A DNA stretch of 63,566 bases, counting the filler, from Guillardia theta CCMP2712 (lineage: Eukaryota > Protista > Cryptophyta): assembly GCF_000315625.1 (NCBI RefSeq). It is 4 parts of 4 records of this genome, joined end to end, with 100 filler letters (N's around TTAATTAATTAA, not from the genome) between each part and the next. Parts side by side here need not be neighbours in the genome. Positions count along the whole stretch, not along the records: positions 43,309 to 62,252 come from NW_005434667.1; 3 more parts are not named here. The stretch is one strand, 5' to 3'. Made by a program: the position numbers and the translations under genes. The notes under the pieces were generated by a model. The model did not search any database and was not told where the DNA came from. It saw only the letters and a list, made by a program, of their open reading frames with translations. This document shows, piece by piece, positions 1 through 63,566 of this stretch. The first letter of the stretch is position 1, and every line of letters starts with the position of its first letter.

Positions 1-34
1 CCGTCCGTCCGTCCGTCCGTCCTCGTCGTCCTCG

Positions 35-210
<176 letters not shown>

Positions 211-237
211 TGCAACGTCTCCCATCATGTAGTTTCA

Positions 238-973
238 TTGATCAAAACTTCACAGCATCACTACACCGAAAACTTCTCTTTCTTCCCTTCACCTACTACA
301 TCAACGACTTCCAGCGCCTCCTGCCTGCTGTCGGCGAATGGAACTCCTCCTCCCCTTCTGCGCCCTCACGCTCCGACCATCAGCTCCCAGCAGGCAGCTT
401 CGTCTTCGTCTGCTTCAGGTGGGAACGGAGCAGCTGGAGGGGAGGTGACCAGATGTGCTGGCAGCCGAGCTGAGAAAATAGACAAGGAGCTCTTTGTGAC
501 GTGGATGCGGATCCTCTGGAGGGCGAGGGGAAGCGTACTATGGCTGCTCAAGGTAAGAGGGAGGGAGGGAGGGAGGGAGGGAGGGAGGGAGGGAGGGAGG
601 GAGGGAGGGAGGGAGGGAGGGAGGGACGGTACGACAGGGAGGGGAAGAAGGGGAAGAAGGGGGGGAAAGGAGCGATAGAGAAGGTAGCGAAGATGGGATG
701 GGAATGGACGAGATGGGGTGGATTTTCTTGACAGGATTTCTGCGTTTGCTCGTGGGCTCGATGTTTGGATCAACAACGGGACTGATAGGAAGGGCAGGAC
801 ATGAAGGGGTCGAACAAGGGGGAGACTTTCATCTCGTCTCAGTTCAAGAAGAGAGCGGAGCAGATGGGAATCGATCCGGGGAGGTGAAGGGAGGGGCGAA
901 ATGAGTCAGAGTTGACATGTTCTCCCAAGGTTAATCTTCACGGACTCGATTGACTGGAAGAGACATGTGGAGG

Positions 974-1020
<47 letters not shown>

Positions 1021-4000
1021 TAAATGATGTAAATGATGTAAATGATGACGATGCAGATGATGATGATGTAAATGATGATAATGATGATGATGATGTAAAT
1101 AATGATAATGATAAGGATGACGACGACGACGACGATGGTGGTGGTGGTGGTGGAGATGATGAGGATGATGAGGATGATGTTGAGAAGGAGTGGTAGCAGA
1201 GAGTGATTGAGGATGGTGATGACGGGGATAGTGACGATAGTGGAGAAGAGGAGCATGAGGGTGGTGGAGGTGACCATGATGAAGATGATGACGACGAAGA
1301 TGTTAATGATTATGATGGTGATAAAGATTTTGTTGATGATAGAGATAGAGATGGATATAGATGCAATGATGATGATGCTGGTGATGGCGGTGGTGATGGT
1401 GATGTAGTTGAAAATAATACTGGAATTTCAGAGAGGAGCACTTGCTGATCTCTTTCTCGACACTCTCTCCTACAACGCTCACTCAACAGGCGCCAACGTG
1501 CTCTGGGCAGGCGTTCCCCTGCTAACCTGGGCGGTGAAGTCCTGCTCCTGCTCCTGCTGATGCTCCTCCTCCTGCTCCTCCTCCTGCTCCTCCTGCTCCT
1601 CCTGCTCCTGCTCCTGCTCCTGCTCCTCCTCCTGCTCCTTCTCTTCCTCCCTACACTTCTGTCCCCTCCCTCCTCCCCCTTTCCTAACGTCCCTTGTCTC
1701 AACTCTCCCTTCCTCCATCTCCCCTTCCCTCACTGTCGTTCCTCTGCTCGCCCTCCTCTGCTCCTCTGCTCCTCTCAGCTTCATCCAGGGAGTCAAGATG
1801 GCCTCGCGGGTAGCAGCGAGCATGAATCGTGCAGCTCGTGCTTGCGTGTACACTGCCAGGACCCTCAAGGTGGTTCGCTGGCCCTCAGTTGGAATTCGAG
1901 CTGAGATCGAGAGCAGGAGTACGAGGAGATGGCAGTGAGACTCTGCAACAGGAAGAAGTGGAGCTCACGGATGAGAGAGACGGTAAGGATCAGCACGAGA
2001 GGAGGAGAAGCAGGATGTGCAGGAGGAGGAGGAGGAGGAGGAGGAGATGCAGGAGGGGGAGGGGGAAGAGGAGGACAAGTTGGAGGGGTTCTGCTGACTT
2101 GCTGCAGGTCTTCTCCGAGAGATCTTCAGCTCCTCTCTTTCAGACCGTTGAGATGACATCAGCGCTCGTCCGGGGCTATCGAATGCAGCAGGAAGTTTTG
2201 GAATCGGCGGGTGAGTAGAAGACCCGGTGGAGGGGCGAGAAGGAGTGTTTGTATAAGAGATCGGGAAAGGTGGGCGGGTGGGGGTGGGACGTTGGAGGAC
2301 GGGAAGAGAAGTAGGAGCGAGCATGAAGGAATGAGAGGACCGAGAGGGGAAGGGACGGAGTGAGTATGGAAGAGAGAAGGGACGGAGTGACTATGGAAGA
2401 GAGGGGATGGAGAGGGGAAGGGACGGAGTGACTATGGAAGAGAGGATGGAGAGGGGAAGGGAAGGGAGCATAGAGGAGGACGGAGTAGACTTGACTGAAG
2501 GCTCAGGACGACATTTTCACACCATCCCGTCGAGCCACAACATGAAGCAAGTCGATTTAAATTAATTTCATTCACATTCAAACATCAAGAAGGCAACCAC
2601 ACACCGGGCAAGGAGCAGTGCAAACTGACCCTGGGGAGCTGGAGGACAGCTGGAGGACAGCTGGAGGGGGTCTAGACTTCAGGGTCCTTGAGCAGCTCGC
2701 CGATAGAGCTCCGAAGCATGGCGAGAGAAGATTGTGAAATCTTCACTCCGCCTGCAGACAAAAATCAGGAGGAAAGGGAGAGCAAGGGGAAAAGGTGGAG
2801 GAGAGGACGAAGAGGAGCAGGAGCAGGAGCAGGATCAGGAGGAAGAGAAGGAGGAGGAACAACTTGTTCTGCAGGTAGGCATTTCTTCGCTCTTCAGTCC
2901 AGCCACTTTCTTGCATGCTGGCGTCTACGCATGTGTGAGAGGAGGAGGAAGGAGGAAAGACTTACTCTGCCGCTTTCTTTCGCCATCCTCGACGTGAGGG
3001 CACAACGAGTCGCCTGCAGGACCGGATGAGCTGCGAGAGTGGAGGCGTATAGGGAAGCACCTGCTGCAACTTCCGAAGTTCCTCCTCGGACTCCTCCTCT
3101 CCCCGGCCCGCTCGGATCAGGCCGGGTGACACCATGGCGAGGACGGTATCAGAGGTTCTGTTGCTCCGCATTCTCATCTGGCAGCCTGGGGTGAGTGAAT
3201 GAAGCAGGAAGTAGAGTTTCTACCTCAGCCATCGACCTCCTTCCCGGCTCCTCCTCCCTCTTGACTTCTCTCGCTGCAGCTCTCATATGTGTCTCTGCCG
3301 CACGAGCAGGGGAGGCAGAAGGAGTCTTCTGGTACACAGGGAGGCCAGGGACAGCGCCAACGTCCGCATACTCGCGAGGTTCCATCCAGCAAGAGACTGG
3401 GACTCCGCCATGCTGTACGAGCAAGGGAAGAAGAGGGACGTGCGTCAGAGAAGCAGGGGATGAGGTAGATCGTCACCACCTTCCTCCCTCCCACTGACGA
3501 TGGAGAAGACTTTTCAGGCTTCGGGGTTCGCTTGCCAGCAGCAGGGCTCAGACCCTTGTGCTGGAGGGCACGTAGGGCCTTGCTGGGAGTGACGGAGGGA
3601 ATGTCTCGGACGGCCTTGTTCGTCACCTTGGGGGCTCGATCCTGTAGCCTCCTCTCGCTCCGGCAACGCTCCTCCATCCTCGCTGGTCCCTTGCCTTGCG
3701 GTCTGTCAACCTTGAGCAAGGGAAGGGTAAAGCTTACCTGTTCCAAGACGTTCGAGGTCGAGGTCGAGAGTCTGCTGGGAGGGTGAGTGGGAGAACAAGC
3801 TACGAGCCGCTCACTTGTCTTGGAGGGGCTCCTTGTCCTCTCCACCTCTTGTACGGCTCGGGCTGCAAGTTTGCTTTCTTGCTCGCCGAGCCGTAAACGT
3901 CGAGTGTGCGTTGGCTGCAAGCAAGCAAAGTGAGGAGACGGGAGAGGGAAAGGAGAGTGCAGGGAGAGAGGAGCAGTTGAGGAGAGGGAAGCAAGGAAGG

Positions 4001-4420
4001 AGAGCATAGCGGGAAGATCTTACTTGCTATCTGCCATCGTGGCATTCTGAATCAACAGCCTGACGTCAACTTCGACGTTTTTGGATTTCTCGTGCGCCAT
4101 GGCACGAGGGGCAACATTCGCGACCCCAGTTGGCCCGTGAGCTCCCTCCTGCGGTGAGCCTTGCAACGAGTCGTCTTCGAACTCCTCCTCCTCCTCCTCA
4201 CATCCATCCTCCACACGCTTCTCACAATTCTCCTCCTCCCCTCCATGCAAGGGGGTATCCTCTCCTCTGCTCTGTCGGCTCTTGTCCCAGGGCAGAAGCA
4301 ATGAGTCAACCGGCAGTTCCTCCGCCTGCCAGCAAGAACAATCATCATTGACGACAACAAGGTGTCTACGAGGCGACAGACCTCGATAACTTCTTCTGCT
4401 TGCACGTCATGCTCTGCCAA
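238..4420 (-). CDS. Putative multi-exon gene(s) of unknown function, low complexity
   Basis: Several minus-strand ORF pieces (4052-4420, 3225-4007, 1479-1868 with an E/Q-rich tract) are separated by microsatellite-filled intron-like blocks. No recognisable domain; boundaries approximate. Confidence 0.3.
970..1405. repeat. Degenerate (GAT)n / GATGTAAAT low-complexity tract
   Basis: Seen directly. Confidence 0.85.
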
Positions 4421-5080
4421 AATCTTGCTATCAGCGAGAGGTAGTCTGAGGCGAAGGGCTCACGGTCAACAAAGCTCGACGAGTACTCCGAGGACCAACG
4501 GCTGTGCTGGGCTCGAGGGGTACAGCACTCGGCCCATGGCGCTTCGCAGGACTTTCGAGCGGCAGGAACAAGAGCTGGATCAACTCTCCTGTATGCCTGA
4601 TGAGCGAGGGGGTAGAGGAGCGAGTTTAATTCACCTCAGGTGATATTCCTCAGGAGTAGATATGAAACATGCACGCTGATATTGTTCGTCCACCCTCTCG
4701 TCCCATGCTCGGAATCCTCCACGGTATTCAGCCGCGAGCTGGCGTTTGCTCCACATCGAATCGCAAGGTGATTGGTTAAGGCCTTGGCATGTGACAGCAC
4801 TGCGAAGACAACAGTCAGCCCGTCAGATCAGCATCATGGAGGCAGGAAAGCGCTTCTTCTCCTTGCAACTTGATGCTGACAAGCGCTTCCTGCCATGTTC
4901 TGCCTCTCCCTCCCCCCCCCCCGACCTGCTGCTCTTTCTCTCCCTTCCCCCAAGTGCCTTTCCCCCCATTTTTTCAAATCCCAAGAAATTGACTAATTCT
5001 AAAGATTCAAATTTGCTGATTCATCACGCCTAGGATCGAATCACTGCCCCTCATTTTCTCAGTGGGGCGGACTCATAAAG

Positions 5081-7399
5081 TCAACAGCCCGGCGAGCGGC
5101 AGACCCGAGGCCCGGGGCCCGGGCGAGCGTGACTGAGCCGCCCTTGAGTTGTTGAAGGACGGTACTGCAGTTTAATAAATTTCAAGTCCCTCCACCGCTT
5201 CTTCCCACTGGTACACACCCGCGCCAGCAAGGTATACATCCTTCCTGAGAGCCTTCTCCCCACCTCCGGGCAGGCTTCTTCCTTCATGAGAGCCGCCGCA
5301 ACAATGCGGAAGGTGAAGCTCCTCAGACTCCTCTATGGACGCCAACAAGGCTCTGTCTGCCTCCCCTTGCCTCGGCATGTTGATGTAGAAGTGTCTCGGG
5401 CTCTCCTGTCAAGTTGCGATCCCAGTCATCCCCTTCAACCTCCTCCAAGGCCTCGCACCACCACAAACTCCCCCTCCCCCTCCTAACTCTGAGCCCCCCA
5501 CAGGATCTCCTCCCCCTCCCTTCCGGCTGCGACGACGACCCTCAGCCTACTCACCGTATCCGACCCATCCTTCAACACCTTCCCTCTCCACCGTCAGTCT
5601 GCCTCCTCCATACGTGCGCGTGCGCACTGCTCACCCGCATGTCCTGACGGACTCCCGTCGGGCTGATGGTGTATCTCCGAGTGAAGTAGCACACCCTGCC
5701 CCTCCCCCGTCATCCTCCCTCTTCTTCCCTCCTCTCTCGCTCGTACCCCGACCCCGCGTAGTGATAGAAGAGGTTGATTTCGATCGACGAGCTCTTGACC
5801 TGCCCGTTCAAGAAAGCGTACACCTTGCTGTCTGTCACCCCCCGTCAGCCCGGCCCCCCGCGACTCCTCCTCCCCTACTTCCGTCGCCGAGCTCTGTCTC
5901 CCACCCGTCCAGCCTGACCTTGGCTACTCTCTTCCACCTCGACCTGAAGCCTCCCGCGAGCTGCCACAGCTCTCACTCCCTCCTCCTCCCTCCTCCTCGA
6001 CCTCGGGCGCGAGCTCTCACCTGCGGCAGCCTCATCCGCATGTGATGGAACACCATCAGGTTGCCCTGCTGGTCCATCTCCAGCGCGGCATGCGACTCTG
6101 TGAGTTTGGACAGGTACACCATGACCGCCGATCCTGCGACCCCACAGCTCAGCGACATTCCCTCTCACGTCAGCAGCCCTCCCTCCCTCCTTCGCTCCCT
6201 CGTTGCTTTCTTCCCTCCCTCCCGGCTCCCTCCCTCCCTGGCTCCCTCCCTCCCTATCTCCTTCGCACGCTCTCTTCCTTACCCAGGCTCTGTAGGCTTC
6301 CTCGGACTCTCTCCATGACGTTCCTTGACGCGTGATCCGTCGATAACGCAACCAGCCCCCGTGACATCAGCCCCCTGCCCGTCCCCCTCCGTCAGCCCTC
6401 TGCTATCCCTCCAGCTCATGCATGCGCTTACCGGCTCTCTGATACCAGCCCCCTCAGCGCCTGGTCGATGTCGTACGCGCACGCGTTCGACGTCCCCGGG
6501 TCTCGCTTGAACACCATGCACAGATCCCTCACGAGCTCTGCCGGCCACTCGTGCCTCACCTCCGCCTCCTCCTGTGCCTCCAGTACGAACACGCCTTCCC
6601 CCATGCACGACACATGCGCCGGTATCACCCGACACCTGATCACGTTCAAGCACACCATGCCTCCCCCCGCATCACCGCCTGCCCTGCCGCTCGTAGCACG
6701 TCCAGGCTCTCGTTCTCGACCAGATGGAGGAAGCACTGTCCTTCCTGTCCCAACAGTCATGCGCCTCGTCAGACACCTACTGGCCTCCTGCCCTGCATCC
6801 TTTCTTCCTTTCCCCTCCATGCATCTTCCCCGCTCAACACCGCATCTTCCACACTACTTTTGTTTCCCTACCCAAGCTACTCCTCCCTCCCCCCACCTTC
6901 CAACCCCCCTTCTGCTTACCAGCCTCCGCAGCGGCGATCGCACGTAGTACCCCTCTAGCCCCACGCTCCCGCACTTGATCCTCCAGCTCGGTAGCTCCAC
7001 CGACACGATCCTCTCCCTCCGGCTCGACATGACCCTCGCCGTCGCTTCCTCTAGCGACACGCCGGGCTTTCGCTCCTTCCAGCTCGCTGGAGTCGTTGCT
7101 TGCATGTCCCGCAAGTGATTCACAAGGTCCTCCAGCATCTGCACAGTAGTCCGGGACGAGGGAAGATACCCGTTGAGCTCCTGGAGCTTTCTTTTCGAGG
7201 AGGGGACCAGAGGGTCCAAGGCGTCGAGAAGCTTCTTGGTGGTGTCTCTATTGGCAGACTTGGTTTGTTTGTCTCTCTGTCGCTTGCGCTCCAGGTTTCC
7301 TCGTTGTGTACTCATTCCCTTGGGCTTTGCCTTGGGGTTCATGTGTCCGGGCTTCACATCTGTTGAAAGGAAGTGCATATCTCGCTGGTGTGTTTGCAA
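5081..7399 (-). pseudogene. bHLH-PAS-like transcription factor, copy A (frameshifted)
   Basis: Exon 1 ERKRQRDK...TKKLLDALDPLVP...RTTVQMLEDLVNHLRDM resembles basic/helix1-P/loop/helix2. It is followed by a PAS-like segment (IVSVELPSWRIKCGSVGLEGYY..SP..L/EGQCFLHLV). Lacks 46 bp at 6658/6659 relative to copy B (9544-9589), which shifts the frame. 3' end approximate. Confidence 0.55.
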
Positions 7400-7941
7400 G
7401 GAAGGTTTCGTTCTGCTATGACGCCGTACAGCACCAGCATGTCATCCCTGCCTCCAGGAGCATCAGACTTCGCCTTCAGCCTTCTGTCAGCGACACTCTA
7501 GGACGCATCGCCGAGCGTCGTCGCACTAGGGACCACACTGCATGAAATGGAAACTTATGTCTTTTCCCCAAATCAGATACAAACAAGTTCAGACCTTACT
7601 TTGAAATATGATCTCAACATTTCAAAGTTTGATGATTCTCAAATTGAGCACCACTGGAACCTTACCAGCCACCTCGAGTGAAGATAGTTTCCTCCGAGGC
7701 GGGTTAGCCTGTCAGGTGTGTCAGCGTCACGCGACTTGTGTAGTTGGAGTGGAGGTTTTTGCTGTCTCCTGCATTCCCTAGGTTTCTGTTGAGGCGGATT
7801 TGTTGTTTTACCCATTGAGGGCCTCCTTTGGTTTTGCTTTCAAAGTTTTACTTCAAGATCGGATGCATCTCTAGTCTAGCGACAGTGTCAGGGTCAAGCC
7901 TCCTCGACTCTCCTGATTGCTCTGACTGACGGACGCGCAGG

Positions 7942-8819
7942 TCACTTCACCGAGGCGGACTTGTGAGTAGTCCTGTTTGTCCGACGGTCATTACGGTAGT
8001 AATTTTCATGAGTAGCCGGAGAGAGGAAGCGGCTGCGGCTACTAGCAAATACCGGCATGGAGTCAATACTGGTATCATCTTGTGTCACCGTGTCTTCATG
8101 ACACGTCTTCTTGACCAGCACTGAGTTCACCAGCCCACGTCACAAGTTCACTGATTCATTGGCAATTCATCGGTGATCAGTGATCATTGTCAGGCTCCTC
8201 TAGGGACGCTAGCAGGCTTCTGTCCTCCTCGGCGACCTTCACCATGTTGATGTAAAAGTGCCTTGGACTCTCCTGTCACATGACTTAGAGGATATTCGTC
8301 CTGCAGTCGTTGCAAATCTGCGATGCCGCTGGCCGCACCACAAGTTTCTCACCTCGTCGGATCCGTCTCGAAACACCTGCTCGTCTCCCCGTCACTCCTC
8401 TCCCTCCCCTCACCCACCACAAGCTCCTCACCCGCACACTCTGTAATAATCCTGCCGAGGAGGCAACCCAGTTCCGAGAGAAATAGCAGATTCTGCATCC
8501 AGCACGACTCAGATCGCCTCATCCCTGAATCGTGATGGCACATCCCCTACCCTGTCGACGAGTGCAGGTAGAAGACCTTCAGGAACAACGAGTCGCCTCC
8601 GACGTTGTTCACTACATACCCGTACACCTTCGTGTCTGCAGGGCTCTCGTCAGTCCATAGATGCTGCTTCCCTTCATGACTTACTCCCTCCGCTGAGTTC
8701 CATTTCCTCGCCATTCAATGCCATCTTCATGACTCGTTTCCAGTTCGACTTGAAGCCTCCGACAAGCTTCCCCACGAACAACTCCCGTTAGTCACCATTG
8801 CCTCCTCCTCCTCCTCCTC

Positions 8820-8855
<36 letters not shown>

Positions 8856-10194
8856 CACCTTCTCCTCCTCCTCCTCCTCCTCCTCCTCCTCCTACCTGAG
8901 GCAGCCTCATCCGGATGCAGTAGTTGACAAAGAGGTTATTCTCCTCGTCCATCCCCAGTGAGAGATGCGTTTCTGTGAGCCTGGCCATGTACACCATGAA
9001 AGCTCTTCCTGCAACGGCAAACATCAACAGCCAAACAAACCGACCCCGGATCCCTTTTCAACAACCAATTCGTTTCATCAACAGCATCAGGCAGCCATCA
9101 GACATGACATTAAGTCTAATTCCGTCCTCTCCTAATCCTCACTTACCTAAGCTCTGCATGCTTCCTCGTACTCTCTCCATGATGCTCTGTGACGCGTGAT
9201 CCGTCGACAGCACCTTCAGTGCCTCCATCATCAAGCCCCTGCACCACTCGGTAAACTCCCTGTCTCCGGCATGAAGCCCCTGCCCCGCCCCGCCCCCACT
9301 GTCTCCTTGCTCTCACCGGCTCTCTGATACCAGCCCCCTCAGCGCCTGGTCGATGTCGTACGCGCACGCGTTCGACGTCCCCGGGTCTCTCCGTACTACC
9401 ATGCAGAACTTCCCTACAAGATCTCCTGGCCACGCGTGCCTCACCTCCGCCTCCTCCTGTGCCTCCAGTACGAACACGCCTTCCCCCATGCACGACACAT
9501 GCGCCGGTATCACCCGACACCTGATCACGTTCAAGCACACCATCCCCTCCCTCGAGAACGTCCGCAGGTCTACGAAGAAGGGCACCACCGCCTCCCCCCG
9601 CATCACCGCCTGCCCTGCCGCTCGTAGCACGTCCAGGCTCTCGTTCTCGACCAGATGGAGGAAGCACTGTCCTTCCTGTCCCAACAGTCATGCTCCGCGT
9701 CAGACACCTACTCAACCCTCTTCCCCACCAGTACTTAACCCTCCCCCCTCCCACGCTTCTACTCCTCCTTTTTGTCTCTCCCTTCTTCTGCTCACCAGCC
9801 TCCACAGCGGCGATCGCACGTAGTACCCCTCTAGCCCCACGCTCCCGCACTTGATCCTCCAGCTCGGTAGCTCCACCGACACGATCCTCTCCCTCCGGCT
9901 CGACATGACCCTCGCCGTCGCTTCCTCTAGCGACACGCCTGGCTCTTGTTTCTTCCTGCTGTGTGGCATGGCCCGCAGGTGCGTCACAAGGTCCTCGAGC
10001 ATCTGGACAGTAGTCCGGGAGGAAGGAAGGCTCCCTTTCAGCTCCTTCAATTTTCTCTTCGAGGAGGGGACCATGGGGTCCAGGGCTTCGAGGAGCTTCT
10101 TGATCTGATCTCTCTGAAGAACCTTGGCCTCTTTGTCTCTCTCGCGCTTGCGCTCCAGGTTTCCTCGTTGAGTGCTTACTTTCTCCTTGCGCAT
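7942..10194 (-). CDS. bHLH-PAS-like transcription factor, copy B (multi-exon, apparently intact)
   Basis: ATG at 10194; ERKRERDKEAKVLQRDQIKKLLEALDPMVP...TVQMLEDLVTHLRAM; PAS-like exon EGQCFLHLVENESLDVLRAAGQAVMRGEAVVPFFVDLRTF; GT-AG introns in positions matching copies A and C. 3' end approximate. Confidence 0.6.
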
Positions 10195-11101
10195 TCTTAA
10201 AGTTCAGAGGTACGATGGTCTATTCTTGCTTCTTCTCTTTCTGACGATCAGTTGATATGCTTCAATGCAGGAAGTATGGTTCTCGTATACCATCTAAACT
10301 TGCATGTTGATCTTTTGTCCAATTTACAAACGACTACTTGAAGAACCACGTGTGATCCTATCAGTCGGATGGAGATTTCTTGTTTGCAGCAATAGAGCTT
10401 TCAGTTTTCTACACGTGCCAACAAGTTTCTGAATGTCTCCTGTACATGTCAGGCAGCAAACAAACCCTCTTCACCTCTCCTCCTGCACTCCTTCACTCCT
10501 CCACTTTTATCTCATCAGGCGTGTCCATTATTATTATTATTATTATTGTATTAAGACCGGGGGATATGAGTCTTATGATCGGATCCCCCAAGATTTCAAA
10601 TATGACCAGTACATTTCATCGCAGCTTTCATGATTAGTTCATAGACTTTCACTTCGAAATTGGAACGGGAAATGTTCTAAAACGAATGGGTAAAAATGAA
10701 ATTTAAAGAAGCTTTTTTGAAAACTTCGGTTCTGGGGATGAATTTAATATCCGGGGAAATGTCTACGGCAAATGGAGAGGGCGGCAATGGAGGAGAGACC
10801 TAACCAAGGATAAGACATGGTAGAACGATGAGAGAAGACAGGCAGACTACAACGTGATATCATATGTGTTCACTCTACGAGTCTACCATGGATTCTTATT
10901 CTTTATTCATGGAGAATGTCGAACGATGTCAGAAAACCAGCAAGCTCTCTTGAAGCATCACACTTTTGTCAGAATAAGACCCCGGGGGGCAGCGTGACTT
11001 TCGATCCACCAAAGTGCAGGAAAGTTGCCTTGCTGAAGGAGTGGCATGGATAGGGGCGGCATGGATAGGAATGCTTTCACGGATGCGCAAAGTTTCTCCG
11101 A

Positions 11102-13210
11102 TTGTTGAGGGGAAATGGGTGGGTCTTGATCTTGTCTCATGTGAATGATCATCATGCCATCGCAATGAGAGGTAATGACCAGCATGATCATAACGAAAAT
11201 GCTCAACGAGATGATCGTACTAAGAAACGCGAGAGAGACAAAGCAACAAAGGCTATCCAGAGGTGTACTACCAGAAAGCTCCTCGAAGCCCTGGACCCCA
11301 TGGTCCCCTCCTCGAAGAGAAAGCTCCAGGAGCTCAACGGGTATCTTCCCTCGTCCCGGACTACTGTGCAGATGCTGGAGGACCTCGTGACGCACTTGCG
11401 GGTCATACAAGTAACGACTCCAGCGAGCAGGAAGGAGCGAAAGCCCGGCGTGTCGCTAGAGGAAGCGACGGCGAGGGTCATGTCGAGCCGGAGGGAGAGG
11501 ATCGTGTCGGTGGAGCTACCGAGCTGGAGGATCAAGTGCGGGAGCGTGGGGCTAGAGGGGTACTACGTGCGATCGCCGCTACGGAAGCTGGTAAGCAGAA
11601 GAAGGGAGAGACAAAAAGGAGGAGTAGAAGCGTGGGAGGGGGGAGGGTTAAGTACTGGTGGGGAAGAGGGTTGAGTAGGTGTCTGACGAGGCGCATGACT
11701 GTTGGGACAGGAAGGACAGTGCTTCCTCCATCTGGTCGAGAACGAGAGCCTGGACGTGCTACGAGCGGCAGGGCAGGCGGTGATGCGGGGGGAGGGTGTT
11801 GGGCCCTTCTTCGTAGACCTGCGGACGTTCTCGAGGGAGGGGATGGTGTGCTTGAACGTGATCAGGTGTCGGGTGATACCGGCGCATGTGTCGTGCATGG
11901 GGGAAGGCGTATTTGTACTGGGGGCACAGGAGGAGGCAGAGGTGAGGCACGAGTAGCCGGCAGAGCTCGTGAGGGATCTGTGCATGGTGTTCAAGCGAGA
12001 CCCGGGGACGTCGAACGCGTATGCGTACGACATCGACCAGGCGCTGAGGGGGCTGGTATCAGAGAGCCGGTGAGCGCATGCATGAGCTGGGAGGGATAGC
12101 AGAGGGCTGACGGAGGGGGACGGGCAGGGGGCTGATGTCACGGGGACTGGTTGCGTTATCGACGGATCACGCGTCAAGGAACGTCATGGAGAGAGTCCGA
12201 GGAAGCCTACAGAGCCTGGGTAAGGAAGAGAGCGTGCGAAGGNNNNNNNNNNNNNNNNNNNNNNNNNNNNNNNNNNNNNNNNNNNNNNNNNNNNNNNNNN
12301 NNNNNNNNNNNNNNNNNNNNNNNNNNNNNNNNNNNNNNNNNNCGGGAGGGAGGGAAGAAAGCAACGAGGGAGCGAAGGAGGGAGGGAGGGCTGCTGACGT
12401 GAGAGGGAATGTCGCTGAGCTGTGGGGTCGCAGGATCGGCGGTCATGGTGTACCTGTCCAAACTCACAGAGTCGCATGCCGCGCTGGAGATGGACCAGCA
12501 GGGCAACCTGATGGTGTTCCATCACATGCGGATGAGGCTGCCGCAGGTGAGAGCTCGCGCCCGAGGTCGAGGAGGAGGGAGGAGGGAGTGAGAGCTGTGG
12601 CAGCTCGCGGGAGGCTTCAGGTCGAGGTGGAAGAGAGTAGCCAAGGTCAGGCTGGACGGGTGGGAGACGGAGCTCGGCGACGGGAGTAGGGGAGGAGGAG
12701 TCGCGGGGGGCCGGGCTGACGGGGGGTGACAGACAGCAAGGTGTACGCTTTCTTGAACGGGCAGGTCAAGAGCTCGTCGATCGAAATCAACCTCTTCTAT
12801 CACTACGCGGGGTCGGGGTACGAGCGAGAGAGGAGGGAAGAAGAGGGAGGATGACGGGGGAGGGGCAGGGTGTGCTACTTCACTCGGAGATACACCATCA
12901 GCCCGACGGGAGTCCGTCAGGACATGCGGGTGAGCAGCGCGCACGTATGGAGGAGGTAGACTGACGGTGGAGAGGGAAGGTGTTGAAGGATGGGTCGGAT
13001 ACGGTGAGTAGGCTGAGGGTCGTCGTCGCAGCCGGAAGGGAGGAGGAGGGGGGGAGGGAGGGGGGGGGGAGTTGGTGGTGGTGCGAGGCCTTGGAGGAGG
13101 TTGAAGGGGATGACTGGGATCGCAACTTGACAGGAGAGCCCGAGACACTTCTACATCAACATGCCGAGGCAAGGGGAGGCAGACAGAGCCTTGTTGGCGT
13201 CCATAGAGGA
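11102..13210 (+). pseudogene. bHLH-PAS-like transcription factor, copy C (inverted duplicate, nonsense codon, 3'-truncated)
   Basis: Near-identical in reverse complement to copy A. TGG is changed to TAG at 11954-11956. Similarity to A stops abruptly at 13210. Contains the N gap 12243-12342. Confidence 0.6.
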
Positions 13211-13757
13211 ATCAGATCGGAACTAATAGTAAAGCATGTTGAATCATCGGCGAATGCTGCCGCAACCAGCCTCAGGCTCAACGATACTGACAGCGGCCGC
13301 CAATCTTCGAGATACAGGCTTGCCAGAGGGCCATCGAACATCCCGGAGTCCCGGAATGTGACTGCCGGGCCCGGGTGACCGGTAGTACACTAGTCACTGA
13401 GACGCACTCGGCAGGGTCACTCAGCGACTCCTGAGCCGGCGCTATTTGATGTAACGGTGACAATAACGGTATTTCGGTGAAACATCCAGCCAGGGCCAGC
13501 TGGTCGCTTCTAGGTGGTAGGGGTACGGCCTTGAGGAATGAACACCGGTCATTTTGCTGTGAGAGAAACCGGTACTTTGGGAAGTTTTGGGTAGAAATAT
13601 GAAGGGGTAGGGGTAGTAGTAGCTGATTGTAGTACCCACCCCGAATCTAATCACAACCACCCTACCCTCCCTAAAATTTCCCTAAAATGAGCACAAGAGG
13701 TGGGTCATGGAAGGACAGTGCCGTTCCCAATGTCCCACCCGTTAGTTCAGGGTAACG

Positions 13758-16127
13758 ATGCTGGCGGTGGGAGCGAAAGGAGACGAAGAAAATGCAGCGG
13801 TAGGGGAAGAAAGAAGGCAGATATCTCACATGACCAACAGTTCGACCGGGCATGCAGGAAGGAGTAGTCGAGAGGAGAGATGGAAGAGAATGAGATGCAC
13901 TAACGATGAGCGCAGCAACAGCAATGGTTGGAGGGAGAGAGGGGATGAGAACGGAAGCAGACAGGGTCGGTACAAGATGTCAGAGCAGAATCTCGCGCAT
14001 TGTTGATGTTGGACTCTTACTTGTGCCATGTTTCCAGATTGCAAGCGATCAATGAGATAGTGCGATGCATTCCACGTTCTCTCCTGTACTGGACCTGGAA
14101 TTCCGGCATGGAGGAGGAGGAGCACACAAGGAGCCAACTGAGCTGATTGATGGAAAGCGGAGCAGGAAGCCAGCGGGATTTCATGCCAGCAGATCGGCAG
14201 CCAGGAAGCTCGACCGTCATGTCCCAAGGAGTCGATCAGCGGCAGAAATGCGCTCGTGCAACATCGCGGTCCATGGGTGCTCGTACGTGAAGACGGAGGA
14301 ACCCTCCTCCCTCTCCTCCGCTCCCCTTGCGACGTGGGAACGGCTGAAGGAGGCGCTGCATGCGCACGACGTGGACGACTGTGGGCTGATCAGGAGTGAG
14401 ACCTTCATCAGGTGAGGAAAGGATGGTTTGATTGCTTTCTCGCACTGATGCTCCAGAAATTTCTTCTCTTATGATCCTGGCGGTTTGCAGGGTGCTAGAA
14501 GAGATGGACCTTGGGTTGACGGAGACAGAGAACGAGGAACTGAAGCAGAAGTACAGGAGGGGAGATGAAATCTTGTATAGAGACTTTCTGGACAACATCA
14601 GCGCCATACTGCACAAGGAGGCCCAGCATGTAGGCTTGCAACAGAAGTCCGGCATCAGAAAGAGCGTTCCAAAGATCCTTTCCAAGTCGACGCAGAGGAA
14701 TTCACGGGGAACGATATTGAGGCAGGAGACGCTGAGCTCGGAAGACAGCATGCTGATCGCGATACGAGAGAAGATCTTGGTTGCCTGGAACAAGTGGAAG
14801 GTGGAGAATGAGAGCAGACATAAAGGTACCAGAGCAAGGGGAAGATGAAGAGGGAGGAAGCAGGGGAGGGAGGCAGGGAGGCAGGGAGCCGGGAGGAGGG
14901 CGGGGAATGCAGTTGACAAGGTGCTGTGCTGCAAGCAGGGTTCTCAAGGATGATAAGCTTCAAGAAGGATCACTTGACTGCTCCCACCCGCGTCGATCCC
15001 TCGGTGAATCCCCAGCACAAGATCTCGGAGGACGATCTCAGCCTCCAGCTCTCCATGCAGAGACTTTTCCAGGTTCAACCTGTTCCCGTCCTTGTATGTC
15101 TCTACCTTGAATAAGGATCTTCTCCTCCTCCTCATACTCCTCATACTCCTCATACTCCTTTGCCCTTTTCGTTCAGCATTCTCCTACCTCCGCTCCTCCT
15201 CATCTGATTCCTCGCGCTCTTGGCAGACTTTTCAGTCGATCCTGACAGCCTCGGAGTTCGAGCGGATCTTCCACCAGTACGAGCAATGCAACCTCCTCGC
15301 TGCCGGTACCTCATGATGAACTCTGCCACTCCTCCTCCTCCTCCTTCCTAACCTTTGTTGCACCTCGCCTCCCCTCCCTCCCTCCCTCCCTCCCTCGCTT
15401 GCTCCCTCCCTCTCTCCTTGGCTCCCTCCCTCTCTCCTTGGCTCCCTCCCTCTCTCCTTGGCTCCCTCCCTCTCTCCTTGGCTCCCTCCCTTGTTCCCTC
15501 CCTCCCTTCCCCTTTCTTCCTCTCTTCCTCTCTCTGACATCCCTCAAGGCGCGAGCGATCGGCAGACCTGGAGTCAGTTCCTCCTGGACTTTATCATGCA
15601 GAAACCCAGCAGCAAGAGGGACAACAACAACGTCCTTCCCCTCATGCAGACCCTCCGGTCACAGTCGGTGCCTCTCCTTGCCAGGAGGACGAAGGCGAGA
15701 GAGACTGAGGAAGCGCTCAAGAACAGCCGATGGCGGCCGGCAAGCGTAGCCGACATGGCCGATGGTGATGCCTGTTGGTGTTTTCTCCTTCTTCAGCTTC
15801 CTGCTGCCTTTCAACCACCTCCCCTTCCTCCTCCTCCTCCTTTCTACCTTTACCCACTTCACCCGCTCCCCACCTTCCTTCCCCACCTTCCTTCCACCTC
15901 TCTCTCTCTCGCTCGCTCATCCTCCTCCTCTCCTCTCACTTTCTTTCGCTCACTCTCCCTCCTCCTCCTCTGCCCCCCTCACCTTCCATTCTTCCCCTTG
16001 TGTCTTGACCAAGGCCTCTGACTGTCTTCATTCGCATGTCCTGACACTGCTGGCAGTCGCTGCGGTTTCCACGCCCAATCTTCCTCCTCCCAGTGCCGCA
16101 TGGCGCGGAAAAGTTCGACTGATGTAG
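13758..16127 (+). CDS. Multi-exon EF-hand-like calcium-binding protein
   Basis: Spliced reading WERLKEALHAHDVDDCGLIRSETFIR/VLEEMDLGLTETENEELKQKYRRGDEILYRDFLDNI resembles a calmodulin-type EF-hand pair; GT-AG introns, e.g. donor at about 14412. Start and end uncertain. Confidence 0.5.
15401..15490. repeat. 20-bp intronic tandem repeat (gctccctccctctctccttg), about 4.5 copies
   Basis: Seen directly. Confidence 0.85.
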
Positions 16128-16576
16128 AGTAGCACAAGATGTGTTCATTATGATGAAACATGTTCAATGATCACTAATCGACAACATCTTCGTAGTTCAA
16201 AATCTCTCCTCCTCCTCCTCCTCCTCCTCCTCCTCCTCCTCCTCATCCTCCTCCTCCTCCTCCTCCTCCTCCTCCTCTTCCTCCTCCTCCTCCTCCTCCT
16301 CTTTGTCATCCTGCCCCTTCCCCACCTCCTAATCATTCTTACAGCCACCAACTGAAATCTGTCCGATCCATCTTTTCATTTTTCATTCCAACTGGTTCAG
16401 CTGCTGGGGAAACACTTGTTTGCAAGGATCATGATGTAGAAGACTCGAAACTGATGTGAGATGCGTCTTGTAGCGATCACTTTCATTCTCTTCTTCACTC
16501 ACAATCACGGTAAGTCCAATCACGAACAGTCAACGACATTGTAACACAAGGGCAAAGACACAGAGAGAGAGAGGCA

Positions 16577-16656
<80 letters not shown>

Positions 16657-16678
16657 ACGAGAAGTACGAGTACGAAGA

Positions 16679-16778
16679 NNNNNNNNNNNNNNNNNNNNNN
16701 NNNNNNNNNNNNNNNNNNNNNNTTAATTAATTAANNNNNNNNNNNNNNNNNNNNNNNNNNNNNNNNNNNNNNNNNNNN
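16679..16778. other. Artificial contig/scaffold linker (N44-TTAATTAATTAA-N44)
   Basis: Six-frame stop linker inside Ns; the same structure recurs three times in the window. Confidence 0.95.
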
Positions 16779-17104
16779 GATAGGATAGTATCGTGGACAA
16801 CTTTACGAGGAGATGAGAGTGGAGGAGAGGAGAGTGGAGGAGAGGAGAGGAGAGTGGAGGAGAGGAGAGGAGCAGCGGAGCGAAGGGTGAAGGAGAGAGA
16901 GGAGGAGAGGAGGGGAGGGGAGGGGAGAGGAGAGGGATCTCACATGGCAGGAGGATGTGCTGCAGGTGTTCCAACCATACTTGATGGGTTCAAGTCAGTC
17001 ACCAAGGGGTGGCAGAAAAGTGGGAGAGGAGGAGGATAAGAGGGAAGAGGAAGGGGAGGGAATGATGACAAGAATGAAGCCGAGGAGAAGGGGAGGAGAT
17101 TGTC

Positions 17105-17138
<34 letters not shown>

Positions 17139-18884
17139 TCATCGCCGCCGCCGCCACCACCAGCGTCATTGCCCCTCCTACTCATGAAGAAGAGGAGAAG
17201 TTGATAGTGAACTACCGCATATCCTTGTGCGTACATCCACTCGTTGAGAAGTTCAGGAGTGTTTGACTGCAACTTGACAAGCCAGAAGAGGCAGGCGGCA
17301 AGGTGAGCGATGATGATCACGCCAAACATGAGCTGAAGGTTACAAGGAGGTGCTGTCAGATTGTTGTTCTGTTGGACATGAGACGAAACCTTGAAGAGTC
17401 GGATGATGTCCGGGTTGATGTGTACAGAGTCCTAGGATGATGGTGTGATGTCAGAATGGGTAAGAGAGGAGGGGAGGGGAAGGGGGAGAGGAGGAAGAAG
17501 CGGAGGGGAGGGAAAGGGGGAGAGGAGGAAGAAGAGAAGGGGAGGGGAGGGTGAAGAGAAGAGGAGAAGAGAGAAGAAGAGGAGGAGAGGAGAAGCAAGA
17601 AGATAGAGGAGGGGAGGGGAGGGATCAAGCAACAAGCTTGAATTCAATGTTGTGAAAAGTCAAGAAACAAGTGAAGTGCAGCACCACCATCACCATCCTT
17701 CTCCCTCCTTCGTCTCTTTACCAAACACAGCCTCCCTCTTCCTCAACCATCTTCTTTCTCCTCCTCCTCCTCCTCCTCCTCAACAACAACAACAACAACA
17801 ATAACTTATACATCATCTCACCTGCAGCACTTTCAAACCCTTGTGATTCATCAGTTTGAACATCCGGAGCAATCTCAACAGTCTGAGCGGCTGTTTCAAC
17901 AAGTCAGTCACATCGAGAGGGTTGTTGATACAATGCACATAAGGTTATCAAGGAGAATGAGAGGGAGGAGGAGACGAGAGAAAGTGACGTCGAGGAGGAG
18001 CGGAGCTGCTGCAGGAGGAGCAAAGGGAAGAGTAGAGGTAGGCGCAAAAGGAAGACGGGAGAGGGAGAGGGAGAGGGAGAGGGAGAGGGAGAGGGAGAGG
18101 GAGAGGGAGAGGGAGAGGGAGGGGGAGAGGGAGAGGGAGAGGGAGAGGGAGAGGGAGTGCGGTTCTTATTCTCTCACCTTGATCAAACGCACAAACTTCA
18201 ACGAGGTCCCGTCACTCGATGCTTTGGCGACTTGCACGCCATTCACGCACTCTCTGTGTGGGAGGTCAGGAGAGGGAGAAGAGAAAAGAATGTGCGGGAG
18301 GAGAAGATGGAAAAGGGAGGGGGAGAGGAAGTGAGGAGGAGAAAGCAAATCAGAGGAGGAAAATGAATGGAAGAGCAGGGAGAGGGAGGAGAAGAGATGT
18401 GCCTGCTTGAAAATTCAATCCATGAGACAGGAATGCTGGTCACCAGATCGAAGGTAAGCTGCAACAAGCATCAACATCCCCTCCTTCTGCTGCTCCTCCT
18501 GTCCCCTCCCCTTCATTACAGGTCTTCACTCCTTGCTAAGAACTCTCCCACCTCCTCCCTCCTCTCCCATCTCCTCTGCACAACCTGCCCCGAGCTGAAG
18601 TAATCCCACGCAATCCCTTGGAACGTGGTCACGAGGCCCCCACCGACAAACCTGAGCAACAAGGATGAGAGAAGGGAGAGGGAGGGAGGGAGGGGAGGGA
18701 GGGAGAGAGAGGGAGAGGGAGAGAGGGAGGGGAGGAATCAGGCTGTCTTTGCGTCTTCCTTACCTTCCAATGAGGAAGTTGAAGCAAATATCCATCATGA
18801 AGTACGTGTCCACCAGCAGATCCCACACAAATAGGGGGTTCTATGTTATGTCGTCACGATTTTTCTGTGACTTCCCTTTCCTCT

Positions 18885-18945
<61 letters not shown>

Positions 18946-20447
18946 GCTTCTCTTCTCCTCCTCTCACCTGGCAGGGGTCCGTATCCCACAGGAACGCCAG
19001 CCTGCTTCACGGTCACTTTCATCGCCTGCAGCGTCTCGGGAGACCCGAAGGGAGTGACGATAATGGTGTAGCTGAGAAACGCAGCTGAGATGAGGATGAC
19101 GTAGAGGGCGAACTGAGACGAGGGATGGATGGCAGACCCTATTCAACCTCGAGTTACTCCCAGACCAGCTCCCCGTCCTCGATCCCTGTCTTCCCTTTGC
19201 ACACTTCCTCCTCCTCTCCCGCACCTTCGGCTCTCGTCCGGTGAAACTCATGCGCGTTGTCATCTCTGTCAACCGTCATGACGGTCTTGAACCAGATCCT
19301 GCAGGCCCGTGACCCAAAGCTCTGTCATCCTCCGCTCACACAGACCGTATCCTCGTCATTAGCCTCGGGTCCCTTCGCTTGACCATCGTCTTGTCCTGAT
19401 ACCAAGAACCATAAAATCGCTATCATCATCTTTCCGTTCACCATCATCGTTAAATCTACCTCCTCCCCTCCTCTCTCCTCCCACCCGACCCTTTCCTCAT
19501 CGTTACAACCCTTTCCTCCTTTCCTCCACTTGATCATCATAGTTTCCATCCTCCTCATCTTGTAGCAACCGCACCTTGAGAATATTCTTCTTCCACTGCC
19601 CCAGCACGTTTCGTTGCGACGAGTCGAAGACCCGGTGCCCCGAACCCTCTGCATGCTCCAATCACTCACAGCCCATCAGCAGAAAAGTTGCAGACCTTGG
19701 CTCATCATCTCGTGCTGCAGGGACTGAAGTGCAAAGGCAAAGTCTGACATATCCTTGTTGTCGATGAAGACAAACTTGCGATGATCCTGGAGGATCGGCT
19801 CAGTCAGCTGCGGCTACCCCACAAGAAAGATCACCACAGCTCCTTGATCTTTCATGACCTTGAGAGACATCGTGTTCTGATTCAGGATAGCGCGATCGAC
19901 GATGTCGATGACTGAAATCTCCTGCGCAGTCTCCTTCACTGAACCCGTCCGTTGGCAGTAAACCCCGCTACCTCGATCGGCGCGGAGTCGTTCTTGGTTC
20001 CCTTATTTGCCTCTATCTGTTCGATGCAGAACAAGTGCAGACGCAGCTTGAAGAAGACTTGATACACATGCCGCTCGTTGCCCACCGTCTCGGTCACCCT
20101 CCATCGGTTGGAATACTCTAGTGAAGGAGGAAGGTAGGGGGGAGGGTCAAACTCACTCACACTAGAGTTCTCATCCTTACCATGCTCGCCATTGGGAGAA
20201 ATCTGGGAGACGAAGTTCAAAGGAGTTCGCCTGTTACGCCTGGGACTCTGCAAGGGTAAGGAAGATGGTGAGGAAGAAGGCGAGAGGAGAGGTAACGAGG
20301 TGAACGGACATGCGTGCTGGTGTCTTGCGCTGCTGACTCAATGGCTTCATTCCCTGACGGTGAGAGTGAGTTGCGCTCCGTTGCTCTTGCCATGTCATCA
20401 CCGTTTTCAAAGTTTCGGAAGGCATCTCGGAAGACAATCTTGGCCAT
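16779..20447 (-). CDS. Cyclic-nucleotide-gated/KCNH-type cation channel, multi-exon, 3'-truncated at the contig end
   Basis: Exon peptides WDLLVDTYFMMDICFNFLIG (S2-like), IAWDYF../FDLVTSIPVSWIEF (S3-like), LKFVRLIK/..LRLLRMFKL (S4-like) and FGVIIIAHLAACLFWLV (S5-like) match the 6TM CNG/EAG-family pattern. Confidence 0.7.
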
Positions 20448-21148
20448 AGGTGGTCTCAGCGGGCAGTCAACCTATCTCCCTGCATCTCCTGCCGCTTCTT
20501 GTTGGTGGCTGGAAACACTGTGAGAGACAAGAGAGAGAAGGAGGGAGGGAGGGAGGGGAGGGAGGGTTCGTGGAAGAAACAAAATTCGGACGAGGGCATG
20601 GACAGGAGATAATTGAGCTATCTAGTTGCAGTAGGAAAGAGTGAGAATGATATGCAGGTGTTGTTGGGAGAACAACATGGAGATATTGTTGTTGGAATCG
20701 AAGCAGCGATTCATGAAAGGTACAAGAGTGGGTCGGATTTGAAGGGGGTAAGTGTGCAGGTGGTCACAGAAGACAGGAGGTGGAGATAAACAGCATGCAG
20801 GAGAAGAGGCAGAGGAGGAGGAGGAACGGAGGTCCTCAAGGAGGGGATAGCTAAGGAAGAATAGTACAGAGAGGAGGAGAAGAGGCTGAGGAGGAGGAGG
20901 AGGAGCAAGAGGAGCAGAAGCAGGAAGAGCAGGTCAGGGCATGTTTGTTTGGGGCCATGACGGAGTTTTTAATTTACGAGGATTGACTACGAAATGTCAC
21001 CTACCAAATTTTTAAAAGAGGATATCCACGTGACCCTATTCTTGTCTTTAATTTCAACTTTTGTCAACATGTTTTGAAAATATAAAATGTTATTATGTAA
21101 CGGATGGTCAAGGGAATTTATTTTAGCGAAAACGGCGGAAAAATCACA

Positions 21149-23117
<1,969 letters not shown>

Positions 23118-23869
23118 GTGAGTGAAAGCTGAGTATTCATCGTCAATTATCCAATCATCTCATGTAATAATTAGCGCTCCTTCTACATAATCTGACTTGA
23201 GTCAAATCAAATCGACTTGTCTTCCACATTTTGTTGAACTAGCTCATCCGCAGTCATCTTTTCCCTCTATCTCCCCATGACTACATTTTGGTCTTTTTGA
23301 AATCAGGTAACACAACACTCAATTCTCTTTCATCCTCTGAAACCATCCATTCTTTTGCTCCCTTGGCACCCCCCTTCAGATACCTGTCTCGCTCGCTTTC
23401 CTCCTCCTCCTCCTCCTCCTCCTCTGTCTCCCTTCTATCGTCCCGCACCCGTCATGTCCCTTTACTGCCCATTTTGCTTCACTACCCACCCCTCTTCAGG
23501 TAACACAAGTCGTGTCGAAGGAGGGGTTCTCCCGGCCTCCCTAATTGCGCCTCACAATTTACGTCTCTTCAGGACACATGTAACGACTGTAACGGAAATC
23601 GTTTCAAAACTTGTTGAACCGTTACATCGGTAATTTTTTAATTTTGATATCCGACAGGGAATGGTCAAACTTTGAAACCTGCGAGTAGAGCCTTGCGGCG
23701 GCAGCATGGCGGAGGCGAGCAGCTGCTGTCTGTGTGAGGTAACTGATCGGACGAGGACGAGGAAATGGACGAGGACGAGGACGAGAACGAGAACGAGAAA
23801 GAGGATAGTAAGATAGAGGTACTAAGTTCTCACGAGAAGACATTCAAGGAATCGCTGAACGCGAATCCG

Positions 23870-25800
23870 CGATGCAAGGGTTGTTATTCCATGAATTATG
23901 GCGCCCAGTCTTGCCCTGCCTGAAAGGCGAAGTAGAGTAGCAGTAGATTGCTGTCACGGTTGGATTGCCAGGTCCCGAGGGACCGCGACAATCGTAGCCT
24001 AGCTGGAGGATTCAGTGAAGATCATATTGTTTTACGATGAATTGAATTAGATAAGCATTGATGACGTCACTTCCTCGAATCCCAGTCGTGCGACATGCGT
24101 GAGTGATTTCTCACCATCTCGTTGTTTCATGAGAGTTAAATCTGAAATGGTCACAGAACTTGGTACTGAAACTTTGATGCTCGGAATCAAGATATCTGAC
24201 TTGATGTCATTCCGCCTCGCAAATCCCTTCCAAACATTTCCTGTTTGTTGTACCATCATGTACAGGGAGTAAGTCCCCCTCTTTGACCTGTTCCATTCAA
24301 AACGTACCTTGATTTTCGTGCACGATTTCAAACCAATCCCTTTGGAATCGGTCTTCTGGCTGTAGTGTGTAAGTGCTTGCTTCAGAAGAAGTTGTTTGGG
24401 ATGATTTTCCTTTCAGCGGGTACCATGACATGTTCTTTGACGTTTATGTCTCACATGGCTCTGTTTTCTTGGTGACTGGGAATTCTATTGTTTTCCATTT
24501 GTAGGGGGTAAGGAGAGGGAAGTGCTATGTTCAACAATGTGCTGACTTGCTCAACAATCATGACGTACACGAAGCCCGAGGTGGGAGAGAGGGTGAGTTG
24601 TTGACTCGTCTTGAATGATGGAGTTGTGAGATGGAAATGGTTCAGATGGTAAAGCAAGCTCACGATGCAAGGACGTCGTCTTGTTCTGAACATGCCATTA
24701 ATGTGCAGTGCTGCATCTGCAAGAGATTACAAGATGATATATCATGCGCTTTGTGCTGCAAAAGGCGGACAGATGAGAAGAAATTCAAGAAGGTGATGAA
24801 AGAGGGAGACATAGGTGTGGGAAGGGGTTGTAGTAAGGTGATGCGATGTCAGGAAATTGCAGAAGCTTTGGAAGGGCATAGGAGGAACCTGAAGCAAGCC
24901 ATTGTCATCCTGGAGAATGCGAGGGTACGAGCCCCAATCTTTATCTCTCTGCATTCTTGAATGATTGAGGTTGACAAGAATGTCTTGGAGCCAACATACA
25001 AGAGGAAATTGGACAAAATTTTCGCAAACATCTTTCTCTGCCTTGATGACCCGGTTCGTGCAACCTGGTTGGCGTTCACCTCACATCAAGGATCACAGGA
25101 ACTTTGTCATTCTCTTCAAGACCAGATACAAAGTAAAGTTATTCTAGCTTTATGGAAGTGATGCGATGACTATACATTGCAGGATGCTTCTCTGAAGACA
25201 AGTCGTTGGATGCCAGGCAAACTGAGTCAGTACTGGAAGTGTCCGTCGTTTAACCTTTCAACCATCAGTCCAGCTGCAAATGCAGAATGGATGAGCATTC
25301 CTGTGTCAATTTGTGCAGATCAAATCACCAAGTCAGGTACACTCGATGAGATTCTCTTGCTTTCGTTCCAACAAATAACACATTGTTCGCAGCTGCCATA
25401 TCTCTTCGAGAAAGCGGCCTCGAGCACCTCAACGTGTCATGCAATGCAAAGCTGAGAAAGATTGCTGTGAAGGTGACGAGAGTCATGGCAAAGAATAAGT
25501 AATTGATTCTTTTGCGTTGCAGCAACTCTGTGAAATACCAACTTTGAAGAGTTTGAATTGCACAGATTGTCCGCTTCTGCTCTATCCTCCTAGAGAAGTG
25601 AAGGCACTATCCTAAATGTGTGCACCACGATGACTACTTAATAGCAGATAATCGACAGAGGAGAGTATTACCTCATGAAGTACCTGAGAATGGTTTGAAC
25701 TGCTTGCTCTTATACAGTTCTAGAGCATGACTCTCGTTTCAAAGGTGCAATCTCAACAAAATCTTCTCTGGTTCTTCAGATGATTCATGGTGCTTGACAC
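23870..25800 (+). CDS. Putative multi-exon hypothetical protein
   Basis: Consecutive short plus-strand ORFs (24631-24960, 24961-25161, 25177-25455) with about 50-nt GT-AG-like gaps; no recognisable domain. Confidence 0.3.
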
Positions 25801-26629
25801 CATGATAAGTTTAGGATCAATCTATCGTAATTCTTCTCCATCTCCACACCCTCTCTGGCTATCCATCCCCATCCTCTCCCTCCGCACCGCTTCATCTCAC
25901 CGTCGCACCGCAAACAATTTTGTCGGAGTAGAATCTGTTTTTAAAAATTGTTTTAACACATAAAATCTCAAAGTATCTATATAACTGATGTGGTACACCT
26001 GATGTCCTTGAATTTAAAATTGGGGTCAACAACATTGTAACTCATGCTACACAAACTAAATTAAAACTATTTTTGACATCCTTCATTCAATTATAAAGGT
26101 TTTTTGATTATATATGGTACGCATCTTGACATCTTGTTTTTTAAAACAGCTGGTTTTCACTTCAAAAACTATTTTTTTTCGGGGTTTTAGTAATTTAAAG
26201 ATCCCCTTTTCTTTACTTGGAGGCCCCCAGAATTGTAGGGTTTGTTTTCATCACAAATTCAAATTGTTCACTAATATTTCAAAATATTCAGCCAAATTTA
26301 AACTTTTCAAAAGCATATGGACTCAACGGATCGCAACGGATCATTTTATAATCGAAGTTTTAACATACCCCTCCTCTTAAAGGCCGACTACCCCCAGTCC
26401 CTCCAATTACTACCCCTGTTTCCGAAACTACCCCTTTGCCATGATCGTTTTGATCCTGGACGTTTTCTCTACCCCCCCAAGACCCTTTGAGTACCCCATC
26501 GATGAACAGCTATCGTATCGCTGGATCCCAAGGAAGCACCCCCTACCCCCTGGTTTACACATACTACCCACCCTTTCTCCTACCACAAACCCAACAAAAC
26601 CGAACCCTACCGACTCCGTCAAGGTCGCC

Positions 26630-28543
26630 ATGCCCGCCATGCTCGCCCATCGTAAGGCTTTTCCCACCCGCCCTTTCCCTTGCTTCTCCTTCTCTTTTCT
26701 CAACTTGTCCCTGTACCGTCTCTGTTTTTATTTCTCAGCTCACGTTCTTCGGTTCCTTCTGTTTCCTGTCATGGTTGTTGCAAGTCAGTTTTGGCAGATC
26801 CACGATCATATCTCATCGTTGATCAATTCTATGCTTTCAATACTGTATTTCACATTTTTCTGTTGTGCAAGTCAGTTTATGTTGATGATGATTACGTCTT
26901 TTTTTTTTTACGTGTTTGTATATGCCTCATGAGTAGTTTTGCTTTCATTTTCTCCTGAATCATTTCCTGATCGTTATTGCTTTGCTATTCTCGCTCACAA
27001 CATTTCATTCAGAGTTGGTGGATGCTGCGATTTCTCGCGGTAAAAGTACTGTTGATAACCTCAAAAGCAAACCTGGATACCTCAAGTGGACTGTTGAACG
27101 TGTAGAACAGCCCGTACTGTATGTTGCCGATACAAACCTGGCCAAGGTATCGCGAAGTCTACGATTCCACTTATTTTTCTGCCCTTACGTTTTACTCTTA
27201 CAGGCGGCATTGAAAGCCGGTGATCACGCTCTCACGATTGCCGACCAGACCATCGACAAAGCTATGAACACTCATGCATACAAATCGACCCATGCCTTTG
27301 TCAAGACCACATATTCGACCAAGGTCCAGCCTGTCATCGAGAAGAGGATAGTTCCGGCCACCAATGCTGTTTCCTCTGGCATTGCTACCACCACCTCCAC
27401 CATTGTCAATGCGGTAAGCCCAGAGCGTTTGCCTTGTGTCTCTCTGATCTGGTATCCACAGCCCGCCAAGACGTACGAGGCAACCATGACCTTCGCTGAC
27501 CGCCAAGTAGATTACTTCCTGCCTGAGAAGGACCAACAGCTGGACAAGGACCTCAAGAAGTCCCCAGTCGGGATCACGTTGAAGGTCTCTCGTAGGACTG
27601 GTCGTAGGGTCATAGCCGTGAAGAACAGGGTCCACAAGGCTGCCTCCTGGGTGGTGGACACAGCTCGGCCCTCCAATGTGAAGCGCCAGGCCACCAAAAC
27701 CTACAGCAATATCTTCTCTGCCTTGGATGGATTTGTTGACAAGTACCTTCCTGACGACGACAAGATTGTGGCAAAAGGACCCATCGTGTTGACGAAGAAG
27801 GTCATGACTCGTGGTAAGAAACGAGGACTCGCTGCTGCACGATCAGCCATGCTCGCGGTCAAGACCTCTCCTCAAACCTTCAAGAGAATCCTTTCGGACA
27901 CCGTCAAGGGTGCGAAGGTCAGTGTTCTTGGACTCCCTTCCATCTCAGAGCTCTGCCGATCTCGTCTCTCACTGACTCTCTGTTTCGCAGTTGAGGATCA
28001 GCAACACCTACATTGCCACCTGCAAGAGTGTGAACAACTTCCATCAAGCACGAATCCAACCATTGGTCGAGAGCGCTCAGACAAGGGCCTTGGCTGTTGT
28101 CAAGAGCACGGACTCTGTGCTCTTGAAATATCCCCTCACAGCCAAGATCAGGAATGTCACCGTTTCGCAATTTGAAAAGCATTTGGCTCCACTGCTCGGC
28201 AGGCTCCTCTCGTTGAACTCGGTGAGCACTGTCGTGGGACTGACGTGGAGGCTGTCTTCTCACTTCCTTCTCAGGCTCCTTCCTCTAAGGCAATTCAGCA
28301 AGAGAACAGGAAGAGTTCGGCTGATGAGTCGAAGGAGACTCCTGCTCCCGGTCAGTGTTGTTTCCCGAATCTTTATCAGCGACTGAAAGATCTTGTAGAA
28401 ACTTCGTCTGCATCGGCAAAGTCGAAGAAGTCAGTGGACTCTGACAGCTCGAAGGTCAGTGCCAGCCTATCAAAGATGTAAACAATGTCTCAGACTGATC
28501 TTTTCTGCAGGAGGAAGCAGATTCCAAGGAAGATGAGGAGTGA
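26630..28543 (+). CDS. Perilipin/PAT-like lipid-droplet protein (multi-exon)
   Basis: ATG at 26630 followed by a GTAAG donor; last exon ends in TGA at 28541-28543. LVDAAISRGKSTVDNLKSKPGYLKWTVERVEQPV...ADQTIDK resembles a PAT domain. Two D..VD.(F/Y)LP motifs (DRQVDYFLP, DGFVDKYLP). Amphipathic and basic composition. Confidence 0.55.
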
Positions 28544-29780
28544 ACACTCGGTCGTCTTCGCCGGGCCATCACATGGTCCCTGTTAATAGAGTGATTGGTC
28601 CTTGACGAATATTTTATTTTGAATGAAGACTAACTGTTGATACTCGTCGTGAGCTGGCAACCGTTGATAACTCGGATGATAACTTCACTGCCGCTGCCAG
28701 TGCGGCGCCCCGGCAGCCGCCTTCGGAGTGACAGGCCTCTGGGGCCGGGTCGGGCGCCGATCATCATCGAGTACTGCTTTTTAACTTAACTTTGAGTAAA
28801 ACATCGAGTCGAGTCGTGTGGGAGACTCAGTAGTTGCACCCCGGGTAACCGCCGTTACGGCCGGGCCCGGATCCTAATCATCATGTCGGATGGCCGGCGG
28901 GTATCCAACGGTTTTTGACGGTTACAAAGACGGTTGCACGGTTCAATTCGTCCTGGGGTTTCCGCAAGACAGGACGGTTACTTTTGGCCATCGGTAAGTA
29001 ACGGTCGTGCCTCTTCGGTGGTTCGGAAATGCCTGGCGGCACCTTGCATGCTTCATGGAAGCGGCAACAGAGACAGCTGAAGTTCCTCCCCTCTCTTCTC
29101 CATCATGAAGACAACATCATCATTGTTACTGTTATCATCACTTTCTCCATCCTGACGACGACATCATCATCTTTCCTATTATCATCACTTTCTCCATCAT
29201 GACGACATTACGACGTCATCATAACCACCATCAACATCATCATCATAACTACCATCAACATTATCATCTCCTCCTCCTCCTCCTCCACCACCACCACCAT
29301 CAACATTATCATCTCCTCCTCCACTACCACCACTACCACCATGAACATTATCATCTCCATATCATTTACATCATTTACGTCTTCATTTACATCGTCATCA
29401 TCATCGTTACCGTCACGTTCACTGTCACCACAACCATTATTTCTTCTTCTTTACATTCATAGTCATGATCACTATCTCTCAATCACCACCAAGTCACTGT
29501 TGTGTGCTCGCGTTCACCTCTTATTCACTCTTTAACTCCATCATTCTTTCTCATTCGCGTACGTACCTCTTTCTCAACCTCTCTACTCGTGCCAGCTCCC
29601 AAACATATGAGAACTTTTGTGTTGAGAGCTATTGAGATGGGATTTACGAAAGTCATTCTGTCACCTGTTGTTCGTGACGTCATTCCATGCTGTAATCATT
29701 GATGTTTTTTGAACATCAATCTCCTTGTTCCTGCTCTGTTTGCTCTGCTATCATCCTCCTCCCTTCTCTTGTGACAACGG

Positions 29781-30300
29781 ATGTTCCGTTACGACAGCAG
29801 CTGGACTGACTCGCAGAAGCTCGCAGGCAATCCAAGGATGCTCACGGCGTTGAAGCAGATGGCGAAGCCGCACGCTCGCGGATACTTTGGAGTAGAGGCC
29901 AAGGCTTACGGTTACTCCACCCATGTTGACCTCGACAAGCTCAAGGTAGAGGTCAAGAAGGGAGGGGGAAGGGAGGAGAGTAGGAGGCTAGAGGAGAGGG
30001 GAAGAGGAGGAGAGTAGGAGGCTAGAGGAGAGGAGAGTGTGGGGGGAGGGGAGGGGAGGGGATCAAGAGAGAACTTGAAGGAGGCGGGAGAGGAGGTGGG
30101 GCGTCGATGTGAGTCTCCTTGTCTTCAGGTCCCTTCAGCTCATCACATCTTCCACTGTGCTCGTGAGCTCAACGCCTTCAACGATGGCTGGAACACGACC
30201 GCCCCGTCGGTAAGACGTCACGTGTAGTTGGCGAGCGAGTTTGGATGTGCTGTTGGTTATGGTGTATCTTTTTGTTGAGAGTGGTTCGGCAGGACTGTAC
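29781..30300 (+). CDS. Exons of a hypothetical protein
   Basis: Exon ...HVDLDKLK (donor at 29946) splices to VPSAHHIFHCARELNAFNDGWNTTAPS with canonical sites; full gene extent unknown. Confidence 0.35.
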
Positions 30301-30937
30301 ATGATGAATGTGTTGAAAATCCTTGCTAGAAGGTGAGCTGTCTTCTAAACCTCAGACCGCAAAGATATCCTACAGCACTGCTGCAGTTTATCTGGTGAAT
30401 GAGTTTGGATGTACACGCTGAACTCATCCTTGCTCGTGACTTGTCACAGCACGATGAATGATGTTGATGAGAGAGGGAAGTCTACGAGAGGAAGGGAGAG
30501 AGAGAAGAGGGAGACAAGAGACAAACATGTGGGATGGTCAAGGAGGGCAGCTATGGCAGTTGATGCTTCTGACACGTTCTTACAGGATTGTTAAGATACT
30601 CCTCATGTGGAGTTTGTAGGTAGAAGGCTAACAGGGCCTTCTCATGTTTATTGTCAGCATGACATTTGAAATTTAAATCTCATGACTAAGCTACTCCTTT
30701 CTATCCCTCATTCTCCTCCTCTCCTGTTTGCATCTGGATTGATTTGCAATTTCCAACCGCCGTCTTCTCTCCTACTCTCCCATTGTTTCCCCGTGCCCTC
30801 CTTCGTCATGTTGGCTGCTGTCCAGGTTTTCGCGCTGTTATTATGCAAGTTATCTACAGTCCCTTCTGTCGCCTCAGTTCCCTCCCATCCTCTCCTCTCC
30901 TCTTCTCTTCTGCTCTCCTCGCCTCGTCTCGCCACGT

Positions 30938-32514
30938 CTATCCCCTCCTCTCATCCTCGCAGAAGTCTTTCAGCCTGCGACAATCGTCAACTTGATTCTT
31001 CGATCCTTGCAGCGTCACCTCCCATTGGCCCATTCGATGAGCGTACTCGAGCGGCTGCCATGGCGTGACTTCAGGGTGAGGGCCAAAGAAAGGGGCGGGG
31101 GAGGAGGAGCATGAAGAGAGAGATGAGCGAGTGGAAGCGAGTGGAAGGACGCGGACCGTTCGACCGTACGAGTCGCACAAGCTCCGATCAGCACCGAAGT
31201 CGAGGAGAACCTGGAGGAAAGAGATGCGAGAGCAAGGGGATGAGCGAGGAGCAGACGGAGGACGGAGGACGGAGGACGAGAAGGAGGAGATGCAAAAGAG
31301 GGCAGGCAAGTCTGGATCAGTCTTCAAGGAGGAGGAGGAGGAGAGAGGAGACCTTGATAGTGGGAAGCTGGCTGCTGCCTGCGGCGTAATGGAGTGGAGT
31401 GAAGCTGTTCAAGTCCTGTAGACACTGAGAGGAAGCGTTTCCCTCAGACCTCACAGACCTGACAGTTGACGGAGACGCCGGACCGGACGAGACGGTCAAC
31501 GAGATGGGCCTGCTCCAGCCTCCCGTAAGGTCCTCCTGCCCCTGCCCCTGCCCCTGCCCCTGCCCCTGCCCCTGCCCCTGCCCCTGCCCCTGCCCCTGCT
31601 CAACCGTCTCCCCCATCTTATCCCAACCCCCGCTCCCCGCTTCATTGCTTCCTCTTCTTACGTCTCCTTTGGCTGCAGCTTGCATGAGTCTCGTCTCGTC
31701 TACGGGCTGCGCATCATCAGGGGATGCGGTTGACGTTTCCTCCCTCCAGTACCTGCGCACAGACCATCCTTTGAAGCCCCCGAGCCGCCGGCCTCTCAGC
31801 CTGGTAATTGGAACATCTTAATTATCTCCATTCTCCCTCCCCTCCCTCTTATTCCCTCTCCCTCTCCCTTCCTTCATCCCTGTTGCTGTCCCTCCCTCTG
31901 CCTCTCTCCTTCCCTCTTGATCTCCCTCTTTCCTCTCCCTTCTCATCTTTCCTCCTCCACCAGTCTCACCGCGAGCCAAGGAAACATCATGTTGCCTCTG
32001 CTGTCGCTCGACCGGGAGGTTGAAGAGAGCTGGACGTGGAGGTAAGAAGAAACGAAGGGGAACACAGGGAAGACAAGAAAAGGAGGGTAGAGGGAAGACA
32101 AGAGCAGGAGGGTAGAGGGAAAAGAGGAACAGGGAGGCAGAGTGGTACACGCACGCCTGAATCGCAAGCATGTCAGCATCAGCTCGAATCAAGACAAGGC
32201 ACAAGACCTTGATGATGTGGTGGAGACGGTTGTTCCTGCCAGTGCCAGACATGAGCCAACCCTTCCTCTTCCTCCTCTTCACTCTGCATCTCCTCCAACC
32301 CCCCGCACCTCCTCCCCCATCTGTGCCCCCCATCCCCTCCGCCTTCCTTTCTTCGCTTACCGACACCCTCGACCCTGACACATGAGCATGAGACAGGAAA
32401 GACAGCCGAGCAACACTAGACAACAATCTTACTTTCACTTCTCCTTGCTGTTGTTGATAATCCCAAAGTTGCTGTCGCTGTTGTTGTTGATGATGATGAT
32501 GATGATGATGATGA

Positions 32515-32563
<49 letters not shown>

Positions 32564-33638
32564 GAGGAGGAGGAGGAGGAGGAGGAGGAGGAGGAGGAGG
32601 AGGAGGAGGAGGCGCAGACGTCAAATCTGCACATGGGGCACGTCGAGTGCATCTTGGAGAGGATCAGGAGGAACTTGATGGGCGATCAGAGCACCTCAAG
32701 GAGCCACTTGTCGATGCAGGAGACGTGGAAGAAGTGACCGCAAGGAAGAGTCCTCTGAAGAGAGAAGGAGGGGGAAGGGAGGGAGGGAGGGAGGGAGAAA
32801 GCGAGCAGTAAGATGAGGCAGAAGTAGGAGAAGTACAAGAGAGCTTCTGAGCACTCAAACACTCACCACAACATCTCCTTGTGCAAGGCAACTCAAACAG
32901 ATGTAACACTCTCTGAAGGATTGCTCATGAGTTGGCAACAACAAACCACAACAAGGACCTCTCACTGTCATGTTCTTCAATCTGTCAGACAACTCTCAGA
33001 GTTGCAAGACAACTGTCGCGCAATCGTCTCACCATAGATGTAGACAGCGCATCGACGATCTCCTTGCTCGCCGTCGGCTGTGGAACGCGATCAATTCCGT
33101 GCGAGGAATCAGCGGGAAGGAGGTAGGTAGTGGGGCGGGAGAGCTGGGGAAGGGGATGGAAGAGGGGGAGCAGGACGTGCAAGAGACAGAGGATCATCGT
33201 CAACAACCCTGGAAGGAACTTCAGTCTGTCCGAGGACGCGGATCGCCTCGTCCTGCCATGCATGTTATGACCCTGCTCGCACCATCCTGCTCATCGGACC
33301 AGCAGCTGCAGCATCCTGCCGATCCTGTCTGAGGATCCTGACGGGCTCTGAGAGGAGAGAATCTCTGTAGGAGGGATCAGCAACGAGGATGAGTTGTCAT
33401 TGACAGACCATTCGTGATGAGTGACAGCGGAAACAGCAACTGCAAACGACCCATCAACCTCTCCGTGAACGCAAGCACAAACACGCACCTGTCTCGAAGA
33501 TCGAGCATGCGAATGGACTATGAGACCCCCCGGCGTGTTCTGCATGCGTCTGAGTGAGCATGTAGCGGACAAGAGGAGCTGGAGGCAGCGCACAGGAGGG
33601 CGTGTGACGACGACGATGACAGAGGCTGTTGCGCCCAT
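30938..33638 (-). CDS. Ankyrin-repeat protein (multi-exon)
   Basis: ETRLMQAAAKGD, DLNSFTPLHYAAGSSQLPTIK/VLLDFGADRSLCDSYGRT/PLEYA: canonical ankyrin motifs across GT-AG introns. 5' end uncertain. Confidence 0.7.
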
Positions 33639-34143
33639 GTCGAGCCTGTGAAGCGTCGATGTCACAATGGCGAACGAGACGAATCTCTCCTCTGCACTTG
33701 ACAGCATACTTCGTGCTTCGACCTTACACTGTCTACATCCCGTGCACTCCTCCTCCTCCTCCTCCTCCTCCTCCTCCTCCTCCTCGTGCTGCCATCATCT
33801 GAACCCATGCTCCGACTTTGTTGAAATTTCAGCCCCTCATCCCCCCTCAACCCCTTCCAGTCACTGGAAGCCTGCTGGAAGCCTGCTGGACTCCGGAAAG
33901 CGGCCTGCTGGAACTCGGAAGGCAGTCAGGGCAGAACAACTGACTGCCGCGTGTCGAGTAATTCGGCGATGAAATTTTAGAAAACAACCCGGTAACGCAT
34001 CCAAGGTGCCTGACACATCTCTCGTCTCTTCTCTCGTCTCTTCTCTCTTCTCTTCTCTCTTCTCTTCTCTCGTCTCTTCTCTCGTCTCTTCACTTGACAT
34101 CACTCAAGGATGATCGCGCCTGAAAGCGGCAGCTGCTTGGCAG

Positions 34144-34582
34144 AGGAGAGTTACAACAGTTACCCGCATGTATGCTCGCATGCGCAGGGCATTCGAAGTT
34201 GCTAACTAGCTGACAGACGCTGACACAAGTCACCTTTCCTCCGTTCAGCAAGTTCAAGATCACCATCGAGACGATTCATCGAGGCGACAGAGGCAAGGAA
34301 GCGAATGTGCACAAGCTCAGCTCGGAGCAAATGAAGAAGCTTGAAGTAGTCAACATTGATATCGCTGAGAAGCGGAAAGAGGACTCGAAGATGTACGATG
34401 GCGCTGATAACGACCCTGCAAGGTGGTGCTGGCATGGGAAGCTGTGGAATCTGATGGAGCTCAGGTTTAGGTCGCAGAGAACTGGACGAGGTCCGCTAGA
34501 AAGAGGATGGCAAGAACGAGTGGACCCTGTGATGTGCGCCTACAAACTTGTGTCGTGCGAGTTCGATTATTGGGGTTTACAG
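34144..34582 (+). pseudogene. Phosphatidylinositol transfer protein (PITP family) internal fragment
   Basis: EESYNSYPH / KFKITIETIH..D.G..ANVHKL...VVNIDIAE...DPA / FRSQRTGRGPL..GW....PVMCAYKLVSCEFDYWGLQ are hallmark START-like PITP motifs. The sequence then runs straight into a microsatellite; N- and C-terminal exons not found. Confidence 0.75.
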
Positions 34583-34750
34583 ATGATGATGATGATGATG
34601 ATGATGATGGTGAAGAAGATGATGGTGAAGATGATGGTGAAGAAGAAGAAGAACAAGAACAAGAAGAAGAAGAAGAAGAAGAAGAAGAAGAACAAGAACA
34701 AGAAGAAGAAGAAGAACGAGAAGAAGAAGATTGATATTATGATGATGAAG
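34582..34750. repeat. Compound (GAT)n/(GAA)n microsatellite
   Basis: Seen directly. Confidence 0.9.
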
Positions 34751-35173
34751 CTGTTTCTGACGATGGAGATAACAGAGAGTTCTGCTGTGAGCCTTCCAGG
34801 CCTCGGCCCTGCTGGGAGCCCTGCAACTAGCTACGGGCTATCAGCAAGTGACGGCGGACCATTGGAACTTGGAAGGTCACTGACTCGCCGCACCGGGCCA
34901 AATGATTATGCGATAAACATGGCAGGAAGAGGTTGAAAATGTCAAAGTGTTTATGGCACTGACAAGCTGCATTGTTTTATTCAAAATGAACGACAATAGC
35001 ACTTTACGAATCCTTCATCAACGAATCATGAGATGCCGTAATTGCAACCCCATCCCCAATCAGTCATACTAGAAGAGGGATCATTCCCTTCACGAGACAA
35101 CACAGAGCTCGAGATGTCATGCATGACTCTCTTTGTTCCGATGCTTCAACTGTATCCTAGCACGAGTCTTGCG

Positions 35174-35696
35174 CTGTACCGCACAGACTAGCATGGGTTC
35201 TACATGCCTGTACCGCACAGACTAGCATGGGTTCTACATGCCTGTACCGCACATGCTAGCATGGGGTCTACATGCCTGTACCGCACAGACTAGCATGGGG
35301 TCTACATGCCTGTACCGCACATGCTAGCATGGGGTCTACATGCCTGTACCGCACATGCTAGCATGGGGTCTACATGCCTGTACCGCACAGACTAGCATGG
35401 GGTCTACATGCCTGTACCGCACAGACTAGCATGGGGTCTACATGCCTGTACCGCACATGCTAGCATGGGGTCTACATGCCTGTACCGCACATGCTAGCAT
35501 GGGTTCTACATGCCTGTACCGCACAGACTAGCATGGGGTCTACATGCCTGTACCGCACAGACTAGCATGGGGTCTACATGCCTGTACCGCACAGACTAGC
35601 ATGGGGTCTACATGCCTGTACCGCACAGACTAGCACGGGGTCTACATGCCTGTACCGCACAGACTAGCATGGGGTCTACATGCCTCTACCGCACAG
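35174..35696. repeat. 34-bp minisatellite, about 15 copies (ctgtaccgcacagactagcatggggtctacatgc)
   Basis: Period 34 read directly (units start at 35174, 35208...). Two variant sites (aga/atg; ggggt/gggtt). Confidence 0.95.
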
Positions 35697-36462
35697 GGTA
35701 TCGCACGCCTCCTAGCAGCGGCAGTCTCATGCTCAATTCAATTATCTTTCGACCTCTTGGTGCCCATTATTTTCTTTCTTTTTCTGTCACGAGGGAGGTC
35801 ACGGTTTGCGGCCGGCCTCATGACCGTGACCTCCACCCATGACCACCTGAGCCTTGAGATCCACTGCTCACGCGACGTTTCTGGAAGGATCCAGAAGTCG
35901 GATCTCGTCCCGTGACAACAACCCTTGGTTGACCTCGTGACCATTGGAGGGGTCCGATGTAGTTCAAATTGGGGGTGAAGGGGTGATCTGTTTTTGGTCC
36001 CTTCGGATCCTTTGACCGAAACGATGAAAGTTCCCCGGAGCTGCATTCACGGATACCACCCCCAAAGATATTGAGATCATTGGTAATTCACACCGGTAAG
36101 TGGGGTAGTCAGAGTTTAAAGAAGCATGCTACTTGAAAGACACCCCCCCAACCCGTCACGTTGCCGTGTACACATCTGCAACACCGCTTCATCCTCCTTT
36201 GCCCCTCCCTGCTCTACCACCACCACTACCAACTCATCATCATCATCATCATCCTCCTCCTCCTCCTCCTATTCCCGTGATACCTAGGCCTCATCGTGCA
36301 AATTGTGGGCCAGATGACATCAGACACTAACAGCTGCCTTCCTCACGCATGAACGCTCTCCTCAACTCAGTTGCACATAACTGAACGAGCCATACCTCTC
36401 TTCCTTGTCTCCAGGTTGCCAACATCGACAATCTCATCTCACACCCTCCTCGACGGAACGTC

Positions 36463-37215
36463 ATGAATTGTGAATTCGACCCCTCGCGCGCCGCACGAGC
36501 CTTCCTCAGTGTCAACGATGCTCGGGACATCTACAAGTATGCTCAAGAGCATCTCTGCAGTGGCCGCGCCTGGTCCCCCACGGTAGCGAGCGTACAACTT
36601 GCCGAGAAGTATGCCATCAGTCCGAAAGCGATAAGAGACATCTGGAACAAACGGACGTGGACGACAGCGACGTTCGAGCTCTGGAGCGAGGAGGAGAAGT
36701 TTGAGTACTCCGTGAGGAAAGCCATGGAGGCAGCAGCACCAAAACCTCCAGCTCAGACCGGCAAGAAGGCGGGGCGACCTCTTGGCTCCAAAGACACAAA
36801 GCCGAGGAAGCGGAGGAACAGCAACGCGAGTCTGAGCACCAGCAACGAGCCCAGGGTACCGGATGCCGCCGACTCGTTTGGTGACGCCATGAAAGCACAG
36901 CCGCAAGCCTCAGGCTCCTCTCCCTCTCCCTCTCCCTCTCCCTCTCCCTCTCCCTCTCCCTCTCCTTCTCCCTCTCCTTCTATGGAAGTGCCCGAAGCCA
37001 ACGCTGTCCCATGCTCTGCCACTGCCGCCCAGACGGGGGCCTCATCGTACTGGCCAGAGAGACCCTACAGGCCTCCGGTAGTTGACCACGCGTTCTCGCG
37101 AGCAGGTGCGGAGCAGTGGATGCTGGACCCAGACAGGATCAGCCACTTCCTCTCCCTGCCAGCCGTTGAGCTGCAGCCTTGCGACTGGCTCTCGGAGACC
37201 CTGGTTCGGAGCTGA
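36463..37215 (+). CDS. Putative DNA-binding protein: N-terminal HTH-like domain, GRP AT-hook-like motif, (SP)n linker
   Basis: LSVNDARDIY...SVQLAEKYAISPKAIRDIWNKRTW resembles an HTH; KKAGRPLGSKDTKPRKRR is basic with a GRP core; 250-aa uninterrupted ORF. Confidence 0.6.
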   Translation: MNCEFDPSRAARAFLSVNDARDIYKYAQEHLCSGRAWSPTVASVQLAEKYAISPKAIRDIWNKRTWTTATFELWSEEEKFEYSVRKAMEAAAPKPPAQTGKKAGRPLGSKDTKPRKRRNSNASLSTSNEPRVPDAADSFGDAMKAQPQASGSSPSPSPSPSPSPSPSPSPSPSMEVPEANAVPCSATAAQTGASSYWPERPYRPPVVDHAFSRAGAEQWMLDPDRISHFLSLPAVELQPCDWLSETLVRS

Positions 37216-37749
37216 TTCCTTGCTTGCTATATGACACTCAGTCCGATCCTTCATTAGAAGATCAGTGTAGAAGGACAGGATCCCGATTGCCCATCGATGC
37301 GAAAGTTGTTGAAGGAATGAGATTGTTCGAAATAATGACGAAACGTCCTCATTCCGCTGACTTAGGATGCATAGTGTAACAAAAAAAATCCTAAATGAAT
37401 GAACGAGAGAATGAAATTCTTGTATGGTGCCCGTTGATCGTTCGACATGTTTCACGGACTTGCTTTGATGGCTCAACTCCCTCCCTCTCCCTCCCTCCCT
37501 GCTGTCTCGACTCTCTTCGCCTCACTCCTCAGTCTGCTAGTTGGTGTTTTCACTCAGCAATCCTAGACGTAGAAAGTTTGGTCGGGTCGGAGGGAGGGGG
37601 GAGGGGGTACCAGGACCAATGAATGGGGTAGGGGGGTTAGTCTTGGTAGGTATAACCCTGCATTTCTTACGTTGTTTGTACGGGTACCTATGCAAATAGT
37701 AGGGTGGCGGTGATTTGGCATTTTGAGGGTAGGGTGGTGCTGGCGGGAA

Positions 37750-40700
37750 ATGGGTGGAGGGGGGAGCAGGTTGAAGAAAGACGATGCTCCTCCTCCTCCA
37801 GCAGCAGCTGGAGGAGGAGGAGGAGGAGGAGGAGGTAAGGGAGCAGGCAAGGACAAGACAGCTGCCTCCAACATGCCCCAGGCGATGATTGGAGCGGACA
37901 AGAAGGCTTTGATGAAACAACAAGCCAAGATGGAGGAGGTTGTTAGCGATGGCTCTGACGATGAGGGGGCGTACGATTCCGATCTTGAACGACAGCTCGA
38001 GCGAGAGGAGAAGCTACTAGCGGAGCAAGAAGGGGATGACGACCACAAGAGGCTCGCCATTCAGGATCGTGCAAGGAATGAGGCTTTGCAGTGGACGTCG
38101 CTGGTGCTTCCTCCCCAGGACTTCGTTCCGGACGAAAAGTGCGAGTACAAGCCCGAGGAGGCGATCACGTTGGACTTCGTGCATGGGTATCGGGGATGGG
38201 ACTGCAACAACAACGTCTTCTTCACCATCGCAGACGAGGTCGCCTACTTCGTTGGATCGCTCGGGGTGGTACTGGAGCCATCGAGCCGAAGACAGAAGCA
38301 CTACTCCGGCCCTCCGAACAGGAGCATGAAGGAGGTAATGAGCATGGCGATGCACCCGGCAGGCTCCATTGTAGCTACAGGAGAGTTCGCGCTGGCGCCT
38401 CACATCCTGATCTGGGACCTGAGCACTTTGGCTACACTCAAGGATCTGTCGGGGGTCCACGAGGGCGGGATCTCGGCGCTAGCCTTCAGCAAGGACGGGA
38501 AGAGGTTGGCGTCGGCGGGGATGGAGAAGACAGGGAGAACCGTGTCTGTGTGGGACTGGAAGAACGACAAGAAGACCTCTCCCATCTGCTCTCAGACTCT
38601 GAAGACTCCCAAGATCATCGCCCTAGCCTTCAACCCAAGGGATGACGTGCTCGTGGCGTGTGGGGTGAACATGATCGAGTTCCTGCGCATCGGGCTGAGC
38701 AGGACAGGACAGCGAGTGCTGGAGCACCTGCCCGGGCTGTTCACGATCTCAAACTTGGCCACCCAGGGAATGTCGCCGTCCATGCTGTGCGCTGCCTTCA
38801 CTAAGACTGAGTTCTCTCTGACCACCACCATCCGCAACGCAGTGGAGGGGCTGTGTTTGACAGGCAGCGACATCGGGAACATCTACCTGTGGAAGAGAGA
38901 GGAGCAGATAGACATGATCGTCTCTGCTCACCGCAGCAGCGTCCATGCTATTGTCACGTTCGTCAACGGCTTCTGCAGCGGAGGCAAGGATGGCAAGGTC
39001 AGGGTATGGAGCAACGACCTCGAGCCCCTGAACTCATTCGACATCTCTGCCGTCCTGCAGCAGGACGTGATCGTCAAGTCGGTCGACCAGCGGCAGGGCA
39101 GGATCCTCGTGGGTACCCACACGTGCAGCATACTTGACCTGGACCAGGACACTGGGGAGGCTCAGGTCGTCATCGAAGGGCACATGGGAGGAGCCGTGGA
39201 GGCCGTGGCGTGTCATCCCACGAAGCCGTTGTACGCGTCTGGAGGAGCTGACAGGTACCTGCGCTTCTGGAACTTGGTGGACAAGGTTCTGTGGAAGAAG
39301 AAGATGCTGGATCACCCCATCAAGTCGCTCTGCTTCTCCCCCGACGGCAAGGTGATCGCAGCTGGACATGCGCTGGGATCGTGGTCGGTCCATCGGGTAG
39401 ACTCGTTGGACGAGGTGATCACGTCCAAGGATCGAAAGAAGTCAATCTTCTGCGTCAAGTTCGCCCCGAGCGGACGATACCTGGCTGTTGGGTCGGAAGA
39501 CTCGATGGTTGACCTCTACGACTGCGCGTCAGACTACGACTGGGTCGCGACGCTGCAAGGACATGCGGCTTCTGTGCTGCACCTGGACTGGTCGATCGAC
39601 TCGAGGTTCCTGCAGAGCTGCGGGTCAGAGCAGGACCTCTTGTTCTGGAACGTTGAGGAACAAACTCTCATCCCCGGCTTCGAGGAAACTTGTGACATCG
39701 AGTGGGACTCTTACTCCAGCACCGTAGGCTGGTCCGTCCAGGGCCTCGTGGGCACAGGGCTGGCCAACACGAGCTGCAGCCGCTCCCTGTCCGGTCACCT
39801 GCTGGCCTCCGGGAACACAGACGCCATGGTGCGGCTGTTCCGGTTCCCCTGCATCGTGCAGGGGGCGGAGGCGAACATGTGCTCGGGGCATGTGGGAACA
39901 GTGATGTGCGTGAGGTTCACGTGCGATGACACGTTTGTGATCTCGTGCGGGTCAGAGGATCGCTGCGTGTACCAGTGGCGGGTGACGTCAGACAGGGACG
40001 TGGGGTACGACGCGCTGGACTCGGAGACCCTCAAGACGCTGGAGAACATGGACGTGGCGATAGACCGGAGGAAGGACGTCTACGAGCAGTCGAGGATCGA
40101 CAAGCGCCTGTCCCGCCTCGAGGCCGAGCGAGTGCCGATCATGGACCCCGGCAAGGATATACCGAAGAAGGAGATGAAGCAGCGGGGGAAGGAGGGCGTG
40201 CGAGGAAACCTGTCAAGCCAGGAGGAGAAGGAGGAGGGCGGGGAGGAGGAGAAGGCTCCCAAGCCCAACATGGCGCCTGAGAAGCCGGGGATACCCGAGC
40301 AGCTCCCGGACCTGGAGGAGGGGTTTGAGGAGGTGGCTGAGGCCTACGACTCTGACTTGGAGCGGGAGAGGAAGATGAGATACCATCGAGGCCCTCAGAC
40401 TTCAGTGAGTGCAGAGGAGCGAGAGGTGGACGAAGACGGGTTCCCTGTCACCGGCGAGCCGCTCTTCGTGCTCAAGCCGCAGACCATGGCGGTTCCTCCC
40501 ACCAAGTACAGGAAGCCTGACGACGCGGACGAGCCGCCGCTGGGGGGCCTGCAGATGGAGTTCATCTACGGGGCCCGCATGCACGACACGAGGAATTGTG
40601 CGCAGTACACGGGCCATGGGCACATCGTCTTCCTGGCGGGAGCGACTGGGGTCGTGTACAACCCGATCCAGCACACGCAGAAGTTCTTCAACGGGCACAC

Positions 40701-43143
40701 CGACGACGTGATCTGCCTCTCCCTCCACCCCGACTTTATCACTGCAGCCACAGGGCAGGTGGGCAGGAAGGCGTTGCTGTGCGTGTGGAACACGTACACG
40801 ATGCAGACGCTGTCGGTGATCCGAGGCTTCCACGACTACGGCATCTGCTCGGTCAGTTTCAACTCGGACGGCTCGCTGCTGGCGTCTGTTGGGATGGATG
40901 TGGACCACAGCATCGCCGTGTGGGACTGGAAGACCGGACAGAAGCGAGCGTCAGCGACGGGGCACGTGAACAGGATCTTCTGTATCGCCTTCAACCCGAG
41001 CGACGACAGTCTGGTCAGCGCTGGAGTCGGACACATCAAGTTCTGGACCATCTCTGGACGCTTGCTAAGGGGGCAGCAGGGGAAGTTCACGCAGGGAGAC
41101 AAGAAGCAGGTGTTCTGCTCGCTGACGGTGTCAAAGAAGGGAAGAATCTTCACGGGGAGCGAGCGAGGAGAGATTTACCGCTGGAAGAACGGCGATGTCG
41201 ACTCTGTCATCAACGCTCACCATGGCCCCGTCTTCGCCCTCTGGGTCTGTCGCGACGGCTTGTGCAGCGGCGGGAAGGACGGCATGGTCAAGGTCTGGTC
41301 GCTGGCGCTGAAGCCGCTGGTGGAGTTCGACATGCGGACGCAGTCGACGGGGGTGGACAACAGCAAGGTGCGGTCGGTTTGCTGGCTGGTGCGAACGATC
41401 CTGGTAGGCACCATCGACAACGAGCTGTTCGAGATCGACATCGAGGCAGGAGCTCCTAAGCTCCTCCTGCAGGGCCATCGCTCGATGCAGGTCAACGGCC
41501 TCGCCACGCATCCGTCCAAGAGACTCTTCGTGACTGGAGGGGACGACCACTCGGTGCGGCTGTGGGACATGGACAGCCGGAAGCAGATCGGCATGCGGAT
41601 GCTGGAAGACGCGGTGAGCTCGGTGTCCGTCTCGCTGGATGGGAACCACATCGCCTGCGGGCTGCGGAACGGGAAGCTGGTGATCCTCAAGCTGCGGACG
41701 ATGAGGCCGCACCTGGAGCGGAAGGACAGGAAGCTGGCGATCCTGGAGGTGAAGTACAGCGCCAACGGGAAGTTCCTGGCAGCAGGAGGAGGCGACTGCT
41801 TCATCGACATCTACGACGTGCAATCGGAGTACGAGTGGATCGGCACGTGCGCGGGACACAAGGGAAGCATCCTAGCGCTGGACTGGTCGGCAGACTCGAA
41901 GCAGATCCAGTCGGACGACGAGAGGGGCAACCATCTTTACTGGGACGTTGAGAGCAGCAAGGAGATCCTGGTGGCGGCGGAGGTGAGGGACGTCGAGTGG
42001 TCCTCTTGGACGACGAGGATGGGTTGGTCCGTGCAAGGGATCGCGTCCAAGTTCCAGGGGCCCATGGGGATCAACACGACCTGTCGCTCCTCGTTCGGGG
42101 ACACGCTGGCGACAGGAGACGACTGGGGGATGCTGAAGCTGTTCCGGTTCCCCTGTATCACCCCTGGAGCCAAGAGCAAGAGGTACGGGGGGCACTCGGC
42201 GCGGGTGGGCAAAGTCAGGTTCTCCTTCGAGGAGAAGACCGTGCTGTCCTCCGGGCTAGTGGACGGGCTGGTGGTGCAGTGGAGGTACCTGTCGTCGGGG
42301 AAGCTGCTCGAGGCTGAGCAGGAGCTGTCAGATGATGAGGATGAGATGGAGATGGAGAAGAGGGTGGCGGCAGCTGATGACAAGGTGGACTCGGACGTGG
42401 AGAACGAGCTGGGGCTGAGCTTCGGTCGAGGAGAGTCGGAGGTGAAGGTGGACAAGTCGGGGATGCTGATGGTGAAGTCGGAGAGGATGGTGACGGGGAA
42501 GGAGCAGGTGGTGAAGGGCAGGTCCTCCACCAAGATGAACGTCAAGAACGGAGTCGATCTCAACGCCGAGCTGGACCCTCGGGAGATGGAGAAGAAGGCG
42601 GGAAAGGACTGGAGGAAGCCCATGGACGCAGACGAGGCCCCGTACAACTGCCTGCAGCTCGAGCACGTGTACGGGTATAGAGGGCACGACTGCCGGAACA
42701 ACCTCATGTACAACGAGGAAGGGAACCTGGTCTACATGGTGGGGGCGGTGGGAGTGGTATACCGCAAGGAGGGGCACATGCAAGTGTTCTACTCCGGTCA
42801 TACTGATGACGTCATCTCCCTCGCCATGCACCCCGACAAGGTGCTGGTGGCGTCCGGGCAGGTGGGGAAGTCGCCGGTGATCCTCGTGTGGAGCAGCGTG
42901 AGCATGCAGACGCTGTCGACACTGCGAGGGTTCCATGAGCTCGGGGTGGCGGCGATGAGCTTCAACAAGGACGGGACGAAGCTCGCGTCCGTAGGGCTCG
43001 ACGTGGATCACTCGATCGCCATATGGGACTGGAAGAAGGGAACGCGGATCGCGTCCTCCCCCGGACACACCGACAAGATCATGGAGGCACGGTTCAACCC
43101 CGTCGACGACGTGCTGGTGACGTGCGGGATCAGGCACATCAAG
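37750..43143 (+). CDS. EML5/EML6-like microtubule-associated protein (HELP + WD40, three modules), 3'-truncated at the contig end
   Basis: Three HELP motifs (LDFVHGYRGWDC, LQMEFIYGARMHDTR, LQLEHVYGYRGHDCRNN), many WD40 repeats, and YDSD linker motifs. One exon of about 5.4 kb ending at a GTGAG donor at 43144. Confidence 0.92.
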
Positions 43144-43208
43144 GTGAGGAGGAGGAGGGAAGGAGGAGGGGGGGGGGGAGGGAGGAGGCAGGAGGAGGAG
43201 GGAGGGAG

Positions 43209-43308
43209 NNNNNNNNNNNNNNNNNNNNNNNNNNNNNNNNNNNNNNNNNNNNTTAATTAATTAANNNNNNNNNNNNNNNNNNNNNNNNNNNNNNNNNNNN
43301 NNNNNNNN
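43209..43308. other. Artificial contig/scaffold linker
   Basis: N44-TTAATTAATTAA-N44. Confidence 0.95.
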
Positions 43309-46300
43309 TTGATCGACCCTTCCTGTTTCGTGATATGTCGCCGTGGATTGCGGACCACACTTGGTTCCTGTTCTTCTCCTGTTTGGCCGAGGCTTGATAG
43401 TTTTCGTTTTGCTTCCTTCGGTATTCTTGTAGCTCCTCCTGTTCAGGGATCAGGTGTACTGTGAGTTGGACAATTATTCTCTCTTGTTCCGACTCCTTGC
43501 AGTAGACAATCAGGTCGTCTTGTGACTTCCTGAGGCTCCGATCGCCCGTCCTCCAGAAATTTGCAGCGTAGCATATTTCTGATCCTTTAGGTACCTTACC
43601 GACTAGCATGAAGCCGTCAGGGATTTCTTTCCTGAAGCAAGTTTGGTTCCATCCGATCAAGATTGTTCCAGACTCGCATGCGGCGTAGCTGAGGTATTGT
43701 TCCTGTTGGTCGATCCATATTATTTCACGTCGAACCTCGTCTTCCTGCAAGCTATCGGTTGCGGCCTGGATTGTCGGGTGATAGAGGGTGGGCCAGTTGC
43801 TGAACTGTTTTGTTTCAGCGAGCATCCCCAAGTGTTCTAGAAATTCGTACGACAGCGGAAGGCCTTGTTGTCTATCTCGAATTTCAGCCATGGCGGTGGT
43901 TAGATGTTCCCACCAAGCTTGCGAGTTGAGTGAGCTGTTATGTGTTTTGCTGATATACTTAGCAATTTGCAGTAGGATCTCTGTCTTCTCTGGGTTCTTG
44001 GCTCCATCGTCATCTTCTTTCCTCGCAAATGGCGCCGAGCGAAGGGAAGGTTCAGCTTCTTTGATGTCTTGTTCTTGGCCCGTGTGACTTCTGGGCCGGT
44101 CCATGATTGCTATGTCGCCCTTGATTTTGAAACTTTCCTTACCTTTTAGGATTAGGTGTTCCTGTTGATCCAGATTGCCTAGTAGTTTAGCCATGAGGGA
44201 TCTTGTGTTTGCATGAGCTGGGTGTGGCCTTCTCTCTTCTGCTGCTTCCCGATGCTTTTTGGATGTCTCCTCCCGGTCCTCCTCTGATTGCGGGTGTGAC
44301 TTTCGTTTTCGGGTTGTAGCACTATCCTGCGAGGCAACCTCTCGTCTTTTCCTCTTTGTTCCTGATGCTCTGTTGACGCTGCTTACCCAGATGACATTTT
44401 CTTGTAGCAGTTGCATTACAATCCCCTCCGCCTCCTCGCGTTGCCTTGGGAAAGGCCAGAGCTTCCTTGGCAAATGCAGTTCTTCGTCAGCGATAGGTCG
44501 TATATTGCGTAGCAAGGAGAATTGGAGTTTCGGGAGTTGCCTCCATAAAGCTTGGAAGGTCGTCCAGCCTTGTGGTCTGTCGCTGTCGTTCAAGTTTGCC
44601 ACCATATCCTCCATCCTATGAAGGAGGGAGATGCTTCCAGGTAGGTGACCTGCTTCTATGTGGGCCCAGCTGATCCTCGTGTTTAGTTTTTCCGCCAGCC
44701 AGACTGCTAAAGCTTCGGGTCCCCGCACCACATCACGCTCCATAGTTCGAAAATTCATTTCTCTTTGGAGCTCGAGGATTGTTTGGCATCCCCATTCCGC
44801 AAACCAGTTTCTGAGTTTAGATATCAGTCTATCTTGGGATGTCTCCACCTTGCTTACTATTCACTTCTCGTTCGATGTATCGTAGCGCTGCTCGCCCTAG
44901 GATTGGGGCAGGATGAGGGACCTGCAGCCCTCCATTCTCTGTTGGCAGGTAGAATATACCATTTCCCTGTACTTTTGCTCAGTCCTAACGCTTGNNNNNN
45001 NNNNNNNNNNNNNNNNNNNNNNNNNNNNNNNNNNNNNNNNNNNNNNNNNNNNNNNNNNNNNNNNNNNNNNNNNNNNNNNNNNNNNNNNNNNNNNNNNNNN
45101 NNNNNNNNNNNNNNNNNNNNNNNNNNNNNNNNNNNNNNNNNNNNNNNNNNNNNNNNNNNNNNNNNNNNNNNNNNNNNNNNNNNNNNNNNNNNNNNNNNNN
45201 NNNNNNNNNNNNNNNNNNNNNNNNNNNNNNNNNNNNNNNNNNNNNNNNNNNNNNNNNNNNNNNNNNNNNNNNNNNNNNNNNNNNNNNNNNNNNNNNNNNN
45301 NNNNNNNNNNNNNNNNNNNNNNNNNNNNNNNNNNNNNNNNNNNNNNNNNNNNNNNNNNNNNNNNNNNNNNNNNNNNNNNNNNNNNNNNNNNNNNNNNNNN
45401 NNNNNNNNNNNNNNNNNNNNNNNNNNNNNNNNNNNNNNNNNNNNNNNNNNNNNNNNNNNNNNNNNNNNNNNNNNNNNNNNNNNNNNNNNNNNNNNNNNNN
45501 NNNNNNNNNNNNNNNATTGCCTAGAGAGGATGCATAGCACCAAGTTGGCCAGTTGTGGGCTACTTGCTCCACCTTGAGGCAGCCCGATCATTAGAGGTAT
45601 TTTCCCTGTGTTGAACTCGTTTGTTTGTATTTGCAGTTCGACTCCACTGTTGCAGGCTATCACAGTTCTAATGTCCTCAGGATGGAAGCCTAGGCTGTTC
45701 ATTGCCTGCTCGACCACCTCGATTGCCACATTGTTAAAGAAGTTCGCAAAGTCCAGGTACAAGAGAATGAGGGACGTTTTGGCCTCTTCTGCTTCTTCTA
45801 CGATCGAGATCAGTCGATGAGCCTGCCGACTTGTGCTTCTGCCTGGACGGAACCCCTCCTGGAAGTTTGTGAGGACGTTATTTGCTTCTACTGTCTTACT
45901 CAGACGATGCGCCAGGATTGCCTGAACCAGCCGAGTAAGCGTTGACATGACGCATATAGGCCGCATGTTTTCGAGAATGTGACAGAATTGATTTTTTGGC
46001 AGGAGGCGTACTCTCGCTGTCTTGTTGAGAACCTCAGCTTTGCCTTCTAGGGCTGCATTGACTAACTTGCCAACTTCCTCTCGGCATGCTGGTGGCAGCG
46101 CCCGCAGCACTTCGTTCGAAATGAGGTCAAGTCCTGCAGCCTTTCGTCTCGGCGCCGAGGCGAGCCAGACGTCAATCTCTCCCGGTGCCAGGGGTCTGGT
46201 GATTTCCTGTTGTTGTCTCCTTGAAAGCTGCACCCCCTCAGGCGGTGTGATCCGTCTTGGGGCCACGGTTGTGAACGACTTACATTTTGTGCAGTACGGG

Positions 46301-49300
46301 GTCATCCCTCCCCCTCCGATGGTCTCGTCGCTTGAGTCAGCCAAGGGGAGCATACATCCGATGTTTGAGCATTTTGAGCAGGTCCCTTGTTTCGTGCATG
46401 CGTTGACGCTGAAGAAGAATCGTGTATGGTCCGCGTCCTCAAGCTCTCTAACCTTCTGCATTGGGAGATGATCCGTGAGATCACGGTATCCTGCTATCTC
46501 CCATGTTGTTTTATCCCATTTGAGGATCTTTTCATCTTCCGACATCAGTCCGAGGTGTATGCCTCCTCCATTCCTGTCGTCTCCCTCAAACATCCGCTCG
46601 ATCCCAATCATCAGTTGCTGGTTTGCACTCCAAAATGCTCTAACACCCCTCGTGTCTTCGCTAGATAGGGTTGCTTCGAGTTGGTTGATGAGCTCGTCGG
46701 CATTGTCGACTATCTTGCCGAGCAGTCTAAGAGCCAAGCCTTTGTGGCAACGAAGGGAGTTAGGGTGTTTTTTCTTGATGTCTTGACTTATCATCGGTTC
46801 TTTGGGAGTGAAATCATTCTTGCGTCCCATTGCATTCTGGGATTCACGGCTGCCTACCGTGCCTAGCCGTGTTTGCTGCTGTTGGCAGATCTCTTGGAAA
46901 ACTTCGTTGTTTTGTTCTTCACATATCGTTCTGAACCTCTCGATCTTAGTTCGCAATTCTCTTTGTAATGTAGCTTCCGTAGGTACACCAGTCGCTGGGC
47001 TTTGCTGTGATGCTTCCCTAAGTTTAGTCCGCAAGTTGCGGATCGATCTCTTCAAATCCATTTGTTCTTTGTTCGAATGTCGCCTCCCTCCCTTTCTGAT
47101 TTTCACCTCCTTTAGTGGTAGAGAGTTGGCGAGCATCTCACAAATGTTACATTCTTGCGCCTTAGCTCGCATGTCTCGTATGTTTGCATCTAGTTGTTGC
47201 GCCCATTCGATCTTCTTCTCCTCCCACGAATCGCGATCCAGCACCCATCTGCTTTTAGGGGTTTCCCCCTTCTTCTGTCGTGAATTCATCTGATGCACTT
47301 CTACTCGTGGGATTAGCTGCGTCTCCTCGGACGTGAACTTGGTGTGTACTTGCACCACCAGGGCTCTGTGATCAACTGCTCCCCCTATCACACAGCCGTC
47401 GACCGTCCACGATTGAAGGGAGATGTTGGGAAAGTTGTCCTCGTCACTTGGGGGGTGAATAGCGAGAACTGCGTCGAGTTTGGCTTCTATCAGTTCTTGT
47501 TTGTACCATGTTGAGAAGGTAAATGTTGTCCCAGTCTCGCTGATCTGTTCATATGAGAGTGTACGGTGTGCGGAAAGGTCTGCCAGGAATTTCTCGAATC
47601 TCTCATCTGCTTTTGCGGTGATAGATGAGGGGGAATATCCTCTCCGCATTGGTGTTGTTGTGTTGGTTCTTGCTGCATTAAAGTCTCCGGCTATGATGTG
47701 TGTCTCTCTCGTTCCCAGAGCGAGGTGTAGCAGCTCTGCCCACAGTTCCCCTTGCTCTCGAATCGCATTTTCCGCAGGTACCTGATGGAGGTTTGTGACT
47801 AAGAAAGAGTTTTTCCCTGTTCCGACTTTGATCGAAAACACTCGGTTTCGATATTTCTTTTCTTTGTTGCACGCCTGGTGAGCGGCAGGGGAGGGTGACG
47901 GCGACAGGGCCGCATGTACCAGCGTTACCAACCTCAGGTCTCCTTTCCCCTTCTTCGCATTGATCTTTGCAGGCCCCAGGAAGATTCTGTAGCAGGCCCA
48001 GTTCTCCTTGATCATCTTCCTCAATTTGTTCTCGTCGCGGGCCGAGACCCTTACCTCTTGTAGTAGCACAACCCCAGGTTGGAAGGACTGGATTAAGTAT
48101 GCGAGGATGTGCTTGAGAACAAAGTGATTGCAACCATTCACATTTTGTGAGATGAGGAAACCTGGGTCTGAACTTTTTCGATGCATCTGCGCCCAATCAT
48201 TGCCCCTTTGCTCCTCCTGCCTTTTCCCCCTCCGCTCCTTCCCTCTCTGGGAGGTTTTCTCTCCTGAGTGTGCATTCTCCTCCATTTCCTCACCAAAAAG
48301 TCTTGGTTGGGGCTTCGTGGTGGTCGCCTGCCGCTGGATTGCGATCGGCTGTACCTTCTCCTCAGGCTTTGCCGTCGAGGTCATCGGCCGCTGGATTGCG
48401 TTTGGCTGTACCTCCTCCTCAAGCTTTGTCGTCGAGGTCATCAGCCGCTGGATTGCGTTCGGCTGTACCTCCTCCTCCGGCTTTGTCGTCGATTTCAAGC
48501 TCTCTTGCACCCTCGCCTTCTTCGGCAGAGATCGCAGAATTACCTGGGCCGTTTCCTCCATCTTCTCCAGATGGGTGAGAGCTGCAATCAGTTGTGTTCT
48601 GGTTTGCCTCAGCCATTCTTGCGGAAGTCTTAGTCTTGTCCTCGTTTCCATCGTTGCTAGCCAGTCTTGATTTGTCTCGCAGAGCAGTAGGGTGTGAAGG
48701 ATAGCGAACACTCCGCAGTTGAAGTTATCTTCCTGTTGGAAGGCTGAGCACCACTGTATCTGCCATGGGGCATTGGTCTGATCGTCAAAGATGTGTTCGA
48801 TCACTCCGATTGTCAGCTCAGCCATTTCTCTTGCTCCTTTTGCGTGCTCCCCCGTTGTTACAAGATTCCTCGCTCCCTCGATCCCTCGTGGGTCCCTCGT
48901 TGTGCTCGTTCTGTCCTCGCAGAGGGGGTCCAATATGTACGCGCATCGCCGATCATATCTTAATGCAATTAGAATCCAGTGGTTGCTGTGGATGATAGTT
49001 GGAAACAGGAAGGTGTGTTGCTCATCTCTCAAGCTGCTGAGGTGAAATCTGTTCCCGACTCTCAAGCGGGACGCCTCGTCTCGCAGACTGGATATTACCC
49101 TTGGCAAGAAGATGATGTTCCGCGTTTGCTGGTCCTCGTGGGCTCTCCCTTTGCGTACCATGTGTATTGCTCGTCCTCCTTGAAGAGCCTTGCTCATCTC
49201 ATTGAGAGTAACTTCGATCATGTTCTCGCATAAAAATCCGCTTACTCCTCGATTGTTCAGGGCAGTGATGCCAAATTCCTTGTCGCCTCGTTTGTCTGAC

Positions 49301-49437
49301 CATGGGATCTCCTCGATCCAATCAAAAAAATACAGTGTTCTATCTACATGTTGCGTTTCCTTTGAAACCGTTTCCATCTCCCCCCCTTGCCTACTCCCGG
49401 CACTCCCCCCTTCCTCCTCCCTTCCTCCTCCTGTCAT
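43309..49437 (-). pseudogene. ORF2 of copy 1 (Ulp1-APE-RT...), frameshifted and truncated
   Basis: Same protein as 54000-61439, with single-base insertions near 44838 and 44963 relative to copy 3 and an N gap at 44995-45516. These may be consensus errors. Confidence 0.8.
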
Positions 49438-49446
49438 GATTCGGTT

Positions 49447-51508
49447 TTAGAGTTGAGAGGCAACCTCTCCCTCTTGGTTGCCACTCTCCTCTTCCATCTC
49501 CAGTCCCATCTCCTCCTCTGCCTTGCTCAAGAGAAACTCAATTTCGTCTCCCGAGCCAACGCTGCCTTGGTAGGTTAGCGTAGCTGTGAGAACTAATTTA
49601 TTCAGGGCAAGAAACAACAGGTCAGTTCGAAATTCTTTTTGTTGTTTCTCCCCTCCTCTCCCTGTTGCTTTTGCAAAGGCTCCCTGGCGTCTTCTTGATG
49701 CTACCGTCTCCCACGCATGCTGCTCGCTTACTCTTGCAATCTTACTCTTCAAAACTTGCATGTCGTCGTCCTGGGTTGCCGAGGATGATTCCGCCCATTC
49801 CTTCAGCGTCGGAAAACATGCATTTCCAGGAGATGACAAGCTGTCGTACAGGCCGACGATGGCTCCATCGAGCCTGAGTTTGCAAGCTTGGTTTTCTGCA
49901 CTCTGTCCCTGGTTGACAGTCTCCTCTAGAACTTTGTAGATGTCTTCGAGGACCACGTTTGCCTCTGGTTCTGGGATGTTGATCTCATTCTCGATCCGTT
50001 CGAGATCTACCTGTGCCCACAGAGGCTCCGTGGGGGGTTCTGTAGCGATCGCTTCCCAAAGGTTGGCACTGCCTGGCTCTAGGAGAAGAAGTTTCCCCGC
50101 CCTGTCCCATGGCGCAAAGGACCTGAGTATGTCGATCGCCGTTTCTTTTTCTGAGAAGCTGAGCACTAGATGTTCACCGTTCCAGCTGTTGGTCTCGACA
50201 TCTTCCTTCGAGGAGATCTTGACGATGTGCTCAGCCGCTGACTCCTTCCAGCTCGCCACGATCCGTCTCGATCTGTTCAGCTTCCTCTCTGGTGAACCTT
50301 CCCTTCTGTGCTTTACTCTTGACCAGCACCTCATAGGTCACTCTTCGTGGTACTGCTCCTAGCGCGTCGGGCAAGAAGTCCAACCTAATTGGATGCTGTC
50401 TCGTTACCCTGGTGATTGCACTAACCTGAGTAGTGAACCATTTGAGGATCTTTTCATCTTCCGACATCAGTCCGAGGTGTATGCCTCCTCCATTCCTGTC
50501 GTCTCCCTCAAACATCCGTAGCGTGGTGCTCAGGACGTCCGTCGAAGAGCATCTCGCAATCCAATCGATCTCTCTTCCTTGTCGTATCTCGTCCACTCCG
50601 GCTGCTGCGAAAGTGCGTTTGTTGGGCTGACCTTGAGGTCTCCTCTTCGTCTTGACCTCTAGCTGCATGCCCGCTTCCGGCTGCACCTCCAACACAGCTA
50701 TTCCTTGTTGCAGCAGGTGTTGACGATAGATCTCCGTAATCCCAGCTGAGTTCATGCCATTCATCTTGAGGAGGTGAGAGAACTCAGCTAGGGCCCCCGC
50801 CTTGCCAGAGTGCTTATCCTTCTGTGGCCTTATCTTGAAGGAGCAAGGATGCTTCGAATGCGCGTTCACCGCGCGGATCATCTTTCCGTCGATCCTGAAG
50901 TTCGTCTGTCCTTTCCACAGCAGTTCTGCTGCGTCGTTCAATTGGAGTGTTGCCACGACTGGGATTTCATCCACTGTCGGAATCAAATCTTTCTTGATCG
51001 GGGCTCTCCACGAGATGCATTTCTTGCCCTGCTCCTCGTGCACCAAGAGTCCTTGATCCTTCAACTTCTCACACAGTACCTCAACTTGTTTTATGTACTG
51101 GGTAGGAACTCCGAGGATAGCCATGGTAATCAGTTTACCACTCTCGGGGGACGCTCCTGAAGCATCGATGCAGGCACTCTTGTCTAGTACCTCCTGTTTG
51201 TCTGCGTTCCATGCAGAGACATACCACGACTGTCCTTCTTCCCCCCATTCTTTGATGGCATCCTCCTGGCTCCTGACTTCAGCATGTTTGCAGGTCTGTC
51301 GAATGGCTTCGGCTAAGGCGTTCATCGAGACTTCCTTGGACTGCAAGGCTCTGCCTGTCCTGCTCTGAGGGTACTGCCTGACGAAGTGTTCCAATCTTCG
51401 GATCAGCTCTCCTAGCGAAGGTGCTGAAGGCGTCGTGTCCTTGTTTAGGAACTGGGAAACTCGGACACGAGCAATCTGTTTCCTTTCCTCTTTGGATAGA
51501 TACCACAT
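49447..51508 (-). CDS. ORF1 of copy 1, split into two overlapping frames (50231-51514 and 49447-50334)
   Basis: N-terminal half is homologous to the 52007-52824 ORF; C-terminal half is nearly identical to 61449-62252. A +1 frame change lies within 50231-50337. First ATG at 51508. Confidence 0.75.
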
Positions 51509-51595
51509 GATCAAACAACCGTTTCTGCACAGAAAAATATCCTGTTCAGCACCCTAGCTCGCAGGGATCCCCTCAAACTGCAGGGGAGGAGAGCA

Positions 51596-51817
51596 TGTCT
51601 GTTACTCCAGCGGTCTGTCTGTTACTCCAGCGGTCTGTCTGTTACTCCAGCGGTCTGTCTGTTACTCCAGCGGTCTGTCTGTTACTCCAGCGGTCTGTCT
51701 GTTACTCCAGCGGTCTGTCTGTTACTCCAGCGGTCATGTCTGTTACTCCAGCGGTCTGTCTGTTACTCCAGCGGTCTGTCTGTTACTCCAGCGGTCTGTC
51801 TGTTACTCCAGCGGTCT
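51596..51817. repeat. 20-bp tandem array (tgtctgttactccagcggtc), about 11 copies, at the 5' end of copy 1
   Basis: Seen directly; one unit has an extra A (cggtcatgtc at 51731). Confidence 0.95.
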
Positions 51818-51902
51818 CCTAAACCCTAAACCCTAAACCCTAAACCCTTAACCTTAACCCTAAACCCTAAACCTAAACCCTTAACCCTAATCCTAAACCC
51901 TA
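51818..51902 (-). repeat. Telomeric tract (TTTAGGG)n with variant units
   Basis: CCCTAAA units on the + strand, several degenerate, followed by tagtag. Confidence 0.95.
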
Positions 51903-53373
51903 GTAGNNNNNNNNNNNNNNNNNNNNNNNNNNNNNNNNNNNNNNNNNNNNNNNNNNNNNNNNNNNNNNNNNNNNNNNNNNNNNNNNNNNNNNNNNNNNNN
52001 NNNNNNAGCGGCTGGAGTTGGACCGCTGCAAGGGACTGGCGCAGCAGCTGATAGCGATAGACGGCAGCTATCTCAGCCGTTGTCATGCCGCCCAAGGTTA
52101 GCAGGTGAGTCAGCTCTGCCAAGCTGCCCCCTTTGCCCCAGGGTCCTCTCTTGGCTCGAATCTTGAAAGATCGATCGTGCACGATGCTCACATGTACAGC
52201 TGTGAACTTGCGACCATCGATCGCGAAGTCCTCTCTTCCCTGCCAGAGCTTCTCCGCTTGTGCATTGCGGAGGAAGGAAACAGTCACCGGGATCTCCTCA
52301 GCACTCGCTATCTCGGGTCTATACGGAGCCTTCCACATGATTGCTTTACTCTCTTGCACTGAGTCTACGATCAGTCCGATCTCTTCAAATTTCTTCTTCA
52401 GCTTTTCTTCATGGTTGACATACACCGAGGAGATGCCCAGGAGAGTCATGGAGATGAAGGAAGTCACCTCGTTGCCTGCTGAGGCGGTGTATGTCTCGAC
52501 CTTCTCCTTCTTGGCTTCTTCAATCTGCTGCATAAACCACTCTCTGGATGCGTCACTCCATCCAGTCATCGCTTCTTGCAGAAACTCACGTCGTGCCTGC
52601 TGACATGTCGAGCGGATGGCTTCTGCGATAGCGTCGGGGGTGCATCCCTCCACAGCCTTGCAAGCCTGGGCTGTCCTGCTGTTCGGATAACGCTTCGCGA
52701 AGCTCTTCACCCTCTCGACGAGATCAGCTTCGAGGACAGAGGCATCCACAATTCCGCTCTGCGTGTATTGGCATGATCTCCGATACAGCAGGTTGCGAAC
52801 ATTTTCATCATACTGAAGAACCATACTTAGAAAGCTATTTGAAGTATACAAACCTCTCGCTTGCAGCTTCCTTGGCGCCCTGGCGGCTTCCCCTACACCT
52901 GACGAGGAGCCATGCTGCCGAAAATAACGGCGCCTGCCGAAAATAACGGCGCCTGCCGAAAATAACGGCGCCTGCCGAAAATAACGGCGCCTGCCGAAAA
53001 TAACGGCGCCTGCCGAAAATAGCGGCGCCTGCCGAAAATAACGGCGCCTGCCGAAAATAACGGCGCCTGCCGAAAATAACGGCGCCTGCCGAAAATAACG
53101 GCGCCTGCCGAAAATAACGGCGCCTGCCGAAAATAACGGCGCCTGCCGAAAATAACGGCGCCTGCCGAAAATAACGGCGCCTGCCGAAAATAACGGCGCC
53201 TGCCGAAAATAACGGCGCCTGCCGAAAATAACGGCGCCTGCCGAAAATAACGGCGCCTGCCGAAAATAACGGCGCCTGCCGAAAATAACGGCGCCTGCCG
53301 AAAATAACGGCGCCTGCCGAAAATAACGGCGCCTGCCGAAAATAACGGCGCCTGCCGAAAATAACGGCGCCTG
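51901..53373 (-). mobile_element. Non-LTR retrotransposon copy 2 (subfamily II); most of the body presumably lies in the N gap 51907-52006
   Basis: Tail junction ccc-tagtag on the left; divergent ORF1 and a 19-bp 5' array on the right, abutting a telomeric tract. The tail and ORF1 could belong to different copies. Confidence 0.8.
52007..52824 (-). CDS. ORF1 N-terminal part, subfamily II (partial)
   Basis: Aligns by eye with copy 1 ORF1: YPNSRTAQA/YPQSRTGRA, AIAEAIRSTC/ALAEAIRQTC, LWQGREDFAIDGR/LWKGQTNFRIDGK, GSLAELTHLL/GALAEFSHLL. Confidence 0.85.
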
Positions 53374-53374
53374 C
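52915..53374. repeat. 19-bp tandem array (gccgaaaataacggcgcct), about 24 copies, at the 5' end of copy 2
   Basis: Seen directly; nearly perfect, with one A>G variant near 53022. Confidence 0.97.
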
Positions 53375-53425
53375 TAAACCCTAAACCCTAAACCCTAAAC
53401 CCTAAACCCTAAACCCTAAACCCTA
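53374..53425 (-). repeat. Telomeric tract (TTTAGGG)n, 6 full units plus partials
   Basis: Perfect CCCTAAA units on the + strand. Confidence 0.97.
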
Positions 53426-53455
53426 GTAGTAGTAGTAGTAGTAGTCGATTTTATT
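53424..53455 (-). terminator. Element 3' end: AATAAA signal followed by a (CTA)7 tail
   Basis: Minus strand reads ...ctAATAAAatcga-ctactactactactactacta-gggtttaggg. Confidence 0.8.
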
Positions 53456-53999
53456 AGAATGCTAGAATAGTCGCATCGGGTACCTTCCCGGTCTAGTCTA
53501 GTCTAAATGGGTTCTGACGCTTGGCAGAGCGGCCCTTCTTGGATGGCCCGTTGTGGCATCCAGGGTTCTATCGCTGTTCCGCTTTTTCTGTTGTTTCCAT
53601 AGTCCTCCGTTCCGAGCCGCCGGTGCCGTATCTCCTCCGGGCCCGGGTTGACGGTTTCAGTGTAACCGTCCACCTTTCTATTTTTTGCGCTAAGTCCATG
53701 TCCCTTCCCCGCCTGCCGCCTGTGAAGCTTCCCCGTCAGTCTGTCCTTGTTGACCTTTCCCCTGTCGTCATCCATCTGTCTCCTGTGTCCTTGCCCCTTC
53801 CTTGCCATGTTGGTTGTTTTTCGCCTATGAGGCTTCACCTTCGGTCTGTCCGTTGACCGTTGCCCTTTCGTCTTCATCTGTCTTCTGTGTCCTTGCCCCT
53901 TCCCAGCCATGCTGATCCTGGTTGCTAGCTTTTGAGGCTTCCCTTGTGATCTGTCCTCGTTGATATTTACCCCTTCATCTTCCAACCATCTTATATCCT

Positions 54000-56900
54000 T
54001 CATGCTTGTTCTCTGTTGGTCGTGTCTCCTCGTCTCCTTGAGGTCCACAGCATGTGTTGCACTTCGAGCAGCTGGATGACTATCTTGGTCATGGCTCTGT
54101 CAATCATATCCTCGTCCATGAGCAAGTTCCGGAAATTTGTGGTCCATTCCCGCTCCATAATACTGCCTCTCACTCCTGCAATGAACGTGGCTTGTATGAC
54201 CTCTGTGTTGTCGCTCCTACTTGTCATCTCTGCCCGCAGTGCTGCATATTTCTGTTCTTTCTCCTGAAACTTTGCTTTCAGGTTTGCCAGACTGCTTCCC
54301 TCGCCCGTGAACTCTGAAGTTCTTGCTATCTCCACCAGCACAATGCGATTGCTTCCTCTGAAGTAGCAGAGCCCATCTGGTATAAGATTGCCGTGCTCTG
54401 GTGCAGTCAGTCCTAGCCCTGTCATAGAGTTGATTGGCGTTTGCCACCAACTCTCCTGTTCAACACTTTTCTTCTTCCAGCTTTCTGTCAGGCATCCCTT
54501 GATTGTCTCCATTACTCTGTTGTGTGCCAAAGCGATCATGAGCTCAAATTCTTTGCAGGCTAGCTGGATATGCACCCAGCTTTCTTCCCTGCCTTCGCAC
54601 CATGGGCAACAGGGGGATGTCGTCTTCTTCCACTGGAACAGCTTTTTCCTCGTAGGTGCTGACCAGGTAATAGCTTGGATGGCTGTCCGAAGTACTGATC
54701 CTCGACACCTCTGTAAGGCTCGACCTAGGATCCTTCTGCCCACTTGTGGTTCCAGGAGAAAGGTTTCCGTCAAGGTAAGGGGGGCTTCTTTCCTCCTCAG
54801 TTCCAGTTGTTCTTCTCTGATTATCTTATCCCATATTTTCAGTCGATCCATCCCCGGCTTGAAGTTCTCTTCGTCTGCAATGCAGAATCCCAAGTCGCTG
54901 TCGATGAGGGCCCTTTCCCACGTGGAGGAGAAGGAGGATTTTCCCTTGCGAGCTTCCTCTGCAGCTTCTTGCACTACGGTGTGGTCTGCGATCAGAGAGA
55001 GGTTGATCTCAATGCCTTCCCGCTGAAATTTGCTCAGGCATTCCTGCAGTCTTCCTGCCAAGTCGTATACGAGCTCGTCTTCATACTGCATGGTAGACCA
55101 TCTGAGGGTGTCCGTAAGAAAGCGATGCATTCGGGTTGATTTAAAGAGGACGAAGATTTTCCTGATTGTTTTCTGTTTGCCTCTTTGTTCCCAAATCGCT
55201 TGTAGGAGTATGCAGAGTGCGATGGTATGTGCTCTGATGACGCTACATTTTCCGTGTATCTTGATCGCTCCGCGTTCCTGCTCTCCTTCCTTTTCTTGCG
55301 TGCTGTATCCTATCGACATTGATCGACCCTTCCTGTTTCGTGATATGTCGCCGTGGATTGCGGACCACACGTGGTTCCTGTTCTTCTCCTGTTTGGCCGA
55401 GGCTTGATAGTTTTCGTTTTGCTTCCTTCGGTATTCTTGTAGCTCCTCCTGTTCAGGGATCAGGTGTACTGTGAGTTGGACAATTATTCTCTCTTGTTCC
55501 GACTCTTTGCAGTAGACAATCAGGTCGTCTTGTGACTTCCTGAGGCTCCGATCGCCCGTCCTCCAGAAATTTGCAGCGTAACATATTTCTGATCCTTTAG
55601 GTACCTTACCGACTAGCATGAAGCCGTCAGGGATTTCTTTCCTGAAGCAAGTTTGGTTCCATCCGATCATGATTGTTCCGGACTCGCATGCGGCGTGGCT
55701 GAGGTATTGCTCCTGTTGGTCGATCCATATTATTTCACGTCGAACCTCGTCGTCCTGCAAGCTGTCTGTTGCGGCCTGGATTGTCGGGTGATAGAGGGTG
55801 GGCCAGTTGCTGAACTGTTTTGTTTCAGCGAGCATCCCCAAGTGTTCTAGAAATTCGTACGACAGCGGAAGGCCTTGTTGTCTATCTCGGATTTCAGCCA
55901 TGGCGGTGGTTAGATGTTCCCACCAAGCTTGCGAGTTGAGTAAGCTGTTGTGTTTTTTGCTGATATGCTTAGCAATTTGCAGTAGGATCTCTGTCTTCTC
56001 TGGGTTCTTGGCGCCATCTTCATCTTCTTTCCTCGCAAATGGTGCCGAGCGAAGGGAAGGTTCGGCTTCTTTGATGTCTTGTTCTTGGCCCGTGTGACTT
56101 CTGGGCCGGTCCATGATTGCTATGTCGCCCTTGATTTTGAAACTTTCCTTACCTTTTAGGATAAGGTGTTCCTGTTGATCCAGATTGCCTAGTAATTTAG
56201 CCATGAGGGATCTTGTGTTTGCATGAGCTGGGTGTGGCCTTCTCTCTTCTGCTGCTTCCCGATGCTTTTTGGATGTCTCCTCCCGGTCCTCCTCTGATTG
56301 CGGGTGTGACTTTCGTTTTCGGGTTGTAGCACTATCCTGTGTGACAGCCTCTCGTCTTTTCCTCTTTGTTCCTGATGCTCTGTTGACGCTGCTTACCCAG
56401 ATGACATTTTCTTGTAGCAATTGCATTACGATCCCCTCCGCCTCCTCGCGTTGCCTTGGGAAAGGCCAGAGCTTCCTTGGCAAATGCAGTTCTTCGTCCG
56501 CGATAGGTCGTACATTGCGTAGCAAGGAGAATTGGAGTTTCGGGAGTTGCCTCCATAAGGCTTGGAAGTTCGTCCAGCCCTGTGGTCTGTTACAGTCGTT
56601 CAAGTTTGCCACCATATCCTCCATCCTATGAAGGAGGGAGATGCTTCCAGGTAGGTGACCTGCTTCTATATGGGCCCAGCTGATCCTCGTGTTTAGTTTT
56701 TCCGCCAGCCAGACTGCTAAAGCTTCGGGTCCCCGCACCACATCCCGCTCCATAGTTCGAAAATTCATTTCTCTTTGGAGCTCGAGCATTGTTTGACACC
56801 CCCATTTTACGCACGAGTTTCTGAGTTTAGATATCAGTCTATCTTGGATGTCTCCACCATGCTTACTATTCACTTCTCGTTCGATGTATCGTAACGCTGC

Positions 56901-59900
56901 TCTCCCTAGGATTGGGGCAGGATGAGGGACCTGCAGCCCTCCATTCTCTGTTGGCAGGTAGAATATACCATTCCCTGTACTTTTGCTTAGGCCTAACGCT
57001 TTTTTAAAAGCTCGTATCCACAGTTGATCTAATTCTTGTAGGTCTCGCCAAGTCCATCCAGTCATGACTGCGGAGTAGCGAAAGACGTTGAGAATTCCAA
57101 CTTTCACCAGGTAAAATTTTTGCGCAGGAGTATAACTCGACGAGCTGATATTGTTGATCAGTTCTTTGGTTTCTTCAAAGACGTATGCTCGTTCTCCCCA
57201 AGTGAAAGGGCAGCCCTTTATTCTTCGTCTTTCTTCCTTCCACAGAGAGATGCGATAGCCGAGATATTTGAACGGTTTAGTAGCCGGTAGGGCTTCGACA
57301 GGTTCCCCCATGACCGTTATTTTGTTCGCACCAGGAACCTCTCCCTTGCGAGCATAGTCGAAGCTGGTTATCTCTGATTTCTTATTGTTGATTTGCAGTC
57401 CTGACCATTTGCAGAAGGAATCCACCACTGCTACCAACTCTCGCATTTCTTTCATCGTGTGTGCGATGAGTACCATGTCATCGGCGAAGGACAGGTTGTT
57501 TGTTGTTCCTGTGCTGCACTTGTCCAATTGCCTAGAGAGGATGCATAGCACCAAGTTGGCCAGTTGTGGGCTACTTGCTCCACCTTGTGGCAGCCCGATC
57601 ATTAGAGGTATTTTCCCTGTGTTGAACTCGTTTGTTTGTATTTGCAGTTCGACTCCACTGTTGCAGGCTATCACAGTTCTAATGTCTTCAGGATGGAAGC
57701 CTAGGCTGTTCATTGCCTGCTCGACCACCTCGATCGCCACATTGTTAAAGAAGTTCGCAAAGTCCAGGTACAAGAGAATGAGGGACGTTTTGGCCTCTTC
57801 TGCTTCTTCTACGATCGAGATCAGTCGATGAGCCTGCCGACTTGTGCTTCTGCCTGGACGGAACCCCTCCTGGAAGTTTGTGAGGACGTTATTTGCTTCT
57901 ACTGTCTTACTCAGACGATGCGCCAGGATTGCCTGAACTAGTCGAGTAAGCGTTGACATGACGCATATTGGCCGCATGTTTTCGAGAATGTGACAGAATT
58001 GATTTTTTGGCAGGAGGCGTACTCTCGCTGTCTTGTTGAGAACCTCAGCTTTGCCTTCTAGGGCTGCATTGACTAACTTACCAACTTCCTCTCGGCATGC
58101 TGGTGGCAGCGCCCGCAGCACTTCGTTCGAAATGAGGTCAAGTCCTGCAGCCTTTCGTCTCGGCGCCGAGGCGAGCCAGACATCAATCTCTCCCGGTGCC
58201 AGGGGTCTGGTGATTTCCTGTTGTTGTCTCCTTGAAAGCTGCACCCCCTCAGGCGGTGTGATCCGTCTTGGGGCCACGGTTGTGAACGACTTACATTTTG
58301 TGCAGTACGGGGTAATCCCTCCCCCTCCGATGGTCTCGTCGCTTGAGTCAGCCAAGGGGAGCATACATCCGATGTTTGAGCATTTTAAGCAGGTCCCTTG
58401 TTTCGTGCATGCGTTGACGCTGAAGAAGAATCGTGTATGGTCCGCGTCCTCTAGCTCTCTAACCTTCTGCATTGGGAGATGATCCGTGAGATCACGGTAT
58501 CCTGCTATCTCCCATGTTGTTTTATCCGATTCTTCTAGTGCTACAATTGCTTTCGTGATTGTGTTTGCAGGTAGCAGTGATAGAAAGATCCAGTCATCTG
58601 TCCCTTCTCGCTCGATCCCAATCATCAGTTGCTGGTTTGCACTCCAAAATGCTCTAACGCCCCTCGTGTCTTCGCTAGATAAGGTTGCTTCGATTTGGTT
58701 GATGAGCTCGTCGGCATTGTCGACTATCTTGCCGAGCAGTCGAAGAGCCAAGCCTTTGTGGCAACGAAGGGAGTTAGGGTGTTTTTTCTTGATGTCTTGA
58801 CTTATCATCGGTTCTTTGGGAATGAAATCATTCTTGCGTCCCATTGCATTCTGGGATTCACGGCTGCCTACCGTGCCTAGCCGTGTTTGCTGCTGTTGGC
58901 AGATCTCTTGGAAAACTTCGTTGTTTTGTTCTTCACATATCGTTCTGAACCTCTCGATCTTAGTTCGCAATTCTCTTTGTAATGTAGCTTCCGTAGGTAC
59001 TCCAGTCGCTGGGCTTTGCTGTGATGCTTCCCTAAGTTTAGTCCGCAAGTTGCGGATCGATCTCTTCAAATCCATTTGTTCTTTGTTCGAATGTCGCCTC
59101 CCTCCCTTTCTGATTTTCACCTCCTTTAGTGGTAGAGAGTTGGCGAGCATCTCACAAATGTTACATTCTTGCGCCTTAGCTCGCATGTCTCGTATGTTTG
59201 CATCTAGTTGTTGCGCCCATTCGATCTTCTTCTCCTCCCACGAATCGCGATCCAGCACCCATCTGCTTTTAGGGGTTTCCCCCTTCTTCTGTCGTGAATT
59301 CATCTGATGCACTTCTACTCGTGGGATTAGCTGCGTCTCCTCGGACGTGAACTTGGTGTGTACTTGCACCACCAGGGCTCTGTGATCAACTGCTCCCCCT
59401 ATCACACAGCCGTCGACCGTCCACGATTGAAGGGAGATGTTTGGAAAGTTGTCCTCGTCACTTGGGGGGTGAATAGCGAGAACTGCGTCGAGTTTGGCTT
59501 CTATCAGTTCTTGTTTGTACCATGTTGAGAAGGTAAATGTTGTCCCAGTCTCGCTGATCTGTTCATATGAGAGTGTACGGTGTGCGGAAAGGTCTGCCAG
59601 GAATTTCTCGAATCTCTCATCTGCTTTTGCGGTGATAGATGAGGGGGAATATCCTCTCCGCATTGGTGTTGTTGTGTTGGTTCTTGCTGCATTAAAGTCT
59701 CCGGCTATGATGTGTGTCTCTCTCGTTCCCAGAGCGAGGTGTAGCAGCTCTGCCCACAGTTCCCCTTGCTCTCGAATCGCATTTTCCGCAGGTACCTGAT
59801 GGAGGTTTGTGACTAAGAAAGAGTTTTTCCCTGTTCCGACTTTGATCGAAAACACTCGGTTTCGATATTTCTTTTCTTTGTTGCACGCCTGGTGAGCGGC

Positions 59901-61439
59901 AGGGGAGGGTGACGGCGACAGGGCCGCATGTACCAGCGTTACCAACCTCAGGTCTCCTTTCCCCTTCTTCGCATTGATCTTTGCAGGCCCCAGGAAGATT
60001 CTGTAGCAGGCCCAGTTCTCCTTGATCATCTTCCTTAATTTGTTCTCGTCGCGGGCCGAGACCCTTACCTCTTGTAGTAGCACAACCCCAGGTTGGAAGG
60101 ACTGGATTAAGTATGCGAGGATGTGCTTGAGAACAAAGTGATTGCAACCATTCACATTTTGTGAGATGAGGAAACCTGGGTCTGAGCTTTTTCGATGCAT
60201 CTGCGCCCAATCATTGCCCCTTTGCTCCTCCTGCCTTTCCCCCCTCCGCTCCTTCCCTCTCTGGGAGGTTTTCTCTCCTGATTGTGCATTCTCCTCCATT
60301 TCCTCACCCAGATGTCTTGGTTGGGGCTTCGTGGAGGTCGCCTGCCGCTGGATTGCGATCGGCTGTACCTCCTCCTCAAGCTTTGTCGTCGAGGTCATCA
60401 GCCGCTGGATCGCGTGTGGCTGTACCTCCTCCTCAAGCTTTGTCGTCGAGGTCATCAGCCGCTGGATTGCGTTCGGCTGTACCTCCTCCTCCGGCTTTGT
60501 CGTCGAGGTCATCAGCCGCTGGATTGCGTTCGGCTGTACCTCCTCCTCCGGCTTTGTCGTCGATGTCAAGTTCTCTTGCACCCTCGCCTCCTTCGGCAGA
60601 GATCGCAGAATTACCTGGGCCGTTTCCTCCATCTTCTCCAGATGGGTGAGAGCTTCCATCGTTGCTAGCCAGTCTTGATTTGTCTCGCAGAGCAGTAGGG
60701 TGTGAAGGATAGCGAACACTCCGCAGTTGAAGTTATCTTCCTGTTGGAAGGCTGAGCACCACTTTACCTGCCATGGGGCGTTGGTCTGATCGTCAAAGAT
60801 GTGTTCGATCACTCCGATTGTCAGCTCAGCCATTTCTCTTGCTCCGTGCTCCCCCGTTGTTGCAAGATTCCTCGCTCCCTCGATCCCTCGTGGGTCCCTC
60901 GTTGTGCTCGTTCTGTCCTCGCAGAGAGGGTCCAATATGTACGCGCATCGCCGATCATATCTTAATGCAATTAGAATCCAGTGGTTGCTGTGGATGATAG
61001 TTGGAAACAGGAAGGTGTGTTGCTCATCTCTCAAGCTGCTGAGGTGAAATCTGTTCCCGACTCTCCAGCGGGACGCCTCGTCTCGCAGACTGGATATTAC
61101 CCTTGGCAAGAAGATGATGTTCCGCGTTTGCTGGTCCTCGTGGGCTCTCCCTTTGCGTACCATGTGTATTGCTCGTCCTCCTTGAAGAGCCTTGCTCATC
61201 TCATTGAGAGTAACTTCGATCATGTTCTCGCATAAAAATCCGCTTACTCCTCGATTGTTCAGGGCAGTGATGCCAAATTCCTTGTCGCCTCGTTTGTCTG
61301 ACCATGGGATCTCCTCGATCCAATCAAAAAAATACAGTGTTCTATCTACATGTTGCGTTTCCTTTGAAACCGTTTCCATCTCCCCCCCTTGCCTACTCCC
61401 GGCACTCCCCCCTTCCTCCTCCCTTCCTCCTCCTGTCAT
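54000..61439 (-). CDS. ORF2 polyprotein, 2479 aa: Ulp1/C48 protease, AP endonuclease, Cys cluster, reverse transcriptase, degenerate RNase H, CCHC + restriction-like endonuclease
   Basis: Protease NHWIL..LDPL..QQEDNFNCGVF; APE SQNVNG, LQE, GDFN, KLD, DH; RT RPI, QEGFRPGRST, LDFANFF, GLPQGGASSP, FADD, KYLG; C-terminal CPWC-x8-H-x4-C, AHN, PD..VEIA, EKEQKY. Confidence 0.95.
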   Translation of the reverse strand: MTGGGREEEGGSAGSRQGGEMETVSKETQHVDRTLYFFDWIEEIPWSDKRGDKEFGITALNNRGVSGFLCENMIEVTLNEMSKALQGGRAIHMVRKGRAHEDQQTRNIIFLPRVISSLRDEASRWRVGNRFHLSSLRDEQHTFLFPTIIHSNHWILIALRYDRRCAYILDPLCEDRTSTTRDPRGIEGARNLATTGEHGAREMAELTIGVIEHIFDDQTNAPWQVKWCSAFQQEDNFNCGVFAILHTLLLCETNQDWLATMEALTHLEKMEETAQVILRSLPKEARVQENLTSTTKPEEEVQPNAIQRLMTSTTKPEEEVQPNAIQRLMTSTTKLEEEVQPHAIQRLMTSTTKLEEEVQPIAIQRQATSTKPQPRHLGEEMEENAQSGEKTSQRGKERRGERQEEQRGNDWAQMHRKSSDPGFLISQNVNGCNHFVLKHILAYLIQSFQPGVVLLQEVRVSARDENKLRKMIKENWACYRIFLGPAKINAKKGKGDLRLVTLVHAALSPSPSPAAHQACNKEKKYRNRVFSIKVGTGKNSFLVTNLHQVPAENAIREQGELWAELLHLALGTRETHIIAGDFNAARTNTTTPMRRGYSPSSITAKADERFEKFLADLSAHRTLSYEQISETGTTFTFSTWYKQELIEAKLDAVLAIHPPSDEDNFPNISLQSWTVDGCVIGGAVDHRALVVQVHTKFTSEETQLIPRVEVHQMNSRQKKGETPKSRWVLDRDSWEEKKIEWAQQLDANIRDMRAKAQECNICEMLANSLPLKEVKIRKGGRRHSNKEQMDLKRSIRNLRTKLREASQQSPATGVPTEATLQRELRTKIERFRTICEEQNNEVFQEICQQQQTRLGTVGSRESQNAMGRKNDFIPKEPMISQDIKKKHPNSLRCHKGLALRLLGKIVDNADELINQIEATLSSEDTRGVRAFWSANQQLMIGIEREGTDDWIFLSLLPANTITKAIVALEESDKTTWEIAGYRDLTDHLPMQKVRELEDADHTRFFFSVNACTKQGTCLKCSNIGCMLPLADSSDETIGGGGITPYCTKCKSFTTVAPRRITPPEGVQLSRRQQQEITRPLAPGEIDVWLASAPRRKAAGLDLISNEVLRALPPACREEVGKLVNAALEGKAEVLNKTARVRLLPKNQFCHILENMRPICVMSTLTRLVQAILAHRLSKTVEANNVLTNFQEGFRPGRSTSRQAHRLISIVEEAEEAKTSLILLYLDFANFFNNVAIEVVEQAMNSLGFHPEDIRTVIACNSGVELQIQTNEFNTGKIPLMIGLPQGGASSPQLANLVLCILSRQLDKCSTGTTNNLSFADDMVLIAHTMKEMRELVAVVDSFCKWSGLQINNKKSEITSFDYARKGEVPGANKITVMGEPVEALPATKPFKYLGYRISLWKEERRRIKGCPFTWGERAYVFEETKELINNISSSSYTPAQKFYLVKVGILNVFRYSAVMTGWTWRDLQELDQLWIRAFKKALGLSKSTGNGIFYLPTENGGLQVPHPAPILGRAALRYIEREVNSKHGGDIQDRLISKLRNSCVKWGCQTMLELQREMNFRTMERDVVRGPEALAVWLAEKLNTRISWAHIEAGHLPGSISLLHRMEDMVANLNDCNRPQGWTNFQALWRQLPKLQFSLLRNVRPIADEELHLPRKLWPFPRQREEAEGIVMQLLQENVIWVSSVNRASGTKRKRREAVTQDSATTRKRKSHPQSEEDREETSKKHREAAEERRPHPAHANTRSLMAKLLGNLDQQEHLILKGKESFKIKGDIAIMDRPRSHTGQEQDIKEAEPSLRSAPFARKEDEDGAKNPEKTEILLQIAKHISKKHNSLLNSQAWWEHLTTAMAEIRDRQQGLPLSYEFLEHLGMLAETKQFSNWPTLYHPTIQAATDSLQDDEVRREIIWIDQQEQYLSHAACESGTIMIGWNQTCFRKEIPDGFMLVGKVPKGSEICYAANFWRTGDRSLRKSQDDLIVYCKESEQERIIVQLTVHLIPEQEELQEYRRKQNENYQASAKQEKNRNHVWSAIHGDISRNRKGRSMSIGYSTQEKEGEQERGAIKIHGKCSVIRAHTIALCILLQAIWEQRGKQKTIRKIFVLFKSTRMHRFLTDTLRWSTMQYEDELVYDLAGRLQECLSKFQREGIEINLSLIADHTVVQEAAEEARKGKSSFSSTWERALIDSDLGFCIADEENFKPGMDRLKIWDKIIREEQLELRRKEAPLTLTETFLLEPQVGRRILGRALQRCRGSVLRTAIQAITWSAPTRKKLFQWKKTTSPCCPWCEGREESWVHIQLACKEFELMIALAHNRVMETIKGCLTESWKKKSVEQESWWQTPINSMTGLGLTAPEHGNLIPDGLCYFRGSNRIVLVEIARTSEFTGEGSSLANLKAKFQEKEQKYAALRAEMTSRSDNTEVIQATFIAGVRGSIMEREWTTNFRNLLMDEDMIDRAMTKIVIQLLEVQHMLWTSRRRGDTTNREQA

Positions 61440-61448
61440 GATTCGGTT

Positions 61449-62252
61449 TTAGAGTTGAGAGGCAACCTCTCCCTCTTGGTTGCCACTCTCCTCTTCCATC
61501 TCCAGTCCCATCTCCTCCTCTGCCTTGCTCAAGAGAAACTCAATTTCGTCTCCCGAGCCAACGCTGCCTTGATAGGTTAGCGTAGCTGTGGAAACTACTT
61601 TATTCAGGGCAAGAAACAACAGGTCAGTTCGAAATTCTTTTTGTTGTTTCTCCCCTCCTCTCCCTGTTGCTTTTGCAAAGGCTCCCTGGCGTCTTCTTGA
61701 TGCTACCGTCTCCCACGCATGCTGCTCGCTTACTCTTGCAATCTTACTCTTCAAAACTTGCATGTCGTCGTCCTGGGTTGCCGAGGATGATTCCGCCCAT
61801 TCCTTCAGCGTCGGAAAACATGCATTTCCAGGAGATGACAAGCTGTCGTACAGGCCGACGATGGCTCCATCGAGCCTGAGTTTGCAAGCTTGGTTTTCTG
61901 CACTCTGTCCCTGGTTGACAGTCTCCTCTAGAACTTTGTAGATGTCTTCGAGGACCACGTTTGCCTCTGGTTCTGGGATGTTGATCTCATTCTCGATCCG
62001 TTCGAGATCTACCTGAGCCCAAAGAGGCTCTGTAGGGGGTTCTGTAGCGATCGCTTCCCAGATGTTGGCACTGCCTGGCTCTAGGAGAAGAAGTTTCCCT
62101 GCCCTGTCCCATGGCGCAAAGGACCTGAGGATGTCAATCGCCGTTTCTTTTTCTGAGAAGCTGAGCACTAGATGTTCACCGTTCCAGCTGTTGGTCTCGA
62201 CATCTTCTTTCGAGGAGATCTTGACGATGTGCTCAGCCGCTGACTCCTTCCA
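61449..62252 (-). CDS. ORF1 C-terminal part, copy 3 (partial)
   Basis: Nearly identical to 49447-50250; open into the gap. Confidence 0.85.
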   Translation of the reverse strand, partial: WKESAAEHIVKISSKEDVETNSWNGEHLVLSFSEKETAIDILRSFAPWDRAGKLLLLEPGSANIWEAIATEPPTEPLWAQVDLERIENEINIPEPEANVVLEDIYKVLEETVNQGQSAENQACKLRLDGAIVGLYDSLSSPGNACFPTLKEWAESSSATQDDDMQVLKSKIARVSEQHAWETVASRRRQGAFAKATGRGGEKQQKEFRTDLLFLALNKVVSTATLTYQGSVGSGDEIEFLLSKAEEEMGLEMEEESGNQEGEVASQL

Positions 62253-62352
62253 NNNNNNNNNNNNNNNNNNNNNNNNNNNNNNNNNNNNNNNNNNNNTTAA
62301 TTAATTAANNNNNNNNNNNNNNNNNNNNNNNNNNNNNNNNNNNNNNNNNNNN
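62253..62352. other. Artificial contig/scaffold linker
   Basis: N44-TTAATTAATTAA-N44. Confidence 0.95.
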
Positions 62353-62386
62353 GCATACACTGCTGGAGGGCATGCAGCAGGAGCCG

Positions 62387-63566
62387 CTAGTCGCTCCCCG
62401 TCCACAACCTTGGGTCTACAAGCTCATCGTCGGTGATGGCCCAGTAAGGGACTTTGCCGTAAGTCCAGACCTCCCACAGCGTCACCCCGAACGCCCACAC
62501 GTCGCTCTTCTCCGAGTAGCGATGTCTCAGCAAGCTCTCCGGCGCCATCCATCGCGCCCGTCCAGCCCTCGAGCCTGCCGAGCTCTCGCTCCCTACCCGA
62601 CTCACTCCGTCACCGCGCGAGCCCATGATCCATCGCCCGTAGTCGGCTACCTTGACCCTCACCCCGAGGTGATCCTGCCCTTGCAGACTCCAGACAAGCA
62701 CGCTCCTCGCCGCCAGCTCCCGGTGTACAACCTCGTGCAGCGACAGCTGCTCCATCCCGTCGCAGATCTGCCTCGCCACCTCCAGCTGCACCAGCTCGCC
62801 CACCGTCTCCTCCTCCTCCGCGAAGCTGCGCAAGGTCCTCTCGAGAGAGCCCTGGCAAGCGTACTCAGTCACCAGGCAGTAGTCGCCAGAGCTTGGCTCG
62901 ACGGTGACGGCGAGGAGGCCAAGCAGGCTGCGGTGACGGCCCAGCTGGTGCCAGGTCTTGACCTCCTGCTCGAGAGCTTGTCTGCTGGCAGTGTCTCCGC
63001 TGCCTCGGATACGTAGGATGGCCACGTCAGCGGTGCTGGCGTGCGGCTGCAGCCAGCGAGCCTTGTAGACGAGCTTGGAGGAGCCTGAGCCGACCTGACG
63101 ACTGTCGACCAGGCTGTTGTAGTCCACCGATCGTACGCTTCCCAGCTGGAGACGAGAGGATCACGTCAGTCATCGACCCTCGCTCCGACACAAACAGGAC
63201 CTGAGCAACAGCGCCCTGCTGGTTGTCGTCGTCAGACGCCTGCTGCTCCACGTCTCTCCGCTGGCGCTTGCGCTGGCGCTTCTTGCTCTTGTCGCTTCTA
63301 CACCTCTCATGTCGCTCGATCCCCTCCTGCGCGGGCTTGACGCTGCCTTGCAGTGCCGCTGACAGAAGCTCCCCGCTCCGTCGCCGCCGCATCCAGCCCT
63401 CTATCTTGCTCGCCAGCTCCTCGTCCTGCCTCTCTCGCGCTGCCTCCGCCGCTGTTCGTCCCAGCGAGTCTCGCAGCTCCCCGAGCTCTCCGCCCCCGAC
63501 CTCCAGCAGCCTCTCACAGACAGACCAGATGCCTCGCGCCGCCGCCACGTGCAGCGCCGAGCCATC
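62387..63566 (-). CDS. Ankyrin-repeat + tyrosine-kinase-like (pseudo)kinase, 5'-partial
   Basis: Ankyrin SALHVAAARG...RDSLGRTA; kinase GSGS..VY, HRELAARS, ADYG, RWMAPE, SDVWAFGVTLWEV.TYG..PY. The two frames are probably joined by an intron near 63150-63200. Confidence 0.8.

Follow-up and report, generated by a model that had tools for sequence, protein, structure and literature searches.

How does a retrotransposon that carries two different endonucleases in one protein divide the cutting of its target between them? The question is raised by a locus of Guillardia theta CCMP2712 (RefSeq assembly GCF_000315625.1), where a non-LTR element, here called element A, lies among telomere repeats. An earlier note on this DNA had described an APE-type and a restriction-like endonuclease (RLE) in the same reading frame, both with catalytic motifs, and suggested that one nicks the C-rich strand for priming and the other cuts the second strand. 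The window, that is, the whole stretch of DNA analysed, is 63,566 nucleotides long and joins four parts of the genome; the array discussed below was seen on a single 18.9-kb piece of it (43309-62252, from NW_005434667.1), which contains assembly gaps. Element A is very probably a Dualen/RandI-type non-LTR (LINE) element that inserts specifically into (TTTAGGG)n, a class assignment that rests on architecture and relatives rather than on a reverse transcriptase (RT) tree. Its first copy carries the following features.

61449..62252 (-): 3' part of copy 1 ORF1, cut at the piece edge
54000..61439 (-): ORF2 of element A copy 1, 2479 aa, intact, a translated minus-strand frame collinear with P0001 and P0002
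60660..61142 (-): Ulp1-like (C48) cysteine protease, with H153-W154, D170, Q233 and C239 kept
60329..60568 (-): 4.2 units of a 57-nt (19-aa) tandem repeat, in frame, separating the protease from the APE
59364..60179 (-): APE-type endonuclease, aa about 421-692, with N430, E457, D581, N583, D651, D685 and H686
58281..58415 (-): Cys cluster upstream of the RT (C1011, C1017, C1020, C1046, C1049), in invariant columns
57249..58010 (-): reverse transcriptase, aa 1144-1397, FADD at 1318-1321 (Pfam RVT_1, E 4.2e-35)
54930..55382 (-): RNase H-like region, catalytic Glu and one Asp replaced, aligned to the RNase H of P0026, P0078 and P0033
54030..54770 (-): CCHC zinc knuckle (54555-54608) and PD-(D/E)xK restriction-like endonuclease

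Copy 1 ORF2 is a single uninterrupted 7.4-kb frame, joined to ORF1 by a stop codon, a 9-nt spacer and the ORF2 ATG, and its domains run from N- to C-terminus in the order Ulp1-like protease, APE, RT, RNase H-like region, CCHC zinc knuckle and RLE. It is collinear with P0001 (44% identity) and P0002 (43% identity), relatives from other samples, and the nearest library proteins share this architecture. A Pfam scan of ORF2 returned RVT_1 and Exo_endo_phos, with weaker matches to zf-RVT and Peptidase_C48. The protease match (PF02902, E 0.0026, 18.1 bits) lies slightly below the 20.7-bit cut-off; Ulp1/C48 matches are stronger in the relatives than in copy 1, and the alignment with them shows no variation at H, D, Q or C. 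The tandem repeat that follows the protease differs in number between copies (2.9 units in copy 2). The Cys cluster, for which no Pfam match was found, is possibly a zinc or DNA-binding module. For the RT and thumb region, R2 is the closer match (E 3.9e-23) and L1 ORF2p the more distant one (E 9e-14). The RNase H-like region had no Pfam match either and, judged by its residues, is catalytically degenerate: a normal RNase H is present in more distant kin, whereas ORF2 of copy 1 is without the catalytic residues.

The presence of catalytic motifs in both endonuclease domains was confirmed by a motif script run on the translated 54000-61439, by Pfam and by profiles, and the agreement goes beyond chance. 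In the APE, the N, E, GDFN, D and DH placed by the earlier note at about 59380-60165 were all found there:

60147-60164 (-): SQNVNG, aa 426-431
60066-60080 (-): LLQEV, aa 454-458
59691-59702 (-): GDFN, aa 580-583
59481-59492 (-): LDAV, aa 650-653
59376-59390 (-): VDHRA, aa 684-688

Pfam Exo_endo_phos matches the domain at E 5.9e-8, its 33.2 bits exceeding the cut-off of 24.5. The proposed profile comparison with the L1 endonuclease gave a match at E 2.4e-5, in which N, E, GDFN and the LD aspartate are aligned and the HMM alignment stops short of the C-terminal DH. A structure model of low confidence (pLDDT 56.5, built from 4 sequences), counted as weak support alone, has fold matches that all belong to one superfamily, with L1 EN best, followed by TDP2, Mth0212, ExoIII and APE1. 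Membership of the L1/APE1 (endonuclease-exonuclease-phosphatase) superfamily is supported by these comparisons. The position of L1 Tyr115 (NIY) is occupied in ORF2 by His547 (NLH), which is invariant within the lineage and makes full APE activity uncertain.

At the C-terminus, the CCHC, AHN and KxxKY motifs claimed for about 54060-54612 are likewise all in place, and one spacing required correction, as 14 residues rather than 13 separate the D of PD from E2370 (PD-x14-E):

54555-54608 (-): CPWC-x8-H-x4-C, aa 2278-2295
54519-54527 (-): AHN, aa 2305-2307
54330-54380 (-): PD...E, aa 2354-2370
54246-54260 (-): KEQKY, aa 2394-2398

Searched against the PDB, the lone RLE sequence gave nothing meaningful, and R2 was reached only by a family profile of 29 relatives, which matched R2Tg, R2Pm and R2Bm at E 1.4e-22 to 5e-5. 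In this alignment the CCHC, (A/R)HN, PD, E/D and K..KY all line up, and none of C, C, H, C, PD, R, K and Y varies among the 29 family members. An AlphaFold model of the RLE (pLDDT 93.6) adopts a PD-(D/E)xK fold, and its top seven matches in the PDB are all R2 structures (TM 0.64-0.70), with cap-snatching PD-(D/E)xK nucleases next. By profile and predicted fold, the C-terminus of ORF2 is an R2-type CCHC and PD-(D/E)xK nuclease, in agreement with what had been proposed for it. A search for related loci with a 4-sequence alignment found only the L002 contig, already known, and no further RLE copies.

The possibility that one of the two domains had decayed in other copies can be addressed through the relatives. 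Two relatives that are about 44% identical show no change at any APE or RLE motif residue, and dN/dS between L001 and L002 is 0.26 for the APE, 0.065 for the RT and 0.11 for the RLE, the RLE value being taken from relatives because copy 2 stops at the piece edge before this domain. The ratio is below 1 in every ORF2 domain, including the RNase H-like region (0.09 in relatives), while the unnamed spacer that links the protease to the APE comes close to neutrality (0.80). Within the window, copy 1 and copy 2 differ by 3 synonymous and 0 non-synonymous changes in the APE and by 8 and 0 in the RT. On these ratios, APE and RLE are both under purifying selection in relatives, with catalytic residues kept, and neither is degenerate. 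The spliced RNA seen is antisense; its reading as a protein-coding gene was rejected, as its open frames become shorter on splicing, the longest having 168 codons. One transcript of the marine microbial eukaryote transcriptome project (MMETSP) is 96% identical, and other matches come from freshwater and lake metagenomes.

One of the two nucleases alone could act in integration and the other serve as a structural or DNA-binding module, with the RLE making both cuts and the APE binding, for example, or the reverse. The His that the APE carries where L1, APE1 and their kin have a conserved Tyr would fit such a reading, as would the adjoining RNase H-like region, a domain that is dead yet constrained, and the R2-like character of the RT-thumb-RLE part, given that in R2 the RLE performs both cuts. 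We nevertheless regard a single active nuclease as unlikely, since N, E, D, N, D and DH of the APE and PD, E and K of the RLE are invariant across lineages that are only about 44% identical, whereas the RNase H-like region has shed its catalytic residues.

The target can be read from the remainder of the piece, downstream of copy 1:

53424..53999 (-): copy 1 3' UTR, AATAAA... then a (CTA)7 tail (53444-53424)
53374..53423 (-): (TTTAGGG)7 telomere repeats adjoining the copy 1 3' tail
51901..53373 (-): element B, a second related family, ending CTACTA
51818..51900 (-): about 12 telomere repeats that separate element B from element A copy 2
51596..51817 (-): copy 2 5' end, a 20-mer x11 tandem array immediately after TTTAGG
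49447..51514 (-): copy 2 ORF1, in two frames (427 aa and 295 aa)
43309..49437 (-): copy 2 ORF2, about 98% identical to copy 1

The elements are arranged head to tail and separated by telomere repeats. Element B begins with a 19-mer x24 array (52915-53373), is broken by an assembly gap (51907-52006), and has an ORF1 with 33% identity to that of element A. In L001 and L002, ORF1 is a single frame (712 and 713 aa) with homology to both parts of copy 2 ORF1. Copy 2 ORF2 contains frameshifts, a premature stop and an N gap (44995-45515) and ends at the piece edge before the RLE. Copy 1 ends without poly(A); its 3' tail is (CTA)7, those of L001 and L002 are (ATA)n, and that of L007 is (CAG)33. Five 3' junctions read ...TA|GGGTTTAGGG (elements A and B, L001, and L002 twice), three 5' junctions come after TTTAG(G), and in reads telomere repeats adjoin a 5'-truncated copy (loose end at 55349). 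(TTTAGGG)n flanks in one orientation and one register are shared by element A, element B and two relatives (about 44% identity); the more distant kin L004-L009 showed no telomere flanks. As the target is itself a repeat, target-site duplications are unreadable. The sense 3' tail runs into the G-rich strand. Priming must hence start from a nick made inside the C-rich strand and not from the chromosome G-overhang, reasoning that relies on established target-primed reverse transcription. The element sits in (TTTAGGG)n, and its orientation makes the C-rich strand the source of the primer, as the earlier note had guessed.

A telomeric position could also arise by other routes, through end-addition or recombination, as in Drosophila HeT-A/TART and endonuclease-less Penelope-like elements, or through tandem duplication of one block, instead of sequence-specific insertion. 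For the element A pair, about 12 kb apart and about 98% identical, segmental duplication is possible, and the elements are separated by short telomere tracts of 7 and about 12 units. As a general account this is improbable: the same junction register recurs in two families and three independent sources, the orientation would need a C-strand primer, which is absent at a chromosome end, a 5'-truncated copy is also joined to telomere repeats, and both nucleases are conserved. Least credible of all is fusion of an APE-type LINE to an RLE-type element by misassembly or nesting, for although the piece is repeat-rich and has assembly gaps, the frame is open over its full 7.4 kb, an independent data set of 2011 has DNA contigs that match 54200-56100 and 56348-60170 with 3-5 differences, contigs L001 and L002 in effect already span APE to RLE, P0001, P0002 and more distant kin have the same collinear architecture, and dN/dS is below 1 in each domain.

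Specific insertion by a two-nuclease protein, the preferred reading, could proceed in four steps. A ribonucleoprotein would recognise telomeric duplex DNA, and one nuclease would nick the C-rich strand within CCC(TA)^, with a 2-nt ambiguity in position. The freed 3'-OH would then prime reverse transcription at the (CUA)n tail of the RNA, and the G-rich strand would be cut at TTTAG(G)^, a few bp off (plus any multiple of 7). Our best guess, at about even odds, is that the APE makes the priming nick, at the C-strand T/A step, and the R2-like RLE the second-strand cut, though the assignment may be the reverse. The analogy for APE acting first is with TRAS1 and SART1 of Bombyx mori, whose APE domains nick at insect telomeres.

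Dualen elements are thought to keep an intermediate state of LINEs, in which the APE has been gained and the older RLE is still present, and to our knowledge the roles of each Dualen nuclease have never been tested. A fixed simple repeat as target gives defined substrates for each strand, (TTTAGGG)n and (CCCTAAA)n, on which nuclease roles could be assigned directly. The one Dualen known to be active uses dispersed sites and leaves very long duplications. In the literature, no description was found of a Dualen-type lineage restricted to TTTAGGG telomere repeats. We tentatively suggest that element A belongs to an undescribed, conserved Dualen-type lineage specialised on such telomeres, with at least two families in the niche in one genome and relatives in other aquatic eukaryotes, in which APE and RLE may each cut one defined strand of the 7-bp repeat. 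If so, with a simple repeat as target and both cut sites legible from the junctions, no natural system would be cleaner for studying how first- and second-strand cutting is divided between the two nuclease types, with a bearing on how the APE replaced the RLE during LINE evolution. The short list of telomere-specific retrotransposons (SART/TRAS, MoTeR, GilM/GilT, Tx1, HeT-A/TART) also gains a protist/algal case whose protein architecture is new.

Among known systems, the closest likeness is to Dualen/RandI, first described in Chlamydomonas reinhardtii. Element A shares with this group a single protein with an APE upstream of the RT and a C-terminal CCHC/RLE, a protease of the cysteine type, a 3' tail of microsatellite repeats instead of poly(A), and an RT between R2-like and L1-like types; where the group has RNase H, element A has a region that aligns with it. 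The novelty that the earlier note implied for the two-nuclease layout was overstated, since APE and RLE in one protein have been the hallmark of Dualen/RandI since 2005 (Kojima and Fujiwara 2005, as cited in PMC4640811 and PMC9977147), and joint action of both nucleases has been proposed for Dualen-4b_cRei, which is described as having long target duplications and dispersed sites (PMC9977147). Microsatellite tails in place of poly(A) are also given for RandI in PMC3747384; PMC6338049 gives no type for the Dualen protease. Unlike described Dualens, which insert widely, this lineage keeps to (TTTAGGG)n, with a single orientation and register; it also differs in the loss of RNase H catalytic residues, and element A in having a separate ORF1 (about 700 aa) and 5' tandem 19-20-mers.

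SART1 and TRAS1 (Bombyx mori, R1 clade) resemble element A in precise telomere-repeat insertion, head-to-tail arrays and the presence of two families in one niche. In SART1, as in element A, the sense strand runs into the G-rich strand, and the UAAUG overlap of ORF1 and ORF2 for which SART1 is known is found in L001 and L002. They differ in having an APE only, without RLE or protease, poly(A) tails and TTAGG as target; telomere targeting is, on an element A architecture that lies outside the R1 clade, convergent. MoTeR of Magnaporthe oryzae, a CRE-like, RLE-type element inserted in telomere repeats according to PMC4640811 and PMC10088271, is likened to element A by description as an RLE-bearing telomere element, and differs in its lack of an APE, its fungal TTAGGG target and its separate clade. 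R2 (R2Bm, R2Tg, R2Pm) has a zinc knuckle and PD-(D/E)xK nuclease homologous in sequence and fold to those of element A, whose RT and thumb are nearest to R2, but it is without APE or protease, reaches its 28S rDNA target via N-terminal zinc-finger and Myb domains, and cuts twice with its RLE alone.

The minus-strand ORF2 of copy 1 of element A, a putative Dualen/RandI-type non-LTR retrotransposon, occupies 54000-61439 of the piece 43309-62252 and encodes 2479 aa, in which Pfam recognises the following domains:

aa 144-257: Peptidase_C48 (Ulp1), weak
aa 426-609: Exo_endo_phos, 33.2 bits (cut-off 24.5)
aa 1144-1397: RVT_1, E 4.2e-35
aa 2259-2296: zf-RVT, weak

An earlier note had claimed that both nucleases of this protein keep their catalytic motifs and may divide the cutting between them. 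The motifs lie where it placed them, both in the APE-type endonuclease (APE; SQNVNG, LLQEV, GDFN, LDAV and VDHRA) and in the C-terminus (CPWC-x8-H-x4-C, AHN, PD...E and KEQKY), and the note's observation holds, with good support; the sole correction is one of spacing, PD-x14-E rather than PD-x13-E. Between the protease and the APE lies an in-frame 57-nt repeat with a 19-aa unit (TSTTKPEEEVQPNAIQRLM-like), which numbers 4.2 units in copy 1 (60329-60568) and 2.9 in copy 2 (48330-48492).

A PDB search with the single sequence of the C-terminal restriction-like endonuclease (RLE) gave no match. A search among 1.8 billion representative proteins returned 95 relatives, 29 of which were used for an alignment and profile; across these 29, no substitution occurs at the four zinc ligands, at PD, at one Arg, or at the Lys and Tyr of K..KY. 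The profile matched R2 proteins of solved structure in their C-terminal part (R2Tg, E 1.4e-22; R2Pm, 2.5e-20; R2Bm, 5e-5), pairing CCHC with CCHC, AHN with RHN, PD with PD, E with the D of R2, and K..KY with K..KY. The AlphaFold model is confident (pLDDT 93.6, pTM 0.91), and its top seven PDB matches are R2 structures (TM 0.64-0.70), followed by cap-snatching PD-(D/E)xK endonucleases of segmented negative-strand RNA viruses. Profile and predicted fold together identify the C-terminus as a genuine R2-type nuclease; the outcome that would have refuted the note, a region that does not model as a PD-(D/E)xK fold, was thus not obtained. For the APE, a profile built from four sequences matched L1 endonuclease structures (E 2.4e-5), with the Asn, Glu, GDFN and LD aspartate aligned. 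The APE structure model, with only four sequences behind it, is poor (pLDDT 56.5); its matches all belong to one superfamily, with L1 EN at the top, then TDP2, Mth0212, ExoIII, APE1 and R1Bm EN. The position of L1 Tyr115 (NIY) is an invariant His in the element A lineage (NLH, H547).

Other samples yielded two full-length, collinear relatives, P0001 and P0002 (the ORF2 proteins of contigs L001 and L002), which are 44% and 43% identical overall to the element A ORF2 and keep all of the protease, APE, reverse transcriptase (RT) and RLE motif residues. Between the L001 and L002 coding sequences, dN/dS comes to 0.26 (APE), 0.065 (RT), 0.09 (RNase H-like region) and 0.11 (zinc knuckle plus RLE); neither nuclease is degenerate across the relatives. 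Copy 2 (43309-49437) is ~98% identical to copy 1 and ends at the piece edge before the RLE; the copy comparison covers the APE (3 synonymous, 0 non-synonymous changes) and RT (8 and 0), and the linkers are nearly neutral. Copy 2 (here taken as 43309-51514) is itself defective: single-base indels shift the frame near 44838 and 44964, one stretch is rearranged and contains a premature stop close to the counterpart of aa 968, ORF1 is split in two frames, and there is an N gap (44995-45515); part of these defects could be assembly errors. The RNase H-like region (54930-55382, aa ~2020-2170) can be aligned to the genuine RNase H found in more distant kin; its catalytic Glu is His in element A and Asn in P0001 and P0002, and one Asp is gone (TDS to ST). 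Since catalytic residues are lost yet conservation is strong (dN/dS 0.09), the region looks like a dead domain retained for a structural role.

The order protease-APE-RT-RNase H region-zinc knuckle-RLE reads as the Dualen/RandI layout, from which we infer the membership of element A; its distant relatives share this layout with a normal RNase H. The RT and thumb match R2 (E 3.9e-23) better than L1 ORF2p (E 9e-14), which fits an intermediate position. In L001 (2249-2256) and L002 (2439-2446) the ORF1 stop overlaps the ORF2 start in a TAATG (UAAUG), an arrangement that silkworm SART1 uses for coupled translation; in the window element a 9-nt spacer separates the ORF1 stop from the ORF2 ATG (61437-61451). 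The 3' end of element A carries a (CTA)7 tail and no poly(A), resembling the microsatellite tails reported for RandI elements (PMC3747384).

The piece is arranged as follows, all on the minus strand (sense):

62252-54000: ORF1 (3' part) and ORF2, copy 1
53999-53424: 3' UTR and (CTA)7 tail, copy 1
53423-53374: (TTTAGGG)7
53373-51901: element B, with a 19-mer x24 array, ORF1, an assembly gap and a CTACTA end
51900-51818: ~12 telomere units
from 51817: element A copy 2, with a 20-mer x11 array at its start

The ORF1 proteins of elements A and B share 33% identity, which points to two related families at one site; element B is mostly hidden by a 100-N assembly gap (51907-52006), and its CTA tail is like that of element A. 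The relatives show the same pattern: L001 opens with two 20-mers, and its (ATA)n tail is followed by GGGTTTAGGGTTTAGG; L002 comprises, in order, the tail of another element upstream, three telomere units, one complete element, (ATA)n and a run of at least 15 telomere units. At each of the five 3' junctions the sequence is ...TA followed by GGGTTTAGGG, and the three 5' junctions come after TTTAG or TTTAGG. In an independent data set, a low-depth DNA contig of run X1 passes from a diverged element match (55268-55349) into CCCTAAA repeats; it represents a 5'-truncated copy that sits within telomere repeats at another place in that genome. In more distant kin (L004-L009) the tails are microsatellites, and telomere flanks are absent; with the junctions agreeing among elements A and B, L001 and L002, telomere specificity belongs to this sub-lineage. 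Tandem 19-20-nt units open each element directly after the telomere repeat, numbering 11 (51596-51817), 24 (52915-53373), 2 (L001, 1-40) and 1 (L002, ~197-216), and could serve as a promoter array or arise during 5'-end formation.

The element sense strand runs straight into the G-rich telomere strand, and under target-primed reverse transcription the primer would be a 3'-OH in the C-rich strand. The priming nick would be internal, at CCC^, CCCT^ or CCCTA^ (TA is common to the tail, leaving a 2-nt ambiguity), with the G-strand break at TTTAG(G)^, 2-4 bp off plus any multiple of 7. The need for such a nick would explain the retention of the nucleases. There is roughly an even chance that the APE makes the priming nick, at the T/A step, and the RLE the second cut, the reading we favour; in TRAS1 and SART1 the APE domain shows specific nicking of telomere repeats (PMC7265360). 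The opposite split, in which the RLE primes and the APE cuts second, is plausible given the R2-like RT-thumb-RLE arrangement. With such a C-strand primer, the chromosome G-overhang could not serve as primer, which would exclude HeT-A/TART-style end addition.

On the plus strand, contigs of runs X10 and X12 (guessed to be RNA) carry at least 15 splice joints across 54200-58570, all GT..AG, with introns mostly of 41-75 nt; the joints are absent from DNA runs. Because the GT..AG joints lie on this strand, the contigs are spliced transcripts antisense to the element A ORF, and they look non-coding, since splicing opens no long reading frame. Drosophila TART also has a spliced antisense RNA. Freshwater, lake, runoff and aquatic metagenomes of many studies contain near-identical sequence to 54200-60170, and a fragment of an MMETSP transcript (P0006) matches at 96% identity; the host thus seems to be a microbial eukaryote that is common in freshwater and has short introns.

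That a single element carries two intact nucleases is the known Dualen signature and not new. Nor is their joint action a new idea, having been proposed as the explanation of the ~900-bp target duplications of Dualen-4b_cRei (PMC9977147). What seems new is a conserved Dualen lineage specific to telomere repeats, of which we found no description in searchable full text (Repbase reports and subscription journals lie outside this scope). Among the telomere-associated retrotransposons listed in 2023 (SART/TRAS, GilM/GilT, Zepp1, MoTeR1, Tx1-1_ACar, Athena and HeT-A/TART/TAHRE) there is no Dualen (PMC10088271). The present lineage would be a good experimental system for the roles of the two nucleases.
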